Program-made: the position numbers and the translations under genes | Notes under the pieces: model-generated | The model's database searches: none | What the model was told of the DNA's origin: nothing | The model's input: the letters and a program-made list of their open reading frames with translations, nothing else | NCBI GenBank assembly: GCA_963847705.1 | Contig: CAWKBC010000017.1 | Coordinates: 192,001-256,000, forward strand | DNA: 64,000 nt | Direction: 5' to 3' | Source: an uncultured Pseudomonadota bacterium | GTDB taxonomy: Bacteria; Myxococcota_A; Polyangia; Fen-1088 | In this document: positions 1 to 64,000 of the stretch, piece by piece | Position numbering within the stretch: position 1 is the stretch's first letter | Layout of the letters: every line of letters starts with the position of its first letter

Positions 1-396
1 GTGTTTGAGCTGGGCGAAGCGCCAGAGGGCCCTGGGCACGCGCAGCTCCTGGATCGAGAAGCTGCCGCCGATCAGTGTCCGCAGCTTCACCCTCGCTTCG
101 AGATGAGGAACGTCGAGGACCACCGTCCCTTCCGGATCGACGATCTGCAGCCCCTCCACGGCGATCGGGCTCGGCGCGTCGGTCACCAGATCGGCGAGCG
201 CCCGGAGGTGCCAGGTGACGCCGCCGATGTGCATCTTCCCCGCGTTGGGCGGCAGCGCCCCTTCGATCAGACGCCCGAGGCGCGGACCCTGCAGCACCAC
301 CGAGACCGCCAGCACCGCCAACACGATCGTCGTCCCGAGGCCCAGCGCGACGATGCGGGCGAGGCGGGCGACACGAGCGAGACGAGGCCTCGGCAA
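1..396 (-). CDS. Partial gene (N-terminal part, runs off the window); membrane-anchored protein, possibly AsmA/TamB-like
   Basis: Own translation from TTG at 396: LPRPRLARVARLARIVALGLGTTIVLAVLAVSVVLQGPRLGRLIEGALP...VEGLQIVDPEGTVVLDVPHLEARV. Basic N-terminus, one TM helix, then beta-rich sequence; no stop before base 1. Confidence 0.55.
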   Translation of the reverse strand, partial: MPRPRLARVARLARIVALGLGTTIVLAVLAVSVVLQGPRLGRLIEGALPPNAGKMHIGGVTWHLRALADLVTDAPSPIAVEGLQIVDPEGTVVLDVPHLEARVKLRTLIGGSFSIQELRVPRALWRFAQLKH

Positions 397-435
397 TGGG
401 GAACCATTGTGTCATAAACGCCCCGGGCCGTGCCT

Positions 436-3279
436 ATGTCCGATGACACATCCGAAGACCGCGCCGCGCCCGCTTCGGGGGCTCAGGTTCCGGCCTCCGC
501 CTCGAGCTCGGCCGCGACCGCGACGTCGACCTCGGCCGGCAAGCCGAGCCTGTTCATCGTCGACGCGCTGAACTTCCTGTTCCGGGCCTTCCACGCGCTG
601 CCGCCGCTGACGACGACCAAGGGGCTGCAGACCGGCGCCGTCTACGGCCTGTGCCAGATGATCCTGCGCATCGAGCGCGAGGAGCGGCCCACCCACCTCT
701 GCGTCGTCTACGACGCCCCCGGCGACAACTTCCGCAACGAGATCTTTCCCGCCTACAAGGCGCACCGCCCGCCGATGCCGCCCGAGCTGGCGGCGCAGAT
801 GGCGCTGGCCCGCCAGGTGGTCGAGGCGTTCGGCCTGACCCAGCTGGAGGTGGCCGGGTTCGAGGCCGACGACATCATCGCCACGCTGGCCAAGGTGGCC
901 AAGGCCGCCGGAATGCAGGTGGTGATCTGCTCGTCGGACAAGGATCTGATGCAGCTCTGCGATGGCGACGTGTCGGTGCTCGACACCATGAAGAACCGCA
1001 GGCTGGGGGTGGCGGAGGTGCGCGAGAAGTTCGGCGTTCCGCCCGAGCTGGTGGGCGACGTGCTGGCGCTGATGGGCGACAGCATCGACAACGTTCCCGG
1101 CGTGGCCGGCATCGGGCCCAAGACCGCCGCCGAGCTGATCAACAAGTTCGGCTCGCTGGACGGCGTGCTGGCCGGCGCGGGCGAGATCAAGGGAAAGCGC
1201 GGCGCCTCCATCGTGGAGGCGCGTGACTCGATTCGGCTCTCGCGCGAGCTGGTGCGGCTGCGCGACGACGTGCCGCTGCCGAAGACCCTGGCGGAGCTGC
1301 ACCGGATCGATCCCGATCAGCAGCGCCTGGGCGGGCTCTTCCGCGAGCTCGAGTTCTCCCGGCTGGCCGAGCAGCTGGCGGCGTTCGATCGGGAGAACGC
1401 CGCCAAGGCGCCCGGGGCAGGTCCGGGCGCCGCGCCGCCGCCGGTCGCGCCGGCGCCCGTTCCCGAGCCACCGGTCGCCGTCGACACCATCCTCGACCGC
1501 GCGGCGCTCGCCGAGCTGGCGCGGCAGATCGCGGCGGCGGGGGCGGTCGGGATCTCCGCGCTCTACGATGGCGTGTCGGCCGTGCGCGGCGATCTGGTCG
1601 GGCTGGGGTTCGCGCTCCCGGCCGGGCGGCGGGTCTATCTGCCGTTCCACCACCGCTACCTCGGCGCCCCGGTCTGCCTCCCCGAGGCGGCGCTGGCCGA
1701 CCTGGGCGACGTGCTGGCCTCGCCCGCGGTCGCCAAGCACGCGCACGACGTCAAGACGCTGGAGGTGCTGCTCGGGCAGCGCGGGCTGGCGCTGGGGGGC
1801 GTGGCCTCGGACCCGATGCTGGCGGCCTACCTGCTCGACGCCGCGCGCACCCACTACGATCTCGACGTCGTCGCCGCGTCCGAGGGGATCGCGCCACCAG
1901 CGGCGCGCGGCAGCTGGATGGGGACGGGCGCCTCGGCGCGCCCGGGCTCGGACATCTCGGTCGAGGAGGTCGGCCCGCGGCTCGGCGCCGAGGCTGCGGC
2001 CTCGCTGGCGCTGGCCGACCGGCAGGCGCCCCTGATCGTCAACGGTGGTTTCGAGTCGCTCTACCGCGACATGGAGCTGCCGCTCGCCGATCTGCTGGCC
2101 AAGGTCGAGTGCCGCGGCATCCTGCTCGACGTCGGCAAGCTGCGCGAGATCGGCCACGAGGTCGGGACTTCCTTGGTGGCCCTGGAATCGGAGATCCACG
2201 CCATGGCCGGCGGGCCGTTCAACATCGCCTCCAACAAGCAGCTGGCCGACGTCCTGTTCGGCAAGCTGTCGCTGCCGGTGGGCCGGCGGACCAAGACCGG
2301 CCCGTCGACCGACGCGGACACGCTGGAGGAGCTGGCCGCGCTCCACCCGGTGCCGGCCAAGATCGTCGAGTTCCGGGCGCTGTCCAAGCTGCGTGGGACG
2401 TACATCGATGCGCTCCCGGCGCTGGTGAATCCCGCGACCGGGCGGCTGCACACCTCGTTCAATCAGGCGGTCGCCGCCACCGGGCGGCTGTCGTCGAGCA
2501 ACCCGAATCTCCAGAACATCCCCATCCGCACCGAGCTCGGCCGGCGGATTCGAGAGGCGTTCGTCGCCAAGCCGGGGCATCTGCTGGTCTCGGCCGACTA
2601 CTCGCAGATCGAGCTGCGGATCCTGGCGCATTTCTCCCAGGATCCCGCCTTTCTCGAGGCGTTTCGCTCGGGTCAGGACATCCACCTCCGCACGGCGGCC
2701 GAGGTGTTCGGCGTCCCGCTGGAAGGGGTCACCGGGGAGCAGCGCCGGATCGCCAAGGCGATCAACTTCGGCCTGGTGTTCGGGCAGAGCGACTTCGGCC
2801 TGGCGCAGGTGCTGCGCATTCCGCGCGCGCAGGCCCGCGCCTACATCGACAGCTATTTCGCGCGCTACGCCGGCGTGCGGGCTTACATGGAGCGCGCCAT
2901 CGCCGACGCGCGCGCGGACGGGGCAGTCTCCACGCTGCTCGGGCGGCGGCGGCCGCTCCCGGAGATCCACGCCACGCGGGCACAGGATCGCGCCTACGCC
3001 GAGCGGATCGCGCGCAACACCCCCATCCAGGGCTCCGCCGCCGACCTCCTCAAGCTGGCGATGATCCGCGTCGAGGGGGGGATCGCCCGCAAGGGGGGGG
3101 CCGTGGCGCATGCGGCCCTGCTGCTCACGGTTCACGACGAGCTGGTGTTCGAGGTTCCGGAAGCCGGCGTTCCAGACTTCAAGCAATGGATTAAGAACGA
3201 AATGGAAATGGTCTTCGAGCTGGCGGTTCCGCTGGTGGTCGATGTCGGCGCGGGTGCCACCTGGGGCGCGGCGCACTAG
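436..3279 (+). CDS. polA: DNA polymerase I
   Basis: 5'-3' exonuclease motifs (VDALNFLFRAFHA, FEADDIIAT, GDSIDNVPGV); polymerase motifs ADYSQIELRILAH, KAINFG, LTVHDELVFE. Confidence 0.98.
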   Translation: MSDDTSEDRAAPASGAQVPASASSSAATATSTSAGKPSLFIVDALNFLFRAFHALPPLTTTKGLQTGAVYGLCQMILRIEREERPTHLCVVYDAPGDNFRNEIFPAYKAHRPPMPPELAAQMALARQVVEAFGLTQLEVAGFEADDIIATLAKVAKAAGMQVVICSSDKDLMQLCDGDVSVLDTMKNRRLGVAEVREKFGVPPELVGDVLALMGDSIDNVPGVAGIGPKTAAELINKFGSLDGVLAGAGEIKGKRGASIVEARDSIRLSRELVRLRDDVPLPKTLAELHRIDPDQQRLGGLFRELEFSRLAEQLAAFDRENAAKAPGAGPGAAPPPVAPAPVPEPPVAVDTILDRAALAELARQIAAAGAVGISALYDGVSAVRGDLVGLGFALPAGRRVYLPFHHRYLGAPVCLPEAALADLGDVLASPAVAKHAHDVKTLEVLLGQRGLALGGVASDPMLAAYLLDAARTHYDLDVVAASEGIAPPAARGSWMGTGASARPGSDISVEEVGPRLGAEAAASLALADRQAPLIVNGGFESLYRDMELPLADLLAKVECRGILLDVGKLREIGHEVGTSLVALESEIHAMAGGPFNIASNKQLADVLFGKLSLPVGRRTKTGPSTDADTLEELAALHPVPAKIVEFRALSKLRGTYIDALPALVNPATGRLHTSFNQAVAATGRLSSSNPNLQNIPIRTELGRRIREAFVAKPGHLLVSADYSQIELRILAHFSQDPAFLEAFRSGQDIHLRTAAEVFGVPLEGVTGEQRRIAKAINFGLVFGQSDFGLAQVLRIPRAQARAYIDSYFARYAGVRAYMERAIADARADGAVSTLLGRRRPLPEIHATRAQDRAYAERIARNTPIQGSAADLLKLAMIRVEGGIARKGGAVAHAALLLTVHDELVFEVPEAGVPDFKQWIKNEMEMVFELAVPLVVDVGAGATWGAAH

Positions 3280-3287
3280 GGCGGAAG

Positions 3288-4709
3288 TTGACACAAATGG
3301 ACCCCCATCCGGGGCGCGCGAATCGAATCCAGTCGGGTATGATGATTCAACTGATGCAGGTGGCGAATTCACTCGGGGCTGCGCGGCCGATCGTTCTGGT
3401 GGGGGTGGCTGGCCTGGCGGTCGCGCTCGGCGGCGGCTGCCGCCGTCCCGCACTGGTGCCGGCGCAGGGCCCGCTCTGCGCGCCCCCGCCCGCCATCGCC
3501 AAGGTGACGGCGAAGGGGCCGGCGAAGGACGACGACCCCGCCGAGCCGCCACCCCGCCCGCTGCGGCGCTGCTTCCCCGAGCAGCCGGCCTGGGTCGACG
3601 CGCCGGTCGCCGATCTGCTCGACAAGGCCGCGCTCCTCTTCGACAAGGGGGACTACGCCGGGACGCTGGCCTGCGCCGAAGAGGCGGCCCGCGCGGCGCC
3701 GCGCTCGGTGGAGGCGCACCACAACCGGGCGATCGCGCTCATGCGGCTCGACCGGCTGGAGGAGGCGCGCGACGCGCTCGAGCTGGCGCTGGCGCTGGCG
3801 CCCGACGATCCGGAGACGCTCGAGGCGGCCGCCGACCTGCAGGTCAACCAGCTCCCACCGTCGGGCGATCGCTCGGCGCTGGGGTTGGAGTACGCCCGGC
3901 GTGGGAGCCGGCACGTCCCGCGCCGCGACGTCGAGGAGGTGGCCCGGCTGGCTCTTCTCGAGGGGCAGGCGCTGATCGATCTCGGGCGCGCGGCCGAGGC
4001 GCTCCGGCGGATCGACGCGGCCCTGGCCGCGCAGCCGCACTTCGGGGCCGCGGTCTACGAGCGCGGGGTGGCGCTGTTCGAGCTCTGCCGGTTCGACGAG
4101 GCGCGGGCGACCTTCACCAAGGTGCTGGCCGAGACGCCCGATCACGCGCACGCGCTCTACCACCTGGGGCTCATCGAGGAGCGGGCGGGCGACGAGGCGG
4201 CCGCCGGACGCCACCTGGCCGCGGCGACCGCCGCCGATCCCAAGTCGTTCCCACCGGCGCCGGAGATCACGCAGCCCGACTTCGAGGCCCGGGTCCGGCG
4301 CGCGGTGGCGGCGCTGCCGGCCGATTTTCGCCGCGATATCTCGGGCGTCACGGTGCAGGCCGCCGATCTCCCGGATCTGGAGGATCTGACGGCGGAGAAG
4401 CCGCCGCTCTCTCCCACCATCCTGGGTCTCTTCCGCGGATTGCCGCTCGACTACGACGATCAGGCCGCGGCGCCCACGCCGGCCGGACGCTCGCGCAAGG
4501 GGCACGCGGCCCCCCCACCGCCGTCGGAGAGCGCGCCGGTGCAGTGCGACGCCGGCGATCGCGCCATAGTCCTGTATCGTCGAAACCTGCTGCGCACGGT
4601 GAAGGACGGCGCCGAGCTGGATCAGGCGATCACCCGGACGCTGCTGCACGAGGTCGGCCACCTGCGCGGCGAAGACGACGGATCCCTGCGCGATCGCGGC
4701 CTCGAGTAA
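3288..4709 (+). CDS. TPR-repeat lipoprotein with C-terminal zincin-like (DUF1025-type) metallopeptidase domain
   Basis: Lipobox-like LGGGC, several TPR-like helices, C-terminal IVLYRRNL...TLLHEVGH (HExxH). Start codon uncertain. Confidence 0.8.
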   Translation: MTQMDPHPGRANRIQSGMMIQLMQVANSLGAARPIVLVGVAGLAVALGGGCRRPALVPAQGPLCAPPPAIAKVTAKGPAKDDDPAEPPPRPLRRCFPEQPAWVDAPVADLLDKAALLFDKGDYAGTLACAEEAARAAPRSVEAHHNRAIALMRLDRLEEARDALELALALAPDDPETLEAAADLQVNQLPPSGDRSALGLEYARRGSRHVPRRDVEEVARLALLEGQALIDLGRAAEALRRIDAALAAQPHFGAAVYERGVALFELCRFDEARATFTKVLAETPDHAHALYHLGLIEERAGDEAAAGRHLAAATAADPKSFPPAPEITQPDFEARVRRAVAALPADFRRDISGVTVQAADLPDLEDLTAEKPPLSPTILGLFRGLPLDYDDQAAAPTPAGRSRKGHAAPPPPSESAPVQCDAGDRAIVLYRRNLLRTVKDGAELDQAITRTLLHEVGHLRGEDDGSLRDRGLE

Positions 4710-4721
4710 TACATTAGACGC

Positions 4722-5690
4722 GTGATACGCGTCGACGGTCTGGCGAAGACCTACGGCCGCTCCGGCGACGGTCGACCGCCGGCGCTGGAGGGGGTCTCGT
4801 TCGAGGTGGGGCGCGGCGAGATCGTTGGCCTCCTCGGGCCGAACGGCGCCGGCAAGTCGACGATGATGCGGATCCTGACATGCTTCCTGGCGCCGACGCG
4901 CGGGTCGGCCACGCTGGCGGGGGCTTCGATCGCCGACGATCCGCGGGGCGTGCGGCGCGCGGTCGGCTACCTCCCGGAGGCGGTCCCGCTGCCGCCCGAG
5001 ATGCGCGTCGTCGAGTACCTCGCTTTTCGGGCGGCGCTGAAGGGGCTCCCGCGCCGTGCCCGCCCGGCGGCGGTCTCCCGCGCCATCGAAGAGGTGGGGC
5101 TGGGGGCGCGGCGTGCCCAGATCATCGGGACGCTGTCGCGCGGGTACCGGCAGCGGGTGGGGCTGGCGGACGCGCTCCTCGGAGGGCCTCCTATCTTGAT
5201 CCTCGACGAGCCGACGGTCGGGCTCGATCCAAACCAGATCCGGGAGACGCGCGCGCTCATCCGCGAGCTCGGCCGTGAACGGACCATCCTGCTGTCGACC
5301 CACGTGCTCCCCGAGGTGGAGGCGGTCGCCACGCGGGTCATCATCTTGCACCACGGCCGCGTGGTCGCTGCGCAAACCCAGGACGAGCTCGGGGCCCGCC
5401 TGGCCGGCGCGCGCCGGGTGATCGTCGAGCTCTCCGCCGCGGAGCTCCCCCGCGCGACCGAGCTCCTGCGCACGGTCGCGGGGGTGGCCGCGGTGGCTCC
5501 GCTCGGCGAGACGCGGCTGGCGCTGACGCCGGCCTCGGGTGCCTCCGACGACGAGGGCGCTCTGCGCGAGGCGGTCTTCCGGGCGGCCGTCGCCGCCGGC
5601 CTGGTCCTCCGCGAGCTGCGCCCCGAGGCCGCCTCGCTGGAGGAGCTGTTCGCGCGCGCGACCTCCCGGAACGGGGAGCGACCGGCGTGA
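4722..5690 (+). CDS. ABC transporter ATP-binding protein (GldA-like)
   Basis: Walker A GPNGAGKST, signature LSRGYRQR, Walker B ILDEPT. Confidence 0.95.
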   Translation: MIRVDGLAKTYGRSGDGRPPALEGVSFEVGRGEIVGLLGPNGAGKSTMMRILTCFLAPTRGSATLAGASIADDPRGVRRAVGYLPEAVPLPPEMRVVEYLAFRAALKGLPRRARPAAVSRAIEEVGLGARRAQIIGTLSRGYRQRVGLADALLGGPPILILDEPTVGLDPNQIRETRALIRELGRERTILLSTHVLPEVEAVATRVIILHHGRVVAAQTQDELGARLAGARRVIVELSAAELPRATELLRTVAGVAAVAPLGETRLALTPASGASDDEGALREAVFRAAVAAGLVLRELRPEAASLEELFARATSRNGERPA

Positions 5691-7939
5691 ACCGGCTGAT
5701 GGCGATCGCCCGGCGGGAGTGGGCCGGCTACTTCCGCACGCCGGCGGGCTGGGCCGTGCTGGCCCTGTTCCTCTTGCTGCAGGGGATCGTCTTCTGGATG
5801 TTCGTGCAGTTCCTGGGGCGGCCCGACGCGCCGCCCGGCGGGGTGATGGAGTTCTTCTTCGGCGGGACGATCCTCTACTGGATCGCGCTCGGCCTGCTGG
5901 CGACGGTGGTGCCGATGCGCCTCGTCGCCGAGGAGCTCCGCACTGGCACGATCGAGCCACTTCTGACGGCGCCTGTCTCCCCCGGCGAGGTGGTGGTCGG
6001 AAAGTGGCTGGCGGCGCTGGGGTTCTATCTGGCGGCCTGGGCGCCGACGTTGCTCTACCTCGTCTACCTGTGGCGGGTGGGGGCGGCGCTCGAGCCGGGG
6101 CCGATCGTCGCCGGTTATCTGGGGACGGTGCTCCTCGGCGCCGCGGCGCTGGCCATCGGTCTTCTGGCCTCGGCGTTGACCCGGAACCAGCTGGTGGCGG
6201 CGACACTCTCCTTCGTCGCGTTTCTCGCGGCGCTCCTGGCCGGAGCGCTCGAGGCGGAGGTGCGCGCGCCAGGCCTGGCGGCCGCATTGCGGCGCTACAG
6301 CCTGTTTCGCGTGATGGAGGACTTCGGGCACGGCATCGTCGACTCGCGGCCGGTGGCGCTCCTGGTGACGGTGGTCGTCCTGGCGCTGGCGGCGGCGACG
6401 GCGCGGGTCGCCGGGCTGCGTGGTCCGACGCCGCTTGACGCGCCGACGACGCGCCGCTGGTCGCCGCGCCTGGCGGCGATCCTGGTCGTGGCGATCGCGC
6501 TGATGGCCAACGCGATCGCCGCGCGCCGCTACCTGCGGGGCGACTGGACGCGGGCCTCGCTCTACGCGCTCTCCGAGGAGACGGTGAACGTTCTCCGTGA
6601 GCTGCCGCGCCCGGTGACGGCGACGATCTTCCTCTACCCGAGGCGCGACTCCGAGCGGGCGCGCGCGATCGCCGGCTTCGTCCGCGAGCTGACCGAAAGA
6701 TTCACGCGCGCGTCCGGCGGGAAGTTCCAGGCCGAGATCATCGACCCGGATCGCGCGCCCGAGCGCGCCGAGGCGGCAGCCAGGCGCTACGGGCTCGGCG
6801 CCTACGAGATGGGGCAGGGGGTGGTCATCTTCACCTCGGGCGCCCGCTCGAAGGTGATCACCGAGGAGGATCTGGTCGAGCCGGAGGTCGACGCCGACGG
6901 CGAGCCCGAGCCGACCATCCACGCCTGGCGCGGCGAGGCGGCCTTCGTCTCGGCGCTGCTGGCCGTCACCGACGACCGGCCGCCGCTGGTCTGCTTCAGC
7001 AAGGGGCACGGCGAGCCCGACCTCGCGTCGCTGGAAGACGGCGGCTACGCCAGCTTTGCCGAGGACGTCCGACGCGATGGCGACGAGACGCGCGCGCTCG
7101 ACAAGCTGGCCGACGCGGCGGGCGTCGGCTGCCGGGTGCTGGTCATCGCCGAGCCGACGCGTGCCTTCTCCCAGCCCGAGCTCGCCGCCGTCGAAGCCTT
7201 CGTCGAGGGCGGTGGCCGCCTGCTGGTCATGGTGGGCCCCGTGTTCGCGCCGGGCGGCGCCGACTTCGCCCACCTCGGCCTCGAGACGCTGGCCGCGCGC
7301 TACGGCGTGACCCTGGCCGATGCGCTGGTGGTCGATCCGTCGCACGCCAGCGACGTCGAGGGTCCCTCGGTCTGGGCCGCCGGCCGCGACAGCTACCTGC
7401 CGCATCCGATCACCGCGCGCTTCGGCGGCCGGCTGACGTTCTGGCCGCGCACGCGCCAAGTTGCGCCGGCGCCGCTGGCGTCCCGGCCAGCCGGTTTGAC
7501 GGTCACGCCGCTCGTCCGCACCAGCGCCGACGGATGGGGCGAGACCGATCTGTCGACCATCCGGGGCGACGCCGATCTGACCTTCGACGCTGCCGTCGAC
7601 CGCAAGGGCCCGGTGACGGTGGCGGTCGCCGTCGCGCGCGCCGCGACCGGCGCCGCGCCCGCGACGCGCCTGGCGTTCCTGGGCACCGGGCGGCTGGTGA
7701 TGAATTACCGCCTCTCCGGCGTCACGCTGCGCGACTACGACGCCGACTTCGTTCTCTCCACGATCGCCTGGCTCGCCGATCGCGACGCGCGCATCGGCAT
7801 CGGCCCCAAGCTCACGCGACGGGTGGCGCTGTCGCTCACGGCCGCCGATGTCAGCTGGGCCTTTCGCCTGTTCGTCATCGGCCTGCCCTTGCTGGCCCTG
7901 GCGGCGGGCGCCTGGGTCTCGGCGCGGCGGCGCGTCTGA
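5687..7939 (+). CDS. ABC-2 permease fused to a GldG-like auxiliary domain
   Basis: MRLVAEELRTGTIEPLLTAP permease motif, DWTRASLYALSEET, FSKGHGE, C-terminal TM; overlaps the upstream gene. Confidence 0.88.
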   Translation: MNRLMAIARREWAGYFRTPAGWAVLALFLLLQGIVFWMFVQFLGRPDAPPGGVMEFFFGGTILYWIALGLLATVVPMRLVAEELRTGTIEPLLTAPVSPGEVVVGKWLAALGFYLAAWAPTLLYLVYLWRVGAALEPGPIVAGYLGTVLLGAAALAIGLLASALTRNQLVAATLSFVAFLAALLAGALEAEVRAPGLAAALRRYSLFRVMEDFGHGIVDSRPVALLVTVVVLALAAATARVAGLRGPTPLDAPTTRRWSPRLAAILVVAIALMANAIAARRYLRGDWTRASLYALSEETVNVLRELPRPVTATIFLYPRRDSERARAIAGFVRELTERFTRASGGKFQAEIIDPDRAPERAEAAARRYGLGAYEMGQGVVIFTSGARSKVITEEDLVEPEVDADGEPEPTIHAWRGEAAFVSALLAVTDDRPPLVCFSKGHGEPDLASLEDGGYASFAEDVRRDGDETRALDKLADAAGVGCRVLVIAEPTRAFSQPELAAVEAFVEGGGRLLVMVGPVFAPGGADFAHLGLETLAARYGVTLADALVVDPSHASDVEGPSVWAAGRDSYLPHPITARFGGRLTFWPRTRQVAPAPLASRPAGLTVTPLVRTSADGWGETDLSTIRGDADLTFDAAVDRKGPVTVAVAVARAATGAAPATRLAFLGTGRLVMNYRLSGVTLRDYDADFVLSTIAWLADRDARIGIGPKLTRRVALSLTAADVSWAFRLFVIGLPLLALAAGAWVSARRRV

Positions 7940-9612
7940 TGCGCAAGGTGGCCGGTCTCGCGGCGGTGGCGGCGGTGCTCGCCGGCTACCTGTTGTTCGG
8001 CGATCGGCAGCGGGGCGCCAGCGACGGCAGCTCGGGCGACCACCCCCGGTTGGTGGACGGCTTCGATCGCGGGGCCGTCCGCCGGTTGACGATCAGGCGG
8101 GCCGGTGCGCCGCCCTTCTCGCTGGTCCGACAGCCTGAGGGCCAGGAGCCGGCCTGGCGCGAGAGCCCGGGCGGGGAGCCAGCCGACGGGGCCGCCGTCG
8201 ACGATCTCCTGGCCGCGATCGATCTGGCCGAGACGACGCGCAGGGCGGACGTCGGGGCCGACGCCGCCGGGCTGGCGCCGCCGCGGGTGGCGCTGGAGCT
8301 CGACCAGCCGCGCGGCCCGGTCACCATCGAGCTCGGGCGCCTCGACGCCGCCGGGCAGGGGGTGTTCGCGCGGGCCGGTGGCGCGACGGCGATCCGTGTG
8401 ACGCCGCGGCGGTTGGCCGAGCTCGCCGATCGAGCGCCGTGGGCGTTTCGCGATCGGCGGCTGGTCCCGCTGGCGGCCGACGCGATCACGGCGCTCCGCT
8501 GGCATGAGGGGGGCGGCACGCGGGCCGAGCGCCGCTTGCGCCTGGTCGCCGGGCGCTGGCAGAACGCAGACGATCGATGGGTGGGCGGCGAGCGCGTGGC
8601 CGAGAGCCTGCGTCGTCTTCTCGGGCTCCGCGTCGAGCGGTACGAGCCACCGCGGCCCGCGCCGGAGGCCCCTTCGCAGCTCGCGGTCCAGACGGCCGAC
8701 GGCGCGACGATACGGCTGTCGTTTCCGGGCGACCGTTGCGCCGTCCAGCCCGGAGTGCGCGTGGAACGCGAAGGGCCGTCCCTCGTGGACGGGGGTTGTC
8801 TGGCACCGGAGACGCTGGGCGATCTCTGGCGCTCGCTGGAGGCCGCGTCGGTGCCCGATCTGCGCCTCGTCTCGTCGCCCCCCGACACGGTGACCCGGGT
8901 GGTGATGACGGGCGATGCAGGTGAGCATCGACGGCTGGTCCTCGCACGGGTGCCGGGCGGCACCTGGCGGTTCGAGGACCCCAAGGTGGCGTACGCGGCC
9001 GATCCACGCCTGGTCGACGACTGGCTCGCCACGCTCGGGAGGGTCGAGATCGGGCCGTCGGCGGCGGCTGTCAATCCGAAGCTTCCGAAGCCGGTGAACC
9101 AACGGCCGGTGCGGCACCTGACCCTCGATGCACGGCCGGGCGAGACGGTCGCCGTCTCGCCGGGAGATCCAGGGTATGCGCTGGTCGATCCCGAGCCGCT
9201 CCGTTTCCGCGATCGCGCCGCGCTCGACTTCGCCCACTTCGACGCGCGCGAGCTCGAGCGCTCGGCCGCCGGCCAGACCGTCCAGCTCGCCAGCTCCGAT
9301 GGTGACAGCTGGCGCGTGGTCACTCCGGCGGGCGCCGCCGCCGATCGCACCAGCGCCGCGCGGGTCGTGGGCGCGCTCGGCAACCTGCGGGTGGAAACGT
9401 ACCTCCCGGCGGAGAAGGCGCCTGCCGGTCCGCCGGAGGTCTCGCTGGCGATCACCATCCAACCGCCCGGAGAGCCGGCGCCCATCCGGCACACGCTCGA
9501 GCTCTACAAAAGAAAAGAGGCGCCCGGTTGTACCGGACGCCTCGATTGCGAGGTGGTGTTCACGCTCGCCCCGGCGGCCTGTGACGAGCTCCGCCTGGGG
9601 CTGCTGAACTAG
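7939..9612 (+). CDS. DUF4340-like protein
   Basis: ATG overlaps the upstream stop (TGATG); N-terminal TM; repeated FRDR motifs; usual position after GldG-like genes. Confidence 0.75.
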   Translation: MRKVAGLAAVAAVLAGYLLFGDRQRGASDGSSGDHPRLVDGFDRGAVRRLTIRRAGAPPFSLVRQPEGQEPAWRESPGGEPADGAAVDDLLAAIDLAETTRRADVGADAAGLAPPRVALELDQPRGPVTIELGRLDAAGQGVFARAGGATAIRVTPRRLAELADRAPWAFRDRRLVPLAADAITALRWHEGGGTRAERRLRLVAGRWQNADDRWVGGERVAESLRRLLGLRVERYEPPRPAPEAPSQLAVQTADGATIRLSFPGDRCAVQPGVRVEREGPSLVDGGCLAPETLGDLWRSLEAASVPDLRLVSSPPDTVTRVVMTGDAGEHRRLVLARVPGGTWRFEDPKVAYAADPRLVDDWLATLGRVEIGPSAAAVNPKLPKPVNQRPVRHLTLDARPGETVAVSPGDPGYALVDPEPLRFRDRAALDFAHFDARELERSAAGQTVQLASSDGDSWRVVTPAGAAADRTSAARVVGALGNLRVETYLPAEKAPAGPPEVSLAITIQPPGEPAPIRHTLELYKRKEAPGCTGRLDCEVVFTLAPAACDELRLGLLN

Positions 9613-9618
9613 CCAGGG

Positions 9619-10386
9619 CTACTTCTTCTTGCCCTTGCCCTCGGCGTCGATGCGGGCGCCGCCGACCATCTCGGCCGGCTTGCCTTCCAGGTTGATCGTC
9701 TGCGCGTCGGGCGGGAGCACGGCGTTCCCCTCGACGACGACGTTGCCGGTGGCGTCCTGCAGCTTCTTGTGGATGATGAGGCCGTCGGAGGCGGCGAAGC
9801 CGCCCATCGAGTTGATCGAGAAGGTTCCGGTCACCACGTACTGCTCGCCGGCCTTGGCCACCAGCGCCTTCGGCTTGCCGGTCTTCCAGTCCTTGACCGG
9901 GTAGTCGGCGACCAGCAGGCCGTGATCGATCTTGGTGGTCGCGGTGTCACCGAGGAAGAAGTGCGGCTGGTCGCAGGGGCGGCAGCCGCCCTTCATCGCC
10001 GCCGGATCCGGCGCGGGCGGGCCCTTGCCCGGCAGGCCGCCCGACTTCATCTCTTTCTTCTTCTCCTTCTTCGTCTTCGCCGCCAGATCGTCGTTGCACT
10101 TCCGCTGCTCGGCGGGGCACTCGTAGATCGTCAGCAGGTACGCGCGCACCTGGACGTCCTTGTCCAGGTACTGGTTCATGTGCTTGCGCAATCCGTAGAT
10201 CGACATCTCGCCGCTGGGGTATTTTTCCGGCGCCGTCTGGATGTTGAAGTTCGGCGGCGGCGGCAGATCGACTTTGACGGGTGGCAGCTCCTGCCCCTGG
10301 CCGTAAGCTAGCCGAATGCCGCTGGGCGCGAGCAGCGCCAATGCCAAAGGAATGGTCCGGTGATATACGGTCGGCAGTCGCTTCAT
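9619..10386 (-). CDS. Hypothetical secreted protein with several Cys (CRPCDQPHFFLGD)
   Basis: GC-rich third codon positions; signal-peptide-like N-terminus from MKRL. Confidence 0.7.
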   Translation of the reverse strand: MKRLPTVYHRTIPLALALLAPSGIRLAYGQGQELPPVKVDLPPPPNFNIQTAPEKYPSGEMSIYGLRKHMNQYLDKDVQVRAYLLTIYECPAEQRKCNDDLAAKTKKEKKKEMKSGGLPGKGPPAPDPAAMKGGCRPCDQPHFFLGDTATTKIDHGLLVADYPVKDWKTGKPKALVAKAGEQYVVTGTFSINSMGGFAASDGLIIHKKLQDATGNVVVEGNAVLPPDAQTINLEGKPAEMVGGARIDAEGKGKKK

Positions 10387-10407
10387 GGACAAGCCCTCCA
10401 CCGCACG

Positions 10408-12111
10408 ATGCGGGTGAACCTGAATAACACAGTGATTTTCGACGAGCAAGCGTGGCCAACGCGGTTTGCGGTTGTGCTGGCGCTCGCCGTTTGGTCGCTC
10501 TCCTTGTCGGTCGCGGGCTGTCGATCGAAGAAGGAGAAGCCGGCCTCCGCCGCTGCTTCAGCCGGTCCCGATCTCCAGCTGATCCATCCGCCGCCGCCGC
10601 CCGCGGAGGATGTGCCCGCTCCGGCTGACGTCCCGGCGCCGGCCCGGCGGGGCGGGGTGCTGCGCGTCCACCTCGACGCCGAGCCGACCAGCCTGTTGCC
10701 GCTCGCCGAGTCGGACGCCGCCGCCGCGCAGGTGACCAACGGCCTCGTCTACGAGACGCTGCTCGACTGCCGCGATGGAACCTACAAGCCGGGCCTCGCC
10801 GAGAGCTGGGACGTCTCGAACGACGGTATGCGCCTGGCGGTGCGGGTGCGCAGCGGCGTTCACTGGCACGACCACCGCGCGTTCGGCGTGCTCGACGTGC
10901 AGGGGACGGTCGAGCCGCTCTTGCGGACGGGGACCGACGCGCCGGTGCTGCGCGCCGAGCTGGCCGACGTCGCGTCGATCGAGCTGGTGACCGAGCGGAC
11001 CGTCCGCTTCGTGCTCAAGCGGCCCTCGGACTTCGCGCTGCGGGCGCTCTGCGACGTGCCGATGCTCCCCGACCATCTGGTGCACGGCATCCGCCCGGAG
11101 GCCTCGCCGATCGCGCGCCAGCCGGTCGGCACGGGGCCGTTTCGTTTCGCCGGCTGGGATCACGGCAAGCGGATCCGGCTCGAGCGCGCGCCCGAGTACT
11201 GGGGCCCGCCGGCCGGCGTCGACGAGATCGTGTTCGACCTCGATCCCGACGCGGTCCGCTCGCTCAACCGCACCCGGCGCGGCGAGATCGACGTCCTGTC
11301 GCGCGTGATCGACGCCCACTATCCGGACCAGGTGGAGCCGACCACCTTGCACGGCGGCACGACGCTGCTCCGGCTGCGCTCCCGCCGGTATTCGTTCCTG
11401 GCGGTCAATCACCAGCACTACCCGCTCAGCGATCCCCGCTTTCGCAAGGCGCTGACGCTGCTCTGGGATCGAACGCGCTTCGCCGGCGAGCTGCACAACG
11501 ATCTGGCGCGCCCGATCGGCGGCCCGCCCCTGGTCGACGATCTTCCGGCGCCGCCGCTCGATCGCCCGCGCGCGGCCACCGCGCTGGACGACGCTGGCTA
11601 CCGCGACAGCGACGCCGACGGCGTGCGCGATCACCTCGGCCATCCGATTCGCCTGACGCTGCTCGAGCCGGCCGGCAACCGGCAGTTCCACGTCGAGGCG
11701 CACGCCTTCGCGCTGGAGGCGCGCAAGGTCGGCATCCTGGTCGACCTGGTGCCGGCGGATGCCGCCACCATCCAGCAGCGGCTGAAGCGGGGGGAGTTCG
11801 ATCTCGTGCCACTCATCTGGGAGGGGACGCCCGACGAGGATCCCGAGCCGCTCTATGGAACGGGCGGGGCGTTCAACTACGGCGGCTACCGCTCGAGCGC
11901 GCTCGAGGCGCTGATCGACGAGGCCAGGGGCGCCGCCGGACCGAGCGCGCGCGCGCCGATCCTGGCGCGCATCGCGCATCTCCTCGCCGACGAGCAGCCG
12001 GTGATCTTTCTGTATCGCTACGACATCCCGGCGCTGGCTTCGACGCGCGTGCACGGGCTGGCCGCAGTCGGAGACCGGTTCGATCTCCGGCGCGTCTGGC
12101 TCGACCCATAA
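10408..12111 (+). CDS. ABC transporter substrate-binding lipoprotein, family 5 (peptide/nickel)
   Basis: Lipobox VAGC; VYETLL, PGLAESWDVS, PVGTGPFRF motifs. Start uncertain; no cognate permease adjacent. Confidence 0.88.
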   Translation: MRVNLNNTVIFDEQAWPTRFAVVLALAVWSLSLSVAGCRSKKEKPASAAASAGPDLQLIHPPPPPAEDVPAPADVPAPARRGGVLRVHLDAEPTSLLPLAESDAAAAQVTNGLVYETLLDCRDGTYKPGLAESWDVSNDGMRLAVRVRSGVHWHDHRAFGVLDVQGTVEPLLRTGTDAPVLRAELADVASIELVTERTVRFVLKRPSDFALRALCDVPMLPDHLVHGIRPEASPIARQPVGTGPFRFAGWDHGKRIRLERAPEYWGPPAGVDEIVFDLDPDAVRSLNRTRRGEIDVLSRVIDAHYPDQVEPTTLHGGTTLLRLRSRRYSFLAVNHQHYPLSDPRFRKALTLLWDRTRFAGELHNDLARPIGGPPLVDDLPAPPLDRPRAATALDDAGYRDSDADGVRDHLGHPIRLTLLEPAGNRQFHVEAHAFALEARKVGILVDLVPADAATIQQRLKRGEFDLVPLIWEGTPDEDPEPLYGTGGAFNYGGYRSSALEALIDEARGAAGPSARAPILARIAHLLADEQPVIFLYRYDIPALASTRVHGLAAVGDRFDLRRVWLDP

Positions 12112-12114
12112 ACG

Positions 12115-13227
12115 ATGACCGGGACGCTCGGGATGACGAAGCTCGCGCTGGCGTTCGTCCTGGGGCTCGACCCGGGCCGGGCGCTCGGCGGCTGCCTCCC
12201 CCCGAAGCCGACGGCGGGCACTGGCGTCGCCGATCCCTTCAAGCCGCCCGACCCCCAGGCGACCGAGCTGAACGCCGCGGCGAAGGTTCTTTATCGCCAA
12301 GGCAAATGGGAAGAGGCGCGCACGGAGTACCGCGCGGCCGCGGCTGCCGATCCGACCTTCCTGGCGCCGCGCCTCAACGTCGCCTGCTCATACGTCCGCC
12401 AGGAGCGGTTCGGCGAGGCGGCGAGCGAGGTGCGCGCGCTCATCGAGCGGGCCTACGTCCCCTGGTCGCGGGAGGTGCTGGAAGCGGCGGATCTGGGGGC
12501 GCTCAAGGTGCAGCCTCAGATGGTGGAGCTCGAGCGCGCGCTGGCCGCTGCGGCGGTCGCGTGGGGCGCCGGCCTCGACGAGAGCGTCATCTTCGTCGGC
12601 CGCCTGCGGGCGCCGCTGCACGTCCCGCCGGACGGCGCGGGCGAATTCATCCTCAACCCGCACCAGGAGGTCTTCGCCTTCACGCCGTCGACGGGGCTCT
12701 ACCGGCAGCTCACGGCCGAGGACGGCCACGTCGTGGCGGTGGCGCTGGCGCCCGATCGGCGCCGGATCGTCTACGTCACGGCAGGGAAGCTGGTCCGCGG
12801 CGCCAGGCCGGACACCGTCGCGCTGGACGGCGTCGCCCTCGGCGAGCTGACGCTGGCGACCATGACCGCCGGCCCGCCGCTCCCCATCGCGGGCCCCGTC
12901 CGGCGGCTCGAGATCGCCGGGACGCCGCACGGGTTCGCCTACCGCATCGAAGGGGAGCGCACGAACGGTCTGTTCGTGGTCGGCGCCACCCGGACGCTGG
13001 TTCCCCTCGGCGGTGCCAAGCTCCCAGGTGTGCCGCTCGCGGTCTTGACGCCGGGGGGGCCGTTGCCGGTCGGTTCAGTGGCGGTCCCCGGCGGCTGTCC
13101 GGTCGTCGCGCGGGATCGAAAATCGGCGGAGGGGGGCCGCGCGATCCTCCTCACCGCCCATGGGCAACCGTCCCGGACCATCGGCGGCCTCTCCGGCGCG
13201 GGCCTGTCCGGACTTCCGCTCCCGTAA
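12115..13227 (+). CDS. Hypothetical TPR-containing exported protein
   Basis: TPR-like LYRQGKWEEARTEYRAA...RLNVAC; starts 3 nt after the previous gene. Confidence 0.65.
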   Translation: MTGTLGMTKLALAFVLGLDPGRALGGCLPPKPTAGTGVADPFKPPDPQATELNAAAKVLYRQGKWEEARTEYRAAAAADPTFLAPRLNVACSYVRQERFGEAASEVRALIERAYVPWSREVLEAADLGALKVQPQMVELERALAAAAVAWGAGLDESVIFVGRLRAPLHVPPDGAGEFILNPHQEVFAFTPSTGLYRQLTAEDGHVVAVALAPDRRRIVYVTAGKLVRGARPDTVALDGVALGELTLATMTAGPPLPIAGPVRRLEIAGTPHGFAYRIEGERTNGLFVVGATRTLVPLGGAKLPGVPLAVLTPGGPLPVGSVAVPGGCPVVARDRKSAEGGRAILLTAHGQPSRTIGGLSGAGLSGLPLP

Positions 13228-13293
13228 GCGGGTCGTAACTTACAAGGATGAGCAAAAAATTGCGGCTGTGCACAGGTAGGATAGTGTACGACC

Positions 13294-13494
13294 ATGTCGG
13301 CAAAACCACGTATCCTCTGGATTGTTCCGGCGGCCGTCCTGGCTTCGTGGCTGGCGGTTCGCTCCTTGGCGGCCTTCCCGGCCTACGGGCTGGAAGACCC
13401 GCCCATTTCGACCGCGATGCCCAAGATTCCCGATCCCGTGCTGGCGGAGATGATCTCCCGCTTCGCGGTCGAAGCCCGGCTCCACCACAACTAG
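13294..13494 (+). CDS. Small hypothetical protein (66 aa) with hydrophobic N-terminus
   Basis: Fills the gap between co-oriented genes; signal/TM-like segment. Confidence 0.5.
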   Translation: MSAKPRILWIVPAAVLASWLAVRSLAAFPAYGLEDPPISTAMPKIPDPVLAEMISRFAVEARLHHN

Positions 13495-13513
13495 TCGTCG
13501 CCGGAGCGCGGCG

Positions 13514-14455
13514 ATGAGTCTCTGTCTCGTCACGGGCGGGGCAGGGTTCATCGGGTCCTCGCTGGCCCGGGCGCTGATTGCGCGCGGCGATCGCGTGCGG
13601 GTGATCGACAACTTCTCGTCCGGCAAGCGCGAGAACCTCGCCGACCTCGCCGACCAGATCGAGCTCGTCGAGGGGGACATCCTGGACGACCAGGCGCTGG
13701 CGCGCGCCATCAACGGGGTCGAGCTGGTGTTTCACGAGGCGGCCATCCCCTCGGTGCCGAAGTCGATGGCCGAGCCGATCGAGAACCACGCCGCCAACGC
13801 CACCGGCACCTTGCGGGTGCTCGAGGCGGCGCGGCGGGCGGGGATTCGCCGGCTGGTCTACGCGGCCTCGTCAGCCGCCTACGGCGACGATCCGCAGCTC
13901 CCCAAGATCGAGACCATGCCGCCCGCGCCGATCTCGCCGTACGGTGGGTCGAAGCTGGCGGGCGAGCAGTACGCGCAGATCTACGCGCGCGCCTACGGCG
14001 TGGAGACGGTCTGTCTGCGCTACTTCAACGTGTTCGGGCCGCGGCAGGATCCGGCCTCCGAGTACGCGGCGGTGATCCCCAAGTTCATCACCTCGGCGCT
14101 GGCGGGGAAGCAGCCGCGCATCTTCGGCGACGGCTCGCAGTCGCGCGACTTCTGCTTCATCGACAACATCATCGAGGCCAACTTCAAGGCCGCCGCCGCC
14201 GAGGCGCGCGCGGTCTCGGGCGGTGTCTTCAACATCGCCTGCGGTCAGGCGACCGATCTCAACCGGGTGGTCGCGCTCATCGGCGACTTCCTGGGGCAAA
14301 AGGTGTCGGCGATCTACGAGGACGAGCGCGCGGGGGACATCAAGCACTCCTGGGCCGACATCGGCGCGGCCCGGGCGCGCCTCGGCTACACCGCGGGCGT
14401 CTCGTTCGCCGAGGGCCTCGGGCGCACCATCGACTGGTATAAGTCCAAGGGGTGA
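13514..14455 (+). CDS. NAD-dependent nucleotide-sugar epimerase/dehydratase (WbpP-like)
   Basis: TGGAGFIGS, YGGSK, LRYFNVFGPRQDP; GGAG RBS. Confidence 0.95.
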   Translation: MSLCLVTGGAGFIGSSLARALIARGDRVRVIDNFSSGKRENLADLADQIELVEGDILDDQALARAINGVELVFHEAAIPSVPKSMAEPIENHAANATGTLRVLEAARRAGIRRLVYAASSAAYGDDPQLPKIETMPPAPISPYGGSKLAGEQYAQIYARAYGVETVCLRYFNVFGPRQDPASEYAAVIPKFITSALAGKQPRIFGDGSQSRDFCFIDNIIEANFKAAAAEARAVSGGVFNIACGQATDLNRVVALIGDFLGQKVSAIYEDERAGDIKHSWADIGAARARLGYTAGVSFAEGLGRTIDWYKSKG

Positions 14456-15309
14456 GCCTCCTCAGCATGACCGGTTTCGGGCGCGGGTCGGTGGACGCCG
14501 GCGAGCGCCGGCTGCGGGTGGAGATCCGCTCCGTCAATCACCGCGGCCTCGACCTCAAGATCCGCAGCGGCGAGTCGGACGCCTTCTGCGACAGCGAGAT
14601 CGCGCGCGCGGTGCGGGCAGCGGTGGAGCGGGGCGCGGTGACGGTGCTGATCCGCGACGAGTCGGCGGCCGCCTCGGCGGGGATCGACGCGGCGCGGGTG
14701 CGGGCGCTCCACGGGGTGCTCGAACAGCTGCGGCAGGAGCTGCGGATCGCCGAGCCGGTCTCGCTGGGGACGGTCGGCGCGTTTCTGGGCGGCAGCCACG
14801 GCTCCGCGCTCTCGGGCGAGACGCTGTGGGAGTTGCTGCGTCCGGCGGTGGCGGCGGCGCTCAAGGAGCTCACGGCGATGCGGGCCCGCGAGGGGGCGGC
14901 GCTAGCGGTCGATCTGGAGACGCGCCGGGTGCATCTCCAGGAGATGGCGGCCAGCCTGGGGTCCCGGGCCGCGACGCTGCCGGAGAAGTTCGCCCAGCGC
15001 CTCCAGGAGCGTCTCGCCGGGCAGACCGCCATCGAGCCGGGGCGCCTGGCGCAAGAGGTGGCGCTGATGGCCGAGCGCCTGGACGTCACCGAGGAGCTGG
15101 TCCGCCTGGAGACCCATCTCGGGCATCTGGGGGAGATCCTGAAAGGGAAGGGCGCGGTCGGGCGAAAGCTCGACTTCGTGGTTCAAGAAATCGGTCGCGA
15201 GCTGAACACCGTCGCCTCCAAGGCCCAGGACGCCGAGATGGCGGCGGTGGTCATCGACGCCAAGGCGGAGCTGGAAAAGCTGCGCGAGCAGGCGCAAAAC
15301 GTCGAATGA
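14452..15309 (+). CDS. yicC: YicC/YloC family endoribonuclease
   Basis: SMTGFGR, SVNHRGLD, GRKLDF.VQE..RELNTVASK, EKLREQAQNVE. Confidence 0.95.
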   Translation: MSLLSMTGFGRGSVDAGERRLRVEIRSVNHRGLDLKIRSGESDAFCDSEIARAVRAAVERGAVTVLIRDESAAASAGIDAARVRALHGVLEQLRQELRIAEPVSLGTVGAFLGGSHGSALSGETLWELLRPAVAAALKELTAMRAREGAALAVDLETRRVHLQEMAASLGSRAATLPEKFAQRLQERLAGQTAIEPGRLAQEVALMAERLDVTEELVRLETHLGHLGEILKGKGAVGRKLDFVVQEIGRELNTVASKAQDAEMAAVVIDAKAELEKLREQAQNVE

Positions 15310-15388
15310 GCCGGGCGAGATTCGGTCGGTGTTGGTAAGACGCGGCCGAAACTCGGCCGCTGTCGACGGTGATGATAGACTTTCCCCG

Positions 15389-16045
15389 ATGACAGACGAG
15401 GAGCTGGGCGCGCACAGGGGCATCCTGCTCGTGATTTCGTCCCCCTCGGGGGCGGGCAAGACGACGCTGGCGCACCTCCTGGCCGAGCAGGAGCGGCTGG
15501 AATTCTCCGTCTCCTACACCACGCGGGCACCGCGGACCGGCGAGCGGGACGGCGTCGACTACAAGTACGTCACGGAGGACGAGTTCACACGGATGGTCGA
15601 CCGGAACGAGTTCGCCGAGTGGGCGGTGGTCCACGGCGCGCGCTACGGGACGGCGGTCCACACCGTCAATCGGGCGCTCGAGGACGGCAAGGACTACCTC
15701 TTCGACGTCGACTGGCAGGGGGGGGCCCAGATCCGGCGCCAGTGGCCGGAAGAGAGCGTCCTCGTCTTCATCTTGCCGCCTTCGATGGCCGAGCTCGAGC
15801 GGCGGCTGCGGCGGCGGGCGACCGATTCGCCGGCGGCCATCGAGCGCCGCCTCCTGACCGCCACCCGGGAGCTGGAGCACTTCGCCGAGTACGACTTCCT
15901 GGTGGTGAACGACAACCTCGAAACCGCGCTCAAGGAGCTGTCATCTATATATGTGGCGGCCCGCTGCGCGCGGTCGCGGCGCGGACACTACGGACACGCG
16001 TTGCTCGGCGAGGCGCGGACGAGGGGGCAGCCTCCCAGCCAATGA
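15389..16045 (+). CDS. gmk: Guanylate kinase
   Basis: SPSGAGKTT, SYTTRAPR, DGVDY, FILPPS. Confidence 0.96.
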   Translation: MTDEELGAHRGILLVISSPSGAGKTTLAHLLAEQERLEFSVSYTTRAPRTGERDGVDYKYVTEDEFTRMVDRNEFAEWAVVHGARYGTAVHTVNRALEDGKDYLFDVDWQGGAQIRRQWPEESVLVFILPPSMAELERRLRRRATDSPAAIERRLLTATRELEHFAEYDFLVVNDNLETALKELSSIYVAARCARSRRGHYGHALLGEARTRGQPPSQ

Positions 16046-18192
16046 ACGAGGTACAAGAGATCTGCACGCAGGTGCGCGGCTACGACGCCGCGGCAGACAC
16101 CGCCCTCATCGAACGCAGCTTCGCCTTCGCCGCCGAGCGGCACGCCGGCCAGAAGCGCCGCTCGGGCGAGCCCTACGTCGTCCATCCAGTGGGGGTGGCG
16201 CGGATCATCTCCGAGCTGCGGCTCGACGTCCCCTCGATCTGCGCGGGCCTCTTGCACGACTGCGTGGAGGACACCAGCGCCACCGCGGAGGACATCGGCC
16301 GGCTCTTCGGCACCGAGATCCAGTTCCTCGTCGAGGGGGTGACCAAGCTCGGTCAGATCCCCTGGACCACCCGGGAAGAGCGCCAGGCGGAGAACTTCCG
16401 CAAGATGCTGCTGGCGATGGCGCGCGACATCCGCGTCATCCTGATCAAGCTCGCCGATCGCGTCGACAACATGCGGACGCTGGCCCACATGCCGCGCGAC
16501 AAGCAGGAGCGGATCTCCCGCGAGACGCGGGAGATCTACGCGCCGCTGGCCAACCGGCTGGGGATCCAGTGGATGAAGGTCGAGCTCGAGGATCTGGCCT
16601 TCATGTACCTCGACCCGGCCGAGCACGATCAGCTGGTCTCGCGGCTGGCGGAGACCGCGGGCTCGCGCGAGTCCTACATCACCGAGGTCGTCGAGCGGCT
16701 GAAGACGGTGCTGGCCGAGGGGGAGATCAAGGCGCAGGTCTACGGTCGGGCCAAGCACCTCTGGTCGATCTACCAGAAGATGAAGAAGACCGGCCGCGAC
16801 GTGGAGCAGATCTACGACGTGCTGGCCTTCCGCGTGCTCACCGAGTCGGTGCGCGACTGCTACGCCGTGCTGGGCGTGGTCCATTCCAACTGGACGCCGG
16901 TGCCGGGGCGCTTCAAGGACTTCATCGCGCTCCCCAAGCCGAACCTCTATCAATCGCTGCACACCACGGTGATCGGGCCGCGGGCCGAGCGGATGGAGGT
17001 GCAGATCCGGACGCAGGAGATGCACCGGATCGCCGAGCAGGGGATCGCGGCGCACTGGAAGTACAAGGAGCAGAAGACCCCCGGCGCCGACGACGGCAAG
17101 GCCTTCGCCTGGCTGCGCCAGCTGATGGAGTGGCAGCGCGATCTCAAGGACCCCACCGAGTTCATCGAGACGGTGAAGATCGATCTCTTCCAGGACGAGG
17201 TCTTCGTCTTCACGCCCAAGGGGGACGTCAAGGCGCTCCCCAAGGGGTCCACCCCGATCGATCTCGCCTACGCCATCCACTCGCAGGTCGGCGAGCACTG
17301 CTCAGGCGCGCGGGTGAACGGCCTCATCGTCCCCTTGCGCTATGCGCTTCGCAACGGCGACACGGTGGAGATCCTCGCCTCGGCCAGCCAGAAGCCCTCC
17401 AAGGACTGGCTGAAGTTCGTCATCACCAGCCGGGCCCGCACCAAGATCCGCCACTTCATCCGGATGGAGCAGCGCGAGCGCAGCGCCCAGATGGGGCGCG
17501 ATCTCCTGGGGCGCGAGCTGCGCAAGCAGGACGCCTCGCTCGCCTCCGCCGAGCGCGATGGCCTCCTCGAGTCGGCGGCCCAACGGCTGCGGCTCGGCAC
17601 CGCCGACGAGCTGCTGGTCGCCATCGGCTACGGTCGGGTCAGCCCAGGACACGCCGCCGACGCCGTCCTGGTCGATCGTGTCGTCGACGGCTCAGCGCCG
17701 GCCGCACCGACGGCGGAGGTCCCGGCTGCCGCCCGTCGCCCCATCCTCAAGCGCTCGATCGGCGGCATCAAGGTCCAGGGTGAGGCCGACATCCTGGTGA
17801 AGTTCGCCAAGTGCTGCACGCCGGTCCCGGGTGACTCGATCGTCGGGTTCATCAGCCGCGGTCACGGCGTCGTCATCCACACCCGCGAGTGCGGCAAGGC
17901 GCTCGACCTCGATCCGCTGCGCCGGGTCGACGTCAGCTGGGACGACGAATCGAAGGCGGTCCGCCCGGTGGCGGTCCAGGTGACCTGTTCGGACCGCCCG
18001 GGCCTGCTGGCCGCCATCTCCAAGTCCTTCACCGAGCACGGGGTCAACATCTCCCAGGCCAGGTGCCGGACCTCCGAGGACGGCCGCGCCGTGAACACCT
18101 TCCAGGTCACGGTCGGGCACCTCGACCAGCTCAAGACCGTGCTGCGGAACCTGGAAACAATCCAAGGGGTGGTTTCGGCCACCCGGCTGTGA
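16042..18192 (+). CDS. relA: Bifunctional (p)ppGpp synthetase/hydrolase, RelA/SpoT family
   Basis: Intact hydrolase motif LLHDCVED, synthetase RFKD and YQSLHT, TGS and ACT domains; ATGA overlap with gmk. Confidence 0.95.
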   Translation: MNEVQEICTQVRGYDAAADTALIERSFAFAAERHAGQKRRSGEPYVVHPVGVARIISELRLDVPSICAGLLHDCVEDTSATAEDIGRLFGTEIQFLVEGVTKLGQIPWTTREERQAENFRKMLLAMARDIRVILIKLADRVDNMRTLAHMPRDKQERISRETREIYAPLANRLGIQWMKVELEDLAFMYLDPAEHDQLVSRLAETAGSRESYITEVVERLKTVLAEGEIKAQVYGRAKHLWSIYQKMKKTGRDVEQIYDVLAFRVLTESVRDCYAVLGVVHSNWTPVPGRFKDFIALPKPNLYQSLHTTVIGPRAERMEVQIRTQEMHRIAEQGIAAHWKYKEQKTPGADDGKAFAWLRQLMEWQRDLKDPTEFIETVKIDLFQDEVFVFTPKGDVKALPKGSTPIDLAYAIHSQVGEHCSGARVNGLIVPLRYALRNGDTVEILASASQKPSKDWLKFVITSRARTKIRHFIRMEQRERSAQMGRDLLGRELRKQDASLASAERDGLLESAAQRLRLGTADELLVAIGYGRVSPGHAADAVLVDRVVDGSAPAAPTAEVPAAARRPILKRSIGGIKVQGEADILVKFAKCCTPVPGDSIVGFISRGHGVVIHTRECGKALDLDPLRRVDVSWDDESKAVRPVAVQVTCSDRPGLLAAISKSFTEHGVNISQARCRTSEDGRAVNTFQVTVGHLDQLKTVLRNLETIQGVVSATRL

Positions 18193-18207
18193 TAGAAGGC
18201 CGCGGCG

Positions 18208-18354
18208 ATGGCTTCGAACACACGAAAGACTTGGAAGCGCCGGGTGCGCAAGCACGCGACCATGGGTAAGAAGCGCAAGGCCGTGGAGTCGAAGCGCTCG
18301 ACCCCCTCGGCCGAGGCGCTGTTTGCCGAGCTCGGCACGCCCGGAAAAGACTAG
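18208..18354 (+). CDS. Small basic protein (48 aa), absent from the ORF track
   Basis: MASNTRKTWKRRVRKHATMGKKRKAVESKRSTPSAEALFAELGTPGKD*; starts 15 nt after the rel stop with GAAGG upstream. Confidence 0.65.
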   Translation: MASNTRKTWKRRVRKHATMGKKRKAVESKRSTPSAEALFAELGTPGKD

Positions 18355-18422
18355 GCGCTCGGCCTGCCCGCCCAGGGGCAGTGGAACCGGCGGCGGACGA
18401 CTGCACCCGATAGGTGCGGTTG

Positions 18423-18500
18423 TTGGCCGAGGTTTTGGTCAACTTAATTGGTCAGTTTATTGGCCAATTATTGATCTTGGTGACGAAGTGTGCGTTAACT
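18423..18500. promoter_or_regulatory. AT-rich upstream region with an array of TTGGYC(A/G) motifs
   Basis: TTGGCCGA (18423), TTGGTCAA (18435), TTGGTCAG (18448), TTGGCCAA (18460), spaced 12-13 bp. Confidence 0.45.
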
Positions 18501-18570
18501 ATGGTTTGACGTCGCGCGACGAATCGGCGACTTCCCTTGCTCGTCCCCAGGTCGTGAGGCCAAGAGCCGG

Positions 18571-20604
18571 ATGAAAGTCTGCCCGAACTGCCAGACCAAG
18601 TATCCCGAAGACTCCAACTTTTGTCCGCAAGAGACGTGCGCGACGCCTGAGGGCCCACGCAGGTTGGAGATCATCTCGGAAGCGCCCAGGGTGGGCGCCC
18701 GCTACGAGATGGAGGGGCAGATCGGCGGCCGCCGCAGCGGCGAGGTCTTCCGTGCCCGCGACCAGCAATCCGGCGCCACCGTCGCCTACAAGCGGGTCAC
18801 GCGCGCGGTGCTGACCTCTCCTGCGGTGGTCGAACGCTCGCAGCGCGAGCTCAAACAGCTGCAGCGCGCCCAGAGCCCTCGGCTGGCCAAGATTCTCGAC
18901 TTCGGCAAGGAGCCCGACGGACAGCTGTTCGTCGTCAGCGAGCTCGCCGACGGACAGACGCTCGCACAGGTGGTGGCCGCCTCCGGCCCGTTCCCGCTCG
19001 AGCGGGCCAAGAAGATCGCCGCCCAGATCGGCGAGGCGCTGCTGGAGGGGCAAAAGGTCGGCGTCGTGCACCACGATCTCGCGCCCAAGAACGTGCTGGT
19101 CGGCGCAGGCGATCAGGTGAAGCTGATCAACTTCGTGGCGCCCGTTCCGGTCACCGAGACCGTGTTCGGCGTCCCCGAGTACCTCTCGCCCGAGCAGGCG
19201 GAAGGCAAGCTCGTCGATCAGCGCTCGAACACCTACAGCCTGGGCGGGATCCTGCTGTTCATGCTGACCGGCCAGCCGCCGGTCGAGGGGGCGAGCGCGG
19301 GCGCCGTCCTCGAACAGGTGATGAAGGGCTCGCCGGTCCCGCCCAGCCTTCGGGTGCAGGGGCTGAACGCGGAGATCGATCGCGTCATCGGCAAGGCGAT
19401 GGACAAGAGTCCAAACCGCCGCCCGCTGACCATCCGACAGTTCCTGACGGACGTGGCGGGCCTGATGGCGGTGGCGCCGCAGGCCGCCGACCCGTCGCGC
19501 GGCGTCGGGTTTGCCAAGACGATGATGTTCGCGGGCGGTTCGCCCGAGGCCCAGAAGCTGGTCAACCAGGCGCTGGCAGCGCGCGCCGAGGCCAACGGCA
19601 CCGGGGCGCCACCACCGGGCGCGGCGGGACCGAACGCCACGGCGCCCATCGCGATGGTCGCGTCCGAGGCGCGGGGGGCCAGCGACGCGCAGGCGACGCC
19701 GCCGCCCGTGGCCCGTCCCACGGGGGCGGGGGGCGCGACGGCCGACGGGCCGGGCCCGCGTCGGACCCACGGCGCAGCGATCGCCGCCACGATGGTTGCG
19801 CTGCCGGCAGCAGGGAGGATTCCCGGCGCCGTGACCGGACAGAACGAGCTCGACAGCGGGGCCCAGCCGACGCCGCCACCGGTGGCGCCCGCGCCGACCG
19901 CCGCCGCAGCAGCGGCCGGAGCAGGGGGGGCCGCCAAGACGACCGGCGCCGCCGCTTTCCGTGAGACGCTCTGGTTCAAGCAGGGGGACGTCGATCAGAT
20001 GGTCGCCGATGCGCGTGCCAAGCTCGACGCCTCGCGGGCCAAATCGGGGGCAGGAGCGCCGGCTCCCGCGCCGGAGCCCGAGGCTGTGGTCGCGGCCGTC
20101 GAGGCGAAGCCGCTCGAGGATCGTTACCGCGACGACGGCACCGTCTCGGTGGACGATCGCAAGAAATACTCGCTTCGCTCCGGTGCCACCAGCACCTCGC
20201 TTCCCACCGTCGGCGGCGCGGTCCCGGGCGAGCGGATGAGCGCCGAAGAAATGATGGGCGAGATCGGTGGCGGCAAACGGACCGTCATCATCATCGCCGC
20301 CGTCGCGGTGGTTCTGGCGGTGGTGGTCGGGATGTACCTGGCCTTCCGCGGCAAGCATGTCGCGCAGAGCGCCGCCGCGCTGACGCCGGTTGCCGTTCCG
20401 ACGCAGCCGACGCCGGCCCCGCCTCCACCGGCTCCCCCGGCGCCGGCTCCCGCCGCCGCACCGCCGCCGGCAGCAGCGGCGGCCCCGGCCGCTCCGGCCG
20501 AGGCCCCGGCCGCTGGGGCGGACGATGAGCAGGCGCCCAAGCCTCACGCTTCAGCGGCCAAGAAGCACGCGGCCAAAAAAGCCAAGGGCAAGAAGCACCA
20601 CTAG
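18571..20604 (+). CDS. Ser/Thr kinase-like membrane protein, probable pseudokinase
   Basis: N-terminal CPNC..C ribbon; VAYK, HHDLAPKN, PEYLSPEQ; DFG replaced by NFV; C-terminal TM and Pro/Ala-rich tail. Confidence 0.85.
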   Translation: MKVCPNCQTKYPEDSNFCPQETCATPEGPRRLEIISEAPRVGARYEMEGQIGGRRSGEVFRARDQQSGATVAYKRVTRAVLTSPAVVERSQRELKQLQRAQSPRLAKILDFGKEPDGQLFVVSELADGQTLAQVVAASGPFPLERAKKIAAQIGEALLEGQKVGVVHHDLAPKNVLVGAGDQVKLINFVAPVPVTETVFGVPEYLSPEQAEGKLVDQRSNTYSLGGILLFMLTGQPPVEGASAGAVLEQVMKGSPVPPSLRVQGLNAEIDRVIGKAMDKSPNRRPLTIRQFLTDVAGLMAVAPQAADPSRGVGFAKTMMFAGGSPEAQKLVNQALAARAEANGTGAPPPGAAGPNATAPIAMVASEARGASDAQATPPPVARPTGAGGATADGPGPRRTHGAAIAATMVALPAAGRIPGAVTGQNELDSGAQPTPPPVAPAPTAAAAAAGAGGAAKTTGAAAFRETLWFKQGDVDQMVADARAKLDASRAKSGAGAPAPAPEPEAVVAAVEAKPLEDRYRDDGTVSVDDRKKYSLRSGATSTSLPTVGGAVPGERMSAEEMMGEIGGGKRTVIIIAAVAVVLAVVVGMYLAFRGKHVAQSAAALTPVAVPTQPTPAPPPPAPPAPAPAAAPPPAAAAAPAAPAEAPAAGADDEQAPKPHASAAKKHAAKKAKGKKHH

Positions 20605-20698
20605 AGGCCTGACCAATTAAGGGGCTAAGTGATCGATTTTCTTACGGCGTCGATTTCGTAAGTGATCGATTCCTCGTGATAATTGATCACGCCTCTAG
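20601..20698. repeat. 98-bp imperfect palindrome / MITE-like element flanked by CTAG
   Basis: CTAGAGGCCTGACCAATTA ... TAATTGATCACGCCTCTAG (17/19 inverted match); internal direct repeat TAAGTGATCGATT at 20626 and 20659. Confidence 0.7.
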
Positions 20699-20728
20699 GA
20701 GCGCTCGCTCCGTCTTCGATCGCCTCGG

Positions 20729-21340
20729 TCAGAGCAGCCGGTCGACGGCCGCCGCGATGGCGGCGGCGACGTCGGCGACGCTTCGAGCCGCGTCGAGGAC
20801 CACGGCGCGGGGATCCCCGGCGCAGAGCTCTCGGTAGCGCGCGGCCACCCGGGACTGAACGGCGTCGGCGTCGTAGCGCTCGTCGGGACGTCCGGCGGCG
20901 CGGCGCCGTTCGGCCGCCACCTCCACCGGCAGGTCGAGGAGCAGCGTCAGATCGGGCGCCCGGATGTCGCGCGCCAGACCGGCCACCCAGTCGCGCTCCG
21001 CTTCCTGGGCTTGGTAGGCCAGCGAGGAGAGCAAATAGCGGTCGGAGATGACGTCGGCGCCTGCGGCGAGCGCCGGGGAGATCTCGCGCGCGAGGTGGTC
21101 GCGCCGATCGGCGGCGAACAGCAGCGCCATCGCCAGCCCATCGACCGGCGCGCCCGCCGGCGATTTGTGGCCGCCGAGCAGGATCTCCCGCAACAGGCGG
21201 CCGATGGGGCCGGTGCTCGGCTCGCGCGTGGCGTGCACCTGGCGCCCGCGCCCCTCCAGATGATGCTGGAGCAGGCCGAGCTGCGTCGTGGTGCCCGAGC
21301 CGTCGATCCCTTCGAGCACGATGAACAGGGGTGGGGTCAT
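20729..21340 (-). CDS. tmk: Thymidylate kinase
   Basis: EGIDGSGTTTQ, TREP, LLFAADR, ISDRY..SSLAYQ. Confidence 0.95.
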   Translation of the reverse strand: MTPPLFIVLEGIDGSGTTTQLGLLQHHLEGRGRQVHATREPSTGPIGRLLREILLGGHKSPAGAPVDGLAMALLFAADRRDHLAREISPALAAGADVISDRYLLSSLAYQAQEAERDWVAGLARDIRAPDLTLLLDLPVEVAAERRRAAGRPDERYDADAVQSRVAARYRELCAGDPRAVVLDAARSVADVAAAIAAAVDRLL

Positions 21341-21386
21341 GAGCGCTCTTGAGTAAAACGCCTCATCGATCTACACGGAGAGCAGG

Positions 21387-22856
21387 GTGGCGAAAAGACG
21401 AATCGCTCAACGGCTGGCGCTCGGCGTGTTGCTGACGATCTCGGCGGCGCAGCCGTCGTGCCGTCGATCGCGTGGGCCATCGGCGGCGCCCAACATGTCG
21501 ACGTCCGTCATCGACGCGCGTGACATTCGCTGCGTCGAGCGTCCGGAGGGGTGCATCTGGTGCGAGGGGCGCGGCCCCACGCCGCCGCTGGTGGAGCCCG
21601 ACGCCATCCCGCCCTCGCTCTGCGATCCCAAGGACCCGGGCGATTGCGTCGACTTCTGCTCGCGGCTGACCCCCGAGTGCGCGGTGCCGTGGCGGACGGT
21701 GCCGAGCTGCCTCTACCCGACCGAGCAGGAGTTTCGCCGCGAGCTCTTCCGCCGCGACACGGCCGATCGCCCAGAGGCCTTCGTGCAAGGACGAGTCACC
21801 GACGAGGCCGGCCGGCGGGTGGAGGGGGCGAAGCTCCGCGTCTGGTTTCAGGGGACGGCCATCCTCGACGAGGTCTCGGGCAAGGACGGCAACTTCCGCG
21901 TCCGCCTGCGCGCCGGACCCTGGACCTACTCGGTCCGCGTCAGCCACGCTGGCCTGGCCACGGAGATCGCCGACCTGCACATCGATCGGGCCGGGACCAC
22001 GCTGCGCAACTTTCGTCTGGCGCCCGAGTCCACGATTCACGGCCGCGTGGTCAGCACGGCGGGCGAGCCGATCGGGGGGGTGGCGATCAACGCCGTGCGC
22101 AGCCCGGACGATCTGGTCGACGCCGGCGAGACGCAGAGTCTCCCCGACGGGTCGTTCGTGATCAGCGGCCTCGACGTGAAGCGGTACTTCCTGCGCGCCT
22201 CGAAGTTCGGATGGCTCCCGCAGATGCTCAAGTGGGGGATCACGGCGCCCGCCACCCGGATAGGATTCAAGCTGGTTCGCACCGCCGTCATCGAGGGGCG
22301 CGTCCTCGACGCCGACGGCGAGGGGCAGGCCAACGCCACCGTGGTCGCGCTTCCGTCGGCTGGCCTGGGGAACGCCGGCTCGCCGATCATCTGGGCCGTC
22401 GACGGTGATGGAAAATTCGCGCAGGATCGGTTCGAGCCCGGAACCTACTACCTCTGGGCGCGGCGGGGCGAGATGCTGGTGTTCCCGCCGGACAAGATCG
22501 AGATCAGCGACAGCAACCTCGACGCGCGGATCGAGCTGCGGCTCTCCCACAAGGGCGCGCGCGTTCGCGGGCGGATCATCACGCGCGGCGGGGCGGCGCT
22601 GGATCCCGACACCCGGGCGGTCCTCTTCGGGCAGTCGCCGCTGGCGCTCCCGCGCAAGGCGGTGGGGGAGATCGACCACGACGGCGCCTTCGCGGTCGGC
22701 GCGCTCTTGCCGGGGCGCTACGAGATCTCGGTGCGGGTCGGCACGCGCGTCCTCTCGATCATCAGCGGTCCGCGCGAGGTGGAGATTCCGATCGAGCCAG
22801 GGGCGACCGTCGATCTCCCGGACACCATCGTGGTCCGCCCGCAGGCCGAGGAGTAG
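21387..22856 (+). CDS. Exported protein with Cys-rich N-terminal module and carboxypeptidase-regulatory-like beta-sandwich repeats
   Basis: Repeats GRVTDEAGRRVEGA, GRVVSTAGEPIGG, GRVLDADGEGQANA; N-terminal Cys cluster. Confidence 0.75.
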   Translation: MAKRRIAQRLALGVLLTISAAQPSCRRSRGPSAAPNMSTSVIDARDIRCVERPEGCIWCEGRGPTPPLVEPDAIPPSLCDPKDPGDCVDFCSRLTPECAVPWRTVPSCLYPTEQEFRRELFRRDTADRPEAFVQGRVTDEAGRRVEGAKLRVWFQGTAILDEVSGKDGNFRVRLRAGPWTYSVRVSHAGLATEIADLHIDRAGTTLRNFRLAPESTIHGRVVSTAGEPIGGVAINAVRSPDDLVDAGETQSLPDGSFVISGLDVKRYFLRASKFGWLPQMLKWGITAPATRIGFKLVRTAVIEGRVLDADGEGQANATVVALPSAGLGNAGSPIIWAVDGDGKFAQDRFEPGTYYLWARRGEMLVFPPDKIEISDSNLDARIELRLSHKGARVRGRIITRGGAALDPDTRAVLFGQSPLALPRKAVGEIDHDGAFAVGALLPGRYEISVRVGTRVLSIISGPREVEIPIEPGATVDLPDTIVVRPQAEE

Positions 22857-22865
22857 GCGCCGCGC

Positions 22866-23276
22866 TCAGTGCAGGACGCGCATCCGATTGAGGCAATCGG
22901 CGAGCACGTGGTGGCTCTCGTTCTCGAACGAGGTGAAGCGGACCGCCATTCCAGCGACCGCCCGGCTGGTGCCGCCCTGGGTGTAGTTGATGAAGTAGTG
23001 GTTCTTGACCTCACCGGTCGCCACCACCTCGCCCGTCCCCTCGGGCGTGAGGAAGCAGACGCGGACCGAGGCGCCGAGCGGAAGCGGATCGGGCAGCTCG
23101 AGAAAGATGCCGCCGGCCGAGACGTTGCGCGCGATGCAGTAGGTCTCGCCGAACAGCAGCGACTCGACCCGCACCGTGAACATCTTGTCGAAGCGCAGGT
23201 GCGCGCGCTGATCGGTCAGCGACTCGTCGGACGGGGCAGTGGTGCGCTCTCCGGAGGTGGAATCGATGATCGACAT
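22866..23276 (-). CDS. PilZ domain protein (c-di-GMP receptor)
   Basis: RxxxR (RAHLR) and NxSxxG (NVSAGG). Confidence 0.88.
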   Translation of the reverse strand: MSIIDSTSGERTTAPSDESLTDQRAHLRFDKMFTVRVESLLFGETYCIARNVSAGGIFLELPDPLPLGASVRVCFLTPEGTGEVVATGEVKNHYFINYTQGGTSRAVAGMAVRFTSFENESHHVLADCLNRMRVLH

Positions 23277-23547
23277 GTCATGAGCTTACATTGTCGTCAA
23301 ATGAAGTCAAAAAACATACATGTAGGATAAATGCTGCGGCATGTCGCGTTCGCAAAAATATTGCTCCGGCGAGTTGGGATCCGGCGGTCGTCTGTCGATG
23401 CCCGTAGCGCTTGTGTCGCCGCCGCGCAGCCAGCGACGATCGTCCGCAATCTTTTGCGTGCGCTCCGAACTCTGACGTCAGGTCTCGCAGCGTCGCGATG
23501 GCTCTAAATCCGACGCTGCTTTATGATGACCGGGGGCTCTAGCCGAG

Positions 23548-24744
23548 ATGCTCGCCGACGAGAGGACCACCCACCGCAACGAGCTTCCGCTGCCGAGCGA
23601 AGCCGAAGGGTTGATCGTCGCGCCGGATCGCACGATTGCCCGCCCGCTCGTCGGTTTCCTGCGCGCCCAGGGGCTGAGCGTCCGGACCGCGGAGGACGCC
23701 GACAGCGGGTTCGAGGAGGCGCTGCTGCATCCGCCCGACGTGGTCCTGGTCGACGATCGGGTGCGTCCCACGGGGGCGGTCGATCTCGTCGCCCGCCTCA
23801 AGGACAACGTGCGCACGCACTTCGTGCCGGTGATCGTCTGCGCGCTCAACGATCTGCGGAGCTTTCGGGTGCGGGCCCTGGCGGTGGGGGCCGATGCGGT
23901 GTTCGCGCCGTCGACCGACGCCCAGGAGCGCCGCGCCCGCCTCTGGGCGCTGTTGCGGACGCGCGCGCTGCACCGGCGCTCCGAGCGGAGCCAGCGCAGC
24001 CAGCAGACGGAGATCGTCGAGCGCCGGCACTGGCTGTCGCACTTTCTCCACGATCTGACCGGGCAGGTGGCCGCGCTGGCGGCGAACGTCGACTACCTCG
24101 CCAAGTTTGCTCCGCCTGGCGATGACCCGCGGCGGCGCGATTTCGACGAGAGCGTCTCCGACGCCGAGGGGGTGTTCGAGCGGCTCAAGGCGACGATGCG
24201 GACCGTGATCGACTACGACCGCTTCGAGACCGGCCAGCTGGTGCCGCGCGAGGCGCGGATGTTTCTGGGCGAGACGGCGGCCGAGGTGGCGCTCGAGCTG
24301 CGCCGTCACGCGCTGCTCGCCGAAAAGGGGTTCACCCTGATCCGTCCCGAGCAGGAGCGGGCGCTCTACGGCGACCGTGAGCTGCTCGCGGCGGCGATGC
24401 TGAACCTCGGCATGGGGGCGCTCCGCCGCGTCCCGGCCCGCGGAACGCTCTCGATCGAGGTCGGGACGACCGACAGCGGCGTCCGGTTTCGGGCGGTGGC
24501 GCCCGGCCTGCCCCTGGCTGCGGCCGAGCGGTCGCGGATCTTCGAGCCCTACGGCAGGCGCGCCAACGGGTCGGCGACCTACGGGCTGGGGCTGGCGCTG
24601 GCGCACGCGGTGATCGAGCTGCACGAAGGGAAGATCTGGACCGAGGAGGTCGAGGGGGGCAAGGGGTGCGCCTTCGTGTTCGAGCTCGGCTGGCAGCGCA
24701 GCGGCCCGCGCCCCAAGCGCGGCCCGGTCCCGGAGCGTCGATGA
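23548..24744 (+). CDS. Hybrid receiver / histidine kinase-like protein
   Basis: Receiver PPDVVLVD, HisKA LHDL, F box RIFEPY, G2 box GLGLA; N and G1 boxes degenerate. Confidence 0.82.
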   Translation: MLADERTTHRNELPLPSEAEGLIVAPDRTIARPLVGFLRAQGLSVRTAEDADSGFEEALLHPPDVVLVDDRVRPTGAVDLVARLKDNVRTHFVPVIVCALNDLRSFRVRALAVGADAVFAPSTDAQERRARLWALLRTRALHRRSERSQRSQQTEIVERRHWLSHFLHDLTGQVAALAANVDYLAKFAPPGDDPRRRDFDESVSDAEGVFERLKATMRTVIDYDRFETGQLVPREARMFLGETAAEVALELRRHALLAEKGFTLIRPEQERALYGDRELLAAAMLNLGMGALRRVPARGTLSIEVGTTDSGVRFRAVAPGLPLAAAERSRIFEPYGRRANGSATYGLGLALAHAVIELHEGKIWTEEVEGGKGCAFVFELGWQRSGPRPKRGPVPERR

Positions 24745-24757
24745 GGGGCAGCAGTCG

Positions 24758-25573
24758 GTGACGGGCAGACAATCCCTCCGGGCGCTCGTCAGCGCCGCCG
24801 CGCTCGCTCTCTTGCTGATGATCGCTGGCCGCGCCCGGGCGGGCGTGAGCGTCGAGGATCTCTGCCGGGCGGTGGTCGAGGATCCCAGCTACAAAGTGCG
24901 GGTCAGCGCGGCGCTGACGCTGGGCAAGGTCGGCGGCTCCGCGGCCGTGCCCTCCCTCATCAAGGCGCTCTCCGACCAGAACAACTCCGTGCGTGGCATC
25001 GCCGCGCAGTCGCTGGGCAAGATAGGGGAGGGCTCCGCCTCCGATCCGCTGCGCGAGCTGTTGCGCCGGGAGAGCGACGCCTTCGTCAAGTCGCAGGCCA
25101 CCGCCGCCCTGGCGCTGCTCTCGGGCGGAGGCGCCAACAAGCGCGCCAAGATCTACCTGGTGTTCGGGCCGTTCACCGGGGGCGTCAAGTCGGCGGGGCC
25201 TGACGCCTCGAAGATCATCGCCGACGCGCTCGCTCAACAACTGGGCAAGCTGCCGTCGGTGACGCTGTCACTGAGCGCCACCGATCAGCACAACTTCGCC
25301 AAGACGGGGATGCTCGGGTTCTTCATCGACGGCAACATCACCCGCCTCGAGGACATCGTCGGGGGCGGAGCGACGGAGACGAACTGCGACGTCAAGGTGA
25401 TGGTGGCGCGGTGGCCGACGAAGAGCATCATCAGCTGGACCAACGCGGGCGCCAGCCTGCAGTCGGGCTCGCGGCCACGCGACAAGGAGAGCGCGCGGCG
25501 TGACTGTCTGGAGGCGTCGGCGGGCCAGCTGGCCGACGACCTGGGACATTTCTTCAAGTCGCAAGGCGGATAG
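24758..25573 (+). CDS. Exported HEAT-repeat protein
   Basis: Signal peptide; DPSYKVRVSAALTLG, VRGIAAQSLGKIG. Confidence 0.8.
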   Translation: MTGRQSLRALVSAAALALLLMIAGRARAGVSVEDLCRAVVEDPSYKVRVSAALTLGKVGGSAAVPSLIKALSDQNNSVRGIAAQSLGKIGEGSASDPLRELLRRESDAFVKSQATAALALLSGGGANKRAKIYLVFGPFTGGVKSAGPDASKIIADALAQQLGKLPSVTLSLSATDQHNFAKTGMLGFFIDGNITRLEDIVGGGATETNCDVKVMVARWPTKSIISWTNAGASLQSGSRPRDKESARRDCLEASAGQLADDLGHFFKSQGG

Positions 25574-25625
25574 ATAGAATGCAGCACCATCAGAAAAAGA
25601 AGCATATGTGGATCGGGAGGGTGTC

Positions 25626-26276
25626 ATGACCACGAGTGAAGCAGCAGGGGCGCAGCCGCCTGTGTACAAGCGCAAGATGCGGAACTACCTGCTCGACGCC
25701 GGGCTGCAGCTCCGCTACACGGCCACCATCGTTGTCGTCGCGATCTTCCTGACCGCCGGTCTGGGCTTCAAGATGTACCAGGCGACGCGGGAGATCTCGC
25801 GCATCATCCTGTACACCGGCCTGGCCGATCCGGCGACGGCGCAGGAGCTGCAGGGTCAGTTCGCCAACAGCGATCGGATCGTCCTGTGGGGGATCATCGG
25901 GTTCGGGATCGTGCTGGTGCTGTCGATCAGCGCGGTCGGCATCCTCATCACCCACAAGGTGGTCGGGCCGCTCTACAAGATCTCCAGCCTGTTCGGGCGC
26001 GTGCGGGACAACCGGATGAATCCGGCGCCGGCGGGGCTGCGCAAGGGGGACGAGCTGCAGGACTTCTACACGTCGTTCCGGGAGATGCACGAGGCGGTGC
26101 GCGAGCGGGTGATCAGCGACGTCCAGATCGTGGGTGGCGCGGTGGCGGCCATCGAAGCGAGCGGGGCGGCCAGCACGCCGGCGGTGCAGCGTGCGCTCGA
26201 CGAGCTTCGCCAGCTGAAGAAGCGCAAGGAAGACAGCCTGGAAGGTCCCGCCACCGGCGAGCCGCGCGCGACGTAA
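25626..26276 (+). CDS. Two-TM membrane protein with HAMP-like region
   Basis: NYLLDAGLQLRY, ITHKVVGPLY, LRKGDELQDF; GGAGG RBS upstream. Confidence 0.75.
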   Translation: MTTSEAAGAQPPVYKRKMRNYLLDAGLQLRYTATIVVVAIFLTAGLGFKMYQATREISRIILYTGLADPATAQELQGQFANSDRIVLWGIIGFGIVLVLSISAVGILITHKVVGPLYKISSLFGRVRDNRMNPAPAGLRKGDELQDFYTSFREMHEAVRERVISDVQIVGGAVAAIEASGAASTPAVQRALDELRQLKKRKEDSLEGPATGEPRAT

Positions 26277-26376
26277 CTGGCGTGGGCAACACGGCGATCT
26301 GGCGCGTCGCCTGAGCCGGCGCGAGCGCATCGCGGGCGGCGCGAGGCCCCTTTGAGGGTCCCGAATTGACCGCCCG

Positions 26377-26865
26377 CTAGCTGTTCTGGCGGCGGGACTG
26401 GGCGGCGCTGACCAGACAGAGGCCGTGGAGGAACAGGCCCGGCAGGAAGCAGCAGGCGTAACCCATCAGCGTGGTCGCCATCCAGGCCACGCCCGCGCCG
26501 GCGCGTCCGGAGTAGATGTGTCCGGCGCCCGGAATCAGCATGGAGAGCATGACCGCCGTGACCGGGCTCGGGCGCGGCCGCAGCGTCAGGAAGAACGAAT
26601 CACCGGTCGAGATGGGGGGCGGTCCGAGCGACGTGTCGCCGCCGACGCGCGCGGCGATTGGCTTGCGTCCCGGATAGACGTACTCGACGACACCGGCGGT
26701 GTTGGTCCGCACGTTCAGCGTGCCGTGCTCGACCATGCGCGCGAGGTGCTTCTCCGCGGTCCGCACCGAGGTTCGACCCAGGTAGGCGACGTGGGCCGCC
26801 GTGACCGGGACATCGGTCTCAAACAGCACCTTCAGAACCAGCTGTTCGAACTCGTCGAAGTCCAT
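26377..26865 (-). CDS. Hypothetical protein, HTH-like N-terminus and TM2-like C-terminus
   Basis: C-terminal LSMLIPGAGHIYSGR..AG hydrophobic motif. Confidence 0.65.
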   Translation of the reverse strand: MDFDEFEQLVLKVLFETDVPVTAAHVAYLGRTSVRTAEKHLARMVEHGTLNVRTNTAGVVEYVYPGRKPIAARVGGDTSLGPPPISTGDSFFLTLRPRPSPVTAVMLSMLIPGAGHIYSGRAGAGVAWMATTLMGYACCFLPGLFLHGLCLVSAAQSRRQNS

Positions 26866-27142
26866 CGGTTCCTGCTCTAGGGTAGCACAAGGCTCCCGCG
26901 GGAAGCACGCACCACTTTTCGGCGAACCTCACCCGACGCTGCCGTTGTTTCCAGATGAAGGAGCGCGGGGATGCTGCCTTTTTTGCGAACTTCGGACTAC
27001 GGCCGTCGTTGCTTTCTGACGAAGAAGCGAAAACGTCGCCGTCGGTGACGGGGTGACAGCGTCCACGGTCGAGCTGTATCGTCGAGCCCCGGACGGGTGC
27101 ACCGACCTTCCACCAAACCTCAAACAGAAAGAAGAAACGCAC

Positions 27143-28468
27143 GTGAACATTCAGAGACTGACTTCCTGGGGATCGATCGCGTTGATGGTCGCGGCCATCG
27201 GATGCGGGAGCAGCAGCAGCAGCAAGAGTGGCACCGGCGGCAGCGGAACGGGCGGCAGCGCGACGGGCGGCACCGGCGGCACCGGCACGGGTGGCAGCGG
27301 AACGGGCGGCACCGGCACCGGTGGCTCCAACGGAACAGGGGGCTCGGGGGTGCAGTCGACCGAGTTCTCCTTCTCCGTGAACCCCACCGCGTTGATGCTT
27401 CCCCTCGGTGGAATGCAGGCCCTCACCGTCACGATCAATCGAGACGTGGGGAGCACGACGTTCACGGGACCGCTGACGTTCGAGCTCGATCTCCCGAGCA
27501 CCATCACGGGAAGTGGGGTCACCGCGACCTTCGCGCCGAATCCGGCCACCGCGGGCTCGACCACGCTCACCGTCAACGTCGGGACGACCGGCATCGCCAC
27601 CGGAAGTTATTCGCTGAACGTCGTGGCGACCTCAGGGACCGGAGCTGCGGCCACGCAGTTCACGGTCGCGTTGCCTCTCAAGGTGACCTCGGCGGCGAGC
27701 ACGCTGCTGGTCGACAACGACGCCAGCCCCAACAACAGCGACCCCACGAACACCACCGCCACGGCGTCCACGTCGGACACACTCTTTACCACCTTGTTGA
27801 CCAACGAAAGCATCGCCTATCAACCGTTCATCGTTCCGAGCGGAGCGCCGACGACCTCGCCGACGACGGCAGACCTCAAGAACTACTCGACGATCGTCTG
27901 GTATACCGGCGCCAACTACGGGGGGGACGATCCGACGCTGTCCGACGTCCAGGAGGCCATCCTGGCCGACTGGCTCGACCAGGGCGGTCACACGCTGCTC
28001 ATGTTCTCGGAGGATCTCGTCTATGACCGCAAGATGGGCGACTGGGACACCACGGCGGAGACGGACGACTTCCTCGCCAACTACATTGGCGCGATGGGCG
28101 ACGCCGACGACGGCGACCTCAACCACGTGACCTACACGGCGAGCGGTGTGGCCGGGACGGCCTTCGCGAGCGAGTCGTTCAAGGTCGTCAAGGACTCGCC
28201 GATCCCCAGCACCGGCGACATCATCAATCCCACGACCGGAGCCAATCCGCCGGTGAAGCTCGTCACCGTCATGAGCGATCCCGACGGCACCGGAACACCG
28301 ATCGCGACGGCGATCGCTGTCGGTCGCAAGAATGTCGGCGCCGCCGGAACGTCGACGATCGTCTACGTCGGGATGCCGATCGAGGACATCCTCATGACGA
28401 CGGGGAACAACTCCGCCGCCGACTTCTTCCACGCGACGCTCGTCTACGCCGGCCTGAAGACCCAGTAG
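27143..28468 (+). CDS. Lipoprotein with Gly/Thr/Ser linker and Thr-rich extracellular domains
   Basis: Lipobox AIGC, GTGG repeats, IVWYTG motif. Confidence 0.8.
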   Translation: MNIQRLTSWGSIALMVAAIGCGSSSSSKSGTGGSGTGGSATGGTGGTGTGGSGTGGTGTGGSNGTGGSGVQSTEFSFSVNPTALMLPLGGMQALTVTINRDVGSTTFTGPLTFELDLPSTITGSGVTATFAPNPATAGSTTLTVNVGTTGIATGSYSLNVVATSGTGAAATQFTVALPLKVTSAASTLLVDNDASPNNSDPTNTTATASTSDTLFTTLLTNESIAYQPFIVPSGAPTTSPTTADLKNYSTIVWYTGANYGGDDPTLSDVQEAILADWLDQGGHTLLMFSEDLVYDRKMGDWDTTAETDDFLANYIGAMGDADDGDLNHVTYTASGVAGTAFASESFKVVKDSPIPSTGDIINPTTGANPPVKLVTVMSDPDGTGTPIATAIAVGRKNVGAAGTSTIVYVGMPIEDILMTTGNNSAADFFHATLVYAGLKTQ

Positions 28469-28492
28469 CGAACGCGCCAGCACGGCAACCGT

Positions 28493-28529
28493 GAGCCCTC
28501 CACGCCGATGTCGGTGTGGAGGGCTCTTT
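28493..28529 (+). terminator. Intrinsic terminator-like hairpin
   Basis: GAGCCCTCCACGCCGA-TG-TCGGTGTGGAGGGCTC followed by TTT, 24 nt after the stop. Confidence 0.7.
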
Positions 28530-28721
28530 GGAACCCTCTCGGCCAAAGGGGCTCATGGGAGTCTGTTCAAGACTGGGTGTAGGTTCAGTATATGTACCGA
28601 AACGGTTCCTGCAATGCCGGTGACCGTCGGACAGCTCTGGAGGGGGGCTTACGCGTGTTAATAGTTTCCTTGTATGTCGACGTTCATCAAGTGATGACAT
28701 CTTCTTTAAGGAGCTAAAGCG

Positions 28722-29801
28722 ATGTACACGTACCCCTTCACCCCCGCAGAAGAATGGGAAGATCGCGGAGTCCAGTTTGTCAATTTCGGCGTTCCCCAGG
28801 CCACGGTCGACACCCTGAAGAGCAAAATCACCGATATGTGGATCGAGGGCGCCGGCGGCTGGGTTTACGAGTGGTCCGCCATCGCGGCCGACTACGCGGC
28901 CAAGAGCGATCACACGATGGCGTCCCTCGTCTACGGCTTTGCGAAGTTCCCCACCGTCTGCGACCAGCAGCGAGTCGTCGCGCTGCAGAAACAGGTCGAC
29001 GAGTTCATCAAAGCAGCACCGACGTTTCCTGTCCACTTCGAGCGCCGGACGATGACGTTGCCCTACGCCGGCTCGACCGTGGACTTCCCGGTTCACATCT
29101 ATTCCGCCGACGCGAATTATGCCGAACGACCCGTGATGCTCATGAGTGGCGGGGTTGACACGTTCAAGATCGAGTTTCACCAGTCGTACATCGCGGCTGT
29201 GCAGCAGCTCGGCGCAACGGTCGTCGCCTTCGATATGCCCGGCACGGCCGAGATGCGCCATGTTCCGCTCACCGGCGCCGCCGACGAAGTTGTCCTTGGC
29301 CTCGTCAAAGAAGCCCGCAAGCTCGGCAACGGCATCGTGGGCTATCATGCGTTCTCGTTCGGCGGCAATTTCTCGGCCCTCGTTGGGCTGACCGGAGTGG
29401 TCGATATGTGTGTCGATAACAGTGGGCCAGTCAACGGTGCATTCACGGCCGAACATATTTCGAAAGTTCCATTCGGCATGGGCGATATTGTCGGCAACGC
29501 AATGGGCTTCACGTACAAGCCTTCCGTCGAAGAACTGGTCCAGGTCGCACAAACGCTTTCGCGAGCGAAGCTCTTCGATCTGAAAAAGAACTCCCCGATG
29601 TACGTCATCAACGGTGCCGACGACTATTTTGTGCCCGTCGAAGACTCGACGATCTTTCAAAGCCTGCCGAACACCGAAGTCCACATCATCCCTGGAACAG
29701 GACACTGCTGTATCTCGAAGCTCAGCGAAATCTACCCGATGATGTACGGTTGGTTGCGATCGCAGCTCGATGCTAAGACGGCGGAAGAAAAGAGCGCGTG
29801 A
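28722..29801 (+). CDS. Alpha/beta hydrolase (FrsA-like esterase)
   Basis: TAAGGAG RBS; GGVDTFK, FDMPGT, nucleophile FSFGG, NGADD, GH; visibly lower GC than flanks. Confidence 0.85.
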   Translation: MYTYPFTPAEEWEDRGVQFVNFGVPQATVDTLKSKITDMWIEGAGGWVYEWSAIAADYAAKSDHTMASLVYGFAKFPTVCDQQRVVALQKQVDEFIKAAPTFPVHFERRTMTLPYAGSTVDFPVHIYSADANYAERPVMLMSGGVDTFKIEFHQSYIAAVQQLGATVVAFDMPGTAEMRHVPLTGAADEVVLGLVKEARKLGNGIVGYHAFSFGGNFSALVGLTGVVDMCVDNSGPVNGAFTAEHISKVPFGMGDIVGNAMGFTYKPSVEELVQVAQTLSRAKLFDLKKNSPMYVINGADDYFVPVEDSTIFQSLPNTEVHIIPGTGHCCISKLSEIYPMMYGWLRSQLDAKTAEEKSA

Positions 29802-29885
29802 CGAGTCAGCTTATCGGCCCGGCGCACCGTGCGAGGGGATAAGCAGAACAAGCTGAGCCTGCCCCGGTTCAGTTCCGTGGCGAGA

Positions 29886-29913
29886 AGTTAACAGAATATT
29901 TCTTATCGGACAT
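29886..29913 (-). other. dif-like XerC/XerD recombination site
   Basis: Minus strand ATGTCCGATAA-GAAATA-TTCTGTTAACT, 11-6-11 layout; XerD arm 9/11 to TTATGTTAAAT; XerC arm ends in ATAA. Confidence 0.75.
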
Positions 29914-29918
29914 TCGTC

Positions 29919-31396
29919 TATGGGCGCAAAAGCGATAGGGTCCGCTTTCTGCAAAGCTGAAATGTCCGCGTGGGGTCGGCCCGAGCCTGCACGGTTCCGG
30001 GTGGAACGCGATCTTGAACCCGAGCGCTCGGCCGGAGTGGCCGGTTATCGTGGCCTTCGGAGATGGCTAACAACTGGGCGTCCGCGGAGATCACCGGACC
30101 CGATTCGCCGCCACGAAGGCCGCCCTCTCCGTCGAGGATCCCCGGTTACCACAGAAGCTTCGGCTAGCGCTCCGCGGGGAACATCACCGAGATCGGCGGG
30201 AGCCGCAGGCGGCCCCTGCTCCGCTGCCGCGCGCCCGCCGGTGCGCCGGCCGCGCCGTCGGTGCCCCCGCAGTCGAGGGACGTGCAGACGCCCGCCGCGC
30301 AGACGGCGCCGGGAAAGCAACTGTCGTAGGCGGTGCAGGGAGATCCCGTGTTGACCAACGAGGCGGTGCACGTTGCCGCGCCCGCGTCGGTCGTCGGCCC
30401 GCAGGCACCGCCGTCTGGAATCGTGATGGCCACGCACGACGAGGTCGTCGCGTCGCAAAGAGCGCCGGCTTGCGTCGGGTCGCAATAGACGATCATGGTG
30501 GAGTCACAAGGTTGTCCGACAGTCGGAAGCTTGGTGCAGACGTGGTTGGTCCCGGCGCAGTAGCCGTCGATGGGGCAGGCCTCCGTGTCCGCACAGGCCG
30601 CGCCCATGACGACCGGCGCCGTGCAGACGGTCGTGCTCGCGCTGGTCGGAGTCATCGCGCAGACCAAACCATCGGCGCAGTCGGTTCCGAGGACACTGTC
30701 GTTGCTACAAGGCTGACCGCTGGATACGGCCGCCACACAGGTTCCGCACTGCCCGAGGGTCGGCATGGAACATCGCCCGCTCGCGCATTGCCAGCTGGTG
30801 CTGCAGGGGCCACCGATCGATACGGTGCCTCCGTGCGCAAGGCAAGCGGCAGGGGCCGTGCTCCCTCCCAGAAACGCCGTGCAACTCTGCGCGGCGATCG
30901 CATTTCCACATTGCTCGGCCAGTGAAGCGGTCAGACCCGTGTGGGGCGCCGTGAGCTCCTCGTTGCATGAGGCGACGTTGTACGACTTGCAGGCGGCGAC
31001 ATCTGCGAATCCGAGGAGCGCCAGAGCCCCGGGCTCGCACGCCTCGAGCCGATCGCACTCCGCTCCGAAGGCGGCGCAACCGGATCCGGCGCCGCTGTCG
31101 GGCTTGTTCGAGTTGGAGCCGCCACACGCGGTGGCCACAAACCCCATGAAGCCAATGAACGCCAATCGCCTCTTCCGGATCACGCGCATGGCGACCATCG
31201 TATGTCACCGCCGCTGGCCGTCAAAGAAGCTCAGGAAGCCAGGCCCGCCACGCGGATGCCCTACCGAGGGAAGGGGGCTACTCGATCGATGTGGCCTGCG
31301 AGAAGCACCGCACTTCGCCGGATTTGGGGACAGCCGCCCCGTCCAGCGGACAGTTTCGCTTTGCAGCAGACCGGACATCTCAGCTTTGCGTTGACA
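29919..31396. mobile_element. Non-autonomous element with IS1202-family-like ends carrying one passenger gene
   Basis: Left end TATGGGCGCAAAAGCGATAGGGTCC..GCAAAGCTGAAATGTCC; right end (reverse complement) TGTCAACGCAAAGCTGAGATGTCC..GCAAAGCGAAACTGTCC; exact TCGTC repeats at 29914-29918 and 31397-31401; no transposase ORF inside. Confidence 0.78.
30164..31189 (-). CDS. Cys-rich lipoprotein (cargo of the element)
   Basis: Lipobox ATAC; repeated GxxC...C..G.C modules. Confidence 0.8.
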   Translation of the reverse strand: MRVIRKRRLAFIGFMGFVATACGGSNSNKPDSGAGSGCAAFGAECDRLEACEPGALALLGFADVAACKSYNVASCNEELTAPHTGLTASLAEQCGNAIAAQSCTAFLGGSTAPAACLAHGGTVSIGGPCSTSWQCASGRCSMPTLGQCGTCVAAVSSGQPCSNDSVLGTDCADGLVCAMTPTSASTTVCTAPVVMGAACADTEACPIDGYCAGTNHVCTKLPTVGQPCDSTMIVYCDPTQAGALCDATTSSCVAITIPDGGACGPTTDAGAATCTASLVNTGSPCTAYDSCFPGAVCAAGVCTSLDCGGTDGAAGAPAGARQRSRGRLRLPPISVMFPAER

Positions 31397-31425
31397 TCGT
31401 CTCTGTCGTTCCGCTTTCGCTCGAG

Positions 31426-32171
31426 CTACAGCAGCGATCCGCCATCCACGGGAATCGTCGCGCCGGTGATCCACCGCGCAGCGTCGGAAGCGAGGAATGC
31501 CACGACGTCACCGACGTCGTCCGGCTGACCAATGCGCTTGAGGGCCTGAATCCCCAGCGCGAACGCGCGCCCCTGCTCCGTCTTGGTGAAGTTCGACATG
31601 TCCGTTTCGATAATTCCCGGAGCCACCGCGTTGATGCGGATTCCGCGCTCTCCCAGCGCAGGGGTGAGGCTTCGAACCAGCGTGTCGACAGCTCCCTTGG
31701 TCGAGGCGTACGCCGAGATGTTCCCCACCGGGCGCCGCACGCCCAGAGACGACAGCAACACAACGCTGGCACCGTCGTTCAGATGCGGCAGCAATTGCTG
31801 GACGAGGAAATACGGTGCCCGGACGTTGATGGCAAACAGGCGATCGAAGTCCTCCACGGTCAGCTCGTTGATTTTGGCTGACTTCGATACGCCGGCGTTG
31901 GCGACGAGAATATCGAGAGGACCACCGACGAGGTCCCGCGCTCTGACAGCAAGCTGGTGCGCACCATCGGGCGCCGAGAGATCCCCCCCAACGTGAGGGC
32001 GGATCCGCCGGCTGCGTCGATCTCCCGGCGCACGGCCTCGGCTTCCGGAGCGGAGCTCGAGTAGTGCACGATGACGCGTGCGCCGGCAGCCGCCAGCGCC
32101 TTGGCGCTCGCACGGCCGATTCCGCGCGAGGCTCCAGTCACAAGCGCGATCTTCTGTTTGGGTTCGGGCAT
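31426..32171 (-). pseudogene. Short-chain dehydrogenase/reductase with one frameshift
   Basis: ALVTGASRGIG in one frame; DILVANAG, YASTK and NAVAPG in another; frame switch at the C7 run 31983-31989, possibly a sequencing error. Confidence 0.8.
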
Positions 32172-32394
32172 GACTCTCTCCTGGGTCTTCGATGACAGGG
32201 TCTTGAATCTCGATCGCCGTGCATGACTCCATGAACACCGACAGCAGTCCCGTTGCCTCGACACGATAAGACGAGCATCGGGGCGCTGTAAGGCCCGATC
32301 GCGCGAATTCCAGGTGCGGATCCGGTGCCAGTCCTGCGGCGGTGCCCCGTCTGGATCACAATTTCGAACGGCGTTAGTATCGCCGGACCTCGCA

Positions 32395-32640
32395 ATGAGC
32401 GATCGGAGGTTGGATGCGCGGTCGAGCCGCGACGGGACCGGCGCCGTTTCCGAGCCGACGCGGGTCCGGGAACGGGTCAAGGTCCGGCGCCGCCGTCGGT
32501 TCCGGAAGGAGCCTGGCAACGCGCTCGACGCAGAGCGCTGGCTGGCGGGTGCGCGGTCCCGGCGCCTGCGCAGGTTCACGCTCGGCTCGTCCGTATTGGT
32601 CTTGCTGGTGATCGTGGTCTATCTGATCCTTCGGGCGTGA
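32395..32640 (+). CDS. Small basic protein with C-terminal TM helix
   Basis: Arg-rich body and hydrophobic tail VLVLLVIVVYLIL; start uncertain. Confidence 0.5.
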   Translation: MSDRRLDARSSRDGTGAVSEPTRVRERVKVRRRRRFRKEPGNALDAERWLAGARSRRLRRFTLGSSVLVLLVIVVYLILRA

Positions 32641-32661
32641 GCCCGGGCGAGGACCCGGGCT

Positions 32662-33399
32662 TCAGCCGGGCTTGCGCGGAATGCGCGCCCGCAGCGCCCA
32701 GACCAGGGTCACCGCCTCGAGGACGATGTTGCCAGACATCTTCGACTGGCCGACCCGGCGTTCGACGAACTTGATGGGAACCTCGACGACGCGGAATCCG
32801 CCGCAGATCGCGCGGTAGGTCATCTCGATCTGGAAACCGTAGCCGTGGGCCGAGACGGCCTCGAGATCGAGGGCCCGCAGCGTGTCGGCGCGCCAGGCCT
32901 TGAAGCCCGCGGTCAGGTCGTTGATTCCGACGCCCAGGACCAGCCGCGCGTACATCCCGCCGCCGCGGCTGATGATCTTTCGCCCGAGTCCCCAGTTCTC
33001 GGTCCCGCCGCCCGCGGTGTAGCGCGACCCGATCGCCACGTCGGCGCCTTCATCCAGAGCTCGCAAGAGCCGCGGGATATCCTGGGGATCGTGGGAGAAA
33101 TCGGCGTCCATCTGGACGATGCGCTGCCAGCCGCGCGCCGATCCGAGCGCATGCTTGTAGGCCGCCAGATAGGCCGCCCCCAGCCCCTCCTTGGCGCTCC
33201 TGTGCATCACCTCGACCTGGCCATCACCAGCTTGGGCGGCGAGCTGGTCGGCCAGCGCCCCGGTCCCGTCGGGCGAGTTGTCGTCGACGATGAGGACCGT
33301 CGCCGCCGGCACCGCCGCCCGAACCGCCGGGATGATGTCCGCCAGGACCTCCCGCTCGTTGTAGGTCGGGATGACGATCAACGTCGAGGCGTCGCTCAT
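32662..33399 (-). CDS. Polyprenol monophosphomannose synthase (GT2)
   Basis: IPTYNE, VDDNSPDGTG, QMDADFSH, DLTAGFK, GYGFQIEM. Confidence 0.92.
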   Translation of the reverse strand: MSDASTLIVIPTYNEREVLADIIPAVRAAVPAATVLIVDDNSPDGTGALADQLAAQAGDGQVEVMHRSAKEGLGAAYLAAYKHALGSARGWQRIVQMDADFSHDPQDIPRLLRALDEGADVAIGSRYTAGGGTENWGLGRKIISRGGGMYARLVLGVGINDLTAGFKAWRADTLRALDLEAVSAHGYGFQIEMTYRAICGGFRVVEVPIKFVERRVGQSKMSGNIVLEAVTLVWALRARIPRKPG

Positions 33400-33412
33400 C
33401 TGGGACGCGTGA

Positions 33413-34419
<1,007 letters not shown>

Positions 34420-34423
<4 letters not shown>

Positions 34424-35373
34424 CTGCTCTCGATCTCCTTTTGGTTGGTTTCGTAGTACTCGACGGTGGCGCGGAGGCCGACGTCGAAAGGGGTCTTCGC
34501 CACGAAGCCGAAGCGCTCGCGGGCGCGGGTGACGTCCAGCTGGCGCCGGGGCTGTCCGTTCGGCTTGCTGGTGTCCCAGACGAAACGCCCCTGGTAGCGG
34601 GCGGCCTGGGCGATCTTGCTCGCCAGGTCACGGATGGTGAGCTCCACGCCGTTGCCGAGGTTCACCGGATCGCTCGAGTCGTAGCGCTCGGCGGCCAGCA
34701 GGATCCCTTCAGCGGCGTCGTCGACGTAGAGGAACTCCCGCGTCGCCGAGCCGTCGCCCCACAAGGTGACCTCCGGCTCGCCGCGGGTGCGCGCGCCGAC
34801 GAACTTCCGGATCATCGCCGGGATGACGTGCGAGGACTCGAGGTCGAAGTTGTCCCGCGGTCCGTAGAGATTGACCGGGAAGAGGACCACGCTGTTCATG
34901 CCGTACTGCTGCCGGTAGCCCTCCGATTGCACCAGCATCATTTTCTTGGCCACCCCATACGGGGCGTTGGTCTCCTCCGGGTAGCCGTTCCAGAGATCGT
35001 CTTCCTTGAACGGCACCGGCGCGAACTTGGGGTAAGCGCAGATGGTGCCGAGCGCGACCAGCTTGGGGACCTTGGCCAGCCGGCACTCCTCGAAGAGCTG
35101 CAGCCCCATCATCGCGTTCTCGAACAGGAAGCGTCCCGGGTTCGAGCGGTTGGCGCCGATCCCCCCGACCTGGGCGGCCAGGTGGATCACCAGGTCGGGC
35201 CGCGCGTCGGCCAGGAGCCGCCGGGCGGCCGCGCGGTCGACGAGATCGTAGTCGGCCGACCGGGGAACGGTCACCGAGGCGCCGGCATCGCGCAGCCGAC
35301 CGACGACGAAGCTGCCGAGAAACCCGGCCCCACCGGTGACGACGACCCGACGGCCGTTCCAGAAGCTGCTCAT
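34420..35373 (-). CDS. fcl: GDP-L-fucose synthase
   Basis: [39 protein letters not shown]; adjacent to gmd. Confidence 0.93.
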
Positions 35374-35441
35374 GGAGCGCGGAATCTATCCGCAACCGCT
35401 CCCGGGCGCTACGCCCACGTGAGGGGCAGGTCAGGGGCAGG

Positions 35442-36665
35442 TCAGGGAGTCGCCAGGGCTGCCCGACAGGAGAGTTTCCCCGCCGCCACCTGGGCCGCCA
35501 GCGTGGTCAGCTCGGGCAAGGCGGTCCCAGGATCGGCGGTCGGCGGGCGCACCCCACCCGGCTTCACGGTCGCGCCGTAGGTGGTGATGACGAAGATCCG
35601 GATGACGTCACTTCGCTCCGCGGGGAGCGCCCGGGCGTAAGCCTCGACGAGATCGCCGATGTCCCGCGGCGGCCGCCCTTCGAGGACCGCGCGGCCCCAG
35701 GCCGACAGCAGCTTGGCCTGAAAGTTCCGGAAGGGACCGAGCACGGCGGCGGGGCTGACCCCGGCGGGAATTCGGTCGGTCACGAACGGCGCGTAGACCT
35801 CGGCCGGAGCGATCTTGCGCCCGACCGTCTTCGACTGGGCCAGACGATAGAGCACGGTCGCCGCCACCCCGGGATCCTCCAGGAGATCGGCCGCCGCCCG
35901 CGGCGCGCCGTCGGCGCCGAGGACGTAGCGGTTCTCCCGCACCGCCGCGAACAGCGCGCGCTGGCTGCTGGTCCCGGCGCCGGCCGGCAGCGTCCCGGCG
36001 GGCCCCTCCCCCATCCGCCACTCGCGTGCGATCACCTCCAGCGACCCGGCGTAGCCCTCCAGAAGCGGCCGGGGCGGTGGGCTCGGCGCGCCGGCCGCCA
36101 CGCGAGCGGCCGCCTCGTACCCGATGAGACCGGCCAGCGTCTGGGGCAAGGCGCGGTCCTGATCCGGATAGGTGGGGAGCGCGATCCAGGCGACGTCGGC
36201 GTGCTCGTTGACGCCGCCGAAGGTCCCCTTCAGCGCCAGGCCCCGCCCGGTCTTGTCGCCCACCGGGGCGCCGACGATGAAGGCGGTCGGCTGCGCCGCC
36301 TCGGCCCGATCGGCGTCGGGGAAGCGCTTGCCGCCCACGTTGGCGTCGCGCACCAGCTGCTTGGCCAGGTAGTCGGTGCGCAGCACCTCGCCGGAGAATC
36401 CGGCCAACAACTGCTGGTAGAGCGGCGCGGCGCGCGGATCGTCGGGCGCCACGGTCGACACCAGCGGCAGGCCCGCCGGGCTGCGCGTCGCAGCGTTGGC
36501 GCCCTCGAGCGGAGCGTAGACCGCGAACGAATCGGGCGGCCCCAGCGAGGGGTCGCGGTGACAGCCGAGCGCGCCGGCCCCGGCCCAGGCGACCAACGCG
36601 AACAGCGCAACGCCGCTGGCGTCCCGAGATCCCCGCGCCTTCCCGCCGCGCGCGGCGGGCGTCAT
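35442..36665 (-). CDS. Hypothetical lipoprotein
   Basis: Lipobox ALGC; ATGA overlap with the upstream gene. Confidence 0.65.
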   Translation of the reverse strand: MTPAARGGKARGSRDASGVALFALVAWAGAGALGCHRDPSLGPPDSFAVYAPLEGANAATRSPAGLPLVSTVAPDDPRAAPLYQQLLAGFSGEVLRTDYLAKQLVRDANVGGKRFPDADRAEAAQPTAFIVGAPVGDKTGRGLALKGTFGGVNEHADVAWIALPTYPDQDRALPQTLAGLIGYEAAARVAAGAPSPPPRPLLEGYAGSLEVIAREWRMGEGPAGTLPAGAGTSSQRALFAAVRENRYVLGADGAPRAAADLLEDPGVAATVLYRLAQSKTVGRKIAPAEVYAPFVTDRIPAGVSPAAVLGPFRNFQAKLLSAWGRAVLEGRPPRDIGDLVEAYARALPAERSDVIRIFVITTYGATVKPGGVRPPTADPGTALPELTTLAAQVAAGKLSCRAALATP

Positions 36666-37084
36666 TGGATCCGCGCCGACTCGGCGGGCTCGCAGTAACG
36701 ATGAAGCAGCCGCGTCAGCGCGTCGAAGTCAACCGGCTTGTAGAGCACGGTGACGTCCTCTCGCACGCCGATCATCTGGTCGTTGGCCGCCGTCATGATG
36801 ACCCGCGGGATCGACGCCAGTTTGGGCGACTTCTTGATCACCTTGAGCAGCTCGACCCCGTTCATGACCGGCATGAACAGATCGATCAGCATCAGCGCCG
36901 GGACCTCGTCCTCGAGCAGGAGCAGCGCTTCGCGCCCGTTGCCGGCGCAGATGGCCCGGTAGCCGCTGTCCTCGACGACATCGTTGATGGTCAGCGCCAC
37001 GTCATGGTCGTCCTCGACGATCAACACCGCGGGACGCAGGGTTGAGGTCGGACCGGGTCCGGCGGACGACGGTTTCGTGGCCAT
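36662..37084 (-). CDS. Single-domain response regulator
   Basis: LIVEDD, IDLFMPVMNG, MTA, KP. Confidence 0.9.
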   Translation of the reverse strand: MATKPSSAGPGPTSTLRPAVLIVEDDHDVALTINDVVEDSGYRAICAGNGREALLLLEDEVPALMLIDLFMPVMNGVELLKVIKKSPKLASIPRVIMTAANDQMIGVREDVTVLYKPVDFDALTRLLHRYCEPAESARIQ

Positions 37085-37183
37085 TGGGTTCACGTGTGTG
37101 CGCTGCGCGGTCTGGCTTCGTGCTCTCTATAGATCCGAGATCGACCGGGATCAATGCTCCCAGACGTAAAAGCTGAAGCGTGA

Positions 37184-37323
37184 GACACCGAGATCATCCT
37201 CTTCGACGCCGCCTGCACCGCGAAGGATGGCAAGCCCTACCACAACACGTACACCTGGTACTTCCGCATGAGGCGGATCGGGTCGTCAGCGCGAGCGCCT
37301 TCTTCGACCCCCGTGACTTCGCC
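37184..37323 (+). pseudogene. Fragment of an NTF2/SnoaL-like (ketosteroid isomerase-like) gene
   Basis: DTEIILFDAACTAKDGKPYHNTYTWYFRM, then after a frameshift VVSASAFFDPRDF; no N-terminal part. Confidence 0.6.
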
Positions 37324-37347
37324 AAGCGGCCCGCCCTCCAAGTCCAG

Positions 37348-37421
<74 letters not shown>

Positions 37422-37728
37422 GTGCAAGTTATTTCGGTGAGTTACATCCGGAGCGTCGTGTGATGCTTTCGAGTCTGCACCCGACCTTCCTGTGCGCGGG
37501 CAGTTCTACCACCTGCCCAGCCGGCCGAGAAAGGTCGACTGACGCCGCGCCGTGGGGACCGACCGCGACGGCGGGAACACGGCGTTCGGTGGAGATAGGG
37601 CGGAGCGGGCCGCATTCAAGTCTCGTTCCTGGCCGGACGATGTACCGAGCGTCAGAATCGTGCCTTCGGCGGAAGGCCACGATAAGATGGCGAGATCCGC
37701 GGAGAACACCGGCGACCGACGAGAAATA

Positions 37729-38316
37729 ATGTCTAGGGGAGACAAACGGTGGATCGTCGCCGGCTCGGTCGTTGTGCTGACGGGACTGGGCTGGTTTGCG
37801 CTGCGGGATCGCGGGACCAGCGGGTCCGAGCGAGCAGACGGCGACGAGCTACACGGATTTGGATCGCGACCGTTCGCGGCGGCCGACGCCAGGCTCCCCC
37901 CACCGCCCGAGACGCCCGAGCTGCTCGCCAAACAGGTCGAGGGGGCGATGGGGCGCTGGCGAACGGCGATCCTGGTGAAGGATGCCCCTTCGGTCGTCGC
38001 GCTCGACCTGACGTTCCGCCAGATGCCGGACCGTTACAGGGCCGCGCTGGCCGCGATCGCCGAGAGCGATGAGAACGAGCGCGTGCGGGCCTTCTCCACC
38101 CGCGTGCTCGGGAAGCTCAAGAACGCGGCGGAGGCGCCGCTCTACCGTCGCCTGCTCACCGACAGGAGCCCCTTCGTCCGCCAGAATGCAGTTTGGGCGC
38201 TGGGGGAGCTCGGCTCTGCCGCGGGCCCGGCCGTCGCCGAGCTGCAGAAGGCCAGCGCCCACGATCCGGCGAACGACGTCCGCGCCGCCGCCCGGGCCGC
38301 CCTCGCCAAGCGCTAG
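37729..38316 (+). CDS. Membrane-anchored HEAT-repeat protein
   Basis: N-terminal TM; ERVRAFSTRVLG, FVRQNAVWALG, DVRAAARAAL. Confidence 0.8.
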   Translation: MSRGDKRWIVAGSVVVLTGLGWFALRDRGTSGSERADGDELHGFGSRPFAAADARLPPPPETPELLAKQVEGAMGRWRTAILVKDAPSVVALDLTFRQMPDRYRAALAAIAESDENERVRAFSTRVLGKLKNAAEAPLYRRLLTDRSPFVRQNAVWALGELGSAAGPAVAELQKASAHDPANDVRAAARAALAKR

Positions 38317-38337
38317 CAGGAAGATCGGACCGTCATC

Positions 38338-38496
38338 GTGGCAAACAAAGCGAAACGAAAACCGACAGGACCGGCCAAGAAGGCCTGGCAGAAGCCGCGC
38401 ATCAAGAGTGGCCGCCTGTTCGAGTCGAACAGCCTGGCCTGCGGCAAGAACGGTCCCGGAATGGAATCGTGCGAGCAGTTCCCGAAGATGTCATGA
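38338..38496 (+). CDS. Putative RiPP precursor peptide (52 aa), absent from the ORF track
   Basis: MANKAKRKPTGPAKKAWQKPRIKSGRLFESNSLACGKNGPGMESCEQFPKMS*; WxKPxI leader motif; stop overlaps next ATG. Confidence 0.8.
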   Translation: MANKAKRKPTGPAKKAWQKPRIKSGRLFESNSLACGKNGPGMESCEQFPKMS

Positions 38497-39848
38497 CCAG
38501 ACCGGTCGCGGGCGGTTCCGAGAAGCTGACGCTTTCGCTTTCGCTTTCGCTTTCGATAGGGGGCATCGTCGGCTGCCTGGAGATCTCGGGGGCCCAGGCG
38601 GTCTTTCTCGAGCAGGTTCGGGCGCGCTACGGGGCGTTCATCCTGCCATCCGGCAGCCGCAGCGCCAGCGACTTCAGCCTGCGGCTGGCGCTGGAGCCGA
38701 GCGCCGCGCCCGGCGGCTCGGCTTCGAAGCGCCTGGCCGAGACCGAAGCGCACCCGTTGAAGGTCACGGTCAAGGGGTACGCCATCGCCGCCGAGCGGTG
38801 GGACTTTCGGGCGCGCCTCCAGGGACGTTCGACGCCGCGGTCGGTGCCGGGGCGCGGGATCAGTTATCGCGGCGAAGGTCGCTGTGAGGCCAGCCCGTTC
38901 GCGCTCGACTGCCTGCTGAGGGTGATCTACGCGACCCTGCTGCCGCGCGTGGGGGGGATGCTCATCCACGGCTGCGGCCTGCGGCACGCGGCGATCGGGG
39001 TGATCTTCCCGGGTGTGAGCGGCGCGGGGAAGAGCACTCTCGCGCGCAAGGCGCCGGACGCGGACGACGTGCTGTCAGACGAGCTGGTGGTGGTTCGCCG
39101 GCTGGACGATGGCTGGCGCGTGTACGGGACGCCGTTCTGGGGCGACTTCGCCCGCGGCGGCATCTCGATGCGCAGCTGGCCGCTGCGAACGGTGGCGTTC
39201 CTCAACCAGGCGCGCGAGGTGGCGATGACGCCGATCACCTCCTCGGATGCGACGCTGCGCCTGCTCGGCTGCTTCCTGGCCTTCACCACCGATCGCGCGT
39301 CGGTCGAGCGGAGCCTGGCCGTGGCCGTCCAGCTCTGCGCCGAGGTTCGCTCGGTCGAGGCGTCGCTGACCCGCGCGGCGCCCACGGCGATCGTGTTCCG
39401 CAAGCTCGCCCCGCACCTCGGGCCCGAGGTGACGCGCGCGGTGCCGCCTGCGAACGCGCGCGAGCTCATCTCCGAGTTCCGCGCGCTGCTGCGCAAGCAG
39501 CGGTCGTACTCCTTCAGGCCCAAAGGGACGGCGGGCGCCTGGCTCAAGAACGGCGAATCGCTCGCGGTCCAGACGCCCGGTCTCGGCGCGCCGCTCGGGC
39601 CGGGGGACGTCGTGCTGTCCTGGGTGCCCGGACCGACGCCCGACGAGGATGCCCTGGCCTGCCGCCGACTCTCGGCGGCGGGCGCGCGCGAGGCCGGGCA
39701 GGCCTGGATCGGGGGCGAGCTACTCGGCCGCGTCACCCTCGTCTCGCGCGACGGCAAGACCCTGCCGCTTCCGGGACGTGTCGCCGATCTGGCCCGCAGC
39801 TTCGGGCCGCTGGTCGCGATTCCCATGCTGAGGATGGCCGGACGATGA
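38493..39848 (+). CDS. HPr-kinase-like P-loop protein fused to a degenerate S24/S26 peptidase-like domain
   Basis: LIHGCG, GVSGAGKST, LSDE, GTPFWG; C-terminal LGPGDVVL...ELLGRV. Confidence 0.8.
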   Translation: MTRPVAGGSEKLTLSLSLSLSIGGIVGCLEISGAQAVFLEQVRARYGAFILPSGSRSASDFSLRLALEPSAAPGGSASKRLAETEAHPLKVTVKGYAIAAERWDFRARLQGRSTPRSVPGRGISYRGEGRCEASPFALDCLLRVIYATLLPRVGGMLIHGCGLRHAAIGVIFPGVSGAGKSTLARKAPDADDVLSDELVVVRRLDDGWRVYGTPFWGDFARGGISMRSWPLRTVAFLNQAREVAMTPITSSDATLRLLGCFLAFTTDRASVERSLAVAVQLCAEVRSVEASLTRAAPTAIVFRKLAPHLGPEVTRAVPPANARELISEFRALLRKQRSYSFRPKGTAGAWLKNGESLAVQTPGLGAPLGPGDVVLSWVPGPTPDEDALACRRLSAAGAREAGQAWIGGELLGRVTLVSRDGKTLPLPGRVADLARSFGPLVAIPMLRMAGR

Positions 39849-40117
39849 CCTACAAGCGCGATCCCGGCCTCCCGTTCCAGAAGCTGGAGGAGGAGACCAT
39901 CGTGGTCGACCCGCGCACCCGCGAGGTCCACCTGCTGAACGACACCGCGGCGCGCGTCTGGGAGCTCCTGGCGTCGTCCTCGACGCTCGACGAGCTGACG
40001 GAGACGCTGGCCGAGGAGTACGACGCGCCTGCGGAGGCGGTGCGCGCGGGCGTCGAGGAGCTGCTGGCCGGGTTGCGCGACAAGGGCCTCCTGGTCGACG
40101 TGGCTGAGGCGGCCTGA
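39845..40117 (+). CDS. PqqD family RiPP recognition element (RRE) protein
   Basis: 90 aa; HLLNDTAARVWELL, LAEEYD, L.DKGLL. Confidence 0.92.
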   Translation: MTYKRDPGLPFQKLEEETIVVDPRTREVHLLNDTAARVWELLASSSTLDELTETLAEEYDAPAEAVRAGVEELLAGLRDKGLLVDVAEAA

Positions 40118-40119
40118 GC

Positions 40120-41406
40120 GTGGACTCCGCGCCGCGCTGCCAGGACGAGGCGATCCTGACCCCGTCGGGCGAGCACGCGGTGGTGAGCCAGCTGCAGAGC
40201 ATGGCCTACCAGCGGATGATCCCGCTCAACGTCTCGCTCGAGCTGACGCTCAAGTGCAACATCCGGTGCCTCCACTGCTACAACTTCGACCGCGACACCG
40301 CCGGCCCTGCCTGCGGCCCGCGCGACGCGGCGTCGCCGGCCGGGGCGCTGTCTCCGGAGCTGTCTCCGGAGCTGTCTCCGGAGCTGTCCTTGGAGGAGAT
40401 CTTCCGGGTGATGGGCGAGCTGCGCGCCGCGGGGACGCTGTTCCTCTCGCTCACCGGTGGCGAGGTCCTGAGCTCGCCGCATCTCTTCCCGGTGCTCGAC
40501 CGCGCGCGCGAGCTCAACCTGGCGGTCCAGATGCTGAGCAACGGGACGCTGCTCCGCCCCGGCGTGGCGGCGCGCCTGGCGGGCTATCGCAACCTCCTCG
40601 GCGTCAGCATCAGCGTCTACGGCGCGACGCCGGAGGTGCACGACGCCATCACGCAGATCCGCGGCTCCTGGCGGCGGACGCTCGACGGCGCCGAGCGGCT
40701 GCGCGCCCAGGGGGTGGCCGTGCGCCTCAAGCTGATCGTGATGCGCCCGAACGTGCATGAGGTGGGCGCGATGCGGGCGCTCTGCGACGCCCGCGGGTTC
40801 CCCTACCTGCTCGATCTCACGGTCACGGCGCGCCACGACGGCACCAAAGGGAGCCTGGCCATGCGGATCACCGAGGCCGAGCTGGCCGCGCTCTACCAGG
40901 GCCCGCTCCACGATCTCATTCCCAACGGCCGTCGCGCCGTCGACGAGGAGGCGTTCCCCTGCAACTGCGCGCGCGGAAACGCCGCCATCTCGGCGCGCGG
41001 CGACGTGTTTCCTTGCGTGTCGGTCCCCTGGAGGGCCGGCAACGTGCGCCAGCGGCCGTTCGGGGAGATCTGGCGGAGCTCGCCGGTGTTCGAACGAATC
41101 CGCGGGCTGAAGATCGCCGACTACCCGGCCTGTGCCCCCTGCCCCGACAAGTCCTTCTGCTCGCGGGATCGCGGCGCCGCCTACAACGCCTCGGGGAGCT
41201 ACACCGGGATCGACCCATTCGTCTGCGCCGCCGCCGGCGTCGCGCGGGCCGTCGCGGAGACGCGCCCCGGCGAGGCCGCGCGCCCCGGCGAGGCCGCGCG
41301 CCCCGGCGTGGCCGCGCGCCCCGGCGAGGCCGCGCGCCCCGGCGTGGACAACCGACCGCCGGCCGCGCCCGACGTCCGGCTGCCGCTGGCGGTCGCCGCC
41401 CGCTGA
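40120..41406 (+). CDS. Radical SAM / SPASM domain peptide maturase
   Basis: CNIRCLHC (CxxxCxxC), LTGGE, SNG; SPASM C..G...I...GDVFPC and CAPC-x5-C. Confidence 0.93.
   Translation: MDSAPRCQDEAILTPSGEHAVVSQLQSMAYQRMIPLNVSLELTLKCNIRCLHCYNFDRDTAGPACGPRDAASPAGALSPELSPELSPELSLEEIFRVMGELRAAGTLFLSLTGGEVLSSPHLFPVLDRARELNLAVQMLSNGTLLRPGVAARLAGYRNLLGVSISVYGATPEVHDAITQIRGSWRRTLDGAERLRAQGVAVRLKLIVMRPNVHEVGAMRALCDARGFPYLLDLTVTARHDGTKGSLAMRITEAELAALYQGPLHDLIPNGRRAVDEEAFPCNCARGNAAISARGDVFPCVSVPWRAGNVRQRPFGEIWRSSPVFERIRGLKIADYPACAPCPDKSFCSRDRGAAYNASGSYTGIDPFVCAAAGVARAVAETRPGEAARPGEAARPGVAARPGEAARPGVDNRPPAAPDVRLPLAVAAR
41263..41346 (+). repeat. In-frame 18-bp tandem repeat (~4.7 copies)
   Basis: CGCCCCGGCG(A/T)GGCCGCG encoding RPG(E/V)AA. 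Confidence 0.9.
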
Positions 41407-41448
41407 GCGCTCTTTCTTGTCGACGGACCGTCGTCAGATTTATGGTCG

Positions 41449-41961
41449 GTGACCGCCATGCCGCCGCTCGTCCCCGTCGTGGAGGTCAAACAGACGATGG
41501 CGGGGGGCGAGAAGCGCTTCGACTGCCTGCGCCTCGCCGGCGGCGCCGGGCACGCCGTTCTGCTCTGGATCACGCCGGCGCCGATGCGCGTTCATGGCGT
41601 CGAGCTGCCGGCGGGGACCATCAGCTTCGGGCACTTCTGGACCAATCGGTTCTACAACGTCTACCACTGGCTCGACGCCGACCGCCGGACGCTGGGGTTC
41701 TATTTCAACCTGGCCGACCGAACGCAAATCGGCGAGGCCGAGCTCGTGTGGCGCGATCTGGTGGTGGATGTGCTGGCGACCCCGGCCGGCCGGCTGGAGG
41801 TCCTCGACGAGGATGAGCTGCCCGTCCTCGTCGACCCGGAGGTGGCGGCCCACATCGCCGCCGGCAAAGCGGCGATTCTGGGCGCGCCGACTCTGCTGAT
41901 GGCGGAGATCGAGACCGCCTCCCGGGCGCTGTTCCCGCTGGCCTTTCCAGCGTCCGGTTAA
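41449..41961 (+). CDS. DUF402 family protein
   Basis: YNVYHW, FYFNLA, WRDLVVDV, VLDEDEL. Confidence 0.8.
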   Translation: MTAMPPLVPVVEVKQTMAGGEKRFDCLRLAGGAGHAVLLWITPAPMRVHGVELPAGTISFGHFWTNRFYNVYHWLDADRRTLGFYFNLADRTQIGEAELVWRDLVVDVLATPAGRLEVLDEDELPVLVDPEVAAHIAAGKAAILGAPTLLMAEIETASRALFPLAFPASG

Positions 41962-42905
41962 GGGAGCTCGACCACCACGGGCTCGCGCGCGATCGCCGAC
42001 AGTGAGAATCCGCCGACGAGCGCGGCGGCCGGCAGCGACCGGCCGGGAGGACGAAGACCTGCCGAGGCGGCCAGCGCTCCCACCACGGTCTCGGGCGCCA
42101 CCCCCCGATCGCGCAGCGAGGCGAGCGTCGCCGGGCGCGTCCGCTTCGCCAGCCGCTCGCCGCCGGGCGTGACCACCAGCGGAACGTGTGCGAAGGCCGG
42201 CGGGGTCAGCTCGAGCGCGCGGTAAAGCGCGATCTGCCGCGGGGTCGAGCGCAGCAGATCGTCGCCGCGCACGACGCGCGTCACCTGCATCGCCGCGTCG
42301 TCGACGACCACGGCCAGCTGGTACGCGGCGGTGCCGTCGGCGCGGCGCAGGACGAAGTCGTCGACGCCACCCGCCTCGCTGGTCACCGCGCCATGAACCT
42401 CGTCGACGAAGTCGATCCGTTGCCCGCGGCCCACGAACCGCACGGCCGGCGCTCTCCCCTGGGCCTCCGCGCGCGCCGTCACGGCGGCGGGGTCGGTGTC
42501 GCGGCAGGTCCCGGGGTAGCGCGGCTCTGCCGCGGCGTCGTCATGCGGCGCGCTGGCGGCGCGGGCCACGTCGGCGCGCGAGCAGGCGCAGAGGAACGCC
42601 CGTTGCGAGACCAGCAGCCGCTCGATCGCCGCGTCGTAGTCTCGGGTGCGCTCGCTCTGTCGGTAGGGCGCGAACGGACCGCCGCGATCGGGCCCCTCGT
42701 CCCAGTCGAGCCCCAACCAGGCGAGATCCTCGAGCTGTCGCCGCTCGGCGTCGGGCTGCAGGCGTGCCCGATCGAGATCTTCGATCCGCATCAGGAAAGC
42801 GCCCCCCGCGCTGCGGGCGTCGAGCCAGGCGAAGAGCGCGGTCCGCGCGTTGCCGAGGTGAAGCTGGCCGGTGGGGCTGGGGGCGAAGCGGCCGCGGACC
42901 GGCAT
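41958..42905 (-). CDS. gluQ: Glutamyl-Q tRNA(Asp) synthetase
   Basis: RFAPSPTGQLHLGN, RIEDLD, CACSR, YQLAVVVDD, RLAKR; no anticodon-binding domain. Confidence 0.93.
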   Translation of the reverse strand: MPVRGRFAPSPTGQLHLGNARTALFAWLDARSAGGAFLMRIEDLDRARLQPDAERRQLEDLAWLGLDWDEGPDRGGPFAPYRQSERTRDYDAAIERLLVSQRAFLCACSRADVARAASAPHDDAAAEPRYPGTCRDTDPAAVTARAEAQGRAPAVRFVGRGQRIDFVDEVHGAVTSEAGGVDDFVLRRADGTAAYQLAVVVDDAAMQVTRVVRGDDLLRSTPRQIALYRALELTPPAFAHVPLVVTPGGERLAKRTRPATLASLRDRGVAPETVVGALAASAGLRPPGRSLPAAALVGGFSLSAIAREPVVVELP

Positions 42906-43447
42906 CAGTAGACGATCAGCGATTCGATCTGCGTCCCCGCCAGGCGGTCCCGGCCGCGCAGAAAGCCGAGCTCGACGGCGAACGCCAGGACGCCGACCTC
43001 GCCGCCGAGCTCGCGGACCAGCTCCAGCGTCGCCAGCGCGGTCCCGCCCGTCGCCAGCAGATCGTCGACGATGGCCACGCGCGCCCCCTCCACCACGGCG
43101 TCGGCGTGGATCTCCAGCGTGTCGGTGCCGTACTCGAGCGCGTAGCTGCGGCTGGCGGTCCGGAACGGGAGCTTCCCCGGCTTCCGCACCGGCGCGAACC
43201 CGATCCCCAGGGCAGCGGCCACCGGGGCGCCGAAGATGAAGCCCCGCGACTCGACGGCCACGACAACCTCCGGCCGATGCGGCGCCAGCCGCTCCGCCAG
43301 CAGCTCGACGGTCTGTTTGAACGCCGGGCCGTCGCCCATCAGCGGCGTCAGATCGTAGAACAGGATTCCCGGCTTCGGGAAGTCGGGGATGTCGCGGACG
43401 CGGGCGCGCAGCAGCGCCAGGCGCGGATCTTCTGTGGGCGCGCTCAT
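42905..43447 (-). CDS. apt: Adenine phosphoribosyltransferase
   Basis: PDFPKPGI, ESRGF, RKPGKLP, VDDLLATGGT. Confidence 0.97.
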   Translation of the reverse strand: MSAPTEDPRLALLRARVRDIPDFPKPGILFYDLTPLMGDGPAFKQTVELLAERLAPHRPEVVVAVESRGFIFGAPVAAALGIGFAPVRKPGKLPFRTASRSYALEYGTDTLEIHADAVVEGARVAIVDDLLATGGTALATLELVRELGGEVGVLAFAVELGFLRGRDRLAGTQIESLIVY

Positions 43448-44193
43448 GGTGTCTCCCCCAGCGGCGGTAGGTAGCTCATCGGGTCACGAGGAATTTGCCC
43501 GCGTCGGACCTCGAAGTGCAAGTGCGGTCCCGTGGCGTGCCCGCTCTGGCCGACCAGCGCGATGCGGTCACCAGCCCGGACGGACTGCCCCTGGGAGACC
43601 AGCAGGACGGAGTTGTGCGCGTACGCGGTCAGCAGATCTCCCGCGTGCTTCAGCACGATCAGATTCCCGTAGCCGCGGATGCCGGCCCCCGCATAAACCA
43701 CGCGGCCGTCGGCCGCCGCGAACACGGGCGTGCCGACCGGCGCCGGCAGATCGATCCCCTCGTGGGGCTTGCCCCAGCGGGCGCCGAACGGAGAGCCGAT
43801 CAGGATGTGGATCGTCGTCAGCGGCCAGCGGAGCGCGGGGGCCGAGCCCAGCCCCAGATCGGCCGCGGTCGCGGCGCCGGCGGTGGGGTCCGGCGCTGCT
43901 TTCGGCGCGTCCCCGGTCATCAGGAACAACAGCGTCCCCGGCTTCACCCGCGCCGCGCTCTCGAAGCCATTCAGCTCCAGGATGTCCTCGGGCGGGACGC
44001 CCGCGCGCCTGGCGATGAGGTCCAGCGTCTCCCCCGCCTCGACCACGTACCAGTGTCCGGGCGGGTTCGTGGGATGCATCGGCGGCCGGTGGCCCTGACA
44101 TCCCAGCAAGAGCAGCAGGCCCACCCAGGCGACGGCCCGGGGGCCCGGGACGGCCGCCCGGAAGCGGAGACTAGGCTGCTGGCGCGCCGCCAC
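43444..44193 (-). CDS. nlpD: LysM + M23 peptidase lipoprotein (NlpD-like)
   Basis: Lipobox LLGC, LysM, HEGID, AYAHN, GPHLHFE; surE-pcm-nlpD order. Start uncertain. Confidence 0.85.
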   Translation of the reverse strand: MAARQQPSLRFRAAVPGPRAVAWVGLLLLLGCQGHRPPMHPTNPPGHWYVVEAGETLDLIARRAGVPPEDILELNGFESAARVKPGTLLFLMTGDAPKAAPDPTAGAATAADLGLGSAPALRWPLTTIHILIGSPFGARWGKPHEGIDLPAPVGTPVFAAADGRVVYAGAGIRGYGNLIVLKHAGDLLTAYAHNSVLLVSQGQSVRAGDRIALVGQSGHATGPHLHFEVRRGQIPRDPMSYLPPLGETP

Positions 44194-44869
44194 CGACACC
44201 GAACCGGCCGAGGAGGTCGACGTATCGGCAGCGCGTGTCGTAGGAGATCGTGAAGTCGTCGCCGGTGCGACGGACGAGCGCCAGCGTCTGCTCTTCAGTG
44301 CCGCCGAGCGGTATGACCAGGCGGCCACCTTCAGCCAGCTCGGCCGCCAGGAGCGGCGGGACGCGCGGCGCGCCAGCCGAGACGATGATGACGTCGTAGG
44401 GGGCGTGCGCCGGCCAGCCGCCGCCGCCGTCGAACGTCTCCAGGGTGACGTTGCGAAGGCCGATCTCGGCCAACACCCGACGCGCGCGGGCGGCCAACGA
44501 GGGAACGATCTCGATGGCGAACACCTCCGCCGCCAGCTCTGCGAGGACGGCCGCCTGATACCCGGAGCCTGCCCCCACCTCCAGCGCGCGATCGGTCGGG
44601 TGAACCTCCGCCAGCTCGGTGGCGCGCGCCACCATGTAGGGCTGCGAGATGGTCTGGCCGTGACCGATGGACAGCGGACGATCGTCGTAGGCCATCGGGA
44701 GCAGGCGTTCGTCGACGAAGCGATGGCGGGGGACCAGCCCCATCGCCCCCAGCACCCGAGGATCGCGGATCTCACGGTGTACGAGCTGCTCGATCACCAT
44801 CGCCCGCCGCGCCTCGGCGAAGTCGTCGCCACCGTCGCCACCTCCTCGCCCCCCCCGCGTCTCGTCCAT
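44171..44869 (-). CDS. pcm: Protein-L-isoaspartate O-methyltransferase
   Basis: GQTISQPYMV, LEVGAGSGYQ, APYDVI. Confidence 0.95.
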   Translation of the reverse strand: MDETRGGRGGGDGGDDFAEARRAMVIEQLVHREIRDPRVLGAMGLVPRHRFVDERLLPMAYDDRPLSIGHGQTISQPYMVARATELAEVHPTDRALEVGAGSGYQAAVLAELAAEVFAIEIVPSLAARARRVLAEIGLRNVTLETFDGGGGWPAHAPYDVIIVSAGAPRVPPLLAAELAEGGRLVIPLGGTEEQTLALVRRTGDDFTISYDTRCRYVDLLGRFGVGGGAPAA

Positions 44870-44877
44870 GACGGTGG

Positions 44878-45669
44878 TTAACTCTTAGCGCGTTCGATCG
44901 CGGCGTGCACGAATTTCCCCACCTGCCAGTTGCCGAGCTCGCCGATGAGCCCGGTGTGGGTGAGGTCGAGGCCGAGCGGCGTCACGGAGGCGAGGCCGTC
45001 GCGCACGGCGCTGAGGTCGGAGCCCGGCAGATCGGTGGCGTTCTCCTCGGGGCCGCCGATCCAGTAGTAGGCGCGGCCGCGCAGATCCTGGCGCACCTCG
45101 ACCTGATCGCGGTAGACGCGACGGCCGAGGAAGGTCACGCGGTAGCCGGAGACAGGACCAGCCGGCAGGTTCACGCTCAGCAGCGAGGCGTCCGGAATGG
45201 CCCTGTCACCGCGCCGGAGGATCTCCTCCGCCAGCGCCGCGCCAAAGCGCGCGGCGTGAGAGAAGTCCTGTGGGCGGCGCCGCTCGAGCGACAGCGCCAG
45301 CGCCGGCACGCCCCGCAGCGCGCCCTCCACGGCGCCCGCGACCGTCCCCGAGTAGAAGACGTCGGAGCCGAGGTTGAACCCGTTGTTGATCCCCGAGACC
45401 ACCAGCGCCGGCCGTCGGGGCACGAGGTGCATCAGCGCCAGGTAGACGCAGTCGACCGGCGTGCCGTCGATCGAGAAGACGCCCTCCTCGATCTCGTCGA
45501 CCCGCAGCGGGCGGTCGAGCGAGATCGAGTGCGAGGCGGCGCTCCGCTCGCGATCCGGCGCCGCCACCATCACCTGCCCGATCGCCGCCAGCGCCTCCCG
45601 CGCCGCGCGAATCCCCGGCGCCCCCACCCCGTCGTCGTTCGTCAGCAGGATCAGCGGCTGGTCACTCAT
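44878..45669 (-). CDS. surE: 5'/3'-nucleotidase SurE
   Basis: LTNDDG, GTPVDCV, SGIN.G.N.G, YSGTV. Confidence 0.96.
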   Translation of the reverse strand: MSDQPLILLTNDDGVGAPGIRAAREALAAIGQVMVAAPDRERSAASHSISLDRPLRVDEIEEGVFSIDGTPVDCVYLALMHLVPRRPALVVSGINNGFNLGSDVFYSGTVAGAVEGALRGVPALALSLERRRPQDFSHAARFGAALAEEILRRGDRAIPDASLLSVNLPAGPVSGYRVTFLGRRVYRDQVEVRQDLRGRAYYWIGGPEENATDLPGSDLSAVRDGLASVTPLGLDLTHTGLIGELGNWQVGKFVHAAIERAKS

Positions 45670-45677
45670 CTTCATTA

Positions 45678-45753
<76 letters not shown>

Positions 45754-45799
45754 CGACTTTTGTTCTTGAGCTTCGTTTGGTCGTTTCTTTGGTTCTCTT

Positions 45800-46207
45800 C
45801 TACTTTTCTTCCGCGCAGATACGTATCAGATCTTGAAGCCCTTGCTTGATCTTTCGTAGCGTTTCCGGGGCGATTCCGGTCTGGGCGGCGGGCTGTGCCG
45901 GGACCGGCCCCTCTTCGTCGTGGCCGAGCGCGCGCAGGCGGGTGCGGGCCCCTTCGATGGTGTAGCGCTTGTCGTAGAGCAGGTGGCGAATCTTGAGCAA
46001 GAGCTCGACGTCGCGCCGCTTGTAGAGGCGCTGCTGAGAGCGGGTCTTCTGCGGCTTCACCGACTTGAACTCGGTCTCCCAGTAGCGAAGGACGTAGGGC
46101 TTCACGCCGCACAGACGCGCCGCTTCGCCGATCTTGAAGTAGGGCTTGTCCGGGATCCCCGAGCCGTCCGTCGGTGGCGCGCGGCGGGGCGATTTTCCTG
46201 GCCTCAT
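45800..46207 (-). CDS. MerR family transcriptional regulator
   Basis: YFKIGE, VLRYWETEF, YTIEGA; usual position after ihfA. Confidence 0.92.
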   Translation of the reverse strand: MRPGKSPRRAPPTDGSGIPDKPYFKIGEAARLCGVKPYVLRYWETEFKSVKPQKTRSQQRLYKRRDVELLLKIRHLLYDKRYTIEGARTRLRALGHDEEGPVPAQPAAQTGIAPETLRKIKQGLQDLIRICAEEK

Positions 46208-46232
46208 TCCCGGGGCCTCAGCGTCCGCCGGC

Positions 46233-46511
46233 TCAATCGTTGAGGACGTTCTTCAGGACCTGGCTCGGCTTGAAGGTCAGCACGCGGCGCGCGCTGATGG
46301 TGATCTCCTGGCCGGTCTGCGGGTTGCGTCCCGCGCGCGCGTTCTTGTCGCGCACCACGAAGTTGCCGAACCCGGAGATCTTGATCTTCTCCCCGCGCTC
46401 GAGCGTCTCCTTGATCGTGTCGAACACGGTCTCGACGATCTCGGCGGCCTCCTTCTTCGAGAACCCACCAACCTTCTCGTAGACGTTCTCCACAATGTCG
46501 GCCTTCGTCAT
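46233..46511 (-). CDS. ihfA: Integration host factor subunit alpha
   Basis: MTKADIV, KISGFGNF, GRNPQTG; follows pheT. Confidence 0.95.
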   Translation of the reverse strand: MTKADIVENVYEKVGGFSKKEAAEIVETVFDTIKETLERGEKIKISGFGNFVVRDKNARAGRNPQTGQEITISARRVLTFKPSQVLKNVLND

Positions 46512-46580
46512 GACCATACGTTCTATATCATCGAACCGGCTGGGCTGAAAAGCCTGCGGCCGCGGCTGAGGTCGGGCGGC

Positions 46581-49015
46581 CTACTGTCGAAGGACCACCG
46601 AGGGGGCCGCCTTCAGCGCCGCCACGATCCTGGCGTGGGCGGCGTCGACCTCCAGGTCGGTCAAGGTCCGATCCTCGGCCCGGTAGACCAGCGTCCAGAG
46701 CATCCCCTTCTTGCCGGGGGGCGCATAGCGCGGATCGCGGTAGTCCTCGAGGACGGCCAGATCGCGCAGCAGGGGCTCGGCGGCCGAGACCAGCAGCGCC
46801 CGCTGCGCGTCGGCGCTCACCGCGGCGTCGATCCAGAACGAGAGATCGCGCGACGAGGCGGGGAAACGCGGCGGGGCCACGCTGCGGACCGGGCGCCGCT
46901 CGCCGGCGATCGCGTCGAGCGCGACCTCCAGATAAAACGCCGTGGCGTCGAGGCCCAGCTTTCGCCGGAGCCGCGGGTGAATCTCCCCCACCTGGCCGAT
47001 GAGGTGTCCGGCCGTGCCGCTGGTGCGGATCTCGGCCGAGACGCCGGGGTGAAACAGCGCGGGCGCGCTGGCCGGTGTCGTCGCTGGGGCTGCCGGCACG
47101 AACGCCGGCGCCTCGACCCCCAGCACGCGCAGGAGCTCGCGGGCGATCTGCTTGGCGTCGAAGAAGTCGACCGCCTCGTCGGGCTTGAGCCAGCCGGCGC
47201 GGCGGCCGACCACGATGGCCGCGGCTGCCGGCGTCTCGACGGGGGCCTCCTTGGGATCGGCCGCGCGGCGGACGATCGGGCCGACCTCGAACAGGGCGAC
47301 GTCGGTGACACTGCGGGCGAGGTTCCGGCGGGCGGCGTCGACCAGGCCGGGGAGCAGCGACGTCCGCATCACCTCGTAGTCGGCGGAGATCGGATTCTTC
47401 AGCGCGATGCCGTCGGCCAGCCCGCCCCCCAGCGCCGCCAGCCAGGGGCGCGGGACGAAGCCCCAGCTGACGATCTCGGTCAGGCCGATGGCGGCCAGCG
47501 CGTCGCGGGCCCGATCGGCCAGCGCCTCGGGGCTGGGGGCCGGCGCGCCGCTCCCGCGCGGCAGCCGCGCCGGCGCGCGGTCATACCCGACGAGCCGCAT
47601 GACCTCCTCGACGAGATCCTCTTCGATGGTCACGTCGGGACGGAAGGTCGGCACGGTGGCGGCGATGGCGTCGGCGCCGTCGGGTGCGCTGGCGATGCCG
47701 ATCGCCGCCAGCTTCTCGGCGGCCTGCCCGAGCGGGATCTCGAAGCCCGCCAGCCGGGTGAGGCCGGCCGCCGAGAGCGTGACCCGGCGCGGATGCTGCT
47801 GCTGCGGGTAGCGGTCGATCCCCTCGCCCGCCAGCGCTCCGCCGCCGAGGCGGGCCAGCATCGCCGCGGCCCGCCGGCTGGCGTGCGGCACCCCTTCGGC
47901 GTCGACGCCGCGCTCGAACCGGTGCGACGCCTCGCTGTGCAGGCCGAGCCGCTTGGCGGTCCGGCGCACGGCGCGCGGATCGAAGGTCGCCGCCTCCAGC
48001 AGGACCGCGGTCGTCGTCGCCGAGACCTCGCTCTCGGCGCCGCCCATCACCCCCGCCAGCGCGATGGCCCCCTGCCCGTCGGCGATCACCACGTCGCCCT
48101 CCTGCAGCGGGCGCTCGACGCCGTCGAGCGTCTTGAGCTTCTCGCCCCGGTTGGCGCGCCGGGCCTGGACGATCCCGCCCCGCAGCCGATCGAGATCGAA
48201 GGCGTGCAGCGGGTGGCCGGTCTCCAGCATCACGTAGTTGGTGACGTCGACCAGGTTCGAGATCGCCCGCACGCCGCAGGCGGCGAGACGCACGCGCATC
48301 GCCAGAGGGCTGGGCCCGACCTTGAGGCCGGTGATGACGCGGGCGGCGTAGCGCGGGCAGGCCGCCGGATCGCGGATCTCGACGTCGACGCCCCGCCCTT
48401 GCGGCAGCGCGATCTGCGCGACGTTGTCGACCGGCGGCAGCCGCCAGGGGGTCTCGAACAGCGCGGCGACCTCGCGGGCGATCCCGGCGTGCGAGAGCGC
48501 GTCGGGCCGGTTCGGCGTGACGTTCACCTCGAGGATCTCGTCGAGCAGGCCGACGTGGCGCGCCAGATCGGCGCCCACCGGCGTGTCAGGAGACAGAATC
48601 AAGATTCCGTCACCTTCTTCGCCGAGCGCCCAGCTCGATCTCGCTGCAGATCATCCCCGGCGACATCACGCCGCGGATCTCGCGCCGATCGAGCGTCTTG
48701 CCGCCCGGCAGCGTCGCGCCCGGCTGCGCCCAGGCGACCTTGCCGCCCGCGGCGGGAACGTTCGGGCGCGCCGCAGACGACCTCTTCTTCGGCGCCGCCC
48801 GCCGCCAGGCGCACGATCGACAGCGTGTCGGCCGCCGGGGTGCGGCCGCTTGCCGCAGCACCTCGGCCACGACCACGCCGGTCAGATCGCGCCCCCGGCG
48901 CTCGACCGACTCGACCTCCAGGCCGGCCAGCGAGAGCCGTCCCGCGACGCTGTCGGCCGTGACGCCCGGTTTGAGGTCGACAGAGCTCGCGCAGCCAATT
49001 GAAGGAGATCTTCAC
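46581..49015 (-). CDS. pheT: Phenylalanine-tRNA ligase beta subunit (several apparent frameshifts at ~48600-48990)
   Basis: MKISFNWLRE, VVCGA, RGVMSPGMICS and TPNRPDALS lie in different frames; VDVTNYV, RFERGVD, MRTSLLPGL. Confidence 0.92.
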
Positions 49016-49029
49016 GGGTCGTCTCTAGC

Positions 49030-50113
<1,084 letters not shown>

Positions 50114-50172
50114 GGCGCGCTCGTGACGTCCTTCGACGTTTGAAGTTGCCGGGCGCGTCGGCGGGCGCGCGG

Positions 50173-50526
50173 CTAGGCCGCGGCCTGCGCGGTCTCGACG
50201 ACCTTCTTGAAGGCGGCGGGGTCGCTGATGGCGAGATCCGAGAGGATCTTGCGGTCGATGGCGATGTTGGCCTTGTCGAGCGCGGCGATCAGCCTGGAGT
50301 ACGAGACGCCCAGCTCGCGCGCGGCGGCGTTGATGCGCACGATCCAGAGCCCACGGAAGTCCGGTTTGCGCTTACGCCGGTGAAAGAGCGCATAGCGCCA
50401 CTTGCGGTGGACCGCTTCGACTGCGGCCTTCCAGAGCTTGGACCGACCGCCGCGGAAGCCCTTGGCGGCCTTCCGGATCTTGTTGCGGCGATGACGGGAC
50501 TTGTAACCACCTTTTGCGCGCGGCAT
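50173..50526 (-). CDS. rplT: 50S ribosomal protein L20
   Basis: AKGFRGGRS, FRGLWIVRINAA, IDRKILSDLA. Confidence 0.97.
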   Translation of the reverse strand: MPRAKGGYKSRHRRNKIRKAAKGFRGGRSKLWKAAVEAVHRKWRYALFHRRKRKPDFRGLWIVRINAAARELGVSYSRLIAALDKANIAIDRKILSDLAISDPAAFKKVVETAQAAA

Positions 50527-50550
50527 GACTTGGCTTTCCGACTTTCTACG

Positions 50551-50754
50551 CTAGGCGTAAGGGAGCATCGCTTTGATCTGATGCTCTTGGGTCTTGCTGA
50601 CGTAGGCGCCGCGGCGGAGCTTTCGCTTCGCGCTGGACGACTTCGCACCGAGGTTGTGGCGCAGGTAGGCTTTCTTCCGCTTGACGCGCCCGTTGGCGGT
50701 CAGCTTGAAACGCTTCTTCGCGCTGCTGTTCGACTTCATCTTGATCTTGGCCAT
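50551..50754 (-). CDS. rpmI: 50S ribosomal protein L35
   Basis: KMKSNSSAKKRFKLTANG...MLPYA; GGAG-free but directly upstream of rplT. Confidence 0.96.
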   Translation of the reverse strand: MAKIKMKSNSSAKKRFKLTANGRVKRKKAYLRHNLGAKSSSAKRKLRRGAYVSKTQEHQIKAMLPYA

Positions 50755-50892
50755 GACGGAGCGCGGAAGTATATCGATCTCGAACCTTTGGGCAAGAGAT
50801 TCCATGCCACATCGAGAACTCTTCCGCAGACCCTGTTACAGAGGCATCTTGGAGCGGTCTCGGGCCCCGAGGGCCGCCATCGAGGTCCGCCA

Positions 50893-51768
50893 TCATGGTT
50901 CCCAGCCCACGAAGACGCTGGCGATGACGTTGGTGCGGTCGTCGCCCGCCACCGGGGCTTCGGCCAGAAACGCCAGCCAGAGCCCATGCGCCAGGGCCGA
51001 ACGCATGCCGGCGCGCGGGGTGATGCTGATGAGCGTCACCATTGGCGCCACCTCGCTCCGGAGGCTGCCTCCGGCAAAGAGCGCGAAGGCGGGCTTGGGG
51101 GCGAACCAGACCTCGGCCAGAGCCGCAGGCTGGAGCTGACCGTGGGCCTGCCCCCCGGTGACGATGAGCGGTCCGGCCAGCGACACCCCGCCATCGGCCA
51201 GCCAGCGCCGGCTGAGCCGCGCGCGGCCGCTGGCCCCCAGCTCGAGCCCGGTCTCGATTCCGCTCTGACGGGCGGTGTCGATCGGCAGCAGAGCCCGGGC
51301 GTAGGCGGCGACGGCAGCGCGCGCGCCGCCCGCCAGCAGCAGGTGATAACCGACCGTCGCGGGCCCGAATGAGGCTTCGGTCGCCGCCAGTCCGGCGTCG
51401 TTGACGTACTGGTAGGTGATGAGGTCGACGGCGAGAGAGATCCCGCTCCGGGCGTTGATCCGCCGCCGCGCGCGCACCGTTCCGCTGGCGACGATGCGCC
51501 CCTCGAAGTCGGGCGCCGCGCTTCCGTCGAAGAGCTCGCCGCGCAGGCGCAGGGAGAGGTCGGAGCCCGGACAGGTTTCTGGGATGGCGCCGAAGTCGGC
51601 CGGTTGCGCCGCCTCGGTCCCTCCCGCCAGCGGTCCGGCCGCCGCCTCGAATCGGCCCGGACAGACGCCACCCGCGAGCTCGGCGCGCGCCGCGCCGGCG
51701 GCGCACAGAACGCAGCCGAGCAGCGCCGCCGCGACTATCCCTCTCACTGCAGGCCCGGCGCCGTCCAA
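50893..51768 (-). CDS. Hypothetical exported protein, possibly an outer-membrane beta-barrel
   Basis: Signal peptide, alternating amphipathic beta strands, aromatic near C-terminus (FVGWEP). Confidence 0.55.
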   Translation of the reverse strand: MDGAGPAVRGIVAAALLGCVLCAAGAARAELAGGVCPGRFEAAAGPLAGGTEAAQPADFGAIPETCPGSDLSLRLRGELFDGSAAPDFEGRIVASGTVRARRRINARSGISLAVDLITYQYVNDAGLAATEASFGPATVGYHLLLAGGARAAVAAYARALLPIDTARQSGIETGLELGASGRARLSRRWLADGGVSLAGPLIVTGGQAHGQLQPAALAEVWFAPKPAFALFAGGSLRSEVAPMVTLISITPRAGMRSALAHGLWLAFLAEAPVAGDDRTNVIASVFVGWEP

Positions 51769-54749
51769 CCGCCGCCGTCGAGATCGAGGAAAAACGGATT
51801 GCTGAACGCGGTGGGCCAGACCCCCGGCGCGATCGCTTGCAGATCGAACCGGGGATCGTCGAGCGCCGGCCGCCCCGGCACGTCCATGGCGGGGAGATCG
51901 GGCAGACCGTCGCCGTCGGTGTCGGCGGGGGTGTCCTGGTGGAGCCCTGCCTCGACGACCAGCCAGGCGTCCCCGGTGGCGGGGAGCAAGGTGGCGAGCT
52001 GCATGCTGACCGACCCGGACGAGACGTGGGTGCCGAAGGGGTCGCTGCTGGGGAAGAGAGACGAAAGGTCGAAGGTGTGCACGAGCACGCCGTTCACGAA
52101 GACGCGCGCCTCCGTCACCGGGATCCAGGGCGCGGCCGCGACGGAGATCTTCAGCGTGGCGGAATGGCTGACCGTGATGGGCGCCATGTCGGGGCGGTAG
52201 CTCGTCGCGCCGTCATCGATGGTGACATCGAGGACGGGCCCGTTGGTCCCCTCGAGGTGCCCGGCGCGCACGTCGGCATCGAAGCTGTCGACGTCGAACG
52301 TCCCCTGGTCGTGGCCCCCCCAGACCAGGTTGCGCGGGTACCCGACCTGCTCGATCGACAGCGAGTGGGAGTCGCTGTTGGCGGTGCCGACACGTTTGAA
52401 CCCCTGGTTGAGCAGCGAGAACCACAGCGCGCGGTAGCGCAGCCAATCGGCGCGGGAGGCGCCGGTCATCACCTCCTCGACGTCCCAGTCGATGTTGCGG
52501 TGGTGGCCGCCGGGCGCACGCGCCAGCGCGTTCGCGGCGAAGCTGAAGCCGTCGGTCGGCGTCGCCGGGATGGGCGTGGTCGGGTCGTAGCCGAGCGCGG
52601 CGGGGTAGCCCTGGTCGCGCCCCAGCTTGGCGAGCAGGTACGGGTGATTGAGCTGACGCACGCCGGTCGCGGGGTTGGCGAACACCGCGTCCATGTCGTC
52701 CATCAACTGGCCGGGCTCGCGCAGCTCCGGCCAGGGGGCGCCGTTGCGGGTCTGGAGAAAATCGGGGACCAGCGGCCAAAAATTGAAATGCCCGAGCGTC
52801 TTCGGGAACCGGTCGCCGGGGACGTAGTACCAGAGGATGTTGGGCGTCTGCTCGACCCCGGGGATGACCACGATGGAATTCGTCGCGCCCAGCGTGGCCA
52901 GCGTGCTCGCGTAGCTGGTGACCACGTTGTGGTCGGTCGCGATGATCACGTCGACGCCGGTGGCGAGAAAGCTGATCACCCGATCGAGGTCGGGGATGGA
53001 GGTGTCGAAGCTGGCGCCGCCGTGGACGTGGAAGTCGCCCGAGACGACCCCGCTCGGCAGGAGCTGCGGGAGCGACTGGACCTGCAGTTTGACCGGCAAG
53101 GACATCCCCGGCGCGAGGTTGACCTCGGTGCGATCGATGCTGGAGAACGGTCCGCGGGTGGCATAGACGTAGTAATGCCCGGGCGGGACAGCCAGCTCGA
53201 AGCTGCCGTTGACGGTGAGCGCGCGGTTGCACGCCGGTGAGCCTCCGTCCGGCGGGCCGAGCATGGGCGCGCAGACCACGAGCGTGCTCGTGCACGGGGG
53301 CGAGCCGCCGTTCGAAGGGGCGGCCGTCGGCGGGCAGCCGGCGAACAGGCCGTAGAGGCTGGGGACCGGAGCGCCGGTGGCCGCCGGATCGTCGAAGGGG
53401 ATGAGCACCAGCTCGGCGTAGGTGACGGGGACGCCGGGCGACGATTCGACGGTGACCGTCAGATCGGCCGAGGCCGTGATCGTCACGTCGCCAATCGACA
53501 GGTCGGTGTCCGCCGCTATGAACGAGGCGGCGGCGCCGGCCGGCAGCCCGAAGGCGTAGGGCTGGACGCGGTAGTTGCGGTTGGGCGGCAGGGCCACCTG
53601 GAAGGTGCCGTCGCTGGCCGGGACGACCTCGTTCCACGGGGTGATGCCGGTCGGATCGTCGACGTTGGGGCCGGCGGCCGGCTCGTAGAACAGCAGCGAG
53701 GCAGCGCTCCCCGAGCGGGGGTTGACCGGCGCGCCGTTGGCGACGACGCGTCCCTTGACCGTGACGGCGGGTGGATCGCCGTGAACCAGCGTCCGGACGT
53801 GCAGCGCTTCGGCCACCGCCGGGGCCAGCCCCGGCCCCGGCTCGGCGAGGATGAATCGCTCGAAGTGAAATCCGTCCCCCGGCTGGGTGACGTCGAGCGG
53901 GACGCCGGCCGCGGTCAGGGAGGAGCTGTTGAATCCGGCCGACTGCGGGCGATCGCAGGCGATGGCCGCGTAGGCGGTGTCGGGCGCCGCCTGCGATCGG
54001 GCGGCGAGAAACGGCCATTGCCGCCAGGCCTGGTCGAGGTGCTCGAGATCGAGGTTCGGCTCGACGAACCCCAGCCCCCGGCCGGGGACGAAGGGCGCCA
54101 GGCCGTTGTCGCCCCAGAAGAAGGCGTCGGCGAGGTAGAGCGTGCTCGGAGCGGAGGCGCCGTTGTAGAGGTCGCTGCGGACCCGGACGCCCGGCTCGCA
54201 GGGGCGCAGCTCGTAGCGGGTGACGACGGTGACGTGCGAATCGCTCTCCAGGTGGCCGCGAAAGATGACCGCGGCGTAGGCCCCGGGCGCCGACGGGTCG
54301 AGCTGGGGATCGAGGATGGCGGCGCTTTCATAGTGGACAGCGTCGCGCGGGAGCACGCCGGCCGCATGGTAGATGGCGTTGGTCTGATCTCCGGTGCTCA
54401 TTCCGAGCGGCGCCAGATCGAGAATCGCGCCGCCGGTGGGGCCGATGAAGTGCGGGTGGTCGGGAGCGTCGAGCACCACGCGGAGGAGATCGTTCTCGAG
54501 CAGGTAGTCTCCCTGCGCGGCCAGCGCCTTTGGCCCCGCGACCCGCTCGGGATCGTCTGGGCCAATCTGCTCGACGCGCAGCTTCGGCGCGGTGCAGGCG
54601 GCGTAGACCAGCGCCGGGCAGGCCGCCGGCGGAAGGCACTGACCGTCGTCGCCGCCGACGCAGCCGTCGCGGTGACAGCCGGCCGTGGTGGCGGCGAGCG
54701 CCAGGGCCCCGAGCAGGACCACCGGGGACAAGCTGCGCGGGCGCCTCAT
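51744..54749 (-). CDS. Large lipoprotein with C-terminal PHP-like (CehA/McbA-type) metallohydrolase domain
   Basis: Lipobox TAGC; GDFHVH, ATDHN, GHFN, NHP, ANSDSH, TNGP. Confidence 0.82.
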   Translation of the reverse strand: MRRPRSLSPVVLLGALALAATTAGCHRDGCVGGDDGQCLPPAACPALVYAACTAPKLRVEQIGPDDPERVAGPKALAAQGDYLLENDLLRVVLDAPDHPHFIGPTGGAILDLAPLGMSTGDQTNAIYHAAGVLPRDAVHYESAAILDPQLDPSAPGAYAAVIFRGHLESDSHVTVVTRYELRPCEPGVRVRSDLYNGASAPSTLYLADAFFWGDNGLAPFVPGRGLGFVEPNLDLEHLDQAWRQWPFLAARSQAAPDTAYAAIACDRPQSAGFNSSSLTAAGVPLDVTQPGDGFHFERFILAEPGPGLAPAVAEALHVRTLVHGDPPAVTVKGRVVANGAPVNPRSGSAASLLFYEPAAGPNVDDPTGITPWNEVVPASDGTFQVALPPNRNYRVQPYAFGLPAGAAASFIAADTDLSIGDVTITASADLTVTVESSPGVPVTYAELVLIPFDDPAATGAPVPSLYGLFAGCPPTAAPSNGGSPPCTSTLVVCAPMLGPPDGGSPACNRALTVNGSFELAVPPGHYYVYATRGPFSSIDRTEVNLAPGMSLPVKLQVQSLPQLLPSGVVSGDFHVHGGASFDTSIPDLDRVISFLATGVDVIIATDHNVVTSYASTLATLGATNSIVVIPGVEQTPNILWYYVPGDRFPKTLGHFNFWPLVPDFLQTRNGAPWPELREPGQLMDDMDAVFANPATGVRQLNHPYLLAKLGRDQGYPAALGYDPTTPIPATPTDGFSFAANALARAPGGHHRNIDWDVEEVMTGASRADWLRYRALWFSLLNQGFKRVGTANSDSHSLSIEQVGYPRNLVWGGHDQGTFDVDSFDADVRAGHLEGTNGPVLDVTIDDGATSYRPDMAPITVSHSATLKISVAAAPWIPVTEARVFVNGVLVHTFDLSSLFPSSDPFGTHVSSGSVSMQLATLLPATGDAWLVVEAGLHQDTPADTDGDGLPDLPAMDVPGRPALDDPRFDLQAIAPGVWPTAFSNPFFLDLDGGGWTAPGLQ

Positions 54750-54780
54750 CGCGCCGCATATTACTGCCGAATCAGCCGAA

Positions 54781-55557
54781 TCAGGCTTTGCTTGCGGCTG
54801 CCTGGGCGGGGGCGGCGCTCGGTGCCGTGGCGGCGGGCTTGGCGGGCGCCGCAGTCGCGGTGGAGGGAGCGGCGCTGGCCGGCGCGGGGCTGGCCCCTGC
54901 CGCACTGGCTGGCGCGACGCTGGTGGGCGGCGCGCTCGGCGCAGTCGGCGGGCGGCTCGGGCCGGGACCCGGGCCGGGGCCCGAACCGGCGACCGGCGCG
55001 GCGGGGCGAATGACGCCTCCGCGCGGGCCGATGATCATGACCATCCGGCGCCCCTCCATCATCGGGCGCTGCTCAACCATCGCGATGTCCGCAACGGTCT
55101 TCACCACGGAGTCGAGCATGGCCTGCCCGGTCTCGGGGTGAACGATCTCTCGGCCGCGGAAGACGATCACCAGCTTGCACTTGTTCCCCTCGGCGAGGAA
55201 CCGGCGAATGTGCTTCACCTTGAAGTCGAAGTCATGCTCGTCCGTCTTGGGACGGAGCTTGATCTCCTTGAGGACGACCGTCGTCTGGTGCTTCCGCGAA
55301 GCCTTTTCCTTCTTCGACGTCTCGTACTTGAACTTGCCGAAGTCCATGATCTTGCAAACCGGCGGCGCTGCGCGCGGGTTCACCTCGACCAGCTCGAGCC
55401 CGGCCTCTTCGGCCAGCTTGAGCGCTTCGTGCGTGGGGATGACGCCAATTTGCGCGCCGTCGGCGCCGATGACCCGCACCTCGGGCACGCGGATGCGGCG
55501 GCCCACTCGGTAGTTGTCCGTCGCGCTGGGGGGAGCTTGATTGAATGGTCTTGGGAT
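54781..55557 (-). CDS. infC: Translation initiation factor IF-3 with probable ATC start and Ala/Pro-rich C-terminal tail
   Basis: PPVCKIMDFGKFKYE, KEIKLRP, FRGRE; AGGAG-AAAG-ATC-ATC in frame upstream. Confidence 0.95.
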   Translation of the reverse strand: MPRPFNQAPPSATDNYRVGRRIRVPEVRVIGADGAQIGVIPTHEALKLAEEAGLELVEVNPRAAPPVCKIMDFGKFKYETSKKEKASRKHQTTVVLKEIKLRPKTDEHDFDFKVKHIRRFLAEGNKCKLVIVFRGREIVHPETGQAMLDSVVKTVADIAMVEQRPMMEGRRMVMIIGPRGGVIRPAAPVAGSGPGPGPGPSRPPTAPSAPPTSVAPASAAGASPAPASAAPSTATAAPAKPAATAPSAAPAQAAASKA

Positions 55558-55649
55558 GATCTTTCTCCTGGTGGGTGGTGGCTAGGTTAAGGGAGGCAAA
55601 ACGTCAGGTTATTGTAATGCCGGCGGGCGCTTCGGGATCCCCGCCGAGA

Positions 55650-57497
55650 TCAGGAATCTTTCTTGTCAGGGGCTTGGTGGGGGGGGCTTGGTGGGGTCTC
55701 GGTGGGGGCCTTGGTCGGGTCGGCAGACGCCAGATCGGGGACCTTGGCCTCGGCGGCCAGCCGCCGGGCGAACTCATCGAGCGGCGTGGCCGGCTGCTGC
55801 GCCCCTTCCCGGGTGCGTGGGGAGACCACACGTGCGGCCATGTCTTTTTCTCCCACCACGACCATGTAAGGGATCTTCTCCAGCTGGGCTCGTCGAATTT
55901 TGGCGCCCAGCTTGTCGGCGGCCAGGTCGGCCTCGACCCGCAGCCCTTCGGCCTTCAGGCGCTCGCTGACCTCGCGCGCGTAAGCCTCGGCCTTGTCGCT
56001 GACGGAGAGCACGCGCGCCTGGACCGGCGCCAGCCAGAGCGGAAAAGCCCCGGCGAAGTGCTCGATGAGCACGGCGATGAACCGCTCGATGGAGCCGAGC
56101 AGCGCCCGGTGGATCATGACCGGCCGCTGGCGCGACCCGTCCGTGGCCACGTACTCCAGCTTGAACCGCTCGGGGAGCTGGAAGTCGAGCTGGAATGTCC
56201 CGCACTGCCACTCGCGGCCGATGGCGTCGCGGATCTTGAGGTCGATCTTGGGGCCGTAGAACGCCCCACCCCCCTCGTCGACCTCGAACGGCTTCCCGGT
56301 CCCCTCGAGCACGCGCCGGATCGCTGCCTCGGCGCGATCCCAGGAGGCGCTCTCGCCCATCAGGCTCTCGGGCCGCGTTGAGAGGAAGAGCTTCACGTCG
56401 GTGAAGCCGAACAGGTCGAGGATGTCGATGGCGAACTTGAAGCAGTCGCGCATCTCCTCTTCGATCTGCTCCTCGCGGACGAAGAGGTGCGCATCGTCCT
56501 GGGTGAACCCGCGCACGCGCAGGAGGCCATGCAGCACGCCCGAGCGCTCGTAGCGGTAGACCGTTCCGAGCTCGGCGAAGCGCAGCGGCAGATCTCGGTA
56601 GGAGCGCATCTGCGACCGGTAGATGGCGATGTGGAACGGGCAGTTCATCGGCTTGACGAGGTACCGCTGCCCTTCCAGCTCCATGCCGCCGAAGAGGTTC
56701 TCCTTGTAGTGCTCGAGGTGGCCGGAGATCTGGAGCAGCTGCTCGCGCGCGACGTGGGGGCTATAGACCGGCTGGTAGCCGCGCCGCACGACCTCGCGCC
56801 GAATGAGATCCTCGATCATCTGGCGGAGCATCGCCCCCTTCGGGTGCCAGAGGGCGAACCCGGGGCCGACCAGCTCGTCGAAGGAGAAGAGATCGAGCTC
56901 GCGCCCCAACGTCCGGTGGTCGCGCTTCTTGGCCTCTTCCAGCCGGCGCAGGTGCTCGTCGAGCTCCGCCTGCGAAGGGAACGCCGTCCCGTAGACGCGC
57001 TGGAGCTGGGGGTTGCGCTCGTCGCCGCGCCAGTAGGCGCCGGCGAACGACAGCACCTTGAAGGCCTTGATGTCGCCGGTCGACTCGACGTGCGGGCCGC
57101 GGCAGAGATCGATGAAGTCGCCGTGCTGGAAGTAGGAGACCTCTTCCGATTCGGGGATCGATTCGATGATCTCGACCTTGTACTTCTCGCCGCGCGAACG
57201 GAACCGCTCGATCGCCTCGGCGCGCGAGACCACGTGCCGCTCGAACGGCAGGTTCTCGGCCACGATCTTGCGCATCTCCTCCTCGATGCGCGCGGCGTCC
57301 TCGGGCGCGAACGGCTCGGTGTCGAAGTCGTAGTAAAAGCCGGTCTCGATCGAGGGACCGATCGCCACCTTGGCGCCGGGGCGCAGCCGCTGGACGGCGT
57401 CCGCCATCACGTGCGACGCCGAGTGCCGCATCCGCGACAGCGGATCGTCGGGAACGTCCCCCTTGTCGCGGGGCCGAATGGTCTTGGCGGAACTCAC
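55650..57497 (-). CDS. thrS: Threonine-tRNA ligase (no N-terminal TGS domain)
   Basis: RHSASHVMA, DLCRGPH, KPMNCP, RVRGFTQDDAH, IHRALLGSIERF. Confidence 0.97.
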   Translation of the reverse strand: MSSAKTIRPRDKGDVPDDPLSRMRHSASHVMADAVQRLRPGAKVAIGPSIETGFYYDFDTEPFAPEDAARIEEEMRKIVAENLPFERHVVSRAEAIERFRSRGEKYKVEIIESIPESEEVSYFQHGDFIDLCRGPHVESTGDIKAFKVLSFAGAYWRGDERNPQLQRVYGTAFPSQAELDEHLRRLEEAKKRDHRTLGRELDLFSFDELVGPGFALWHPKGAMLRQMIEDLIRREVVRRGYQPVYSPHVAREQLLQISGHLEHYKENLFGGMELEGQRYLVKPMNCPFHIAIYRSQMRSYRDLPLRFAELGTVYRYERSGVLHGLLRVRGFTQDDAHLFVREEQIEEEMRDCFKFAIDILDLFGFTDVKLFLSTRPESLMGESASWDRAEAAIRRVLEGTGKPFEVDEGGGAFYGPKIDLKIRDAIGREWQCGTFQLDFQLPERFKLEYVATDGSRQRPVMIHRALLGSIERFIAVLIEHFAGAFPLWLAPVQARVLSVSDKAEAYAREVSERLKAEGLRVEADLAADKLGAKIRRAQLEKIPYMVVVGEKDMAARVVSPRTREGAQQPATPLDEFARRLAAEAKVPDLASADPTKAPTETPPSPPHQAPDKKDS

Positions 57498-57590
57498 GCG
57501 GGCAGCATAGCCGCGAGAACCGAGCACGCACCCAACCAAACAGCAACGAAATCGTTTCCCCCCATCCCGAGAACAGGCGAGGGAGAGGGC

Positions 57591-57665
<75 letters not shown>

Positions 57666-57709
57666 GGGATTTTTCTCTTACGATTCCGACGCCGATTTCG
57701 ATTCGGCGT

Positions 57710-57737
57710 ACGTTACGGTTCCCGCGTTCCGTGTCAA
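57710..57737 (-). promoter_or_regulatory. Candidate sigma70 promoter for tRNA-Val/thrS
   Basis: TTGACA-16 nt-TAACGT on the minus strand, ~45 nt upstream of the tRNA. Confidence 0.4.
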
Positions 57738-57763
57738 GGGAAACAAGCCGGCGGTCCTCGGTG

Positions 57764-59101
57764 ATGATCCAGGTCCCGCTTGTGGGTGACGGTGGTGCCG
57801 GCGCGCGCGCGGCGATCGCCAGGATTCGGACCTGGTTGGCCGCCCGGGCGACGACGGTGCCGTTCCGGCTGGCGGTGGCGCTGGGGCTGCTCGGATTGCA
57901 GCTGGCGGTGGCGATTCACTCCGGCGAGCGATTCAACGCAAGTTCAACGCCGCGCCCGGGAACCCTCCCCACTTTCAAAATCCGGCCAGCGACTGGGCCC
58001 CTCGAAACTGGGATCGGCTGATTGTCAGCCGCTGGGACTCCGGCAACTACATCGAGCTCGGCCTGCGCGGCTACCGTTACTGTCCGCCGCGCGGGCCGAC
58101 GCTCCCTGTTCGCGCTCCCGGCTGCAATCTGGCTTTTTATCCGACGTACGGCCTCGCCGGACGTTACGTCGCGATGGTCTCGGGCCTCCCGATCGACTTC
58201 GCGATGTGGGCGATCTCCCTGGTGTCGTCGTTCCTGTTTCTGTTCCTCTGGACCGGCAAGGACCTGACGTCGCGGCTCGGCGTCGCCGAGACCTATCTGG
58301 CGCTGCTGTTCTTCAACGCCTACACCACCGGTTACTGCCTGGTGATGGTCCAGACAGAGCCGCTGACGCTGGTGCTGGCGCTCGGGCGCCTTCGTGGCCT
58401 TCGCGCGCCAGCACCGGCTGGCCGGCGCGTTGCTGGCTGGGGCCACCACCGGCGTTCGCATCACCGGCGTGGCGATCGGGCTGGCGTTTGCGGCGGGGCT
58501 GCTGGTCGAGCTCTTGCGGGAGCGCCCGCGCTCCGTCTGGCCCTGGGTGCGCGGCCTTCTCCTGGCGGTCGTCGGCGTCTGGGGCCAGCTGGCGTTGATG
58601 GCCTATCACGCCCACCGGTTCGGCGATCCGATGACCTACATCCATGCCCACGGTCAGCTGTTCCACCACGAGCGCCCGGGCCTCGGTGCCCTGCTTCCAC
58701 CCGACGCCGACAAGATCGTCCAGTCGATCGATTACCCGTTGCACGAGGGGCTGTGGCTGGCGGCGGCGTTGCTCTGGTTCGTCCACGGGCACCGCGAGGC
58801 CTTGCGGCGTTTCCCCCTCGAGCAGCAGGCCTTCTGGTACGTGACCTACTTGGCGACCGTCGGCATCGCCACCGTTGGAATGATGCCGATCTCGCTGGCC
58901 GGGATGAGCCGCTATCTCCTCCTGGCGCTGCCGATGTTCTTCGCGATGGCGGCCGCCATGCGCCCGCGCCCCCTGCTGGCGCTGCTCTGGCTGGCGATGA
59001 CCGCCTGGCACTACTGGAACGTCGACATCTGCACCTACACCGGCGGGATGGGCGACCACGTGCTGGCGGTCTGCCACAGCCCGCACTGGATCAGGCACTG
59101 A
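57764..59101 (+). CDS. Multi-TM GT-C mannosyltransferase-like protein (two apparent frameshifts, ~57938 and ~58385)
   Basis: RWDSGNY..LGLRGY, LAFYP, QTEPL, GMSRY spread over three frames. Confidence 0.7.
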
Positions 59102-60909
59102 TCGCTGGGCGCCTCGCTCTGCGTTCGCGCGCGAGCAGCAGCCCCTGCGCGACGACAGTGAGGACGAAGACGACGAGGCCGGCGGTCAGGCCCGTCGGCC
59201 GATAGGAGATCTCCACCAGCTCTTCGCTGCTCCGCACCTTGGCCCCGACGAGCCCGTGCCAGTTCTCGGCCGGCGCCCCGCCGGCGCGCCAGCCGGGATC
59301 GAAGTTCATGTCGTAGACGACGCGATCGCCGGGCGAGGCGCCGGTGACCTGGAGCGTGACCGCGTTGGGCGTCCAGCGGGTCACCTCGGCGCGTCCGGCG
59401 CCGCTGGCGAGAAAGGCCAGGCCGCGATAGTCGGGCTGGTCGCTGCCGATGACGGTGCTCTTGGCCTCGGGCGGGATGCCGTAGCAGGTGACCATCCCGG
59501 TGTTGGCGAGCATCGAGGGATAGATGATCTTGGCGGGCCACTCGTACCGATCGCGCAGCTCGGGTCCGACCGCCGGTTTTCCGTAGCGGTAGTGCTGGAA
59601 CTTCTCCTGCTTGAAGGCGGCGCTCGCCTTCACCGGCGGCACCTGCAGGCGAAACGGCGCGACGGTCGCCTGCCGGGAGATCGACGCCAGGTCGAAACCG
59701 TAGAGACAGACGATCGCCAGCGCCGCGGCCTCCGCCCAGCGGCGGCCCCGGCCGCGGGTGAAGCGCCCCCAGGGCTCGCTGGGCGCCGGCGGCCAGAACG
59801 AGGGCGAGCAGCAGGATCGCCAGGAACAGAATCCGGGCCGGCAGGTGCTGCGAGCTGAAGAGCGGGATGTGGTGGACCAGCGCCCAGATCGATTGCCCCA
59901 GCGACAGCACGACGCAGCAGAGCGCGGCGACCTTGAGCGCCACCAGACGGGGGCTCCACCCGACGGCCAGCGCGGCGAAGAGCGCCAGTACCCCGGCCAC
60001 GCCGACGTAGGCGCCCCACTCCCACCAGACCCAGAAGACCCGCAGCGGCAGGTGGGGATAGAAGTCGAAGCCCTGCTGGCGCGCGGTCAGCATCACCCAG
60101 ACGGAGTGCAACGACACGGCGTCGGCCGACTCGATGAGGCGCGGGTAGCGCGACATCGTGGCCAGGACCGGCAGGAGCTTGGGGGCGGCCAGACCGATCG
60201 AGGTGGCCGCGGTGAGGAGAAACAGCGCCAGCGGCCGGCGCGAGCGGACGGCGACGGCGCGCCCGATGGCGTAGAGCCAGAGCACCATCAAGGTGTGCGG
60301 ATAGGGATAGATGCCGCCCAGGTAGACGATCAGCGCCAGCAGGGCGCCGCCCGCCGCCGTCAGCGCCCGGCGATCCTCGTCGATCGCCCGGTCGAGGAAA
60401 TAGAGGACGAACGGCGTCCAGGCGTAGGCCAGGTGCCACATGTGCCCCGAGGCGACCTGCAGCGCCCAGCGGCTGCCCAGCATCCAGATGGCGGCCACGA
60501 ACGCCCGCCAGGCCGGACTGCGGGTGAAGCGGCCGGCCAGCAGGAAGGCGCCGAGGACCCCGACCCAGGTGGCGGCCACCACCTCGAGGCGCAGGGCCAG
60601 CGGAAACGAGAAGAGAAAATAGAGCGGCGCGAAGGGTGAGATGAAGTTGGTCGCCCCCTCGGCGTAACCCCAGGCGGGGAAGCCGCCGCAGAACCAGGGG
60701 TTCCACCAGGGGGCCTGGCCGTGGCGGAGCGCCAGCACGGTCACGTAGCGGTAGGCGGCTTGCGAGTCCCAGTCCTGAAAGCCCATCGCCCGCACGTCGG
60801 CGAAGAACGGCGCGAAGATCCAGAGCGCCAGCAGGAGGATCGGGACGACCGCCGCCCAGGCCCAAAGGGGATCGTGGCGATCGCGAAGGGAGCGCGGCGA
60901 CTCGGGCAC
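59091..60909 (-). CDS. Multi-TM YfhO/GT-C-like membrane protein (apparent frameshift at ~59750-59775)
   Basis: DWD, PWWNPWFCGGFP, many TM segments, C-terminal NFDPGW...ISYRP. Confidence 0.7.
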
Positions 60910-61025
60910 GGCGCGACTTTCGTATGCCCCGACCGCGACAGCAAGTCAGGCGACAGCAAGGTCGGGCGACGCGACGTGCAGGCCGACTTGCTCCCGCTGC
61001 GCCGCGCTGGCAAGATTTCCGCGCT

Positions 61026-62000
61026 TTGATCATTGGCCGTAGCCCTCTGCGTGTCTCTCTCGGCGGAGGGGGCACCGACCTCCCCTCGTACTACCGCGAG
61101 CACGGCGGGTTTCTGATCGCCGCCGCGATGACCAAGTACGTCTACGTCTCGATGCACGAGACGCCTCTGCAGGAGATGCTGCTCCGGTATTCGCAGATCG
61201 AACGCGTCAAGGAGGTCTCCGAGATCCGCCACCCGATCCTCCGGGAGGCGCTCACCTTGACCGGCATCCGCGGGCCGAATCTGGAGATCACCAGCATGGC
61301 GGACATCCCCTCGGGGACCGGGCTCGGCTCCTCGGGGAGCTTCGCCACCTGCCTGCTCAAGGTGCTGCACAAGTTCAAGCGGCAGAACATCCACCCCCGC
61401 GAGCTGGCCGAGATGGCCTGTCACCTCGAGATCGACGTCCTCAAGGAGCCGATCGGGAAGCAGGATCAGTACATCGCGGCCTTCGGCGGCGTGACGGTGT
61501 TCGAGTTCAACCGGGACGACAGCGTCTCCGCGCGCCCGGTGCGGGCCAGCGCCGACACGCTGGATCTGCTGGAGGACAGCCTGATCATGGTGTCGACCGG
61601 CTTTTATCGGGCGGCCGGCCAGGTCCTCAAGGAGCAGGACGACAGGACGCGGACGGCCGACCCCACGATGGTCAGCAACCTGCACTACGTCAAAGAGCTG
61701 GGGCAGCGCAGCCTGGAGGCGATCGAGAGCGGCAACCTCACCGATCTCGGCCGGCTGATGGACGAGCACTGGGCGCACAAGAAGAAGCGTTCGAGCCTGA
61801 TGTCGAACCCCGACATCGACCGCTGGTATGCGCTGGCGATGGAGAACGGCGCCCTGGGCGGCAAGCTGATCGGGGCGGGCGGCGGTGGCTTCTTGCTGTT
61901 TTACACCGAGCAGAAGGGGCGCCTGCGCCACGCGCTCCGGGGCGCCGGCCTCGTCGAGGTGAACCTCGGCTTCGATTATGAAGGCACCAAGATCCTGTAG
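61026..62000 (+). CDS. GHMP sugar kinase, HddA-like (D-glycero-alpha-D-manno-heptose 7-phosphate kinase)
   Basis: PLRVSLGGGGTD, PSGTGLGSS, GKQDQY, GGKLIGAGGGGF; TTG start. Confidence 0.88.
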   Translation: MIIGRSPLRVSLGGGGTDLPSYYREHGGFLIAAAMTKYVYVSMHETPLQEMLLRYSQIERVKEVSEIRHPILREALTLTGIRGPNLEITSMADIPSGTGLGSSGSFATCLLKVLHKFKRQNIHPRELAEMACHLEIDVLKEPIGKQDQYIAAFGGVTVFEFNRDDSVSARPVRASADTLDLLEDSLIMVSTGFYRAAGQVLKEQDDRTRTADPTMVSNLHYVKELGQRSLEAIESGNLTDLGRLMDEHWAHKKKRSSLMSNPDIDRWYALAMENGALGGKLIGAGGGGFLLFYTEQKGRLRHALRGAGLVEVNLGFDYEGTKIL

Positions 62001-62043
62001 CGTTGGCGACCTCCTCGGCTCCTGGCGGGATCGAATTGCGGAG

Positions 62044-64000
62044 ATGACCTGGAGCGAGCGTGTCGGCTGCGGCCTGGGCGCGCTCGCCGTGCTGCTGGCC
62101 TTCGCCGTCTCGCTCTGCGGGATCGGCGGCGCCTTCCCGGACGGGCACTACGCCTCGAGCTCGGTGATCGGGACGGCCGCCTACAACACCTACCGCTGGA
62201 AGACGTTGTTCCCCGTCGAGGTCTACGTCGATCACCCGCCGGCCTCCTCGGTCTACTACATGCACCACCCGCTGGGGATGTTCTGGGTCATCGACCTCCT
62301 CGGCAAGACCTTCGGCCTGCACGACTGGGTGCTCCGCCTGCCGCCGCTCGTCTACATGACGGCGACGACCCTGTTGTTGTTCAAGGTTGGGCGCGCGCTC
62401 TGGGGCGCGATCCCCGGCGGCCTCACCGCCCTGGCCTACGTCGCGCTGCCAATCACCCTGGGGTACGCGAACTACCACGACCTCGAGCAGCCGGTGATGT
62501 TCGGCGTCGTCCTGGCCAGCTGGGGCTACCTGCGGTTCGTGCGCACCTGGCGCGAGCGGTATGCGCTCGCCAGCGTGCTCGGCTTCGTGTTCGCCCTCAA
62601 CAACGACTGGGCGGCCTACCTGTGGGGCGCCCCGTTCCTGGCCGGCCTCTTCGTCTACGCGTTCCTGCTCTCGGAGCCGACGCGCGGGCGGCTGGAGATG
62701 AAGCCGTTCGGCCGCTACTGGGCGCTCATGTGCGTCGGGGCGGCGTTCAGCTTGGCCCTGGAGATCGTGGTGCTCAGTCAGAGCGGACGCATCTCGGACG
62801 TGCTGTCGTCGTACCTGCTGCGGTCGTCAGGGACGGCCATCCCGCTGAAGGTCGTCCTGGCGGCGCGCCGTTACCGCATCGAGCTGATGTTCACCACGCT
62901 CGGGATCGGCCTGGGGAAGCTGGCGCTCCCGATCATCGTCGCGCGCGCGGTGATCAGACGGAATCACCTCGAGCTGCTGGCCCTCCCCCTCTTCTTCTGC
63001 GCGCTCTGCCAGTACCTGGTCTTCAAGGAAGGGGCCGACGTTCACATCTTCTGGCCGCACTACTTCGCCCCCTACTTCGCGCTGGCGGTGGGCGCGCTGG
63101 CAGCGTCGGTCTGCGAGCTGACGGTCTGGGCCTGGGAGCGTCTCGGCCGGCCGGATCCCTCCCGGGGCGTTCGGGCCGCGCCCTGGGTGGCGCTGGTGTT
63201 GCTCGGGCTGCCGGTCGGCTTCGTCCTCAAGGATGGCCTCTCGCTGCTGCGCCTGGCGCGCGAGACGGGCGGGCGCTTCGCCGAGGTGAACCTGGACACC
63301 GACCTCGACAAGGAGGCGGTGCTGCGCTGGTTCCTGGCCCGCTTGCCCCCGACGGTGGGAATCGCCTATCACCCCGCCATCCACGACGGCTGGGCGCTGC
63401 AGTGGGAGCTGCGGCCGCGCCTCTCGGCCGCCAACCAGCCGGTCGTGGCCGGCGTCTCCGACAGCACCCGCGTCTACATCATGGACACGCGGAGCGCGTC
63501 GCCCGGCGAGCTGCAGCAGGCGGCCGGGCGCTACCACGTCCAGGCGGTCGGATTCCTCTGGGTGTTCGATCGGGCGCAGCCCCCCGCCCCGCTCGACGGA
63601 TATGTTCTCGACGAGCGCGAGCCCACGCTGTGGGAGCGCTGGTGGCTGGGACCGACGGAGCCGATCCGATCGGTCCGGCCCGATGCCTGGACCACCTGGG
63701 AGTGGCGCAAGATGCTCGGCCAGCCGGCGGTGGTGCCGACGAGCGCACCCACCACCACCGACGAGCTGCGGATCGCGCACAACGCCGCCGTCGAGCGCGG
63801 CGACCTGGCGTCGGCAGCGCGGCTGCGGGCGGCGCTCGTCGCGCGCCTCAACGTGCACCTGACCGCCGCGTTCGAGGGGGGGACGTCGCTTATCGGCGCC
63901 GTGCAGCGGACCGGCGCGCGCCGAAGCTTCACCCTGTTCTTCGTCGCAGGGAACATCGCGGGCGACGCGCGCTTCTCCGTCCACGCCAGGGTCACCGCGC
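62044..64000 (+). CDS. Partial multi-TM glycosyltransferase (ArnT/GT-C-like), runs off the window
   Basis: Own translation MTWSERVGCGLGALAVLLAF...YYMHHPLG...WVLRLPP...NDWAAY; many hydrophobic segments; no stop seen. Confidence 0.7.
   Translation, partial: MTWSERVGCGLGALAVLLAFAVSLCGIGGAFPDGHYASSSVIGTAAYNTYRWKTLFPVEVYVDHPPASSVYYMHHPLGMFWVIDLLGKTFGLHDWVLRLPPLVYMTATTLLLFKVGRALWGAIPGGLTALAYVALPITLGYANYHDLEQPVMFGVVLASWGYLRFVRTWRERYALASVLGFVFALNNDWAAYLWGAPFLAGLFVYAFLLSEPTRGRLEMKPFGRYWALMCVGAAFSLALEIVVLSQSGRISDVLSSYLLRSSGTAIPLKVVLAARRYRIELMFTTLGIGLGKLALPIIVARAVIRRNHLELLALPLFFCALCQYLVFKEGADVHIFWPHYFAPYFALAVGALAASVCELTVWAWERLGRPDPSRGVRAAPWVALVLLGLPVGFVLKDGLSLLRLARETGGRFAEVNLDTDLDKEAVLRWFLARLPPTVGIAYHPAIHDGWALQWELRPRLSAANQPVVAGVSDSTRVYIMDTRSASPGELQQAAGRYHVQAVGFLWVFDRAQPPAPLDGYVLDEREPTLWERWWLGPTEPIRSVRPDAWTTWEWRKMLGQPAVVPTSAPTTTDELRIAHNAAVERGDLASAARLRAALVARLNVHLTAAFEGGTSLIGAVQRTGARRSFTLFFVAGNIAGDARFSVHARVTA

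What the first reader, a model, noticed from the sequence alone, without database searches (positions are those of the whole stretch)
29914..31401. Transposase-less, IS1202-ended cargo cassette inserted right next to a dif-like Xer site
Seen in sequence: the 28-bp dif-like site (29886-29913) is followed by TCGTC, then a 1478-bp segment, then TCGTC again (31397-31401). Both ends carry two copies of a ~17-bp GCAAAG-x5-TGTCC motif in inverted orientation; the outer left copy is degenerate. The termini read TAT and TGT. The only sizeable ORF inside is a Cys-rich lipoprotein, and no DDE transposase is visible. Established: one subgroup of IS1202-family IS has TGT ends with internal repeats, makes ~5-bp duplications and inserts a few bp from the XerC arm of xrs/pdif sites. 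Inference: this is a non-autonomous gene-delivery cassette mobilised in trans to Xer sites. I do not know of such a cassette described in myxobacteria.
Basis: partly seen in the sequence, partly recalled or inferred. Interest (0 to 1): 0.85.

Follow-up and report, generated by a model that had tools for sequence, protein, structure and literature searches.

The report
Cargo transposon relic parked at dif
A 1.5-kb piece of mobile DNA lies exactly five bases from the site where this likely myxobacterium separates its copied chromosomes; it carries a predicted lipoprotein gene but no jumping enzyme, and is most likely the stranded remains of a known kind of site-seeking, gene-carrying insertion sequence whose intact relatives carry other passenger genes.

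Summary
Real, and of a known kind with a small twist. The dif site, TCGTC duplication, 1478-bp span and doubled end repeats (GCAAAG-N6-TGTCC, not N5) are confirmed; the two ends rank first and second of 90,118 candidate starts in the genome. The ends belong to a TAT-left-ended lineage of IS1202-family elements. Intact members (G003, G021, metagenome locus L311) encode an ISNCY/IS1202 transposase that groups with the dif-targeting ISAba32 subgroup and carry unrelated passengers; L311 is complete, 5 bp from an Xer site, with a 5-bp duplication. 17 of 73 family dif sites have such an end 5-6 bp from the XerC arm, none on the XerD side. The window copy is a transposase-less, cargo-bearing (MIC-like) derivative. 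Mobilisation in trans is unsupported: single copy, no transposase found in this 85%-complete genome, damaged outer left repeat, and decay in place is common at these sites. No clean empty site was found; one metagenome contig joins dif to the same right flank without the cargo. This scan earlier reported dif-targeted IS1202 relics, including in a myxobacterium, on other DNA. No IS1202-family MIC appeared in eight paper searches.

The parts
29886..29913 (-). XerCD dif site (XerD arm 29886-29896, spacer 29897-29902, XerC arm 29903-29913); most likely the chromosomal dif
   Evidence: Sequence; unique in genome; same site in 22 of 25 other genus genomes; KOPS-type polarity flips beside it; close to the dif sequences listed for Anaeromyxobacter and Myxococcus in PMC2731167
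29914..29918 (+). Left copy of the 5-bp target duplication TCGTC, abutting the XerC arm
29919..29987 (+). Left end (IRL) of the element, TAT terminus; homology to intact elements runs 69 bp, into the leader of their transposase gene, then stops
   Evidence: 84% over 69 bp to G003, 81% to G021; aligned to L311
29926..29943 (+). Outer left repeat (inferred transposase-binding site), damaged: one extra base and GGTCC for TGTCC
   Evidence: alignment with L311; 5.1 bits against 18.2 for G003
29951..29967 (+). Inner left repeat, intact
   Evidence: 24.7 bits, best single score in the genome
29988..30073 (.). Unassigned 86 bp where relatives have the transposase gene
   Evidence: no match to transposase, to hmgA-like genes (score within shuffles) or to any fetched locus
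30074..30167 (+). Degenerate 3' tip of a homogentisate-dioxygenase-like gene, its stop codon overlapping the cargo's stop codon; likely a relic of the donor locus
   Evidence: 78-87% over 62-77 bp to the gene ends of 5 of 5 relatives, about 81% over 71 bp to the genome's own copy on C1; family label HgmA_N above cut-off, TIGR01015 below cut-off
30164..31198 (-). Passenger gene: 344-aa Cys-rich predicted lipoprotein, intact, read inward from the right end
   Evidence: homologues in 10 of 25 other genus genomes, 0 of 63 other family genomes; Atlas neighbours are Myxococcota Cys-rich proteins, Dickkopf_N on 38-57% of members (a lead only); GC3 0.82 against 0.93 for the host hmgA-like gene
31347..31396 (-). 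Right end (IRR), TGT terminus, two intact repeats (31373-31389, 31348-31364)
   Evidence: 84-95% to right ends of G003, G021, G017; 21.6 and 18.8 bits
31397..31401 (+). Right copy of the 5-bp target duplication TCGTC

Best explanation
The 1478-bp segment has the ends, 5-bp duplication and position of an IS1202-family, ISAba32-subgroup element and carries a passenger gene but no transposase; it most likely inserted beside dif as a complete transporter IS and then lost its transposase gene where it sits, leaving a probably immobile relic. Shown: the ends match a TAT-left-ended lineage whose intact members are built left end - transposase - convergent passenger - right end and sit 5 bp from Xer sites. 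Taken from the papers: this subgroup inserts left end first 5-6 bp from the XerC arm; how the site is recognised (possibly transposase contact with bound XerC) is untested there too. Inferred: the ancestor picked up a stretch of chromosome holding the lipoprotein gene and the tail of its convergent neighbour (the hmgA-like remnant); after insertion a deletion removed the transposase from base 70 of the left end onward and the outer left repeat decayed, while the passenger stayed intact.
For: L311: complete 2201-bp element, TAT left end, 507-aa transposase, 163-aa lipoprotein passenger, CCGGC duplication, 5 bp from an Xer-type site. G003: TAT end 5 bp from dif plus 509-aa transposase, NF033594 487 bits against cut-off 250. 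Tree: the 3 TAT transposases fall inside the clade of ISKpn21, ISRel10, ISLad2 and an Acinetobacter element (100/99), apart from 15-17-bp-duplication elements. 17 of 73 family dif sites have an end at 5-6 bp on the XerC side, 0 of 73 at any offset 0-30 on the XerD side. Loss in place is documented next door: G017 keeps the duplication, right end and passengers but its left end is cut after 6-7 bases by an IS481-like element and it has no IS1202 transposase; G014 has a 404-bp internal-deletion copy with its duplication; many dif sites keep only a stub. Window copy is single, has no partner transposase found and a damaged outer repeat. ISKpn21 has the same transposase-plus-convergent-passenger layout.
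Against: An intact duplication and three good repeats fit arrival as a transposase-less cassette equally well; the order of events cannot be read from one genome. The genome is 84.7% complete and repeats are often unassembled, so a helper may be missing from the assembly. No ancestor with this cargo plus a transposase was found. No clean empty site was found: the one contig that joins dif to the same right flank has 115 unread bases between. The G003 left and right ends are on different contigs and their flanks give a 6-bp, not 5-bp, match; the G021 element has no duplication.
Confidence: 0.62

Rival explanations
1. One reading: the transposase was lost elsewhere and the cassette was then delivered to dif in trans by a helper of the same lineage, as MIC231 is by IS231.
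For: Both ends and the duplication are kept; three of four repeats score well; autonomous helpers with 81-88% identical ends exist in the genus; the cut falls cleanly just inside the left end; trans-transposition is reported for MIC231 (PMC6199540, passages).
Against: One copy only; no helper found in G000; outer left repeat shifted by one base and mutated; no transposase-less cargo element was seen twice among the loci fetched; the cargo's 90% cluster holds only this protein and an identical 163-aa fragment of unknown context; none of 8 runs laid carries the cargo at 85-90% likeness or better over long pieces.
Confidence: 0.28
2. A chimera made in place: successive insertions at the same 5 bp (which repeat the same duplication) or a lone right end plus a later element were fused by deletion, so left end, cargo and right end never moved as one unit.
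For: Tandem insertions at one xrs separated by the same 5 bp are reported (10.1101/2022.12.17.520857); G095 has left end - transposase - right end - 1.4 kb with a PIN-domain gene pair - second right end with the same flank; dif flanks in the genus vary widely in added DNA.
Against: No internal end or third TCGTC-bounded remnant was found inside; the passenger reads inward from the right end as in L311, G003, G021 and ISKpn21; both ends belong to one narrow lineage.
Confidence: 0.09
3. Chance: ordinary intergenic sequence with accidental repeats.
For: TCGTC alone occurs about 3 times per kb in the window.
Against: Ends rank 1 and 2 of 90,118; 69-bp homology to transposase-bearing elements; position matches 15 of 73 dif sites at exactly 5 bp.
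Confidence: 0.01

Closest known systems
ISKpn21 and the other transporter IS (ISKpn65, ISKpn63, ISRel10) of the IS1202 family, ISAba32/ISAjo2 subgroup (10.1101/2022.12.17.520857; PMC10132070)
   Same: Left end 5 bp from the XerC arm, 5-bp duplication, two repeats per end, C at position 9, chromosomal dif as target, an unrelated passenger; ISKpn21's passenger converges on the transposase as in L311, G003 and G021.
   Different: No transposase; left end starts TAT where the papers give TGT for this subgroup; host is a likely myxobacterium where the main text names mainly gamma-, beta- and alphaproteobacteria; passengers differ from copy to copy within one narrow lineage.
Partial ISAba32 copies at xrs sites (10.1101/2022.12.17.520857)
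   Same: Defective copies left 5-6 bp from the XerC arm.
   Different: Those keep the left end only; this one keeps both ends, the duplication and an intact passenger.
Mobile insertion cassettes, MIC231 of Bacillus cereus group (IS231, IS4 family; described in PMC6199540)
   Same: Two IS ends without transposase around a coding sequence, 0.7-3 kb; a conserved stretch next to the left end shared with the parent IS; different passengers in related elements.
   Different: Different IS family and target; trans-mobilisation is reported for MIC231 and is not shown here.
pdif / dif modules of Acinetobacter
   Same: Gene cargo associated with XerCD sites.
   Different: Those are bounded by two Xer sites and would move by XerCD; here there is one dif and the cargo is bounded by IS ends.

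Membership tests
IS1202 family, ISAba32/ISAjo2 subgroup | Single DDE transposase of 400-500 aa with HTH, extra DD and Q at E+7 | tested here: not met
   None in the element or genome. Met by the relatives with the same ends (NF033594 487 bits; motifs aligned, Q seven residues after E). So the window object is a derivative, not a member IS.
IS1202 family, ISAba32/ISAjo2 subgroup | Ends begin 5'-TGT | tested here: inconclusive
   Right end TGT; left end TAT, shared with L311, G003, G021, L314 and the stubs in G017 and G067; L311 shows a TAT end with a 5-bp duplication at an Xer-type site.
IS1202 family, ISAba32/ISAjo2 subgroup | Second internal copy of the end repeat 7-10 bp inside each terminal repeat; C at position 9 of the left end | tested here: met
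   Two repeats per end, 7-8 bp apart; position 9 is C; criteria.
IS1202 family, ISAba32/ISAjo2 subgroup | 5-6-bp target duplication | tested here: met
   TCGTC both sides; inferred as a duplication, no clean empty site seen.
IS1202 family, ISAba32/ISAjo2 subgroup | Left (transposase-proximal) end 5-6 bp from the XerC arm of an xrs/dif site | tested here: met
   The dif-side end is the homologue of the transposase-proximal end of G003 and L311; 17 of 73 against 0 of 73.
IS1202 family, ISAba32/ISAjo2 subgroup | Cognate transposase groups with the short-duplication subgroup | tested here: met
   Tree of 23 rows: TAT group inside the clade of the 6 short-duplication references, 100/99; one long-duplication row (L089) was mistranslated and is disregarded; no IS1202-subgroup (27-28 bp) row was included.
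Mobile insertion cassette (MIC) | Two IS-type ends, no transposase gene, one or more coding sequences between, about 0.7-3 kb | tested here: met
   1478 bp, one intact 344-aa ORF; definition from PMC6199540.
Mobile insertion cassette (MIC) | Mobilised in trans by the cognate transposase | not testable with these tools
   Indirect signs are negative: single copy, no helper found, damaged outer left repeat.
Transporter IS (tIS) | Transposase plus passenger between one pair of ends | tested here: not met
   Not met by the window element; met by L311 and G021, and probably G003.
dif module / IMEX (XerCD-mobilised) | Cargo flanked by two Xer sites | tested here: not met
   Only one site within 5 arm mismatches in the genome.
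Chromosomal dif | Single 28-bp XerC/XerD site at the replication terminus | tested here: met
   Unique, conserved in the genus, KOPS-type polarity flips; GC skew does not confirm; XerCD binding not testable.

The most novel reading that the evidence does not exclude
A myxobacterial lineage of TAT-ended IS1202 elements works as a gene shuttle: it keeps swapping secreted and lipoprotein genes into the slot inside its right end, delivers them to dif and other Xer sites, and sheds its transposase to give cassettes that helpers move in trans, making the XerC flank of dif a depot for surface-protein genes.
Probability: 0.2. Interest if true: 0.55.

Novelty: new variant of a known kind. Interest (0 to 1): 0.3.

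Why it matters
Modestly. It shows the Xer-targeting IS1202 subgroup at work in a further phylum, a lineage with a non-canonical TAT left end, and what its passenger-carrying members leave behind: genes parked at the chromosome terminus after the transposase is gone. If a two-ended, transposase-less unit can be moved in trans, about 120 bp of ends plus one 500-aa enzyme would be a minimal system to test how these transposases find Xer sites, which both defining papers leave open, and a possible tool for site-specific insertion at dif, which the Siguier preprint already suggests. As it stands the element is probably a fossil.

Tried and rejected
1) Idea that targeting comes from likeness between the XerC arm and the end repeat (both contain ATGTCC): rejected, because long-duplication elements that do not sit at dif carry the same repeat; the likeness probably explains right ends found fused to the XerC arm in G002 and G084. 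2) Helper transposase in G000: none by tblastn, protein search, own profile with positive control or NF033594. 3) Empty site: none of 22 other genus dif loci carries the cargo, the SDR gene or the esterase within the stretch fetched (322 to 11,203 bp on the XerC side), so only synteny-level absence; a metagenome scan for dif plus TAT end found 0. 4) Runs: none holds over 0.20 of the words; the share comes mostly from the esterase. 5) Donor locus: the cargo is not next to the hmgA-like gene in 5 of 5 relatives, and no hmgA-like match lies in the 14 cargo-homologue loci. 6) A conserved cargo slot or shared sequence inside the right end: likeness between elements stops after about 50 bp. 7) One search used a wrong spacing and missed known positives; repeated (3 of 401 class genomes, all in the family). 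Searches had faulty patterns, redone. 8) Viral contigs: 0 for the TAT left end; 13 loci with a 49%-identical transposase, not examined further. 10) No structure or complex prediction was run; it would not bear on the question.

Full report
Observation. Each end holds two repeats of GCAAAG-N6-TGTCC; the spacer is 6, not 5 (the N5 pattern has no match in the genome). A weight matrix made from 14 repeats of other elements' right ends, not from the window, scores the two ends 40.4 and 29.8 bits; the next best of 90,118 T[GA]T starts in the 6.1-Mb genome scores 12.8. The ends are real.

The site is most likely the chromosomal dif. It is the only such site within 5 arm mismatches, a match with at most one mismatch is in 22 of 25 other genomes of the genus and 72 of 88 of the family, and it resembles the dif sequences tabulated for Anaeromyxobacter and Myxococcus (PMC2731167, passages). 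The GGGNAGGG motif (KOPS, recalled) reads 37 forward/8 reverse left of the site and 2/14 right of it on contig C17. Against: cumulative GC skew does not turn over in the 76 kb that remain.

Whose ends. A DNA search of 40 relatives and follow-up found the left end, TAT included, in G003 (84% over 69 bp) 5 bp from the XerC arm of dif and followed by a 509-aa ORF that scores 487 bits on NF033594, the ISNCY transposase model, cut-off 250. G021 has a 3362-bp element with the same ends, a transposase whose frame shifts late, and a 532-aa lipoprotein-like passenger; it has no duplication, and its left flank resembles that of L311. A metagenome scan for the lineage's right end gave 11 loci; L311 is a complete 2201-bp element with TAT left end, 507-aa transposase (91.5% to G003), a 163-aa lipoprotein passenger, a CCGGC duplication and an Xer-type site 5 bp from the left end. 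So TAT is an inherited feature of an active lineage, not decay. L314 is a second transposase-deleted derivative (53 residues of transposase left, no duplication). The lineage is rare: 3 of 401 class genomes match the left-end pattern, one of them a TGT end.

Subgroup. In a tree of 23 transposases the three TAT enzymes form one group (100/100) inside the clade that holds ISKpn21, ISRel10, ISLad2, an Acinetobacter element and two other references (100/99), apart from elements with 15-17-bp duplications; one long-duplication row (L089) was read in the wrong frame and is disregarded, and the 27-28-bp subgroup was not sampled. The two defining papers (10.1101/2022.12.17.520857, whole main text; PMC10132070, passages and section 19) give for this subgroup: left end 5-6 bp from the XerC arm, 5-6-bp duplication, a second internal repeat, C at position 9, chromosomal dif among the targets, passengers in ISKpn21, ISKpn65, ISKpn63 and ISRel10, and partial copies that keep only the left end. 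ISKpn21's passenger converges on the transposase, as in L311, G003 and G021; the window's ORF has the same orientation.

Targeting in this family. I took one dif-type site from each of 73 genomes (72 of the 73 with a hit, G078 left out for an atypical spacer, G060 added; where a genome had several sites I chose the one with the usual spacer). An end scored at offset 5 in 15 and at offset 6 in 2, window included; three other C-side offsets had one hit each; no offset 0-30 on the XerD side had any. One site (G087) is cut by its contig end and counts as a miss. Kin are not independent, so this is a description, not a test. Most of these ends are stubs or broken copies. G014 has a 404-bp internal-deletion copy with its duplication; G017 has a 4456-bp relic with duplication, right end and passengers, whose left end is cut after 6-7 bases by an IS481-like element (210 bits, cut-off 224) and which has no IS1202 transposase. 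That one cannot have moved in its present form, so loss in place happens.

What is inside. Homology to intact elements stops at base 69 of the left end. Then come 86 unassigned bases, then about 94 bases like the 3' tip of a homogentisate-dioxygenase-like gene with single-base insertions (78-87% to 5 of 5 relatives' genes; family label), whose stop codon overlaps the stop of the cargo. The cargo is an intact 344-aa, 33-Cys predicted lipoprotein with no Pfam or NCBIfam hit, GC3 0.82 against 0.93 for the host's hmgA-like gene. Homologues are in 10 of 25 other genus genomes and 0 of 63 other family genomes, best 59-62% identical. The four best loci have no dif site and no end pair; in G018 and G001 the gene lies upstream of an ABC-F ATPase gene. 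I infer capture of a chromosomal stretch with the neighbour's tail; no relative with that neighbourhood was found.

Is it mobilised in trans? Nothing here shows it. The ends are single-copy. No family transposase was found in G000 by four methods, though the assembly is 84.7% complete. Against L311 the outer left repeat has one extra base and GGTCC for TGTCC (5.1 against 18.2 bits for G003), which would likely spoil transposase placement at the cut (inference from the Tn7-like end layout in PMC10132070). The cargo's 90% cluster holds only this protein and an identical 163-aa fragment of unknown context. None of the 8 of 24 listed runs that I laid carries the cargo in long pieces.

Empty site. 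None of 22 other genus dif loci carries the cargo, the SDR gene or the esterase in the stretch fetched; in G009 and G021 the conserved glycosyltransferase gene starts about 50 bp from the XerC arm, against 2.76 kb here. One 370-nt contig of run X15 matches 29886-29929 (3 differences in 44), has 115 other bases, then matches 31405-31488 (2 in 84): a near relative with the same right flank, a left-end start and no cargo.

Mechanism, best reading (0.62): a complete transporter IS inserted left end first 5 bp from the XerC arm, duplicating TCGTC (shown for the lineage by L311; recognition mechanism unknown, XerC contact proposed in the papers), then lost its transposase in place and began to decay, keeping the passenger. 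Rivals: delivery in trans of a ready-made cassette (0.28), a chimera of successive insertions (0.09), chance (0.01).

Known and new. The object fits the structural definition of a mobile insertion cassette (PMC6199540, passages; MIC231 primary papers seen only as reference entries). Eight searches gave no paper on an IS1202-family MIC or MITE or on this family in myxobacteria; the one paper with both IS1202 and MITE concerns an IS1182-type MITE (PMC11578231, passages); PMC3129680 gave only an abbreviation. Earlier notes of this scan already report dif-targeted IS1202 relics, one in a myxobacterium and one with cargo; none overlaps this DNA. Verdict: new variant of a known kind, interest 0.3.

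Noticed in passing
L089, L094, L097, L110, L111, L119, L124, L125, L127, L132, L141, L145, L150, L155, L157, L160, L161, L118 (GTDB loci, mostly Acidobacteriota): IS1202-family elements with 15-17-bp duplications often have a TTGAC-like hexamer directly beyond the left-end duplication, many with a TAnnAT-like box further on: 18 of 32 against 2 of 32 on the other side. Looks like insertion against sigma-70 promoters; PMC10132070 found no conserved target for long-duplication members; an earlier scan note says the same as this.
   Followed up: partly
window 28645-29838: FrsA-like esterase gene on the XerD side of dif, low in G+C, is 99% identical to contigs of other soil runs with other flanks and is absent from 22 other genus dif loci: a second recent acquisition at dif, with no ends found.
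   Followed up: partly
window 31402-32290: The SDR gene segment right of the element is also extra relative to G001, G009 and G021; no element ends were found around it.
   Followed up: partly
L050 (G017) and L363 (G067), 5 bp from dif: In two genera a TAT left end is interrupted after base 7 by the same kind of sequence, an IS481-like element in G017: possible targeting of one IS end by another.
   Followed up: no
L051 (G002), L351 (G084): Only a right end remains, fused to or just beyond the XerC arm, in G002 through the shared ATGTCC core: likely microhomology deletion that restores a near-empty dif.
   Followed up: partly
G070 (15 sites), G072 (9), G067 (5): Many dif-like sites with varied spacers in single genomes of this family, reminiscent of pdif modules; not examined.
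   Followed up: no
L258 6831-10041 (G095): Left end - transposase - right end - PIN-domain gene pair - second right end with the same flank: a possible intermediate in passenger capture. G095 has 12 transposase matches.
   Followed up: partly
L311, L308, L306, L048 right flanks: Four TAT-lineage elements share a short CTTGTTC motif 6-8 bp beyond the right end, suggesting a repeated secondary Xer-type target.
   Followed up: no
L350 (G083): The XerC arm of dif is duplicated in tandem, with an IS1202 end after the second copy.
   Followed up: no

Follow-up and report, generated by a model that had tools for sequence, protein, structure and literature searches.

The closest studied system to the locus described here is that of the linear polyphosphorylated peptides (LPP; LppA/K/B/S/D/N; Popov et al. 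2026, PMC13381572), which employs an RRE, an HprK kinase and a signal-peptidase-like enzyme, LppS. The latter cleaves after FET, and its first helix docks on the RRE according to an AlphaFold model that is supported by mutants (PMC13381572). LppK modifies core Ser3, as does BsfK, the activity of which is raised by its RRE and the cluster of which adjoins an FG-GAP repeat gene (PMC13381572; PMC10368454). For the lasso kinases PadeK, ThcoK, SyanK and PsmK, the residue that receives the phosphate is the C-terminal Ser of the precursor (PMC9266682; PMC6993621). The locus analysed here combines machinery of the LPP type, described in 2026, with a SPASM enzyme, a class of proteins of which no mention is made in the main text of the LPP paper (PMC13381572). 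Loci with an rSAM may occur among the smaller clusters of the peptidase network in that paper. Its features, numbered from the first letter of the window (the whole stretch of 64,000 nucleotides that was analysed), are as follows.

37347-37421, minus strand: tRNA-Arg(CCT)
37729..38316, plus strand: HEAT-repeat gene (Pfam HEAT_2 above cut-off; likely start ATG 37729)
38338-38496, plus strand: precursor gene, GTG start, 52 aa
38338..38427, plus strand: precursor leader, residues 1-30, with W17xxP20 and F28-E29-S30
38428..38496, plus strand: predicted 22-residue core N31-S52, with Cys35, Lys37, Cys45 and C-terminal Ser52
38493-39848, plus strand: kinase gene, 451 aa counted from ATG
38532..39422, plus strand: HprK/PEPCK-fold kinase domain, residues ~14-310 (H159, G174, G177, G179, K180, S181, D196, E197)
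39456..39848, plus strand: signal-peptidase-like domain (S24/S26, LppS-like), kinase residues 322-451, from alignment with fused homologues
39845-40117, plus strand: stand-alone RRE gene, PqqD family (Pfam PqqD 68 bits, cut-off 23.4)
40120-41406, plus strand: radical SAM/SPASM gene (Pfam Radical_SAM and SPASM above cut-off)
40960-41226, plus strand: SPASM cysteines C281, C283, C299, C338, C341, C347 and C369, from the Cys pattern
41449..41961, plus strand: DUF402 gene (Pfam DUF402)

The coordinates confirm the four open reading frames that the initial annotation had assigned to precursor, kinase, RRE and radical SAM (rSAM) enzyme, and the coupling that it described was found as well: genes overlap by ATGA at 38493-38496 and again at 39845-39848, and a 2-nt gap lies ahead of the GTG of the rSAM gene. 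The flanks are also as claimed (HEAT gene upstream, DUF402 gene downstream, tRNA-Arg(CCT) on the minus strand), and the PqqD, Radical_SAM and SPASM identities are borne out by scores above the Pfam cut-offs. Neither a lasso cyclase nor a transporter adjoins the cassette, as had been stated, and a scan of nine genes of the locus gave no match to a lasso cyclase or B2 protease. The further statement that no clearly active protease is present holds insofar as there is no active one, but it overlooked a catalytically dead peptidase domain fused to the kinase. The GC content of the cassette equals that of its flanks and thus does not point to recent insertion of an island beside the tRNA; this idea was rejected in view of the flat GC and the presence of the cassette across the family. 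A promoter scan returned 0 sites, and the two terminator-like sites detected on the minus strand compare with an expectation of 1.9. The DUF402 gene, which lies on the same strand, is probably co-transcribed with the cassette but does not belong to its core.

The genes for the HEAT protein, precursor, kinase, RRE and rSAM/SPASM enzyme occur in identical order in 30/30 homologous loci. The short open reading frame, the loss of which at such loci had been named as evidence against a peptide system, is thus retained in all 30. That it does not occur by chance follows from the 38 homologues of the precursor (67-96% identity) and from its codon changes, which are mostly synonymous (171 versus 55 non-synonymous changed codons, for codons 17-52 at 18 loci). 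The proposed four-gene cassette is therefore real and conserved, but it belongs to a family that is far from local, its precursors being very widespread and found in at least eight phyla, including Acidobacteriota, Elusimicrobiota, Myxococcota and other little-cultured phyla. Its members are not independent; there are 101 distinct cores, many of them from Acidobacteriota. Kinase, rSAM, RRE and peptidase are all present in 38 of the 50 full-flank loci, and of the 42 full-flank loci having an rSAM, 40 also have the kinase, with co-occurrence profiles that were derived from the very loci counted. Where the kinase is absent from the locus it is encoded elsewhere in all five genomes tested, and the same applies to the rSAM in four of five. 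Two motif matches in viral contigs were not precursors. The peptide family appears to be unstudied: no description of this precursor or cassette family was found in the literature searched, NCBIfam and Pfam hold no model for the precursors, and 0/57 of these match any NCBIfam model.

The precursor leader is of the LPP type, [Y/W]xxP...FE[T/S], represented here by WxxP and FES. Residues W17, P20, F28 and E29, as well as C35, K37 and C45 in the core, do not vary in 22 precursor rows. The leader is two residues shorter than that of LPP, and the distance from Y/W to F is 11 in 109/109 precursors, not 13. The W17xxP20 element is likely the RRE-binding motif. Since LppS cuts after FET (PMC13381572), a corresponding site is predicted after F28-E29-S30, and leader removal at this position is probable throughout the family, in which Thr or Ser precedes the predicted cleavage site (-1) in 92/109 precursors. 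Cleavage after S-L-A, which would expose an N-terminal Cys, was placed below FE[T/S] in view of the LppS data (PMC13381572). Small residues occupy positions -3 and -1 of the S-L-A site in most of 91 representatives, so that cleavage there is still conceivable. Signal peptidases follow the AxA rule.

The most constant feature of the core is its last residue, which is Ser in 108/109 precursors and in 37 of the 38 close homologues, whereas only 73 of 832 neighbouring open reading frames end in Ser; the motif used to search for precursors was blind to the C-terminus. A conserved C-terminal Ser, a [Y/W]xxP leader and a stand-alone RRE are shared with the kinase-tailored lasso peptides paeninodin and pseudomycoidin, the pathways of which differ by an Asp-Asp pair in the kinase, where Asp-Glu is found here, and by the rSAM present at our locus. 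The His-Lys-acid-acid motif itself is common to these kinases (PadeK, ThcoK, SyanK, PsmK, BsfK) and ours. H159, G177, G179, K180, D196 and E197 are without variation in 55/55 family kinases, and the spacing of the catalytic motif equals that of BsfK (PMC10368454). A structural model of the kinase resembles PEP carboxykinases (best E 9e-5), and when PDB sequences were searched with a profile of the kinase, only designed P-loop proteins were found. These comparisons make it likely that Ser52 is the phosphorylation site. A site of the LppK/BsfK type, at Ser3, is not general in the family, because any Ser at core positions +1 to +4 occurs in only 23/109 precursors.

The C-terminal 130 residues of the kinase form the fused peptidase domain. 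The corresponding stand-alone enzyme is another LPP-like trait of the family, being a signal-peptidase-like protease with a Ser/His/Asp triad. In the window, the catalytic Ser, the His and the KGD segment are gone while the N-terminal helix is retained, and the domain aligns with fused homologues that do have SMxP, HR and KGD. Intact fused homologues match a profile built from 37 stand-alone peptidases of the family (E 1e-18 to 1e-22), whereas the domain of the window does not register against it (E 0.87). Similarly, Pfam S24 matches intact homologues only, below its cut-off, and no match between the kinase and the C32 peptidase emerged when the two were compared directly by BLASTP. Of 36 fused homologues, 11 retain the complete triad and 25, with that of the window among them, have lost it, apparently on two occasions. 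Among the 25 dead forms, helix 323-336 is conserved at 0.92, compared to 0.58 around the lost Ser. Because the catalytic residues have been lost yet a helix of the RRE-docking type is conserved, the domain may possibly serve as a tether that keeps the kinase on the RRE-leader complex, a tentative assignment to which we give somewhat less than an even chance. A complex prediction with the RRE, precursor residues 12-52 and kinase residues 314-451 scored 0.01 against a mark of 0.32, a result that speaks neither for nor against this role. The genome encodes two intact peptidases of the signal-peptidase-like type, C32 and C30.

The RRE shows weak matches to TbiB1, TfuB1, PqqD and entry 9x8z, the LppB complex (E 0.004 for the last). 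The rSAM enzyme carries its cluster cysteines at C46/C50/C53 and a low-complexity tail, and its model (pLDDT 91) has SkfB, SuiB, BlsE, PqqE, CteB and anSME as fold neighbours at 13-22% identity. Its best profile matches, AhbD, NirJ2 and MftC, are not thioether enzymes and all fall far below cut-off (bits/cut-off: AhbD 116/500, NirJ 94/515, MftC 94/265, PqqE 72/381); the thioether maturases StsB and AlbA gave 83 of 625 and 60 of 850 bits. None of 56 family rSAMs reached the cut-off of the PqqE, NirJ, Ahb, MftC or Scm models (best E 8e-48). A grouping with cofactor enzymes, which would have spoken against a peptide maturase, was thus not obtained, the scores being far below the PqqE, NirJ, AhbC/D and MftC cut-offs. 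With CteB, CrpC, QhpD and SkfB of the sacti- and ranthipeptide pathways the enzyme shares the SPASM fold, seven auxiliary cysteines and a Cys-bearing substrate, although here the RRE is separate rather than fused and identity is 16-22%. In the thioether-forming CrpC, seven SPASM cysteines are predicted to leave AuxI with an open iron (PMC13692751), and the seven found here would imply the same. Asp350 takes the place of the family's fourth SPASM Cys, an AuxI ligand having shifted from position 350 to 283 in the window's clade. An eighth Cys, at position 288, is present in 36/56 family rSAMs, while 20/56, including the window's, have seven. A Cys thioether as the product of the rSAM is, in our estimate, an even bet. 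An aromatic C-C crosslink was considered and is disfavoured, because 37/109 cores contain no Phe, Trp or Tyr.

The initial annotation had likened the cassette to the SynChlorMet and HPr-rel types, which, like GeoRSP and ACGX, comprise PqqD-like, HprK-related and rSAM/SPASM proteins. This could not be upheld: kinase and rSAM score below the respective cut-offs, and the LPP and kinase-tailored lasso pathways are closer. For SynChlorMet, ScmC, ScmD, ScmE and ScmF gave 43/125, 22/100, 84/400 and 55/400 bits, and there is one rSAM, not two. For HPr-rel-A, only the RRE passes the loose PqqD model TIGR04353 (39 of 35 bits), whereas the kinase obtains 19 of 200 bits with TIGR04352. GeoRSP and ACGX were rejected with rSAM scores of 68/400 and 49/400 bits and no matching precursor. 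The relation to LPP is instead found in the stand-alone RRE, the HprK-like kinase with its catalytic motif and the lack of a cyclase, besides the leader and peptidase described above; some family loci also have an NTP transferase and an ABC transporter, as in LPP. The window differs in its core, with two cysteines, a terminal Ser and no Ser3 (+3 is Leu), in the kinase-peptidase fusion with a dead domain, which leaves it no active SpI-like peptidase, in lacking a transporter and NTP transferase, and in a host outside the Bacillota.

A pathway that would accommodate these data starts with binding of the 52-residue precursor to the RRE through the WxxP leader, after which the kinase would place a phosphate on the final residue, Ser52, and the rSAM would introduce thioether crosslinks via Cys35 and/or Cys45 (-2 Da each). 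Ancestrally, the 22-residue core would be released by a signal-peptidase-like enzyme acting behind F28-E29-S30; the unmodified core N31-S52 has a monoisotopic mass of 2313.99. In the genome studied here, the dead fused peptidase would hold the kinase on the RRE-leader complex, and the leader may be cut in trans by one of the two intact genomic peptidases, or be retained. Taken as a whole, with gripped precursor, Ser52 phosphate, Cys thioether and dead-peptidase tether all correct, this reading has a chance a little short of even. The earlier proposal of a crosslinked and possibly phosphorylated peptide still seems the best interpretation of the sequences, phosphorylation being the better-supported half. 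Some observations count against the whole: the eighth Cys in 36/56 rSAMs might fill AuxI, Ser32 is invariant in the 22 Polyangia-clade precursors, five distant precursors that adjoin kinase-like genes (L039, L042, L044, L046, L049) have a last residue other than Ser, and the locus has no transporter or nucleotidyltransferase.

Other outcomes can be envisaged for the same proteins. It is unlikely, for example, that phosphorylation of Ser52 only primes it for an MftC-like rSAM, which would decarboxylate it or remove the phosphate and close an eight-residue ring from Cys45 onto residue 52. The constant distance of seven residues between the final Cys and the C-terminus (99/109) and the joint occurrence of kinase and rSAM would fit such a ring, MftC is among the best matches spanning the SPASM domain (residues 87-349) and decarboxylates the C-terminus of its peptide (PMC10114670), and the decarboxylase BlsE is found among both sequence and fold matches. 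However, the scores of about 95-115 bits, for cut-offs of 265-500, are level with those of many unrelated SPASM families, and an NTP_transf_5 gene occurs in 14/50 family loci, its homologue PsmN decorating a phosphate that is retained (PMC6993621). Mycofactocin also has an invariant C-terminal residue, but it is Tyr rather than Ser, and no other mft-like genes adjoin our locus. We know of no precedent for kinase-primed MftC-like C-terminal chemistry. If the kinase and rSAM did act in series at the terminal Ser, with a Cys45 ring, the dead peptidase as adaptor and a product serving as ligand or small subunit of the neighbouring extracellular proteins, which is rather improbable, a C-terminal ring would be formed with neither a lanthipeptide lyase nor a flavin decarboxylase. 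Such a product would have a parallel in quinohemoprotein amine dehydrogenase, the small subunit of which is matured by an rSAM.

The two cysteines might also be a disulfide or metal ligands, the rSAM making a C-C or C-N link at Lys37 or epimerising a residue. A Lys directly after Cys-x in 87/91 representatives, SuiB, which acts on Lys, as a top fold neighbour, and the eighth SPASM Cys of 36 rSAMs would agree with this, but a conserved aromatic partner is lacking, the window's enzyme is among those with only seven cysteines, and fold neighbours at 13-22% identity are uninformative on chemistry, so that this is again an unlikely explanation. Slightly less probable is phosphorylation as by LppK and BsfK, just after the leader, with Ser32 as the target and another role for the terminal Ser. 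Besides the Ser3 precedents (PMC13381572; PMC10368454), the invariance of Ser32 supports it, and fusion to a leader-site peptidase domain would bring the kinase nearby. Against this, core +3 is Leu in the family and +2 is Ala in 98/109, and the kinases form one family with one motif despite the rarity of Ser at +1 to +4. Finally, the best NCBIfam matches being haem enzymes and the peptidase domain being dead, the rSAM could be a cofactor enzyme (PqqE, NirJ, Ahb) beside an incidental short reading frame, or the cassette could be decaying here. This is very improbable: none of the 56 family rSAMs comes near a cofactor-enzyme cut-off, the genome's PqqD/PqqE-like pair sits on a separate contig (C27), precursor codon changes are mostly synonymous, and the kinase core is conserved at 0.91 in the clades with a dead peptidase.

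As the cassette comprises four genes in 3 kb with a predicted core of 22 residues, a single experiment in E. coli would suffice to test its chemistry. The fusion and the repeated loss of the triad further allow one to ask, in a case provided by nature, if docking on the RRE as an adaptor can be all that remains of a RiPP leader peptidase. Large extracellular proteins are encoded next to the precursor in 35/50 loci across phyla, and this steady association bears on the purpose of phosphorylated LPP and lasso-type peptides. Other neighbours are less constant: an ABC exporter is encoded in 9/50 family loci, while NTP transferase and ABC exporter genes are both absent from the window locus. An atlas search with the commonest large neighbour returned hypothetical proteins only, one row having PD40 in 21% of members (0.83), which is a lead only. 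DUF402 was called in 4/76 family loci, every one of the Polyangia type, and is a variable neighbour, whereas the HEAT gene travels with the cassette in Polyangia, where it is the first gene of the operon form, and also accompanies the rearranged cassettes L066 and L091. Its homologues have a hydrophobic N-terminal stretch, as judged by eye, and the counterpart of the large extracellular neighbours at the window locus would be this HEAT protein, with its predicted N-terminal membrane anchor.

The cassette that the initial annotation had proposed as a candidate RiPP system is a real RiPP operon, akin to the linear polyphosphorylated peptide (LPP) pathway and other kinase-tailored systems. The four ORFs lie where they had been placed, with both ATGA overlaps and the 2-nt gap, and are flanked by a HEAT gene upstream and a DUF402 gene downstream (Pfam). 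The PqqD (RRE), Radical_SAM and SPASM domains each score over the Pfam cut-off; the precursor matched no profile in Pfam or NCBIfam, and the kinase gave only a weak match (NCBIfam ScmC, 43 bits at a cut-off of 125). Homologous loci keep the short ORF, whose absence would have counted against the proposal: the order HEAT-precursor-kinase-RRE-rSAM is found in 30 of the 30 best loci, the window counted. Precursor homologues with 83–85% identity sit in records named 'Polyangia bacterium', which makes a Polyangia myxobacterium the likely host. Over precursor codons 17–52 in 18 loci 171 of the changed codons are synonymous versus 55 non-synonymous. Of 89 genomes in the order, 54 have a match to the kinase, a count that includes weak paralogue hits. 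Some relatives show frame breaks in the kinase, RRE or rSAM gene, and in one case the HEAT and precursor genes read through (L006, L022, G072:C2, G069:C26, P0076); these are probably assembly errors.

A full-text literature search, with most subscription papers outside its scope, found no published description of a RiPP with an HprK-type kinase and a radical SAM enzyme. Radical SAM is not mentioned in the main text of the LPP paper, and a term search of its supplements finds Radical_SAM solely as one of 834 neighbour columns (PMC13381572).

For gene co-occurrence, 76 relative loci (L numbers) were fetched with flanks and the 50 with at least 5 kb per side were used, the search profiles being built from these same loci. 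Kinase, rSAM, RRE and a signal-peptidase-like gene are all present in 38 of the 50 and all missing in 7; an NTP_transf_5 gene occurs in 14 and an ABC-2 permease in 9. Where the precursor locus lacks the kinase, one is found elsewhere in the genome (5/5 genomes), and a full-length family rSAM was likewise found elsewhere in four of five genomes whose precursor locus lacks it. In the host genome, the profile of the family nucleotidyltransferase has an orphan match amid sugar-nucleotide-like genes (C23:26862-28052). In a distant family member, an arginine-methyltransferase-like gene (PRMT_C; L052:7445-8584) lies immediately 3' of the kinase.

Invariant across 22 Polyangia-type precursors are W17, P20, F28, E29, S32, C35, K37 and C45. 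None of 57 aligned precursors matched an NCBIfam model. A precursor profile search gave 96 representatives; with 3 long ones omitted, the C-terminal residue is Ser in 85 of 93 and Thr in 4, terminal Ser being included in the profile itself. GTDB genomes were therefore scanned with a DNA pattern restricted to the central motif, which yielded at least 119 stretches plus 2 viral ones. Among the matches listed, 109 of 121 are precursors (Y/WxxP motif, at least two Cys), with 101 distinct cores; the other 12, including both viral ones, were discarded as chance matches. Terminal Ser is found in 108 of these 109 listed precursors versus 73 of 832 neighbouring ORFs, counts in which related precursors are not independent. 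Their record titles name Acidobacteriota, Elusimicrobiota, Armatimonadota, Firestonebacteria, Methylomirabilota, Planctomycetota, Fibrobacterota, Myxococcota and a few proteobacteria. Terminal Ser is not general to all relatives, since five distant precursors adjoining kinase-like genes end otherwise (L039, L042, L044, L046, L049).

All 55 family kinases share H159, S176, G177, G179, K180, T182, D196 and E197. The catalytic motif reported for the lasso-peptide kinase BsfK (H148-G163-G166-G168-K169-S170-D186-D187; PMC10368454) has identical spacing, with the acid pair off by at most one residue. A structural search with the predicted model (mean pLDDT 71) finds PEP carboxykinases (best E 9e-5, TM about 0.3), whose fold HPr kinases share. 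The best phosphorylation target would be Ser52: a conserved C-terminal Ser is the reported target of the lasso-peptide kinases PadeK, ThcoK, SyanK and PsmK (PMC9266682; PMC6993621). A rival, clade-specific target would be Ser32, invariant in the Polyangia-type precursors. LppK (PMC13381572) and BsfK (PMC10368454) are described as acting on core Ser3, whereas the family has Leu at +3 and only 23 of the 109 listed cores carry any Ser at +1 to +4.

The leader reads F28-E29-S30, and Thr or Ser stands at -1 in 92 of the 109 listed precursors. This resembles the site of the LPP peptidase LppS, for which cleavage after F-E-T, activity only together with its RRE, and a requirement for S29, H68 and D93 are reported (PMC13381572); the predicted core is therefore N31-S52. 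Kinase residues 322–451 align with fused homologues that retain SMxP, HR and KGD. Against a profile of 37 stand-alone family peptidases, five fused homologues score E 1e-18 to 1e-22 and six others 1e-6 to 1e-11; the window's own domain gives no match (E 0.87), so that its assignment rests on alignment to the intact homologues (51–64% overall identity). The triad is intact in 11 of the 36 fused proteins; the other 25 no longer have its Ser. In a tree of the kinase domain only, these 25 form two clades, one of 19 rows including the window (100/99) and one of 6 (100/100), and three intact rows join the former (99/95). On the simplest reading of these sequences, the catalytic Ser may have been lost twice. 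In the Ser-lost forms, helix 323–336 is as conserved (0.92) as the kinase core (0.91), the region of the lost Ser reaching 0.58. In LppS the first helix docks on the RRE in an AlphaFold model, with mutants in support (PMC13381572), and we infer a docking role for the dead domain. The host genome encodes two stand-alone LppS-like peptidases with intact-looking motifs, on contigs C32 and C30, the latter being:

G000:C30:338969-339559, orphan family-type peptidase

The window's radical SAM enzyme scores far under cut-off with every curated model, those of cofactor enzymes included, a match to which would have spoken against a RiPP role. The best E-values of 56 family members, out of 61 intended rows, tell the same. 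Another host contig carries a PqqD/PqqE-like pair, judged by sequence (G000:C27:45984-47674). The enzyme model (pLDDT 91) resembles SkfB, SuiB, BlsE, PqqE, CteB and anSME at 13–22% identity, too low to assign chemistry. Its SPASM domain has seven Cys; an eighth, at position 288 in 36 of 56 family members, is Ala in the window. C283 (17/56) and C350 (39/56) are mutually exclusive, and an AuxI ligand has thus likely shifted in the window clade. Three AuxI ligands would leave one iron free for a substrate Cys, by analogy with the thioether-forming CrpC, for which such an open iron is predicted (PMC13692751). The product is most likely a thioether, with odds near even, given that the precursor has two invariant Cys and 37 of the 109 listed cores contain no Phe, Trp or Tyr. 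A reaction at the precursor C-terminus is a live alternative: the last Cys stands exactly 7 from the end in 99 of the 109 listed precursors, and the enzyme has a match, far under cut-off, to MftC, which decarboxylates the C-terminus of its peptide (PMC10114670). The rSAM gene contains short tandem repeats that homologues do not conserve: a unit of four residues occurs three times in an insertion loop (window 40351-40386), and one of six residues four times in the tail (about 41265-41345).

The HEAT gene, whose product has a predicted membrane anchor, is restricted to Polyangia-type loci (6/76) and retained despite changed gene order. A large extracellular-type gene occurs in 35 of the 50 full-flank loci, the types being an unnamed family of 600–750 aa, FN3/Ig giants and PQQ-type propellers; FG-GAP giants occur in distantly related members of the host's phylum. 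The unnamed family is found in 32 of 76 precursor loci (L128:4852-6777, L100:7154-9361, L125:596-2794 and 31 more ORFs), with signal-peptide-like N-termini and, by eye, propeller-like repeats; three tested members gave no Pfam match, and its Atlas clusters are hypothetical proteins. Several orphan precursors (L113, L128, L135) have lost the enzymes and kept the large neighbour. So steady a neighbour hints, from gene content, at a peptide role outside the cell. The following window genes are ordinary neighbours:

32662-35373, glycosyltransferase and two sugar-nucleotide enzymes resembling gmd and fcl
41958-42905, GluQ synthetase
45678-45753, tRNA-Pro
57591-57665, tRNA-Val

Elsewhere in the host genome, contig C41 (L032:6333-7704 and 9846-14000) carries an RRE-kinase fusion, a lasso B2-like gene, a methyltransferase and, by eye, long FG-GAP-like repeat proteins; neither cyclase nor precursor was identified at this locus. 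A second, YxxP-type cassette lies on C32 (L031:6632-12766, minus strand), with a C25/PorU-like protease (886 aa), RRE, rSAM/SPASM enzyme, a 60-aa precursor with YxxP and terminal Ser, stand-alone kinase and intact-looking peptidase. The presence of this cassette and the WxxP cassette of the window in one genome fits the W/Y leader discrimination reported between LPP and paeninodin (PMC13381572). Another relative locus (L071:4266-19001) combines several rSAMs, kinase-like genes, an RRE, an S26 peptidase, a subtilase and a C32-type precursor with terminal Thr. Beside the C32 cassette, a large repeat-rich protein is encoded on the opposite strand.

Follow-up and report, generated by a model that had tools for sequence, protein, structure and literature searches.

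Several of the described systems closest to the locus studied here pair an HprK-like kinase with a discrete RRE, and their kinases choose different residues. PsmK phosphorylates a C-terminal serine (PMC6993621), whereas BsfK, from a deltaproteobacterium, and LppK phosphorylate an internal one, Ser3 (PMC10368454 and PMC13381572, respectively), so the type of kinase alone cannot pick the target. In LPP, as far as the account consulted goes, a leader peptidase cuts after F-E-T and needs the RRE, and the first helix of LppS contacts the RRE as judged by an AlphaFold model and mutants (PMC13381572). Among radical SAM/SPASM enzymes, AlbA and CteB, which form thioethers, are described as having seven cysteines with the Aux I site open, and PqqE uses an Asp as cluster ligand (PMC6231123); binding of a substrate Se-Cys to an auxiliary cluster has also been reported (PMC10177961).

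The window, meaning the whole stretch of 64,000 nucleotides analyzed, contains a cassette that joins two separately known RiPP modules, the kinase/RRE/signal-peptidase module of LPP (2026) and radical SAM/SPASM chemistry (Table 1). It is compact, a peptide gene plus three others, and can be tested directly by co-expression. A literature search, with subscription journals mostly outside its reach, found no description of this cassette. New from this analysis are a kinase-peptidase fusion with repeated catalytic loss, a swap of cysteines in the SPASM domain, and the comparison of Ser52 with Ser32 as the residue phosphorylated.

Table 1. Features of the cassette in window coordinates, with the evidence or remarks for each
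Feature	Position	Strand	Evidence or remarks
HEAT-repeat protein, hydrophobic N-terminal stretch	37552..38316	+	Pfam HEAT_2, E 1e-14; start codon uncertain
Precursor peptide gene, 52 aa	38338..38496	+	GTG start; synteny, selection, homologs
Motif W17-x-x-P20-x-I22, RRE-binding type (predicted binding)	38386..38403	+	Analogy to PMC13381572
F28-E29-S30-N31-S32-L33-A34-C35	38419..38442	+	Both candidate cleavage sites, rival acceptor Ser32, Cys35
Cys45, second conserved cysteine	38470..38472	+	Homolog alignment
Ser52, terminal residue, likely phospho-acceptor	38491..38493	+	119/120 homologs; 25/43 distant precursors
HprK/PEPCK-fold kinase with C-terminal signal-peptidase-like domain	38493..39848	+	451 aa; ScmC-like, below cut-off
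Archaeal-type signal peptidase (S26)-like domain, about residues 318-451	39444..39845	+	Motifs absent; first helix conserved
Stand-alone PqqD/RRE protein	39845..40117	+	PF05402, E 8e-19; TIGR04353 over cut-off
Radical SAM/SPASM enzyme	40120..41406	+	CxxxCxxC at 46/50/53; SPASM Cys 281, 283, 299, 338, 341, 347, 369
DUF402 protein	41449..41961	+	Usually next downstream; apart from cassette in some relatives; membership uncertain

The precursor gene and its surroundings

The initial annotation described a 52-residue precursor with a WxKPxI leader motif, a C-x9-C core and a terminal serine, and translation of 38338-38496 bears out every one of these elements: WQKPRI occupies residues 17-22, Cys35 and Cys45 show the nine-residue spacing, and Ser52 is the last residue. 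The TGA stop codon overlaps the ATG of the kinase gene at 38493. The annotation also proposed looking for the same peptide upstream of homologous kinases. There, the ORF precedes the kinase in all 28 loci with a strong kinase match (the window's own locus included), each with the order HEAT, precursor, HprK-type kinase, PqqD/RRE and radical SAM/SPASM. Across 61 genomes searched with the kinase, many of them incomplete, a strong match was found in 23 of 25 from the same genus and 4 of 11 others from the same family.

The peptide evolves as a coding sequence. Over the block from W17 to K37, pS is 0.52 and pN 0.093 (ratio 0.18), with 821, 848 and 2831 differences at codon positions 1, 2 and 3, and the length changes among aligned homologs are in-frame only. 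Trp 17 and Pro 20 are invariant in 22/22 aligned precursors. A profile search with the precursor returned 363 proteins at E<=10, called as genes in hundreds of assemblies; the best 120 of these 363 matches supply the homolog counts given below for the serine, cysteine and lysine positions. The C-x9-C spacing is present in 108 of 118 scored homologs. Pattern matching recovered a precursor at 40 of 56 metagenome loci, each with a terminal Ser; the other loci are mostly cut contigs or fall outside the precursor pattern. Neither NCBIfam nor Pfam contains a family matching the 52-residue peptide, and a PDB sequence search with the precursor profile gave nothing significant. The non-ATG start and the lack of a family match would suit conserved intergenic DNA, but that reading is effectively refuted already by the substitution ratio and third-position bias, the purely in-frame length changes and the gene calls in other assemblies. 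The precursor ORF is a genuine small gene, strongly conserved in soil Polyangia-type bacteria, and it almost certainly encodes the precursor of this operon.

The same-strand run from the HEAT gene to the DUF402 gene converges on gluQ, and larger metagenome loci have a fixed neighborhood with a response regulator upstream and DUF402, gluQ, apt and nlpD downstream. An atlas search with the HEAT protein returned generic HEAT clusters only. A promoter scan revealed no sigma-70-like site, and terminators were at chance level. A divergent tRNA-Arg (37347-37421, minus strand) lies just upstream of the operon; tRNA-Pro and tRNA-Val are also in the window, the other tRNA coordinates being 45678-45753 and 57591-57665, both on the minus strand. 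The 407-residue product of 35442-36665 (minus strand) matches no family; many related loci conserve it, placed upstream of their response regulator.

A loose pattern, [WY]xxPx[ILV]..C..C..S*, occurs four times in the 6.1-Mb genome, and two of these occurrences are the window's precursor and a paralogous one beside a second kinase/radical-SAM cassette. This paralogous cassette (contig C32, about 272200-268630, minus strand) comprises an RRE, a radical SAM enzyme, a kinase, a three-Cys YxxP precursor with Ser at its C-terminus and an intact S26-like peptidase encoded on its own, and is located downstream of a large gene of about 890 codons. Its leader has Tyr where the window's has Trp, a contrast reported to separate co-resident pathways (PMC13381572). 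Two further clusters are present in the same genome. At about 9000-14000 of contig C41, more RRE and kinase-like genes accompany a small Cys-free YxxPxL peptide, possibly a lasso- or LPP-like cluster. At about 44400-47700 of contig C27, an RRE and a radical SAM enzyme follow a small W-x-x-P peptide, presumably a cassette resembling the PQQ type.

The leader, its candidate cut sites and the fused peptidase-like domain

The RRE-type leader motif of the initial annotation is present as [W/Y]xxPx[I/L/V], and it lies beside an RRE, an HPr-kinase/PEPCK-fold kinase and a radical SAM/SPASM enzyme. The PqqD/RRE protein scores 39 bits against the TIGR04353 cut-off of 35, and its PDB matches include RREs, 9x8z among them. 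By analogy with described RRE-leader pairs, the RRE can be expected with high confidence to bind the WxxPxI leader.

Where the leader ends is less clear. The boundary drawn before Cys35 by the initial annotation stands as one of two candidates, the other being after F28-E29-S30, as in LPP. Since the LPP peptidase cuts after F-E-T, the F28-E29-S30 segment is a candidate cut site in relatives with an intact peptidase. Signal peptidases follow a small-residue rule around the cut site, and a cut before Cys35, the second candidate, fits this rule. The evidence on the two is in conflict: the L167 locus, which encodes an intact peptidase, has Lys before the Cys, arguing against a cut there, while loci with an intact S26 gene and Arg or Lys after F-E or L-E argue against a simple small-residue rule after F-E-x. 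The calculated monoisotopic masses of the window's peptide, taken as unmodified, are 2313.99 for residues 31-52, 1928.79 for 35-52 and 5573.87 for 2-52.

The C-terminal domain fused to the kinase, which the initial annotation did not mention, resembles archaeal-type signal peptidases, but in the window it lacks all three catalytic motifs (the catalytic Ser, the His and K-G-D). Relatives keep them as G-x-S-M-x-P, H-R and K-G-D, and the basal ones have an intact set. The archaeal signal peptidase model TIGR02228 matches 4/4 intact fusions tested, below its cut-off (E 1.6e-5 to 3.9e-9), and one stand-alone relative passes that cut-off; in a whole-model structure search, the domain reached only Z 3.2 to the E. 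coli signal peptidase. A stand-alone S26-like gene is present in 27 of the 44 non-fused loci examined, which makes the peptidase a frequent component of the wider family. Among 145 proteins, some of them partial, all three motifs were found in 27 and none in 74. A tree restricted to the kinase portion, with 46 of 55 rows retained, requires four changes for the catalytic Ser to be lost, and strong branches force at least three of them. Because the Ser, His and Asp motifs are lost, the operon is predicted not to cut its own leader, and the fused domain very probably does not do so.

Despite this loss, the first helix of the domain is highly conserved. Across 87 dead-domain proteins, residues 318-337 have a mean conservation of 0.97, compared with 0.93 for the kinase core and 0.57-0.84 for the rest of the domain. 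The contact between the first helix of LppS and the RRE in LPP makes docking a plausible reason for the retention of the domain, which likely persists in a docking or structural role; the conserved helix would be accounted for equally if it packed against the kinase. It is also possible, if doubtful, that the dead domain is simply degenerating or serves for packing inside the kinase and that a trans-acting peptidase removes the leader. The intact stand-alone S26 gene of the second cassette (C32:268634-269134) is a candidate for that role, the fusion model (pTM 0.90) is compatible with helix 318-337 packing on the kinase, and the lower conservation of the rest of the domain would suit decay. 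On the other hand, the domain is kept near full length after each loss, the equivalent LppS helix contacts the RRE in the LPP account, and this query did not recover the second-cassette kinase from many of the fusion genomes, incomplete as these are. Natural homologs that lack the protease triad can be compared directly with those that keep it, such as L020 and L021, to map the cut site and to ask what the dead peptidase does.

The kinase and its probable target serine

Weak ScmC and HprK-related matches and the Pfam label PF27840 accompany the kinase, and a PDB sequence search with it gave nothing significant. The alignment-based model of the fusion (150 rows) has a pLDDT of 89.8, and a Foldseek search with the kinase model leads to PEPCK. 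VIA-align matches the model to PEPCK with Z 14.6 and, over model residues 153-315, to four HPr kinases with Z 9.3-9.6. Residues His 159, Gly 174, Gly 179, Lys 180, Asp 196 and Glu 197 are conserved in at least 90% of the 150 rows and align with the BsfK motif H-G-G-G-K-S-D-D (PMC10368454). Near the 5' end of the kinase gene (38528-38555), about four copies of a 6-base tandem repeat encode a Leu-Ser run.

The initial annotation proposed Ser52 as the kinase target. Ser is the last residue in 119/120 homologs even though its distance from the last Cys ranges from 7 to 10. Two other serines are about as constant, with Ser32 in 120/120 and Ser30 in 117/120 close homologs. Ser52 also sits at a gene junction, and a control is available at the next ATGA overlap, between the kinase and RRE genes, where the kinase's own last residue is likewise invariant (Arg, 28/28). 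The invariance of Ser52 among close relatives alone thus proves little, and we turned to a distant set, 43 precursors encoded next to kinases without the fusion and selected by eye among pattern hits.

In this set, Ser is the last residue of 25 precursors, the second-last of 4 and in neither position in 14. Fifteen of the 25 lack a start-codon overlap, and in these fifteen the terminal Ser is written with five codons (TCC, TCG, TCT, TCA and AGC) before all three stops; the background of terminal Ser is 8.5% among 3296 long GC3-rich ORFs of this genome. On a kinase tree, terminal Ser appears in several deep clades and six non-Ser rows fall in two. The tree kept 44 of 54 labelled rows, leaving out 8 non-Ser rows outside a strict P-loop pattern and 2 Ser-ending rows, and because the rows are related the counts are not independent. 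Dead kinases beside the 14 non-Ser precursors were considered and rejected, as most of these kinases retain the His, the Walker A motif and the acidic residues, although 8 of the 14 lie outside the strict P-loop pattern.

Position 32 behaves differently. It is Ala in six loci that are the nearest non-fused relatives (L044, L045, L170, L172, L173 and L174) and is missing in the basal fusion L167, yet all seven precursors end in Ser. The L167 locus (4748-4909, plus strand) has an intact peptidase and no HEAT match; its 53-residue precursor contains three Cys, lacks the N-S-L stretch and has Arg in place of Lys37. Given the 25 terminal serines in the distant set and the frequent Ala at position 32 there, Ser52 is favored over Ser32, and we consider it probable on these comparisons that Ser52 is phosphorylated.

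The case for Ser52 has limits: 14 distant precursors have no Ser in either of the last two positions although most of their kinases retain the motifs, LppK and BsfK target Ser3, and Ser32 is as invariant among close homologs. The kinase could act on Ser32 (or Ser30) in the way of LppK and BsfK, with Ser52 kept for another reason or both residues modified. Such an arrangement would echo the LPP consensus YxxP...FETxxS, cut after F-E-T and phosphorylated at S3, to which the window's F-E-S-N-S can be compared; BsfK, which targets Ser3, is itself deltaproteobacterial, and both serines persist where the peptidase is dead. We regard it as rather unlikely, since Ser32 would sit at +2 and not +3 and is Ala or absent in the very relatives that retain the terminal Ser. 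The position equivalent to Cys35 points the same way: it is Ser or Thr in 10 of the 14 precursors without a terminal or second-last Ser and in 2 of the 29 others, a post hoc comparison of rows that are not independent. In one genus (L103, L106 and L113), the last residue of the precursor varies among Ser, Val and Thr, but the Cys35 equivalent is always Ser, which suggests a different kinase target in that branch.

Radical SAM chemistry, the proposed pathway and known systems

In family searches the radical SAM enzyme scores highest against heme-biosynthesis and mycofactocin enzymes, without reaching any cut-off, and its top PDB sequence match is PqqE. PqqE forms a C-C bond. Short repeated peptide inserts are found in the gene product near residues 70-85 and in the C-terminal tail. 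Among 57 aligned SPASM domains, the 20 with a first-position C-x-C all lack the Cys three residues after CxxCx5C, whereas 36 of the other 37 have it; the window has Asp350 there. Through this swap the SPASM cysteine count is held at seven. The eighth cluster site in the window enzyme could be filled by Asp350 or, in homologs, by the variable Cys288, an extra cysteine of many close homologs.

The initial annotation proposed both cysteines of the peptide as thioether donors. Cys is the residue type common to all 43 distant precursors, 41 of which have two or more. Based on the seven SPASM cysteines, we infer thioether donation, and a thioether from Cys35 and/or Cys45 is somewhat favored. Lys37 (120/120 homologs; Arg in L167) and Asp/Glu43 (104/108; not kept in distant precursors) are candidate acceptors, neither of them universal. 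The cysteines might instead form a disulfide or bind a metal, the radical SAM enzyme acting elsewhere, for example on Lys37, on Asp/Glu43 or on the phosphorylated C-terminus. For this speaks the widely varying Cys-Cys spacing of the distant precursors, the lack of a universal acceptor, the resemblance to PqqE in its top PDB match and possible Asp ligand, the extra Cys288, and the occurrence of two-Cys precursors without an adjacent radical SAM gene. Six loci (L177, L178, L179, L180, L185 and L192) have a precursor and a kinase, the stretch fetched around them containing no gene for a radical SAM enzyme, an RRE or an S26 peptidase, and three of their precursors end in Ser-Gly or Ser-Ala; similar radical SAM enzymes are encoded elsewhere in 4 of 5 tested genomes with no cassette-adjacent radical SAM gene. 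The retention of cysteines throughout the distant set and the compensating swap at seven count against a non-thioether role, as does the breadth of sactisynthases, which accept varied acceptor residues, and we view that role as doubtful.

In the proposed pathway, the WxxPxI leader of the precursor is the likely ligand of the PqqD-type protein, and Ser52, at the C-terminus, the likely site of phosphorylation by the enzyme with the HPr-kinase fold. Thioethers joining Cys35 and/or Cys45 to a carbon of the backbone or of a side chain would likely be made by the radical SAM/SPASM enzyme. The fused dead domain would cut no leader of its own and would likely act as a docking or structural module, leaving either a modified full-length peptide or one trimmed by another protease. 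Taken as a whole (RRE-bound leader, phosphorylated Ser52, Cys thioether or thioethers and no cleavage by the fused domain), we judge the scheme evenly balanced between right and wrong.

The presence in 23 of 25 same-genus genomes, the fixed chromosomal neighborhood and the absence of an exporter among the cassette genes hint at a core function, in contrast to the patchy distribution reported for LPP and paeninodins. Carried further, one could imagine that the leader peptidase fused to the kinase repeatedly became a non-catalytic adaptor docking the kinase on the RRE-leader complex, and that the product is an uncut intracellular peptide of 51 residues, phosphorylated and thioether-cyclized, that serves a core cellular function across a widespread family of soil myxobacteria and is not an exported antibiotic. 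If true, this would be the first type of product for the large unstudied family of kinase/signal-peptidase/radical-SAM cassettes, whose phosphorylated residue appears to alternate between the C-terminus and the start of the core. This extension is speculative and, in our estimate, unlikely to hold in full.

By the tests run, the cassette is not a member of LPP, the phosphorylated lasso peptides, SynChlorMet or HPr-rel-A, and no curated model covers its precursor. LPP (LppA/K/B/S/D/N; PMC13381572) shares with the window a [Y/W]xxP leader followed by F-E-x, a discrete RRE and an HprK-like kinase, and with the wider family an archaeal-type signal peptidase, which in LPP is an active leader peptidase. 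In LPP as described, the peptidase is active and encoded separately, an NTP transferase and an exporter are present, phosphorylation falls on the internal Ser3, and the main text of that report mentions no radical SAM enzyme. The window has a radical SAM/SPASM enzyme, two conserved Cys, a terminal Ser and a peptidase fused to the kinase without catalytic residues, so that a homologous domain is present but the Ser-His-Asp of an active SpI is absent. No NTP transferase or MsbA-like exporter was found among the genes scanned from 35442 to 42905, including the six co-oriented genes. Only [W/Y]xxP and F-E-[S/T] are common to the precursor and the LPP consensus YxxPxVLxHQxIxFETxxS; the W-to-F spacing is 11 compared with 13 in LPP, and the Ser is at +2.

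The paeninodin/pseudomycoidin lasso systems (PadeK, PsmK; PMC6993621) and Bsf (PMC10368454) are described with a WxxPx[L/I] leader, a discrete RRE and an HprK-type motif, all of which resemble the window. The window peptide also ends in Ser, the C-terminal residue targeted by PadeK and PsmK (PMC6993621), and the His, Walker A and acidic pair of the kinase are present, though the pair is D-E where BsfK and PsmK have D-D. Unlike the phosphorylated lasso clusters, the window has a radical SAM enzyme, and no family match to a macrolactam cyclase (C) or B2 protease was found among the operon and flanking genes. SynChlorMet contains the same kinds of parts, an ScmC-like kinase (E 4e-11), PqqD and radical SAM/SPASM, but has two radical SAM genes to the window's one. 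Its models all score below cut-off here (ScmC TIGR04249 43/125, ScmD TIGR04248 22/100, ScmE TIGR04250 84/400 and ScmF TIGR04251 55/400), and ScmA (TIGR04252) matched nothing at the locus at E<=10 and none of 20 related precursors. For HPr-rel-A, the PqqD model TIGR04353 passes (39/35) and the kinase model TIGR04352 fails (19/200).

The sacti- and ranthipeptide maturases (AlbA, CteB, PapB and Tte1186; PMC6231123, PMC10177961 and PMC11002830) are, in the accounts consulted, like the window in their seven-Cys SPASM domain, RRE and Cys-bearing precursor, and the corresponding genes are all present at the locus, although the maturase models score below cut-off (AlbA 60/850, StsB 83/625). The window differs from them in its stand-alone RRE, in having only two Cys and no known donor-acceptor motif, and in the added kinase and peptidase-like domain. 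By these analogies, the cassette would work like LPP with an additional step of the sacti/ranthipeptide type.
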